Assembly: GCA_046331705.1 (NCBI GenBank)
Contig: JAXLQJ010000040.1
Location: 50,805-70,804, forward strand
Reading direction: 5' to 3'
DNA length: 20,000 nt
DNA from: a bacterium
GTDB lineage: Bacteria > JADJOY01
Of the stretch, positions 1-20,000 are shown in pieces. A model generated the notes under the pieces. The model saw nothing but the letters and a program-made list of their open reading frames with translations, did not search any database and was not told where the DNA came from. Made by a program: the position numbers and the translations under genes. Each line of letters begins with the position of its first letter. Within the stretch, counting starts at the first letter, position 1.

Positions 1-62
1 GGCGGAAGTTCCGCGCGGCGCGGCGACGAGCTACCCTCTTGGATCGCTCGGGAGGGATCGCG

Positions 63-488
63 ATGGCCACCGCTCCTTCGGCTCCGGCTCGACAATTCTT
101 TCTCGCCGACACGCTGCACTGGGTTCCGGCGCAGGGCCTCGAAGGCGTCCAGGAGATCGGCCTGGCGAAGCGCGTGCCCGACGGTCCCGAGGAGATCGTC
201 GGCTACGACAAGGTCATCGAGGGTCAGAACTATCTCTACGCGCAGCGCAAATGCCGCGTGACCAAGGCCTTCAACGACGGCCTCGTCGGCATCACGTACG
301 AGCTCAAGGAAGACTATTGGTGGCGAAACTGCGTTCCCGCCACCGAGCTCAAGCCCATCCCGGAGAAGAAGCCCAAGCGCCCGCCGCCGGCGAAGGCACC
401 TGCGGCACCCAAGCCGCCGGCAGCGCCCGAAGCCGCCGCCGAGCCCGCGGCGGCCCCGCCGCCCCCTTCCGAAGCCAGCTCGACCTGA
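63..488 (+). CDS. Hypothetical protein, small globular domain plus Pro/Ala/Lys-rich C-terminal tail (141 aa)
   Basis: GGAGG at 51-55 precedes ATG at 63. Codons end mostly in G/C and the amino-acid composition is protein-like. No family recognised. Confidence 0.7.
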   Translation: MATAPSAPARQFFLADTLHWVPAQGLEGVQEIGLAKRVPDGPEEIVGYDKVIEGQNYLYAQRKCRVTKAFNDGLVGITYELKEDYWWRNCVPATELKPIPEKKPKRPPPAKAPAAPKPPAAPEAAAEPAAAPPPPSEASST

Positions 489-519
489 GGCGTTGCCGAT
501 CGAACCGCCCGCGCGCAGC

Positions 520-1320
520 TCAGAGCAGCAAGCCGGGAAGCTCCGCGAAGCTCGCGATCTCGAAGTCGGGCTCGGGTAGCTCGGGGTCGAGCACGCGCCC
601 TCGGGCGTTGATCCACGCCACGTCCATCCCCGCTTGCTTGGCGCCGAGGACGTCGGCGTCCGGGGTGTCCCCGACGAAGAGCGCCTCGTCCGCCGCGACT
701 CCCATGCGCGCGAGCGGCTCCTCGAAGAGCGACGGGTGCGGCTTCACCTTGCCGACCGCGTCCGATACCACGATCTCCTCGAAGAACCGCGCGATGTCGA
801 GGCGCGCGAGGATCGCGAGGCACGTCGGCGCGTGATCGAAATTGGAGACCAGCGCCAGCCGATGATTCTCGGCCAGGCGCTCCAACGCGGCGCCGTGCGT
901 CTCGGGCAGCACGGTGCAGCGGGCGAGCAGGCCCATGTGGCAATCGACCAACCGGTCGACGAACTCGGGCTCGCGCACCGGTTCCGGCGCGCCGAGGCGA
1001 TCGAGCACGCGGTCGAACCGCACGCGCGACGAGCGCTCGACGAGATCGGCCTCCTTCTCGGCCTGGATCTCGTTCGACACCTCGACCAGCGCGCGGATGA
1101 AGACCTCGACCGCCGGCGGTTGCCAGCGCTCGACGAGAATCTCGATCAGCGCCGGTGCCGTGCTGGGCACGTAGGAGAAGCCCGGCACCAGCACCCGCGG
1201 CAGCCCGCCGCGATCGAAGGTGACGATGGTCTCGAAGAGATCGCAGAGCACCGCCCGATAGGGGCGGGTCGCGCGAGCGCGGCGACCGAGCCGGGTGGTG
1301 GCGCGCGAGGGGTCGGTCAT
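520..1320 (-). CDS. HAD-superfamily (subfamily IA) hydrolase
   Basis: Motif I-like AVLCDLFET, motif II LVSNFD, motif III K in GKVKPHP, motif IV FVGDTPDADVLGA. The exact start is uncertain. Confidence 0.88.
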   Translation of the reverse strand: MTDPSRATTRLGRRARATRPYRAVLCDLFETIVTFDRGGLPRVLVPGFSYVPSTAPALIEILVERWQPPAVEVFIRALVEVSNEIQAEKEADLVERSSRVRFDRVLDRLGAPEPVREPEFVDRLVDCHMGLLARCTVLPETHGAALERLAENHRLALVSNFDHAPTCLAILARLDIARFFEEIVVSDAVGKVKPHPSLFEEPLARMGVAADEALFVGDTPDADVLGAKQAGMDVAWINARGRVLDPELPEPDFEIASFAELPGLLL

Positions 1321-1387
1321 CGATCCGCAGCCACGCGCGCGCCGACGTGATCGGGGACGCCGCCCGCTCGGTGCGGACGCGTGCCCC

Positions 1388-2497
1388 TCAGCTCTCGCTC
1401 GCCTTGCCGATCGCCTCGCGGAAGCGCTTGCTCACCAGCTCGCGTGCCAGCCTGCACGTGAGCTCGCGATCGGGATGGGTGGCGAGGTAGCCGAGTGGGA
1501 TCTGAAAGCCGCCCTTGTCCTTCAGATTCCCACCGCCGTAGTAGCGGCCGGTGGTCTCGTCCATGCCGAAGGTCTTCTTCAGGAACGAATCGGGATCCAC
1601 CACCTCGCTCGAGGTACGCAGGCTGCCGTCGATGGCTTTGCCGTCGACGATGCCGAACACCAGCACGGTGTCCGTGCCGCCGCGCCGGAGCAGGAAGTCG
1701 GCGGCCTGCGGGATGCCGTCGCGGTCCTCGGCGCGCACGAACCCCACGTCGCTCAGCATGTAGTTGTCGTAGATCTGCTTGTTCTCGAGCGCGCGCCGGA
1801 TCAGCTCCATGATCTCGGGGCTGAGCGCCTGGCGACTGATCTTGCGCAACAGGTCCTTGCTCACCGCCGAATCGAGGAACATCACCGCGGCGAGATCGAA
1901 GCGGGTGGCCTCGATGAGGTTCTGCGTGTCGGTGCGGATGCCGTGGGCGAGCGCGGTGGCGATCTGGACCTGGATCTCGTCCTTGCGGTCGAGCCCCTTG
2001 GGGAAGCGCTGGCGCAGATACGAGGCGTAGATCGACGCCGTGGCGCCGACGTCCTCGCGGATGTCCACGAACTCGGCGGGAACGTCGCTGGTGCGCTTGT
2101 GGTGGTCGACGAACGCCACGAACGCCTTGCCCTTGAGGGCTGGGTCGATCGGGGTGTTCATCTTCTGCGAATCGACCAACGAGTAGCAGGAGAAGGGGGC
2201 GAGATCGAGGTCCTCGCGGTAGAGCGTGAGCTCGATGTCGAGCGTCTTGAGGAGCGCCCGGTTCTCCTGATGGCTCGGGTCGCGGAACGTCAGGATCGTC
2301 GTCTCGATGCCGTGCTCGGCCGCCAGGTAACGGTGCGCCAGGGCCGAGGAGATGCCGTCGGGATCGGGAAAGCCGCTCAAGATCACCAGCATCTTGCTAC
2401 CGGCGTGTCGCTTGAGCGCGACTTGAAGTTGTCGAGCTCGCTCTTCGTCCAAGGTGGTGATGGCTTCGAGCTGGGGCAGAGGCGCGGAGGCTTCCAT
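1388..2497 (-). CDS. DHH-family phosphoesterase (NrnA/nanoRNase/pAp phosphatase-like)
   Basis: PDPDGISS, SHQEN, LVDSQ, FVDHH, GATASI, GIRTDT, GSLRT and YYGGG motifs. Start taken at ATG 2497 (MEASAP). Confidence 0.9.
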   Translation of the reverse strand: MEASAPLPQLEAITTLDEERARQLQVALKRHAGSKMLVILSGFPDPDGISSALAHRYLAAEHGIETTILTFRDPSHQENRALLKTLDIELTLYREDLDLAPFSCYSLVDSQKMNTPIDPALKGKAFVAFVDHHKRTSDVPAEFVDIREDVGATASIYASYLRQRFPKGLDRKDEIQVQIATALAHGIRTDTQNLIEATRFDLAAVMFLDSAVSKDLLRKISRQALSPEIMELIRRALENKQIYDNYMLSDVGFVRAEDRDGIPQAADFLLRRGGTDTVLVFGIVDGKAIDGSLRTSSEVVDPDSFLKKTFGMDETTGRYYGGGNLKDKGGFQIPLGYLATHPDRELTCRLARELVSKRFREAIGKASES

Positions 2498-2722
2498 GGG
2501 AGTCTGGATCTCCGTCCGCTCACCGGGACCTGAGCACTGCCGTCGACCGCTCGCCACCCAACGCTCGCTTCGGCGTCACCGTTGGCGCCTCGTGAACGTG
2601 CGGTCCGGGTTCGCCATGTGAGCTTGGCCGGAAGTCCCGATGATGGCCGGCGAACCACACGCGCGCCTCGCGGCTCGCGCTCGCCGGTTCGGAACCCTCG
2701 GTTGGCGTCCGGGGTGAGGGGC

Positions 2723-2728
2723 AGCATA
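2723..2728 (-). promoter_or_regulatory. Putative sigma70-type -10 element TATGCT upstream of the DHH gene leader
   Basis: TAnnnT hexamer. The same TATGCT lies upstream of fni (3472-3477, +) and the ABC ATPase (19915-19920, -). No clear -35. Confidence 0.35.
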
Positions 2729-2867
2729 CCCGAGCGCCTGGAGACGAGCTAGCCGCATCGCATCTGGCGACGCGACGCGTCACCCGCTCGTCTGGACGGC
2801 TCCCCGGACGCGGTTCGACACCGCGGGCGTCGCCGAGCCGCGGCCGCTCTCGTCGGGGCAGGCGGGC

Positions 2868-3377
2868 TCAGCGCAGACGCTGGATCGCGGTCTGGGCGAC
2901 GGCCCTCAGCTTCCCGTCCGGCGTGGTCTCGCCGGTGATGCCCACGCTCAACCCCACGCGGCCCGACAGGACGCGCAGCTTGTTGAACATGCCGCCTTCC
3001 CAGAACGCCGCGTCGCCGATGCCCGGCACGTCGACGGGCGTGACGTTCATCTGGGTCACCGCCTGCTTCTTCTCGAGGTCGAAGGCGCTGCGAGCGGCGG
3101 CGGCGTCGATGGCGGCGATGACCACCAGGCTCACGCGCTCCATTCCGGTGGCGGCACGATAGGTACAGCTCGTCACGGCGTAGACCGCCGCGCCCTCGAG
3201 GGGATGCTCGGGCTCGCGAACCGGCTTGCCGAGGATTTGCTCGGCCTCGGACTTCGTGACGAGCGCGCAGGCGTCCACCGGCTTGGGCTCGTCGGCGGCT
3301 TGCGCCGCGCGTGTGCCCGCCGCGGCGAGCAGCGTCGCCGAGGCGAGCGCGAGGAATGACCAGGAATGCTTCGCCAT
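2868..3377 (-). CDS. Secreted/periplasmic hypothetical protein (169 aa; loosely DUF3558-like)
   Basis: GGAGG upstream of ATG 3377. Signal peptide MAKHSWSFLALASATLLAAA...AQA. DACALVT..EAEQILG, CTY and VPGIGDAAFW patterns, with two Cys that could form a disulfide. Confidence 0.75.
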   Translation of the reverse strand: MAKHSWSFLALASATLLAAAGTRAAQAADEPKPVDACALVTKSEAEQILGKPVREPEHPLEGAAVYAVTSCTYRAATGMERVSLVVIAAIDAAAARSAFDLEKKQAVTQMNVTPVDVPGIGDAAFWEGGMFNKLRVLSGRVGLSVGITGETTPDGKLRAVAQTAIQRLR

Positions 3378-3471
3378 GACCGCCTCCGCGGGCGCGACGG
3401 GCGAACGATTCGAGCGTGGTGACATCGCACGCTGCCGCACGACTCTCCCTCGGCGCCGACGCGAGACGGTT

Positions 3472-3477
3472 TATGCT
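3472..3477 (+). promoter_or_regulatory. Putative -10 element TATGCT of the fni-mvaA-mvaK1 operon
   Basis: AT-rich TTTATGCTA patch about 40 nt upstream of ATG 3520 in a divergent intergenic region. Confidence 0.4.
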
Positions 3478-3519
3478 ACCGGCCCGCGACCGGCGAGTCG
3501 CAGCGAGCCGAGCGCCACC

Positions 3520-4646
3520 ATGCCCACGCGTCCCACTCGAGCCACCCGCCCCGCGCGATCCACGCGCGCCGCGAGCCGCGCCCAGCGCGGCGCGCCGCCC
3601 ACGCCGCTCACGGCGAGCCGGAAGGACAGTCACATCGAGGTGGTGCTGCGCGAGGACGTGGCGCACAAGACCGTCACGAACGGTTTCGAGCGCTACCGCT
3701 TCGATCACGAGGCGCTGCCCGAGATGGACTTCGCCGACGTCGAGCTCTCGATCGAGCTCTTCGGCAAGCGGCTGGCCGCGCCGCTCGTGATCGGCGCGAT
3801 GACCGGCGGCACCGAGCGCAGCCTGCGAATCAATCGCCATCTCGCGGCGGCGGCGCAGGCCGAACGTGTGGGGCTGGCGTTGGGATCGGCGCGCACCGTG
3901 CTCGAGGATCCGGCTCGCGCGCGAACCTACGCCGTTCGCGACGTCGCGCCCGACGCGCTCGTCTTCGCGAACCTCGGCGCGGTGCAGCTTCGGCTCGGCG
4001 TGACTCCCGACGATTGCCGGCGCCTGGTGGAGCTGCTGGAAGCCGACGCGCTCTTCTTGCACCTCAACCCGTTGCAGGAGGTCGTGCAGCCGGAGGGCGA
4101 CACGACCTTCGGCGGCTTGGCGGGGTGCATCGCCGCCGTGGCGCGAGCGCTGGCGCCCACGCCGGTGCTGGTGAAGGAAGTGGGCTCCGGCATCTCCGCC
4201 GCCACCGCCGCGTTGCTTCGCGACGCCGGCGTCGCGGGGATCGAGGTGGCGGGCGCGGGTGGCACGTCGTGGGCACTGATCGAGAGCCATCGCGGCGGCG
4301 ACCCGGCGAAGGCACGCCTCGGCAAGGTGTTCGCCGATTGGGGAATTCCCACGGCGGAGAGCCTGGTGCACGTGCGGCGCGCCTGCCCCACGCTCCCCAT
4401 CATCGCCTCGGGAGGCATTCGCGACGGGATCGAGTCGGCGAAGGCGCTGGCGCTCGGCGCCGATGCCGTGGCGGCCGCCTATCCCTTCCTCGCCGCCGCC
4501 GAATCCTCGGCCGCGGCGGTCGCCGAGCGGATCCGGCTCTTTCGCGACGAGATCCGCACCGCTTGCTTCCTGACCCGCTCCCGCACCGTCGCCGAGCTGC
4601 GAAAGGCGACGCTGCGGCGGGTGGACGGCACCAACGGGGGCGCGTC

Positions 4647-4650
<4 letters not shown>
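3520..4650 (+). CDS. fni: Type 2 (FMN-dependent) isopentenyl-diphosphate delta-isomerase
   Basis: RKDSHI, ALPEMD, GAMTGG, LGSAR, ANLGAVQ, HLNPLQEVVQPEGD, VKEVGSG, GAGGTSW, WGIPT and ASGGIRDG motifs. Confidence 0.96.
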
Positions 4651-5950
<1,300 letters not shown>

Positions 5951-5954
<4 letters not shown>

Positions 5955-6877
5955 TCGGACGCGGTCGAGCCCCGGGCAAGGTGATCCTCGCGGGCGAGCA
6001 CTTCGTGGTGCACGGCGCCCCCGCGATCGCGCTGCCGGTGCGCGCCGTCTTCAAGGAGATCGAGATCGAGGCGGAGCTCGATCCCTACGACCACTCCCTC
6101 GAGCTCGCGATCGTCGATCCGCATCCCGAGCACGAGACACTGCAGCGGATGCTGGTGCGGCTCCTGGAAGCGCTCTCGATTCCGAGCACCGGCGAGATCC
6201 GAATCACCGTGCGCTCGACGCTGGCGCCAGGCGCCCACCTGGGCTCGAGCGCCGCGCTCGCCGTGGCGCTGGTGCGTGCGGTGCTGGATTTTCGCGGGCT
6301 CGAGTACCCGGACGAGGACGTGGCCGCGCTCGCGTTCGATCTGGAACGCATCGTCCACAAGAACCCGTCGGGGATCGACAACACGGTGGTGGCGCTCGAC
6401 CGGCCGATCTGGTTCAAGAAGGGCGTCGCGCCCGAGACCATCACCTCGACGCTCGAGGCGACGCTCTTGCTCGCGGATACCGGGGTCGCGTCCAGCACTG
6501 CGGAGGTGGTCGCGCGCGTCGGCGAGTTCCGGGTCGAGCGCGGCGAGCGATTCGCGCAGCTGCTCGAAGCCGCCACCGCCACGGCCACGCGACTGCGCGA
6601 GGCGCTCGCGACGGGCGATGCGTCCGCGGCCGGCGCGTGCCTGGACCAGAATCAAGCGCTTCTGGCCGAGGTCGGCGCCAGCTCTCTCGAGCTCGAGGCC
6701 CTCGTCGCCGCCGCGCGCCGGGCCGGCGCCCTCGGCGCCAAGCTCACCGGCGGCGGTGGCGGCGGAAACGCCATCGCGCTTTGCGCGCCAAACCAACGCG
6801 ACGCCGTCCGCGCCGCGCTGGTCGCGGCCGGAGCGGTGAACGTGATCGAGGTGCCCTTCAGCCGTGCAACAGCCTGA
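5951..6877 (+). CDS. mvaK1: Mevalonate kinase (GHMP family)
   Basis: GTGA overlap with the mvaA stop. Motifs PGKVILAGEH, PGAHLGSSAA, HKNPSGIDN, ADTG and GAKLTGGGGGG; operon context. Confidence 0.92.
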
Positions 6878-6963
6878 TCGGTCGCAAGTGCGGCCGGTCT
6901 ACCGGCTCGGACAGCCGCATCGACTCCTCGTCTCGCTGCACGCGATCGCCGGAGTTGCGACGG

Positions 6964-8310
6964 CTACTTCATCGACACCATGTAGGCCGTGAGCTGGTCG
7001 AGCTCTTTCTCGGTGAGCCGCTTGTAGGGCGGCATCGAGGTGTCCTCGTAGAGGCTGTCCGGGTCGCGGATGTACTGGCGGATCCGTTCGGCGGTGCGGT
7101 TCTGCCCGATGAACGAGAGGTCGGGTCCGCTGCCCGCGCCCTCACCGCGCAGCTTGTGGCAGGTGGCGCATTCGTTGTTCTGGTAGAGCTTCTCGCCCGC
7201 GCGCACGTCGGAGTCGAGCATCCAGGCGAGGGTCGACTTGTCCGACGCCACCGCCAGGCCCGTGAGCGCGACGACGCCGAACGCCACGACGAAGCCGCCG
7301 AGCAGGATCCCGGCGCGGCGGCGCGGCTCGCGGCTCGCGCTTCGATCGAGGAACGGCACCAGCGCGACCATCCCCACCAGCACCGCCGGAACCACCAGCG
7401 CCGCCAGCCACTCGAGCGAGCCGGGGAAGAGCTTCTGGATCTGGAACAGGAAGAGGAAGTTCCATTCCGGCCGCGGCAGGAACGAGGTGTCCGACGGATT
7501 CGCGAGGGTGCGGTGCGGGTGGTACTGCCAGGCGGCCGCGGCCACGATCGCCGCCACCAGCAACACGATCGCGATCGCATCCTTCACGACCTGGTGGGGG
7601 AAGAAGCCGGTCGCCTCGCGCGCCGGCGCGGCGCTCGCCGACTTCCAGTGCCCGGCCGGCCCCACCAGACGCAGGAACAACAGGTGGAGCACGATCGCGG
7701 CGCCGACGATCGCCGGCAGCACCATCACGTGGATCGCGAAGAAATGAGTCAGCGTCACGGCGCCGACCTCCGGCCCGCCGCGCATCATTCGCATCACCCA
7801 CTCGCCGATGATGGGAGTGTTTCGCGCCAGCGCGGTCCCGACCTCCGTCGCCCAGTAGCCCTCCTGATCCCACGGCAGCGCGTAGCCGGTGAAGTGGAAC
7901 GCCTGGACCAAGAGCAGCAGCACCACGCCGCTCAGCCACACGACCTCGCGCGGTCGCTTGTAGGCGCCGAACACGAACGCCTGCGCCACGTGCACCAGCA
8001 CCAGACCCACGAGCACGTTGGCGCCGAGATGGTGGACACCGAGCAGCACGCGGCCGAGAGGAATCTCCTTCTCGACGTACTCGAGGGTCGCGAGCGCGTG
8101 GTCCGGCGAAGGCACGTAGTAGGCGGCGATCACGATGCCCGTGATCGCCTGCAGCCCGATCAGCGCCAGGCACATGCTGCCGAACACGTACGACCAGCGA
8201 GCGCCGCCGGGAATCGACTCGTGCAGAAACGCGCCGAGCGCCTTGCGCAGCGGTACGCGCTCTTCGAGCGCATCCAACAAGCCCGTCGTGGGCGAACGTG
8301 TAGCATCCAT
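6964..8310 (-). CDS. qcrB: Cytochrome b of a Rieske/cytochrome b complex, fused to a C-terminal monoheme cytochrome c (448 aa)
   Basis: GAGGAG upstream of ATG 8310. Heme b His pairs (GVHHLGANVLVGLVLVH; AIHVMVLPAIVGAAIVLH), GAYKRPRE, TGYALPWDQ and PEWN. About 7 hydrophobic helices, then CATCH, GPDLS and distal MP. Confidence 0.93.
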   Translation of the reverse strand: MDATRSPTTGLLDALEERVPLRKALGAFLHESIPGGARWSYVFGSMCLALIGLQAITGIVIAAYYVPSPDHALATLEYVEKEIPLGRVLLGVHHLGANVLVGLVLVHVAQAFVFGAYKRPREVVWLSGVVLLLLVQAFHFTGYALPWDQEGYWATEVGTALARNTPIIGEWVMRMMRGGPEVGAVTLTHFFAIHVMVLPAIVGAAIVLHLLFLRLVGPAGHWKSASAAPAREATGFFPHQVVKDAIAIVLLVAAIVAAAAWQYHPHRTLANPSDTSFLPRPEWNFLFLFQIQKLFPGSLEWLAALVVPAVLVGMVALVPFLDRSASREPRRRAGILLGGFVVAFGVVALTGLAVASDKSTLAWMLDSDVRAGEKLYQNNECATCHKLRGEGAGSGPDLSFIGQNRTAERIRQYIRDPDSLYEDTSMPPYKRLTEKELDQLTAYMVSMK

Positions 8311-8347
8311 CTCGATCTCCTCGCGCGAGCGCCGCTCGGTGCGCCGC

Positions 8348-8842
8348 TCAGACGCTGAAGCGCACCTTGAGCCGTCCGTCCTCGACCTTGACCGGCAGCC
8401 GATCCAGGCCCCGCGGCGGCGGCCCGCCCACGACCTTGCCGGCGCGGTCGTACTGACCGCCATGGCAAGGGCACTCGAAGCGCGACGAGCTCTCGTCCCA
8501 CCGGTACGCACAGCCCAGGTGGGTGCAGCGGGCGTTGAAGACCGTCACCTCGTCGCTCGCGTCGCGGACCGCCCACGCCGCTCGGCGCGACGTGGTCTCG
8601 AGCCAGGCGTCCTGCTCCTTCACGGTCGCGACGACTTGCTTCGGCTCGCCCACGGGCAGGTTGTCGACGGCGCACACGTCCACCCACTCGCCCTCCGCAT
8701 CCGGGCGAAAGGCGGGCGCGAGGAGTGGCGTGCCGGCGACCACCGCGGCGGTGGCCGCGTAGGCACCACCGAGGGTGGCCGCGGTGACCGCCAGGAACGT
8801 GCGCCGCGACGATCGGTCGGCGCGCTCGTCGTCGCCGCTCAT
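8348..8842 (-). CDS. qcrA: Rieske [2Fe-2S] subunit of a Rieske/cytochrome b complex
   Basis: Tat motif SRRTFL followed by a hydrophobic helix. CTHLGC and CPCHGGQY boxes, GPPPRGL. Confidence 0.95.
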   Translation of the reverse strand: MSGDDERADRSSRRTFLAVTAATLGGAYAATAAVVAGTPLLAPAFRPDAEGEWVDVCAVDNLPVGEPKQVVATVKEQDAWLETTSRRAAWAVRDASDEVTVFNARCTHLGCAYRWDESSSRFECPCHGGQYDRAGKVVGGPPPRGLDRLPVKVEDGRLKVRFSV

Positions 8843-9207
8843 GGCTTGGCTCCGGTGGCGCAGAAGCTGCGCACCTTGGCGACCAGGTTCTTGATCTCGT
8901 CGTCGCTCAGCGACTTACCCATGGCCGGCATCTCGCTCTTCTTCCCGGCGATGGCCTTGCCGCCCACCTTCACCACCTCGAAGAGCTTGTCGTCGCTCTC
9001 CTTCGCCATCGCGGCGCAGTCGGTGAAGTCGCGGGGCTTCTCCGCGAGGGTCGCGCCCTCCGCGCCGTCGCCCTTCCCTTCCGCGCCGTGGCATTTCTGG
9101 CAGTACTTCTTGAACTGCTTGTCCGCGACCTCGTCCGCGCGGGCGACGCCCGAGGCTGCGATGGCCAGGGCGCCCGCGGCGACCAGTGCTTTGGTCCACG
9201 TCTTCAT
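8839..9207 (-). CDS. Periplasmic class I monoheme cytochrome c (122 aa)
   Basis: GGAGG upstream of ATG 9207. Signal peptide ending ARA. CQKCHGAEGKGDG, PRDFTD and distal MPA. Stop overlaps the Rieske start (ATGA). Confidence 0.92.
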   Translation of the reverse strand: MKTWTKALVAAGALAIAASGVARADEVADKQFKKYCQKCHGAEGKGDGAEGATLAEKPRDFTDCAAMAKESDDKLFEVVKVGGKAIAGKKSEMPAMGKSLSDDEIKNLVAKVRSFCATGAKP

Positions 9208-9230
9208 GTGCAACCTCCCGATGCGCGGCT

Positions 9231-9521
9231 TCAGCGCGCCTTCATGTATTCGAGGATCGCGTCGGCGGTGTGCGCCGGCAGATTCGCGCGCACCCGCATG
9301 TGCATCAGCACCGTGTCCCACTCGTGCGGCGCCCGATCAGACGCGGGGGGTGGGTTGTGGCAGTTCGAGCAGTACTGCCCCCAGGCGTCCATGCCCGTGA
9401 GATAGAGGTCCTTCGAGTCGCCTTCCGACTCGGCGCGGGCAGGAACCGCCGCACCCGCCGACGAGCCCACGACGATCATCAGCGCGAGCGCGCTGCGTCG
9501 AATCATTCCGTTGGTGTTCAT
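9231..9521 (-). CDS. Small exported monoheme cytochrome c (96 aa)
   Basis: GAGGAG upstream. Signal peptide, WGQYCSNCHN heme-binding motif, and EW..VLMHMRVRANL with a candidate distal Met or His ligand. Confidence 0.85.
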   Translation of the reverse strand: MNTNGMIRRSALALMIVVGSSAGAAVPARAESEGDSKDLYLTGMDAWGQYCSNCHNPPPASDRAPHEWDTVLMHMRVRANLPAHTADAILEYMKAR

Positions 9522-9554
9522 GGATGTGCTCTCCTCGCTGGCGCGATCGCGCGC

Positions 9555-10748
9555 TCAGAATCCGAACGCGAATTGGGCGTGGACCTCGTGACCTTCCTTC
9601 TCCGCCTTGCGCTCGTCGAAGTCGTACTCGGCCTTGAACACGAGCATCGGGCTGAACCAGTAGTCGATGCCCGCCGCGAGCTGGCGAATGCGCGGGTTCG
9701 GCTGGTCGGGTGCGTCCTCGGGTGCCGCCGGCTGGTTCTGCTGGCTGTAACGCAACACCAGCTCGGTGCGGTCGAGGATCGGCAAACCCAGCGGCGTCAG
9801 CTTGTAGGCCGCTTGCGCGTATCCACCTTGCCGGTGCTCTGTGGAGGCGCCGTCGGGAAGCTCACGCCAGAAGTCCACGAACTCGCCGCGCAGCTCCAGG
9901 TAGCCGATCTTGTACGCGGCGTCGGCGCCCCAGACGTTGAGCCACAAGCTCTGGTGCTGGTCGTCCCAGGTGCCGTTGTAGGTGGAAAGGCCGATCTTGA
10001 GCCGGCCAAGCTCGGCGGAGAGCGGTAACGGGCGGATCCCGATGCGCGCGCCGAAGGCCTTGCTCTTGTTGATGTCGGCGTTGTTCGCGGCCTCGAGCAA
10101 CGAGCCGGCGCCCGCGTCCGCGAACTTGGGACCGTTGCTCACGTAGAGCGCGTACTCGAGGTCCACGCCATCGTCGCCCATGAGCGGGATGCCGCCGCGC
10201 AGCTGCGCGCCGACCTCGCTGAACGGCAGCAGCCCCTCCTCGTGGCGAAACGGTAGCGGCGTCGAGGCGAGCTTGTTGATCCAGGTCGGCTGGATGCGCT
10301 CGTTGAAGTCGCCGAACGGCGTGAGGAACTTGCCGGCGACCAAGGTCACGTAGTCGTTGAAGAGGTAGTCGAGCTGGCCGTACTCGAGATTGACCTCGGT
10401 CTCGCCGTCGCTGGGTAGCTCGAACTCGGCCTCCGCCTCGACCAGGGCCTTGTCCGTGATCCTGAACAGGAACAACGGCTCGATCTCGGCCGTGAACGTG
10501 TTGGACTCGTCGTGGGCCGCCCAGTCGTAGCCAGCCGCACCGCTACCGGCGATCACGAACCGCGATTCACCCCAATAGTCCGCGAGCGCTCGAGCGATCG
10601 AGTCGCTGCTGGCGGACGCCGTCGCGGTCGCAGCCGCGTCGGACGAGTCGGCCGCCCGCGCACGCGGCACGCCCATCGCGCCGGTGACGACCAGCGCCAG
10701 CAACCCAGACGACACCACGGCCCGCGCCGTGATGAATGGCGGTTTCAT
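9555..10748 (-). CDS. Outer-membrane beta-barrel porin (loosely OprO/OprP-like; 397 aa)
   Basis: AAGGAG upstream of ATG 10748. Signal peptide ending ARA, alternating amphipathic strands (LEYGQLDY, LVAGKFLTPFG, GGYAQAAY) and a C-terminal AQFAFGF beta-signal ending in Phe. Confidence 0.85.
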   Translation of the reverse strand: MKPPFITARAVVSSGLLALVVTGAMGVPRARAADSSDAAATATASASSDSIARALADYWGESRFVIAGSGAAGYDWAAHDESNTFTAEIEPLFLFRITDKALVEAEAEFELPSDGETEVNLEYGQLDYLFNDYVTLVAGKFLTPFGDFNERIQPTWINKLASTPLPFRHEEGLLPFSEVGAQLRGGIPLMGDDGVDLEYALYVSNGPKFADAGAGSLLEAANNADINKSKAFGARIGIRPLPLSAELGRLKIGLSTYNGTWDDQHQSLWLNVWGADAAYKIGYLELRGEFVDFWRELPDGASTEHRQGGYAQAAYKLTPLGLPILDRTELVLRYSQQNQPAAPEDAPDQPNPRIRQLAAGIDYWFSPMLVFKAEYDFDERKAEKEGHEVHAQFAFGF

Positions 10749-10981
10749 CTCTTTCTCCTTTCGGTGACGGAAATCGCGTGGACCAAGCGCAAGACGGGTG
10801 CCGGGTGAGGGGAAACGCTCGTTCGATCGGTGCACGACCGGTGAGCGAGCACGGATCGCTCCCCGAATCGGATGCTCAGACGACTGTGACGTCGTGTGGA
10901 ATTCGAGCGCGAGGCGCGCTCTCTACATTCGTTCGACGCGCGCGCTCGTGTGGAAACCGCCCATCTCACGAATGCTCGACG

Positions 10982-11030
10982 AGCGGCTTGCGTGCCACGT
11001 CACGCGGGCGTGACCTGGCACCCGAAGCGC
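10982..11030. promoter_or_regulatory. 30-bp imperfect palindrome whose arms form two divergent sigma54-like GG-N10-GC motifs
   Basis: GTGCCA-c-GTCACGC-gg-GCGTGAC-c-TGGCAC at 10992-11021. Minus strand reads TGGCACGCAAGCCGCT (10997 to 10982); plus strand reads TGGCACCCGAAGCGC (11016-11030). Both lack the consensus TT before GC. Confidence 0.4.
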
Positions 11031-11278
11031 GACCGACGATCGTGTCCAGACGGCAACCGATCGAGACTCACGCCTTCGAGAACGTCGTTCTGCACGCGCG
11101 TCGGGGCACCGTCGACGGTCGACGATCCGTCCGCGGCGGCGAGTGGCGCTGCGTCGAGAAGTCACCGGCGACGTGACGCAGCGCACGCGCCAACGGAGAC
11201 GGCACGCGCGACGTCGCACCGCAAACGGAGCTAGCTTGCGCCGAATCGCGCGCCCGCACGGCGCGTCGAGGCGCACGC

Positions 11279-12271
11279 ATGCACGCCACCGCCACCGCGC
11301 ATCCGAACATCGCCCTGGTGAAGTACTGGGGGAAGCGCGACGCGGCGCTCAACCTGCCGCGCGAGGGGAGCCTCTCGCTCACGCTCGCCGGCATGGAGTC
11401 GCGCACCAGCGTTCGCTTCGACCGAACCCTCGCCCGCGACCAGCTGGTCCTCGACGGCACGACCGCGCCCGAGGCTTCACTGCGCAAGGCGGTGCGGATC
11501 CTCGACGACGTGAGGCGGCGCAGCAGCGGTCGACTCTCCGACGTTCACGCGCAGGTCGAGAGCACGAACGACTTCCCCACGGGTGCCGGGCTGGCGTCGA
11601 GCGCAAGCGGCTTCGCGGCGCTGGCGTGCGCCGCGGCCGCCGCGGCGGACCTCGAGCTCGCCCCCGACGAGCTCTCGGTCCTGGCCCGTCTCGGCTCGGG
11701 CTCGGCGTGTCGCTCGGTGCTGGGCGGCTTCGTCGAGTGGCGGCGTGGCGAACGCGACGACGGCCTGGATTCGCACGCCGTCGAGATCGCGCCGCCATCG
11801 CACTGGAACGTGGCGATGCTCGTGGCCGTGGTGGCCGAGGCGCCGAAGTCCGTCTCCTCGACCGAAGGCATGGAGCGCACCCGCGCGACCTCGCCTTTCT
11901 ACGAGGCGTTTCTGGCTTCCATCCCCGCGGATCTGGCGAGCGCTCGCGAGGCCGTGCTGAGCCGCGAGCTCGCGGCGCTCGGCGTGGTGATGGAGCGCAA
12001 CTGCTTGCGCATGCACGCCGCGATGCTCGCCGCCGAGCCGGCGCTGGTCTACCTGCGCGGCGCCTCGCTGGCGGTCACCGAGCGGGTGCGCGCCTTGCGG
12101 CACGGTGGAACCCCCGCGTACTTCACGATCGACGCGGGCCCGAACGTGAAAGTGCTCTGCGAATCGGCGAACGCCGGCTCCGTCGAGAAAGCGCTCGCCG
12201 CCGTGCCCGGCGTGATTCGCGTCATCCGCGCCGTGCCGGGACCGGCCGCGCGGATCGTCGAGCGTGGCTGA
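11279..12271 (+). CDS. mvaD: Diphosphomevalonate decarboxylase
   Basis: HPNIALVKYWGK, SLSLTL, NDFPTGAGLASSASGFAAL, ARLGSGSACRS, VSSTEGM and YFTIDAGPNVK motifs. GAGG at 11268-11271. Confidence 0.95.
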   Translation: MHATATAHPNIALVKYWGKRDAALNLPREGSLSLTLAGMESRTSVRFDRTLARDQLVLDGTTAPEASLRKAVRILDDVRRRSSGRLSDVHAQVESTNDFPTGAGLASSASGFAALACAAAAAADLELAPDELSVLARLGSGSACRSVLGGFVEWRRGERDDGLDSHAVEIAPPSHWNVAMLVAVVAEAPKSVSSTEGMERTRATSPFYEAFLASIPADLASAREAVLSRELAALGVVMERNCLRMHAAMLAAEPALVYLRGASLAVTERVRALRHGGTPAYFTIDAGPNVKVLCESANAGSVEKALAAVPGVIRVIRAVPGPAARIVERG

Positions 12272-12301
12272 CCTTCCTCACTCGCCCTCCGAAAGACACC
12301 C

Positions 12302-13639
12302 ATGACGGATCCGAACGCGTCCCACGAGCAGAAGGTGGCGAAGATCGCCGAGTCCTTGCGAGCGCTCGCCGCGCACGGCGAGCACGCGCACATCGAGAAG
12401 GGCGGCGTTCATCACTTCGTGCCGCTGCCCAAGGACCCGCGCTTCGCGGGCCGCGCGGTGGACGCGTCGTCGCTCGATCAGGTGCTCGCCATCGATCGCG
12501 AGCGCCGCGTCTGCGTCGCCGAGCCCGGTGTCACGTTCGCCACGCTGGCGCGCGCGACGCTCGCTCACGGGCTCCTCCCCACCGTGGTCCCCGAGCTCGA
12601 GGGGATCACCATCGGCGGCGCCATCGCCGGCTGCTCGGTGGAATCGATGTCCTACCGCTACGGCGGCTTCCACGACTCGTGCAGCGAGTACGAGGTCGTG
12701 ACCGGAACCGGCGACGTCGTGAGGTGCTCGCGCAGCGAGCGCGCCCTCGCCTTCGAGATGATCCACGGCTCGTACGGAACCTTGGGCGTTCTCGCCAAGG
12801 CCACCTTCGGTCTCGTGCCGGCGAAGCCCTTCGTGCACATGCGCTACGTCCGGCACACGAGCTTCGCGGCGTTCGAACGCGAGCTGCGCGAGCGCTGCGC
12901 CGCTGGCGAGGACGACTTCATCGACGCGATCATCCATCGCCCGGACGCGCTGGTGCTCTGCCTCGGGCGATTCGAGGACTCGGCGCCCTACACCTCGAGC
13001 TACCGACGGCTCGAGATCTTCTACAAGAGCACGCTGGCGCGCACCGAGGACCATCTCGCGACCCTCGACTACTGCTTCCGCTACGACACCGAATGCCACT
13101 GGCTCACGGCCACCTTCCCGCCCCTCGAGTGGAAGCCCGTGCGCTTCCTCCTGGGCAAGTGGCTGCTCGGCTCGACCAACCTGATCCGCGCCTCGGGCAC
13201 GCTGGCGCCGCTGCTCGCGCTCAAGCGGCGCCCCGACGTGGTCTGCGACGTCTTCATCCCGGCCCGCCGCTTCGGCGAGTTCTGGGAGTGGTACGCCCGC
13301 GACTTCGACTTCTTCCCGCTCTGGATCGTCCCCTACCGGGTGCCGGCGATGTATCCGTGGATCTCGCCAGCCCACGCGGCGCGCATGCACGACGAGCTCT
13401 TCATCGATTGCGCGATCTACGGCAAGCCCAACGCCGACCCGCGCGTCGACTGGTCCGAGCGTCTCGAGGAAAAGACCTACGAGCTGGGCGGCATCAAGAC
13501 CCTGATCTCGCGCAATCACTACGATCAGGAGCGCTTCTGGTCGATCTATCACCGCGAGAACTACGACGCGATCAAGCGCGAGCACGACCCCCGCGGCGTG
13601 TTTCCGGGGCTCTACGAGAAGCTCCACCGCGTCGGCTGA
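12302..13639 (+). CDS. FAD-binding oxidoreductase (VAO/PCMH fold), delta24-sterol reductase (DHCR24)/BfaA-like
   Basis: AEPGVT, VVPELEGITIGGAIAGCSVESMSYRYG, YEVVTGTG, GSYGTLG, FPLWIVP and C-terminal FPGLYEK resemble DHCR24/DWF1-family motifs as I recall them. Confidence 0.8.
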   Translation: MTDPNASHEQKVAKIAESLRALAAHGEHAHIEKGGVHHFVPLPKDPRFAGRAVDASSLDQVLAIDRERRVCVAEPGVTFATLARATLAHGLLPTVVPELEGITIGGAIAGCSVESMSYRYGGFHDSCSEYEVVTGTGDVVRCSRSERALAFEMIHGSYGTLGVLAKATFGLVPAKPFVHMRYVRHTSFAAFERELRERCAAGEDDFIDAIIHRPDALVLCLGRFEDSAPYTSSYRRLEIFYKSTLARTEDHLATLDYCFRYDTECHWLTATFPPLEWKPVRFLLGKWLLGSTNLIRASGTLAPLLALKRRPDVVCDVFIPARRFGEFWEWYARDFDFFPLWIVPYRVPAMYPWISPAHAARMHDELFIDCAIYGKPNADPRVDWSERLEEKTYELGGIKTLISRNHYDQERFWSIYHRENYDAIKREHDPRGVFPGLYEKLHRVG

Positions 13640-13642
13640 CGC

Positions 13643-13660
13643 GCTTCGCCGCGGCGAGGC
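13643..13660. terminator. Possible GC-rich hairpin between convergent genes
   Basis: GCTTCGC-CGCG-GCGAGGC (one G-U pair) nearly fills the 21-nt gap between two stop codons. There is no U-tract. Confidence 0.25.
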
Positions 13661-14545
13661 TCAGCACGTCGCCGCGAGGGCGGCGTCGACGAACGCTTCG
13701 GCCTCGGCGTGGCTCCGGCCGCCGTGGAATTGCACCATGCCGATCGCGTTGCTGCGCTCGCCGCGCATCGCGAGATCCACCACCAAGCGGGGAAGTGCCG
13801 CCTCGCCGCCGACCTCCAAGAGCACGTCGGCCTGAACGTGGCGTGATTCGACGGGCTCGCGGCGGACGTGCGCGGCGAGCAGCCGCAGCAGCCGCCAGCC
13901 CCGCCGGCGAACCCAGATCTCGCCGGCTGCGGGTACGTGAACCGGCACGTCCTCCGGGGTTCGCAGTCGCTGCAGCAGACCGCTCATCGGCGCCACCCGT
14001 TGGATCTCGCGGATCACCTCGGCCCGCAACGCGGAGGTGTCCACGCCGCGCTCGAGCGTGATGACGAGGAAGTCGAAGTAGCGCACCCGGCGGGTGCGGC
14101 TCAACCGAACGTCGAACCGCTCGCGAACCTCGCGGACCGACTGGATCGCCGAGAACGGAACGCGCGCGACGATCGGCGGGCCCTGCGGCAGATGCCAGTT
14201 CAGGTACGAGCGCAGCTTCAGATAGAGACCATCGTCGGCGACCGCGATCACCCAGTTCGAGGCGCGCAGCGCAGCCACGAGCTGGTGCCAGGAGATCGCC
14301 GCGACCAGAAAGCACAGAAACCCGCTCATGGCGCCGAAGACCGCGAGCAGCACCCAGCCGAGAGGCGTGATCCAGACGGCGGGATTCGCCAGCGCGATCA
14401 CCACCGACGTCGGCCCGCCGACGAAGATCCCGAGCAACGCGAGCGACAGGACGAACGGGTGACCGAAGCGCCGCCAGCGCGGCAGCGGCGGAACCAGCGA
14501 CTCGCGCATCAACTCGATGCCGCGGGAACGAGCCGCCACCGTCAT
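13661..14545 (-). CDS. Hypothetical membrane protein with two N-terminal TM helices and a soluble C-terminal part
   Basis: Two long hydrophobic segments, then a beta-rich region and a helical tail. It fills the gap downstream of the glycoside hydrolase. The start is uncertain (alternative MRESLV). Confidence 0.65.
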   Translation of the reverse strand: MTVAARSRGIELMRESLVPPLPRWRRFGHPFVLSLALLGIFVGGPTSVVIALANPAVWITPLGWVLLAVFGAMSGFLCFLVAAISWHQLVAALRASNWVIAVADDGLYLKLRSYLNWHLPQGPPIVARVPFSAIQSVREVRERFDVRLSRTRRVRYFDFLVITLERGVDTSALRAEVIREIQRVAPMSGLLQRLRTPEDVPVHVPAAGEIWVRRRGWRLLRLLAAHVRREPVESRHVQADVLLEVGGEAALPRLVVDLAMRGERSNAIGMVQFHGGRSHAEAEAFVDAALAATC

Positions 14546-14582
14546 GTCGCGGGAGTCGCCAACGAGCCGAGCGCGCGCGGCG

Positions 14583-16163
14583 TCACGAATGCGGCGGGAG
14601 GCGCCACCACCGATTCACCTCGGACATGCGCGTGACCAGCGTCGCGTACGGATCGTCGTGCTCGTCCACCACGCCCCAATTGGAGTCCTCGCCGTCGAAG
14701 CGCCCGCCGTGCGGCTCGTCGACGTGCTCGAACCAGTGGTAGCCGACGACGTAGTCCGAAGCGATCGAGGGCGTCACGTCCTGCTCGAACCAATCGGCCC
14801 GCGCCTTCTGATCGGGGACCACCAGCATCATCGGCGGCCACGTGTTGGGCAGCCCCGAGTCGGCGGCGCGATAGCCGAACTCCGATTGCAGGATCGGACG
14901 GCCGGTGACGGCGTGGATCGCGGCGAAGTCGTCGCCATCGGGCAAGAAGAGCTCGCGTCCCGTGACCAGATTGTCGAGCAGCGAGATCGCCAGCGCCCAC
15001 ACCGGATCGTGCTGGTAGCGGTTGACCGACACCACGTCGACGAGGCTCGCGGAGGCGCGCATCACCTCGGGATAGACGAGCTGGCCCACCACGCGCTCAC
15101 CCAGGATCAGGTGGTTGGGGTCGGCGGCGCGCACCGCGCCGGTCGCGATCTCGTAGTAGCGTCGCGCCGCCAGCTCGAGGAACGCCTGACGCGCGTCCAT
15201 CTGCTCGACGGTCGGCGGATACACGGCGGGGCCGAGCGTGGTGGCCGCGAGCACCTCGTCGAAGCTCGCGAACGAGCCACCCCACGCCGCGTCGAGCGCC
15301 GCCACGTCGTTGCCGTAGCGCGCCCGCAGAAAGTCGACGAGCGCGAGCTTTCCGGGAGCCGTGGAGTCGTATCCCAGGTAGTCGTCGAGCAGGAACGTGA
15401 CCCGCTGATAGGAAGGCCCCCAGCGCATCTCGTTGTCGAGGAAGTAGCCGAGCAGGTCCGGATCGCTCACACGAGACGCGACGCTCGCCGCCGCGATGGA
15501 GGCCGCGCGTGCGGCGAAATCCGGCGCGAAATAGTCCGGGATCGGCCCCGACCAGTTGCCGCCCGCGATGTCGAGGATGACGGTGTAGGCGCGGCCCGAG
15601 CCCGCGAAGCTCTCGCTCCAGGCGCCCAACGTGTTGAAGCCCCACGCGTCGTAGCGGCGGCCGACCTCCTCCGCCCATGCGGCGCGGGAGCCATAGCGGG
15701 CGACGTTGGCGTCGTGGTACGGGCTGGTGCCCGTCGAGGGCTCGTAGTCGCCGTCGAATGTGACGTGATTGACGCCCGTCGAGAAGAACGGATGCCCCTC
15801 GGGAGTGACCAGCCACCAGCGATCGGCGGTCTCTTCGACGCGGAAGAATCCGGTTGCCCCGAGATCCATCCCGGTCCAACCACCCCACGAATCGGCCGCT
15901 GGCCCGTCCACTCCGTCGCAGTCTCGATCGATGCCGTCGACCTCGTCGTCGACGGCGCCGGGGTGGACGGTCGGGTCGAGATCGTCGCAGTCGGCCACGC
16001 GCGGGTCCACTCGGCTCGCAGCGCCGGCCTGGTAACCGTCGGCGTCGCCGTCGCAGCCAGCGAGGGGAACGAGCGCGGCGAGCGAGAGCACGAGCCACAC
16101 CGCGGCGCTCGGCCGGACGTGCCAGCGAGAGCGGATCGGGTTCCAGGGCGAGAGCGGAAGCAT
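14583..16163 (-). CDS. Lipoprotein glycoside hydrolase, beta-agarase/GH50-like (clan GH-A), with an N-terminal MopE-type Cys/Asp repeat
   Basis: GGAG upstream of ATG 16163 and lipobox LAGC. DCDDLDPTVHPGA....DGIDRDCDG repeat. GFFRVE..RWWLVTPEGHPFFSTG, WGFNTLGAWS, GYFLDNE (acid/base), DPNHLILG, ILQSEF (nucleophile) and VGYHWF..DEP motifs. Confidence 0.8.
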   Translation of the reverse strand: MLPLSPWNPIRSRWHVRPSAAVWLVLSLAALVPLAGCDGDADGYQAGAASRVDPRVADCDDLDPTVHPGAVDDEVDGIDRDCDGVDGPAADSWGGWTGMDLGATGFFRVEETADRWWLVTPEGHPFFSTGVNHVTFDGDYEPSTGTSPYHDANVARYGSRAAWAEEVGRRYDAWGFNTLGAWSESFAGSGRAYTVILDIAGGNWSGPIPDYFAPDFAARAASIAAASVASRVSDPDLLGYFLDNEMRWGPSYQRVTFLLDDYLGYDSTAPGKLALVDFLRARYGNDVAALDAAWGGSFASFDEVLAATTLGPAVYPPTVEQMDARQAFLELAARRYYEIATGAVRAADPNHLILGERVVGQLVYPEVMRASASLVDVVSVNRYQHDPVWALAISLLDNLVTGRELFLPDGDDFAAIHAVTGRPILQSEFGYRAADSGLPNTWPPMMLVVPDQKARADWFEQDVTPSIASDYVVGYHWFEHVDEPHGGRFDGEDSNWGVVDEHDDPYATLVTRMSEVNRWWRLPPHS

Positions 16164-16357
16164 CGACGACTCCGGGCAACGAGAGGAGCCACGCACGGAA
16201 CCGAGCACGCGCGCACGGCACGCACGAACGACCCTCTCATGCTACGCAGCGCGCACGGTTCGGCTCAACCGCGGCGCTCGGCGCCGGGAACCGCCGCGCC
16301 GAGGACACCGCCGCGGTCGTCGCGTATCGTGGCGAACCCTGCGGCGGATCGATGGCG

Positions 16358-17491
16358 ATGACACGAGCCACCCTCGAGGTACGCGTCCCCGGGAAGCTCA
16401 TGCTGCTCGGCGAGTACGCCGTGCTCGACCCGGGCGCACCGGCGCTGGTGCTGGCGGTGGATCGGTCGGTGCGCGTGCGGCTCGAGCCGGCCGGCGAGCT
16501 GCGCCTCGACTGCCCCGACATCGGCATCGAGGCCCTCGGTGGCCGCCTGACCGCCAACGGCGTGCAGTGGAACGCGGACGACGACGCCCCGGATCCGGCA
16601 AAGCTCCGCTTCGTCGACCAGACGCTCTCGCTCGTGATCGCGCTCACGCGCGCCGCGGGACGCGAGCCCGCACCGTTCCACATGCGCGTCACGAGCGAGC
16701 TCGGCGCCGGAAGCGCCAAGGCCGGCTTGGGAAGCAGCGCCTCCGTCGCCGTCGCCGTCGCCGCGGCAGCGCTGCGCTGGTGCGGCTTCGACGTCGAGGG
16801 TGGTGTGGGCCGAACGCGTCTCTTCCAGGTCGCCGCCGTCGCCCACCATCTGGCGCAGGGTCGACGCGGGAGCGGCGCGGACGTCGCCGCCGCCGTCGCA
16901 GGCGGGATCGTCGCGTATCGAAACCCGGGCTTCGAGGAGTTGCTGCGCGACGTCTCGGACCGCGCGAACGACGCTGCCGGCGCGGCAGCCGCCATCCAGG
17001 AACGAACGTGGGACCGGCTACGCCTGGACGACATCCCCTGGCCAGCGGGCCACGCGTTCGTCTCCGCCGCGACCGGCGTGGCCGCGTCGACCACCCAGCT
17101 CATCGATCGAGTGACGCGTCTCGACGGGCGCGCCGCGGATTCGTTCCGGCGGCTCAAGTCCGAGCTGGGCGAGCTGGCTCGTCGCGCCATCGACGAGCCC
17201 ACCGCGGCTTCGCTCGGCGCCGCGATGCGCGCCCATCAGCAGGCGCTCGAACGATTCGACGACGCCAACGGCGGCCTCGGGATCGTCACTCCGGCGATCC
17301 GAGCGCTCGTCGCGAGCGCTGCCGAGCTCGGCGTCGCCGCGAAGATCTCCGGCGCGGGCGGCGGCGACTCGGTGGTGGCGCTGGTGCCGCGGGAGCGGGT
17401 CGCCGCGCTGACGGCGGCCTACGGCGCCGCGGGCGCCGAGACCTTCGCCGTCCTCGAGCCCGTGGCCGGCGCGACCGTCCGCGCCGTGTGA
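16358..17491 (+). CDS. mvaK2: Phosphomevalonate kinase (GHMP family)
   Basis: PGKLMLLGEYAVL, KAGLGSSA, AHHLAQGRRGSGADVAA, ASTTQLI and KISGAGGGD motifs; MVA gene context. Alternative start at ATG 16352. Confidence 0.88.
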   Translation: MTRATLEVRVPGKLMLLGEYAVLDPGAPALVLAVDRSVRVRLEPAGELRLDCPDIGIEALGGRLTANGVQWNADDDAPDPAKLRFVDQTLSLVIALTRAAGREPAPFHMRVTSELGAGSAKAGLGSSASVAVAVAAAALRWCGFDVEGGVGRTRLFQVAAVAHHLAQGRRGSGADVAAAVAGGIVAYRNPGFEELLRDVSDRANDAAGAAAAIQERTWDRLRLDDIPWPAGHAFVSAATGVAASTTQLIDRVTRLDGRAADSFRRLKSELGELARRAIDEPTAASLGAAMRAHQQALERFDDANGGLGIVTPAIRALVASAAELGVAAKISGAGGGDSVVALVPRERVAALTAAYGAAGAETFAVLEPVAGATVRAV

Positions 17492-17504
17492 GCGCGCCGG
17501 CCGC

Positions 17505-19148
17505 TCATTCCGGCGTGTCGCGCGGCACGTCGAAGCGCGCGAAGAGCCGGCCCACCCACCACACGATCGGCATCGCCACCAGCGCGAACCCCACGCCGGC
17601 CCCCAGACCCGCACCGATCACGCTCGACCACACGTACCGGTACACCAGCAGCCCGAGCCCGCCGCCCACGCCACCCGCGACGAGGAGCGTCGGCATCTTG
17701 ATGAGCATGATCCCCATGCGGTCGAGCATCCGGAAGCCGCCGGTGTCCTTGAGCTCGAAGCGCTGCGGCATGAGCAGGAAGAGCGCGTTGTCGAGAGCGA
17801 TGTGGATGCCGTTGAACGGCACGATCGCGAGCGCCGCCGCTGCCCACCAGGCGCGGCTCACCAATCCCGAGGTCACGATCACGACTCCGAGCACGGCCAG
17901 ATGCGCGGCGCTGAACAGGACCACCGTGGGCACGAGCTGCCCCAAGGCGATGGCGCTGGGGTGAAGCGGCAGCGTCTTGAGCAGCGACATCCTGTCGAGA
18001 TCGCGCCGGAAATCGAACGGGAACTGCTGCGTCACGCTGAGCGTCGCGAACAGGATCACGCCCAGGGTGATCTTGCCCGCCGACGTGTCCGCGAGCGTCG
18101 CGTCGCCGCGCACCAACAGCACCGGTAGCAGCGCCGTGAGCACCATCACGCCCATCGCCGTCGCCAGGCCGCGGGCGTTGCGCATCGCCTCGGTGGCCTG
18201 CCGCCACGCGATCGGCCCCACGCCGCCGAGGCGCGGCGGCGCGGGCAGCCGCAAGCGCGTCGCGATGGGCGCGGCGCTCGTGTAGACGCCGCCTCCCGAA
18301 CGCATCCGCGCTGCGCGGGTCTCCATCTCCTGTTGAACGCGGACCGCTCCTTCCTCGAACGAGACGTCGAGCCCGAGCATCGCCGCGAGCATGGCGGCGA
18401 GGATCGCGACCGCCCCGACGAAGGCACGCGCGAAGGTGGCGAGATCCTGGGCCAGGAAGACCTCGACGAAGGGGCGCGTGGGTGCCGTCAGCGCGCGCGC
18501 GAGTGGCGTGTGCGAGAGCGCTTCCACGGTCTCGCGCACGCTCCGCCCGCCCGCGACCCGGCTGCCCGAGAACACGTTGATGGCGAGCAGCAACAGCAAC
18601 AGGAAGATCGGCGCCAGGTACGGGCTGCGGGTGCGCACCTTCACCGAGAGCGCGGAGAACGCCAGCACCGAGAGCTTCGCCACCCATTGCAGGAAGACGA
18701 TCGCCAGGTAGACGCCCACCACGCCGGCCCACGGGTTGGGCGCGTGGTGCGCCATGAAGAGCGTGAGCCACAGCGCCGAGAGCACGCCCACGCCGAGGCG
18801 CGCCACGATGTTGTAGAGCACCAGTTGACGGCGCGGGATCGGTGCCGGGAACAGGAAGTCGATCTCGGACGCGCGGAAGTGGAGGCCGTAGCCCACCGCG
18901 ACACCGAGCAGCGCGAGCAGCGCCAGCACCAGCGGACCCCACAGCCGATAGCCGGGCTCGAGCGCGCGCGCCGCCTCGAGACGCCACGGCGACACGAACT
19001 GCAGCACCTGCGGGCTCAAGATCGCCAGCAGCGCGATCCCGCTCAGCACCGAGAGCACGCGACGCCTGCGGCCGCGCGTGCGCCGCGCCAGGTGCCGGAG
19101 CTTCCGCCGCGGCCCGAGCCGCAGCAGGTAGAGCAGCCCCGGGTTCAC
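17505..19148 (-). CDS. Putative ABC exporter permease, multi-pass membrane protein (547 aa)
   Basis: GTG start overlaps the ATPase stop (GTGA 19148-19145). About 12 hydrophobic segments in two similar halves (SEIDFLFPAPIPRRQL; DLDRMSLLKTLPL). Confidence 0.82.
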   Translation of the reverse strand: MNPGLLYLLRLGPRRKLRHLARRTRGRRRRVLSVLSGIALLAILSPQVLQFVSPWRLEAARALEPGYRLWGPLVLALLALLGVAVGYGLHFRASEIDFLFPAPIPRRQLVLYNIVARLGVGVLSALWLTLFMAHHAPNPWAGVVGVYLAIVFLQWVAKLSVLAFSALSVKVRTRSPYLAPIFLLLLLLAINVFSGSRVAGGRSVRETVEALSHTPLARALTAPTRPFVEVFLAQDLATFARAFVGAVAILAAMLAAMLGLDVSFEEGAVRVQQEMETRAARMRSGGGVYTSAAPIATRLRLPAPPRLGGVGPIAWRQATEAMRNARGLATAMGVMVLTALLPVLLVRGDATLADTSAGKITLGVILFATLSVTQQFPFDFRRDLDRMSLLKTLPLHPSAIALGQLVPTVVLFSAAHLAVLGVVIVTSGLVSRAWWAAAALAIVPFNGIHIALDNALFLLMPQRFELKDTGGFRMLDRMGIMLIKMPTLLVAGGVGGGLGLLVYRYVWSSVIGAGLGAGVGFALVAMPIVWWVGRLFARFDVPRDTPE

Positions 19149-19903
19149 GATCCGCCGGGGGCCGGCGGCGAGCCCGCCGACGCTCGCTCGGTCGCGTGGA
19201 AGAAGATGTCCTCGAGAGTCGCGTCGCCGCGCAGCCCCTCGAGCTCCGCGAGGATCTCGTCGCGCGAGCCGAAGAAGAGCCGCTTGCCTTCGACGAGGAT
19301 GAGATACCGCGTGCACAGCGACTCGAGCTGCGCCAGCAGGTGCGAGCTCACGATCACTGCCGCGCCTGCGGCGGCTCGCTCGCGCAGCACGTCGTAGAGC
19401 GTGCGAATGCCACGCGGATCGAGGCCGGTCATCGGCTCGTCGAGGAGCAACGCGCGCGGATCGTGCAGCAGCGCGCACGCGGTCGCGACCTTCTGGCGCA
19501 TGCCGCGCGAGAGCTCGTCGGCGAGCGTGTCCGCGCGCTGCCCCAGATCGAAGCGCTCGAGCAGCTTCCGACCAGGCCCCTCCCAGTCGGTCACGCCGTA
19601 GACCTTGGCGGTGAACTCGAGGTGCTCCCAGATCGTGAGGCTCGGAAAGAGGTGCGGATCGTCGGGGATCCACGCGAGCTTGGCCTTGGCGGCGATGGGC
19701 TCGGCGACGAGGTCGCGGCCGTCGATCGAGAGCTGGCCGTGGGTCGGCGGCAAGATGCCCGCGATGGTGCGCAAGGTGGTGGTCTTGCCGGCGCCGTTCG
19801 GCCCCAGCAGGCCCAGCACCTCGCCGGGCTGCACGGTGAAGCTCAGGTCCGCGACCGCCACCCGGCGATCGTAGGTCTTGGTGAGGTGCTCGACGCGAAT
19901 CAT
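19145..19903 (-). CDS. ABC transporter ATP-binding protein (exporter type)
   Basis: Walker A GPNGAGKT, signature LSRGMRQK, Walker B/D-loop LLLDEPMTGLDP and H-loop SSH. Confidence 0.95.
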   Translation of the reverse strand: MIRVEHLTKTYDRRVAVADLSFTVQPGEVLGLLGPNGAGKTTTLRTIAGILPPTHGQLSIDGRDLVAEPIAAKAKLAWIPDDPHLFPSLTIWEHLEFTAKVYGVTDWEGPGRKLLERFDLGQRADTLADELSRGMRQKVATACALLHDPRALLLDEPMTGLDPRGIRTLYDVLRERAAAGAAVIVSSHLLAQLESLCTRYLILVEGKRLFFGSRDEILAELEGLRGDATLEDIFFHATERASAGSPPAPGGS

Positions 19904-19991
19904 GGACGGCGGCGAGCATAGCCGCGCGCGGGCGCGGCGCGCAGGTCACGCATCCGCGTTGCTCGCCGCCGGCGCGACTGCATCGAGGACC

Positions 19992-20000
19992 ATGAGCTTC
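19992..20000 (+). CDS. Possible start of a divergent gene truncated by the window edge
   Basis: GAGGACC-ATG AGC TTC. Only three codons are visible. Confidence 0.25.

Follow-up and report, generated by a model that had tools for sequence, protein, structure and literature searches.

In the window, the 20,000-nucleotide stretch of DNA analyzed here, five genes run in one direction on the minus strand with gaps of 33, 23, -4 and 37 nt, exactly as an earlier note on this DNA had described them. In gene order, they encode an outer-membrane porin (9555..10748; 397 aa, Pfam Porin_O_P), a small one-haem cytochrome c (9231..9521; 96 aa, motif CSNCH), a periplasmic class I cytochrome c (8839..9207; 122 aa, motif CQKCH, Sec signal), a Rieske [2Fe-2S] subunit (8348..8842; 164 aa, Tat signal SRRTFL, CTHLGC and CPCHGG boxes), and a cytochrome b with a C-terminal cytochrome c (6964..8310; 448 aa, motif CATCH). 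All five frames carry the coding signature of a 70% G+C genome (GC3 0.84-0.91, GC2 0.46-0.56), and neither a terminal oxidase nor a terminal reductase was found among the genes, in line with the earlier note. The block is flanked by mevalonate-pathway genes. At one insertion edge, 530 non-coding nt (10749..11278) extend from the porin start to a divergent diphosphomevalonate decarboxylase gene; at the other, 86 non-coding nt (6878..6963) separate the convergent stops of the cytochrome b gene and a GHMP (mevalonate) kinase gene (5951-6877, plus strand; GHMP_kinases_N and GHMP_kinases_C match 5951-6874).

The bc complex is not housekeeping; it is an accessory that entered the genome together with the porin as one block. 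In all five of the nearest relatives, four congeners and one family member (74-100% complete), the mevalonate kinase gene abuts the decarboxylase gene, whereas here 4.4 kb of block lies between them; neither the porin nor a PF00033 match (0/5) was found in these relatives. At the block edges, we found no flanking inverted or direct repeat suggesting a mobile element. The earlier note had held that its proposal would fall if this were the genome's only housekeeping bc complex and were transcribed separately from the porin. The block's cytochrome b is indeed the sole PF00033 match in the 8.17-Mb genome, but two ActD (alternative complex III) loci are present elsewhere in it and adjoin COX1 genes (six COX1 matches in total). 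The 530-nt stretch upstream of the porin presumably holds the promoter; a simple scan of it found no sigma-70-like site. Parts of each of the five genes are represented, at no less than 99% identity, in metatranscriptome contigs from four runs in two studies. These contigs reach up to 10856, upstream of the porin start; three span the junctions from the porin through the small cytochrome to cytochrome c (X15 record 4, X16 record 11, X17 record 16), and X17 record 15 spans the junction of Rieske and cytochrome c. Contigs from RNA libraries can, however, originate from DNA, and they do not imply a single transcript.

The porin matches Porin_O_P marginally (25 bits against a cut-off of 20.9). It has a signal peptide and a short N-terminal helix, followed by a barrel for which the AF2 model (pLDDT 83.9) gives 16 strands; a long loop, L3, folds inward and carries the PxWINK motif (residues 154-159), which is invariant across the porin family. 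The predicted fold resembles 16-strand porins (OprO 4rjx, TMq 0.60; OprP 2o4v, 0.58; Foldseek), while the sequence profile of the family matched no solved porin. The 96-aa protein is a class I-type cytochrome c, for which no family was found in Pfam. Its haem motif is C51-x-x-C54-H55, and the sixth haem ligand is probably M75 (or H74); W47, C51, C54, H55, W68, and M75 are invariant in 58 small-cytochrome sequences. AF2 models it as three helices with pLDDT of at least 95 over residues 40-96. Signal cleavage, read from the sequence, falls at ARA/ES and leaves about 66 aa, close to the roughly 65 aa of mature exported protein that had been proposed earlier, and 16 of the 58 family members carry a lipobox-like motif.

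The two proteins form a conserved pair. In a survey of the porin family covering 80 related loci with about a dozen phylum-level labels, tblastn showed the porin to be followed immediately by a homologue of the small cytochrome in 79; in the single exception, L049, the locus ends at the end of the porin. A more distant porin/small-cytochrome pair is present in G344. The porin and small-cytochrome distance matrices are correlated (Mantel r 0.861, reached by 0/999 permutations), and by this measure of sequence distance the two co-diverge, which does not prove contact, as neighbors shared by kin co-diverge too.

Contact is supported, though not shown, by complex prediction: the pair scored an ipSAE of 0.91 in each of three runs, compared with 0.02 for the best of three controls, against a mark that, when the predictor was calibrated, 58/80 solved complexes and 2/110 mismatched pairs had reached. 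At least 89% of contacts agree between runs, and the pLDDT of the partner is 81 or higher. The cytochrome interface, predicted with high confidence, speaks against the plain anion channel lacking one that the earlier note had named as a refuting case. In the model, the small cytochrome would close off the barrel as a plug at its periplasmic mouth: of 44 porin contact residues, 38 would lie in periplasmic strand halves or turns, six in loop L3, and none in the outer halves. Porin I157, part of the invariant WINK motif, contacts the haem ligand H55. The model therefore departs from the earlier suggestion of a haem in the barrel lumen, as the cytochrome touches L3 from the periplasmic mouth and does not sit deep in the lumen. 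Conservation at the porin interface exceeds that of the remaining barrel only slightly (0.609 vs 0.540, p 0.016), and six of the 30 top-ranked positions fall there, where 3.9 would be expected; the interface of the small cytochrome did not differ in conservation from the remainder of that protein (p 0.36). We found no solved structure of a similar cytochrome-porin complex, and according to a review (PMC13741234) the fused cytochrome-porin Cyc2 is also without a solved structure.

The remaining three genes supply a carrier and a bc-type complex. The 122-aa protein matches Pfam Cytochrome_CBB3 (6e-10) and Cytochrom_C and presumably shuttles electrons between the bc complex and the cytochrome bound to the porin. 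The Rieske gene (Pfam Rieske, 1.3e-13) shares its first 4 nt with the end of the cytochrome c gene, and its product matches the b6f and bc1 Rieske models of NCBIfam with scores under their cut-offs. The 448-aa protein combines a b6-like N-terminal part, a subunit IV-like part, and a C-terminal one-haem cytochrome c domain (Cytochrome_B 2.9e-44, Cytochrom_B_C 2.9e-5, Cytochrom_C 1.1e-11).

Linkage of porin homologues to cytochromes and bc genes, which the earlier note had proposed to survey and the lack of which it had named as refuting, is present and extends beyond the small cytochrome. In 46/80 loci, a further class I haem domain is encoded next to the pair, and in 11 it is fused to the small cytochrome (union 56/80). 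Quinone-interacting modules are linked in 14/80, comprising eight with Rieske/cytochrome b, in at least two gene orders, and six that are NrfCD-like. The complete five-gene set recurs in the same order in L002 and in another order in L005, L006, and L008. An NrfD/DsrP-like protein is linked in 6/80 loci and a DsrO-like FeS protein in 5/80, these loci being operons of Planctomycetota, Verrucomicrobiota, and Bacteroidota. Two-component regulators, with OmpR-type or sigma-54-type genes, occur in 30/80 loci and Cu/Ag-type efflux genes (P1B-ATPase, CusA, CusB, TolC-like) in 19/80. Among those scanned, the one OmpR-type response regulator best matches the cztR/silR/copR heavy-metal models, and of two sensor kinases the one of that type best matches the cztS/silS/copS models, in both cases below the cut-offs. 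This context fits a role in stress or detoxification as well as it fits respiration. A further 26/80 loci, some of them short, have no two-component system, metal efflux, or quinone module, and no regulator or metal-efflux gene was found next to the block in the window.

Altogether, we favor a model, with a probability of roughly 55%, whereby the five genes form a horizontally acquired, self-contained respiratory module in which a cytochrome-plugged porin exchanges electrons with a solute. The porin and small cytochrome would constitute an obligate two-gene cytochrome-porin, Cyc2-like in its working and unrelated to Cyc2. The bound haem would lie against the constriction loop and swap electrons with a small redox-active solute entering the pore, while its periplasmic face would swap them with the soluble 122-aa cytochrome c, itself tied to the menaquinone pool via the Rieske/cytochrome b-c complex of the module. 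We infer that electrons cross at the pore. With one haem at the periplasmic mouth of a 16-strand barrel, only dissolved substrates are therefore conceivable; a single His/Met haem in this position cannot reach solids, and the pore, if as narrow as OprP, could act on solutes only. Candidates for the solute are metal ions, for example those of Fe, Cu, or Mn, and toxic oxyanions, following the ext system of Geobacter. We lean modestly toward outward flow, from quinol to an oxidant at the pore, because alternative complex III-oxidase chains were already available in the lineage and a donor-oxidizing module would need no bc complex of its own. The block looks like a compact, undescribed electron route linking the quinone pool of the membrane with the cell surface, and we found no description in the literature searched of a two-gene cytochrome-porin with a bc complex.

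It is possible, if doubtful, that the module works inward as a split Cyc2, the porin-bound haem oxidizing a dissolved reductant in the pore, such as Fe(II) or Cu(I), and feeding the cell's oxidases by way of the 122-aa cytochrome c, with the bc complex reversed or just sharing the carrier; in many genomes, such a haem-based cuprous or ferrous oxidase would serve detoxification more than energy gain. His/Met class I haems are usually high-potential, which would suit this direction, and so would the Cu/Ag-type efflux genes, the below-cut-off heavy-metal matches of the OmpR-type regulator and kinase, and a layout in common with Cyc2 (one haem, an OprO/OprP-like 16-strand barrel, a periplasmic cytochrome). 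However, the features of the Cyc2 family are missing, no regulator or metal-efflux gene adjoins the window copy, and downhill donor oxidation needs no bc complex, yet the block brought its own into a lineage that has alternative complex III-oxidase chains and in which the relatives lack a bc complex.

We consider it unlikely that no electrons cross at the pore. In that case, the porin would be a normal channel for solutes (anions), and the small cytochrome would either use it just as an anchor in the outer membrane or serve as a redox-sensitive lid, opening or closing the channel with the state of the periplasmic cytochrome pool. The haem protein is modeled at the periplasmic mouth and does not span the membrane, the members with a lipobox-like motif would be membrane-tethered anyway, and the Geobacter porin ExtI was proposed, as described in PMC5877670, to stabilize or localize haem proteins or to admit oxyanions. 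An anchor alone would leave unexplained the operon linkage to further cytochromes and quinone modules as well as the contact of the haem-binding segment with the invariant constriction-loop motif. Highly improbable is a chance juxtaposition of a housekeeping Rieske/cytochrome b and cytochrome c with an unrelated porin operon: although this is the genome's only cytochrome b gene and few porin loci carry one, all five genes are absent as a set from the five nearest relatives and lie as one insert inside a mevalonate operon, the five-gene set recurs in four other loci, and the two alternative complex III loci supply a housekeeping route.

Among known systems, the phosphate-selective Pseudomonas porins OprP and OprO (2o4v, 4rjx, 4rjw) gave the top TM-scores in the fold search (0.58-0.60), and the window porin has a weak Porin_O_P match; the porin family described here differs in having an obligate cytochrome partner. 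The fused cytochrome-porin Fe(II) oxidases Cyc2, Cyc2PV-1, and Cyt572 of Acidithiobacillus, Mariprofundus, and Leptospirillum are, as described in PMC8406198 and PMC13741234, similar in having one c-type haem, a 16-strand barrel resembling OprO/OprP, and a cytochrome thought to plug the periplasmic opening; in iron oxidizers, their electrons pass to periplasmic class I cytochromes and then to bc1 or alternative complex III (PMC8406198, PMC13741234). Here, there are two genes with the porin first, whereas Cyc2 is a single polypeptide with the cytochrome at its N terminus, and there is no iron-oxidizer context. Kinship with Cyc2 is rejected: the PXFAR[Q/K][T/Y] motif occurs in 0/58 sequences, and profile comparison with 11 Acidithiobacillales Cyc2 sequences gave a probability of 0.3% for the porin and, over 12 columns, one of 10% for the cytochrome. 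The 'split Cyc2-like' wire that the earlier note envisaged is thus partly supported, by the predicted cytochrome interface but not by any relationship to Cyc2. MtrCAB, MtoAB, and PioAB, as described in PMC8406198, likewise have an outer-membrane barrel holding a c-type cytochrome from a neighboring gene and linked to periplasmic and inner-membrane electron carriers; theirs is a 26-strand barrel with a membrane-spanning decahaem wire, in contrast to the 16 strands and one haem modeled here.

The closest published architecture, compared by description, is the conserved cluster extHIJKLMNOPQS of Geobacter sulfurreducens, besides which we found no published cluster combining an OprP-like porin with a bc-type complex. 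In the accounts of ext that we drew on (PMC5877670, PMC6148476), multihaem cytochromes (5, 12, 10, and 4 haems) and a rhodanese lipoprotein are present that have no counterpart in the window, ExtJ is described without haem, and ExtI has 21 (or 12) membrane segments rather than 16; the window cytochrome b reaches 172.5 bits with the ExtP model, the cut-off of which is 290. In both systems, however, a gene for a Porin_O_P-type protein (extI) is immediately followed by one for a small periplasmic protein of about 100 aa (extJ) and then by c-type cytochromes, a Rieske protein (ExtO), and b6-like (ExtP), subunit IV-like (ExtQ), and cytochrome c (ExtS) components (PMC5877670, PMC6148476).

Our results point to a model whereby a haem bound to an outer-membrane porin would exchange electrons with dissolved redox-active species inside the pore and with a soluble cytochrome c, which would in turn be tied to the quinone pool via a Rieske/cytochrome b-c complex. 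We give the whole path, from pore haem through cytochrome c and bc complex to the quinone pool, a probability of about 0.55. The module that suggests it lies on the minus strand of the window, where codon-position G+C and a six-frame ORF listing identify five real genes. These encode a porin (10748..9555, 397 aa), a small cytochrome with a CxxCH motif (9521..9231, 96 aa, CSNCH), a cytochrome c (9207..8839, 122 aa, CQKCH), a Rieske protein (8842..8348, 164 aa, with an SRRTFL twin-arginine motif and the boxes CTHLGC and CPCHGG) and a cytochrome b with a C-terminal cytochrome c domain (8310..6964, 448 aa, CATCH). The gene calls reproduce exactly the gaps of 33, 23, −4 and 37 nt reported in the earlier note. 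Four of the five proteins have a Pfam match. That of the porin, to Porin_O_P (PF07396, the OprO/OprP family), is marginal (25 bits vs a cut-off of 20.9) and aligned over residues 264-319 only; many of its relatives match PF07396 or PF13609. The 122-aa protein matches Cytochrome_CBB3/Cytochrom_C, and the last two proteins have the features of a bc1/b6f-type complex, namely both Rieske cluster boxes, the N- and C-terminal parts of cytochrome b, and a c-type haem (PF00355, PF00033 and PF00032, with PF00034 as the fused C-terminal domain). The 96-aa small cytochrome matches no Pfam family, and its sole NCBIfam match is to the C-terminal haem domain of TorC (E 0.004). G+C is slightly lower in the porin half of the block (0.65-0.67) than in the flanks (0.70-0.73).

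The block splits a mevalonate operon (3226-13639), with genes for a type-2 IPP isomerase-like FMN enzyme (3226-4650), HMG-CoA reductase (ending at 5954) and a GHMP kinase (5951-6877, plus strand) on one side and for diphosphomevalonate decarboxylase (11279-12271), followed by a FAD-binding protein, on the other. A 410-aa minus-strand ORF (5564..6796), considered as a sixth gene of the block, was rejected as the antisense shadow of the GHMP kinase gene. The relatives compared were four congeneric species and the one further genus of the family (74-100% complete). In all five, the genes for HMG-CoA reductase, mevalonate kinase and decarboxylase are directly adjacent, in four with the FAD-binding gene also next in line; on contig L102, for instance, the kinase end and decarboxylase start are at 1488 and 1501. 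In the window, kinase and decarboxylase are 4.4 kb apart, separated by exactly the five genes in opposite orientation, and we therefore conclude that the block was inserted as one piece. Neither flanking repeats nor mobile-element remains were seen at the insert edges, where simple scans returned no sigma-70-like promoter and no convincing terminator. Judging from the gene order, the insertion would separate the downstream mevalonate genes from their upstream promoter, unless the 530-nt spacer provides one. A 541-aa minus-strand ORF 4 kb from the porin (14583-16208) has a MopE-like putative copper-binding motif (25.5 bits vs a Pfam cut-off of 27).

The earlier note had raised the possibility that this is simply the genome's only housekeeping bc complex. 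Its cytochrome b is indeed the sole PF00033 match in the 8.17-Mb genome (95.7% complete), in which porin, small cytochrome and cytochrome b are all single-copy, yet the complex is accessory. None of the five relatives has a PF00033 match or a porin match at E ≤1e-10, and in this genome COX1 has six matches and bd oxidase one, alongside two loci for alternative complex III (ActD), both on contig 5 and each adjoining an NrfD-type gene and a COX1 gene. The Rieske/cytochrome b complex of the block is thus not a housekeeping one.

The 4.2-kb stretch recurs near-verbatim in DNA runs from activated sludge, wastewater and digesters; 14 runs, spread over nine studies, contain more than half of its sampled words. 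In four metatranscriptome libraries (two studies), contigs match parts of all five genes at an identity of at least 99%. The junctions between porin, small cytochrome and cytochrome c are spanned by X15 record 4 (9070-9696), X16 record 11 (9131-9631) and X17 record 16, and the Rieske/cytochrome c junction by X17 record 15 (8747-8976). This fits the presence of the five genes on one transcript; RNA libraries can contain DNA, and bridging contigs are compatible with, not proof of, a single transcript. The four RNA-library runs have no cover at 6800-6940 and 10889-11000, where lack of cover is uninformative.

Relatives of the porin are numerous in metagenomes and genomes. A single porin peptide pattern retrieved 454 relatives in one-genome-per-species contigs, and a 22-relative porin alignment selected the best 80 of these 454 confirmed relatives as a locus set. 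By record-title label, the 80 loci comprise Verrucomicrobiota (23), Gammaproteobacteria (15, plus one Enterobacteriaceae), Planctomycetota (9), Alphaproteobacteria (9), Myxococcota (4), Binatia, 'Deltaproteobacteria', Gemmatimonadota and Bacteroidota (3 each) and six further labels with one locus each. These tallies are by label only, because some labels are odd for an outer-membrane porin or for the locus composition (Acidimicrobiia for L065, Enterobacteriaceae for L002, Spirochaetales for L008) and possibly reflect binning errors in the source assemblies. Cultivated carriers include Marinobacter (L076) and Thermithiobacillus (L066) records. The linkage of such porins to cytochrome and bc genes, on which the earlier note's proposal depended, is borne out to a graded extent. 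In 79 of these 80 loci, tblastn with the window proteins places a small-cytochrome homologue directly 3' of the porin, the one exception, L049, stopping at the porin's end; a class I cytochrome c is adjacent in 46 and a cytochrome b present in 8. A porin profile scan of five cytochrome-b-rich genomes added one porin-cytochrome pair, in which a more distant porin (profile E 7e-22) of an unrelated genome is followed by a CxxCH protein of 126 aa, and one ambiguous match 12 kb from a cytochrome b.

Every one of 58 aligned small cytochromes has exactly one CxxCH. W47, C51, C54, H55, W68 and M75 are invariant and N56, H74, R76, R78, A79 and I89 nearly so, and 16 of the 58 have a lipobox-like motif N-terminal to the haem domain. 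Pairwise distance matrices of porin and small cytochrome correlate with r 0.861, a value reached by 0 of 999 permutations, and we therefore conclude that the two are inherited as a unit; on sequence grounds, such co-divergence alone is a sign of shared inheritance, not proof of contact. Among 1.84 billion sequences, the small-cytochrome profile matched 4858 cluster representatives at E ≤0.001 and 935 at ≤1e-10; in the ESM Atlas its clusters are named 'hypothetical protein' or 'cytochrome c, class I family'. The best 150 of the 4858 are mostly of 93-125 aa, with about 25 two-domain proteins of about 165-290 aa and two outliers, one of 342 aa with three matched stretches and one of 490 aa with six; none of these 150 is a porin-length fusion with a single match. 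A plasmid collection yielded nine weak small-cytochrome matches (Alteromonas, Glaciecola, Legionella), with no porin in their incomplete annotation.

By strict counts over the 80 loci, a class I cytochrome c like that of the window is adjacent in 46 and the small cytochrome is fused to a class I domain in 11, a union of 56. The fusions (L029, L046, L048, L055, L057, L063, L065, L066, L069, L079 and L080) have 185-254 aa and two CxxCH each; in L063 (Gemmatimonadota) a 367-aa cytochrome b directly follows the fusion, and tblastn found no Rieske gene in that locus. Quinone modules come in more than one kind. Cytochrome b genes (8/80: L002, L004, L005, L006, L008, L009, L010 and L063) and Rieske genes (8/80) occur in two orders, with the porin leading in L002 and the bc genes leading in L005, L006 and L008, and L004, L009 and L010 have an extra gene, for a GltD-like FeS flavoprotein, between those for cytochrome c and the Rieske protein. 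NrfD/DsrP-like membrane proteins (6/80) and DsrO-like FeS proteins (5/80) also occur, and in the low-G+C Bacteroidota and Planctomycetota loci the operon encodes, in this order, an FeS protein, an NrfD-like protein, a protein of about 185 aa, a cytochrome c, the porin and the small cytochrome. That two non-homologous quinone modules accompany the same pair in different phyla is the strongest comparative argument that the pair terminates a chain from the quinone pool.

Several other neighbours recur. The flavoprotein, about 640 aa long and like the glutamate synthase small subunit, occurs in loci of Binatia and Myxococcales, where its gene separates that for cytochrome c from those for Rieske/cytochrome b (L004:4366-6294, L009:8786-10714, L010:7002-8567; also L053:914-2887). 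The arrangement resembles the Rieske/cytochrome b complexes with an NAD(P) link that have been proposed for anammox bacteria. In the Planctomycetota loci L019, L020, L021, L025, L027 and L053, genes for a membrane protein resembling cytochrome oxidase subunit III, a dihaem cytochrome c and a conserved protein of 257 aa that NCBIfam does not match lie ahead of the pair (e.g. L020:3769-6813). Six Verrucomicrobiota/Methylomirabilota loci (L013, L039, L040, L051, L067, L075) encode a TIGR03118-family (PEP-CTERM-associated) protein 3' of the pair and in the same orientation, within about 0.5 kb in four and at about 3 kb in two.

An AlphaFold2 (AF2) model of the porin (pLDDT 83.9) has 16 strands and a low-confidence N-terminal helix; strands 5 and 6 are joined by a long inward loop (L3, residues 143-176) bearing an invariant PxWINK motif. 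Foldseek matched it to 16-strand porins, with top TM-scores for OprO (4rjx, 0.60) and OprP (2o4v, 0.58); a sequence profile of the porin family matched no solved porin. The small cytochrome is modelled as three helices (pLDDT at least 95 over residues 40-96) and has, among solved structures, only weak class I cytochrome matches. Modelled together with haem, porin residues 33-397 and cytochrome residues 31-96, with a 58-row alignment per protein, gave a complex score of 0.91 in three of three runs vs 0.02 for the best of three controls, with contact agreement of at least 89% and partner pLDDT of at least 81. In the tool's calibration, the score mark is reached by 58 of 80 solved complexes but by just 2 of 110 mismatched pairs, counts that apply only roughly here because we supplied our own alignments and an accompanying ligand. 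By the tool's verdict, the model supports, but does not prove, binding of the small cytochrome to the porin. No similar complex was found among solved structures, and the structure of Cyc2 is unresolved according to the available text of a 2026 review (PMC13741234), so that a score drawn from a memorised structure is unlikely.

Mapped onto the AF2 strands with the usual porin topology, both termini periplasmic, the 44 porin contact residues lie in the periplasmic strand halves and turns (38) and on the inward loop L3 (6), with none in the outer halves, and porin I157, in the WINK motif, touches the haem ligand H55. In the model, the small cytochrome is a plug at the periplasmic mouth of the barrel, with its haem segment against the constriction loop. 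The idea that the cytochrome sits in the barrel lumen thus stands as regards a predicted interface, whereas the site shifts to the periplasmic mouth, with contact to L3. The porin interface is slightly more conserved than the rest of the protein (0.609 vs 0.540, p 0.016) and that of the small cytochrome is not (p 0.36), which lends weak backing to the contact. Most of the porins have a coiled-coil-like heptad segment between signal peptide and barrel (e.g. in loci L011:6743-8059 and L128:6003-7337); porin profile positions 31-99 weakly match coiled coils in a PDB search, and residues 37-61 of the window porin form a shorter, low-confidence helix at this position. The segment may be a periplasmic trimerisation stalk.

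Which way electrons would flow along the proposed path is a matter of weighing. We lean towards the outward direction because a lineage with alternative complex III-oxidase chains gained a bc complex jointly with a pore. The main rival is inward flow by oxidation of Fe(II) or Cu(I) at the pore, and the efflux and sensor neighbours at other loci speak for it. Strictly counted, 30 of the 80 loci have a two-component regulator gene of any kind and 19 have Cu/Ag-type efflux genes, while 26, several of them short, have no two-component system, metal efflux or quinone module. A count of response regulators in 67/80 loci, obtained by loose clustering, was discarded, the cluster having lumped unrelated receiver and kinase proteins. 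Three regulatory proteins were scanned: an OmpR-type response regulator and one sensor kinase had the heavy-metal models cztR/silR/copR and cztS/silS/copS as their best matches, both below cut-off, and a second sensor kinase best matched AtoS/ZraS-type models. Together, these regulator and efflux genes suggest metals or envelope stress as signal or substrate. Less probably, the pair does not conduct electrons and serves as an anchor or a redox-gated lid.

With electron flow through the porin-bound haem as the preferred reading, we speculate further, and with slightly less than an even chance of being right, that porin and 66-aa haem plug make up a large family of two-protein redox gates in the outer membrane, analogous but not homologous to Cyc2; this family would have spread horizontally over a dozen or more phyla and would join the quinone module of its host (Rieske/cytochrome b, NrfCD-like or others). 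Should this hold, trading respiratory electrons with dissolved metals or oxyanions at the cell surface could be within reach of many heterotrophs of sludge, soil and sea, an electron-exchange capacity uncounted by current iron-gene and electron-transfer surveys. To our knowledge, outer-membrane electron conduits take two forms, the large multihaem systems (Mtr, Pio, Pcc) and the fused one-haem Cyc2, and marker-gene surveys of iron and electrode metabolism are built on multihaem systems and Cyc2. A sequence-unrelated, two-gene one-haem cytochrome-porin would escape such surveys, and the pair is common. It is also small, its encoded proteins having 397 aa and 96 aa and a single haem, and it has the cultivated carriers named above. 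With the complete five-gene module acquired by one species and missing from its congeners, a clean natural experiment is at hand, making electron entry or exit through a small porin a directly testable question.

As described in the available text, three features define Cyc2: a cytochrome fused at the N-terminus, an OprO/P-like barrel of 16 strands and the motif PXFAR[Q/K][T/Y] before CXXCH (Keffer 2021, PMC8406198). The pair shares with it the single CXXCH (58/58) and the 16-strand OprO/P-like barrel (AF2; TM-scores of 0.58-0.60 to OprO and OprP), and in our model its cytochrome occupies the position proposed for the Cyc2 cytochrome domain in the available text of PMC8406198 and PMC13741234. 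Unlike Cyc2, which is one polypeptide with the cytochrome at its N-terminus, the pair is encoded by two genes, the porin gene first. FAR[QK][TY] occurs in none of the 58 small cytochromes and nowhere in six-frame translations of the genome itself and the 80 loci, and the exact-spacing Cyc2 motif is absent from the genome behind the Thermithiobacillus locus and from a class-level sample of 61 genomes. At order level, a variable-gap motif search was positive in 14 of 40 Acidithiobacillales genomes, from whose motif-bearing genes 11 Cyc2 sequences were aligned. Compared by hhalign with this alignment, the porin family scores a probability of 0.3% and the small cytochrome 10% over 12 columns, with sensitivity limited because the 11 sequences are closely related. 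The earlier description of a 'split Cyc2-like' wire therefore holds for the layout and fails for family membership: as far as sequence can tell, the pair is Cyc2-like without being a member of the Cyc2 family. The MtrAB/PioAB systems differ further in having a barrel of about 26 strands round a decahaem cytochrome, as opposed to 16 predicted strands and one haem; a Methylobacter paper considered as describing the same family was set aside because the available text deals with an MtrAB-type decahaem system (PMC13322032). In the main text of the full-text literature we found no description of a two-gene one-haem cytochrome-porin, nor is there one in the available portions of PMC8406198, PMC13322032, PMC10654088, PMC13741234, PMC5566968, PMC5877670 and PMC6148476.

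The nearest architecture in the published text available to us is the Geobacter extHIJKLMNOPQS cluster (PMC5877670, PMC6148476). There, ExtI is a Porin_O_P-type porin and its neighbour ExtJ a small periplasmic protein of 104 aa with an unexplained role; the cluster also encodes a Rieske protein (ExtO), a b6-like cytochrome b (ExtP), a membrane protein (ExtQ) and a cytochrome c (ExtS). [quoted passage not shown] The block of the window likewise clusters a Porin_O_P-type porin, a protein of about 100 aa, a Rieske protein and a cytochrome b, a match of architecture only. Its cytochrome b scores 172.5 bits with the ExtP model (NF040969, cut-off 290), and the Ext models in NCBIfam match neither porin nor small cytochrome at E up to 10. 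In 401 genomes the ExtP model had three matches over cut-off, all in Bacillales qcrABC operons. This 'equivalog' is passed by QcrB of such ordinary operons (loci L116-L118; genomes G474, G164 and G327) and likewise by the tool's Bacillus subtilis control, and can therefore mis-name cytochrome b6-type proteins as proteins of a selenite/tellurite operon. The ext cluster, as far as it is described in these papers, also contains the multihaem cytochromes ExtKL, ExtM and ExtN and the rhodanese ExtH, whereas the block and its flanks have no such genes. ExtJ is not described there as a haem protein, whereas the small cytochrome of the window has a haem motif. The porin and small cytochrome described here may also account for the role of the unexplained extI-extJ pair in Geobacter.
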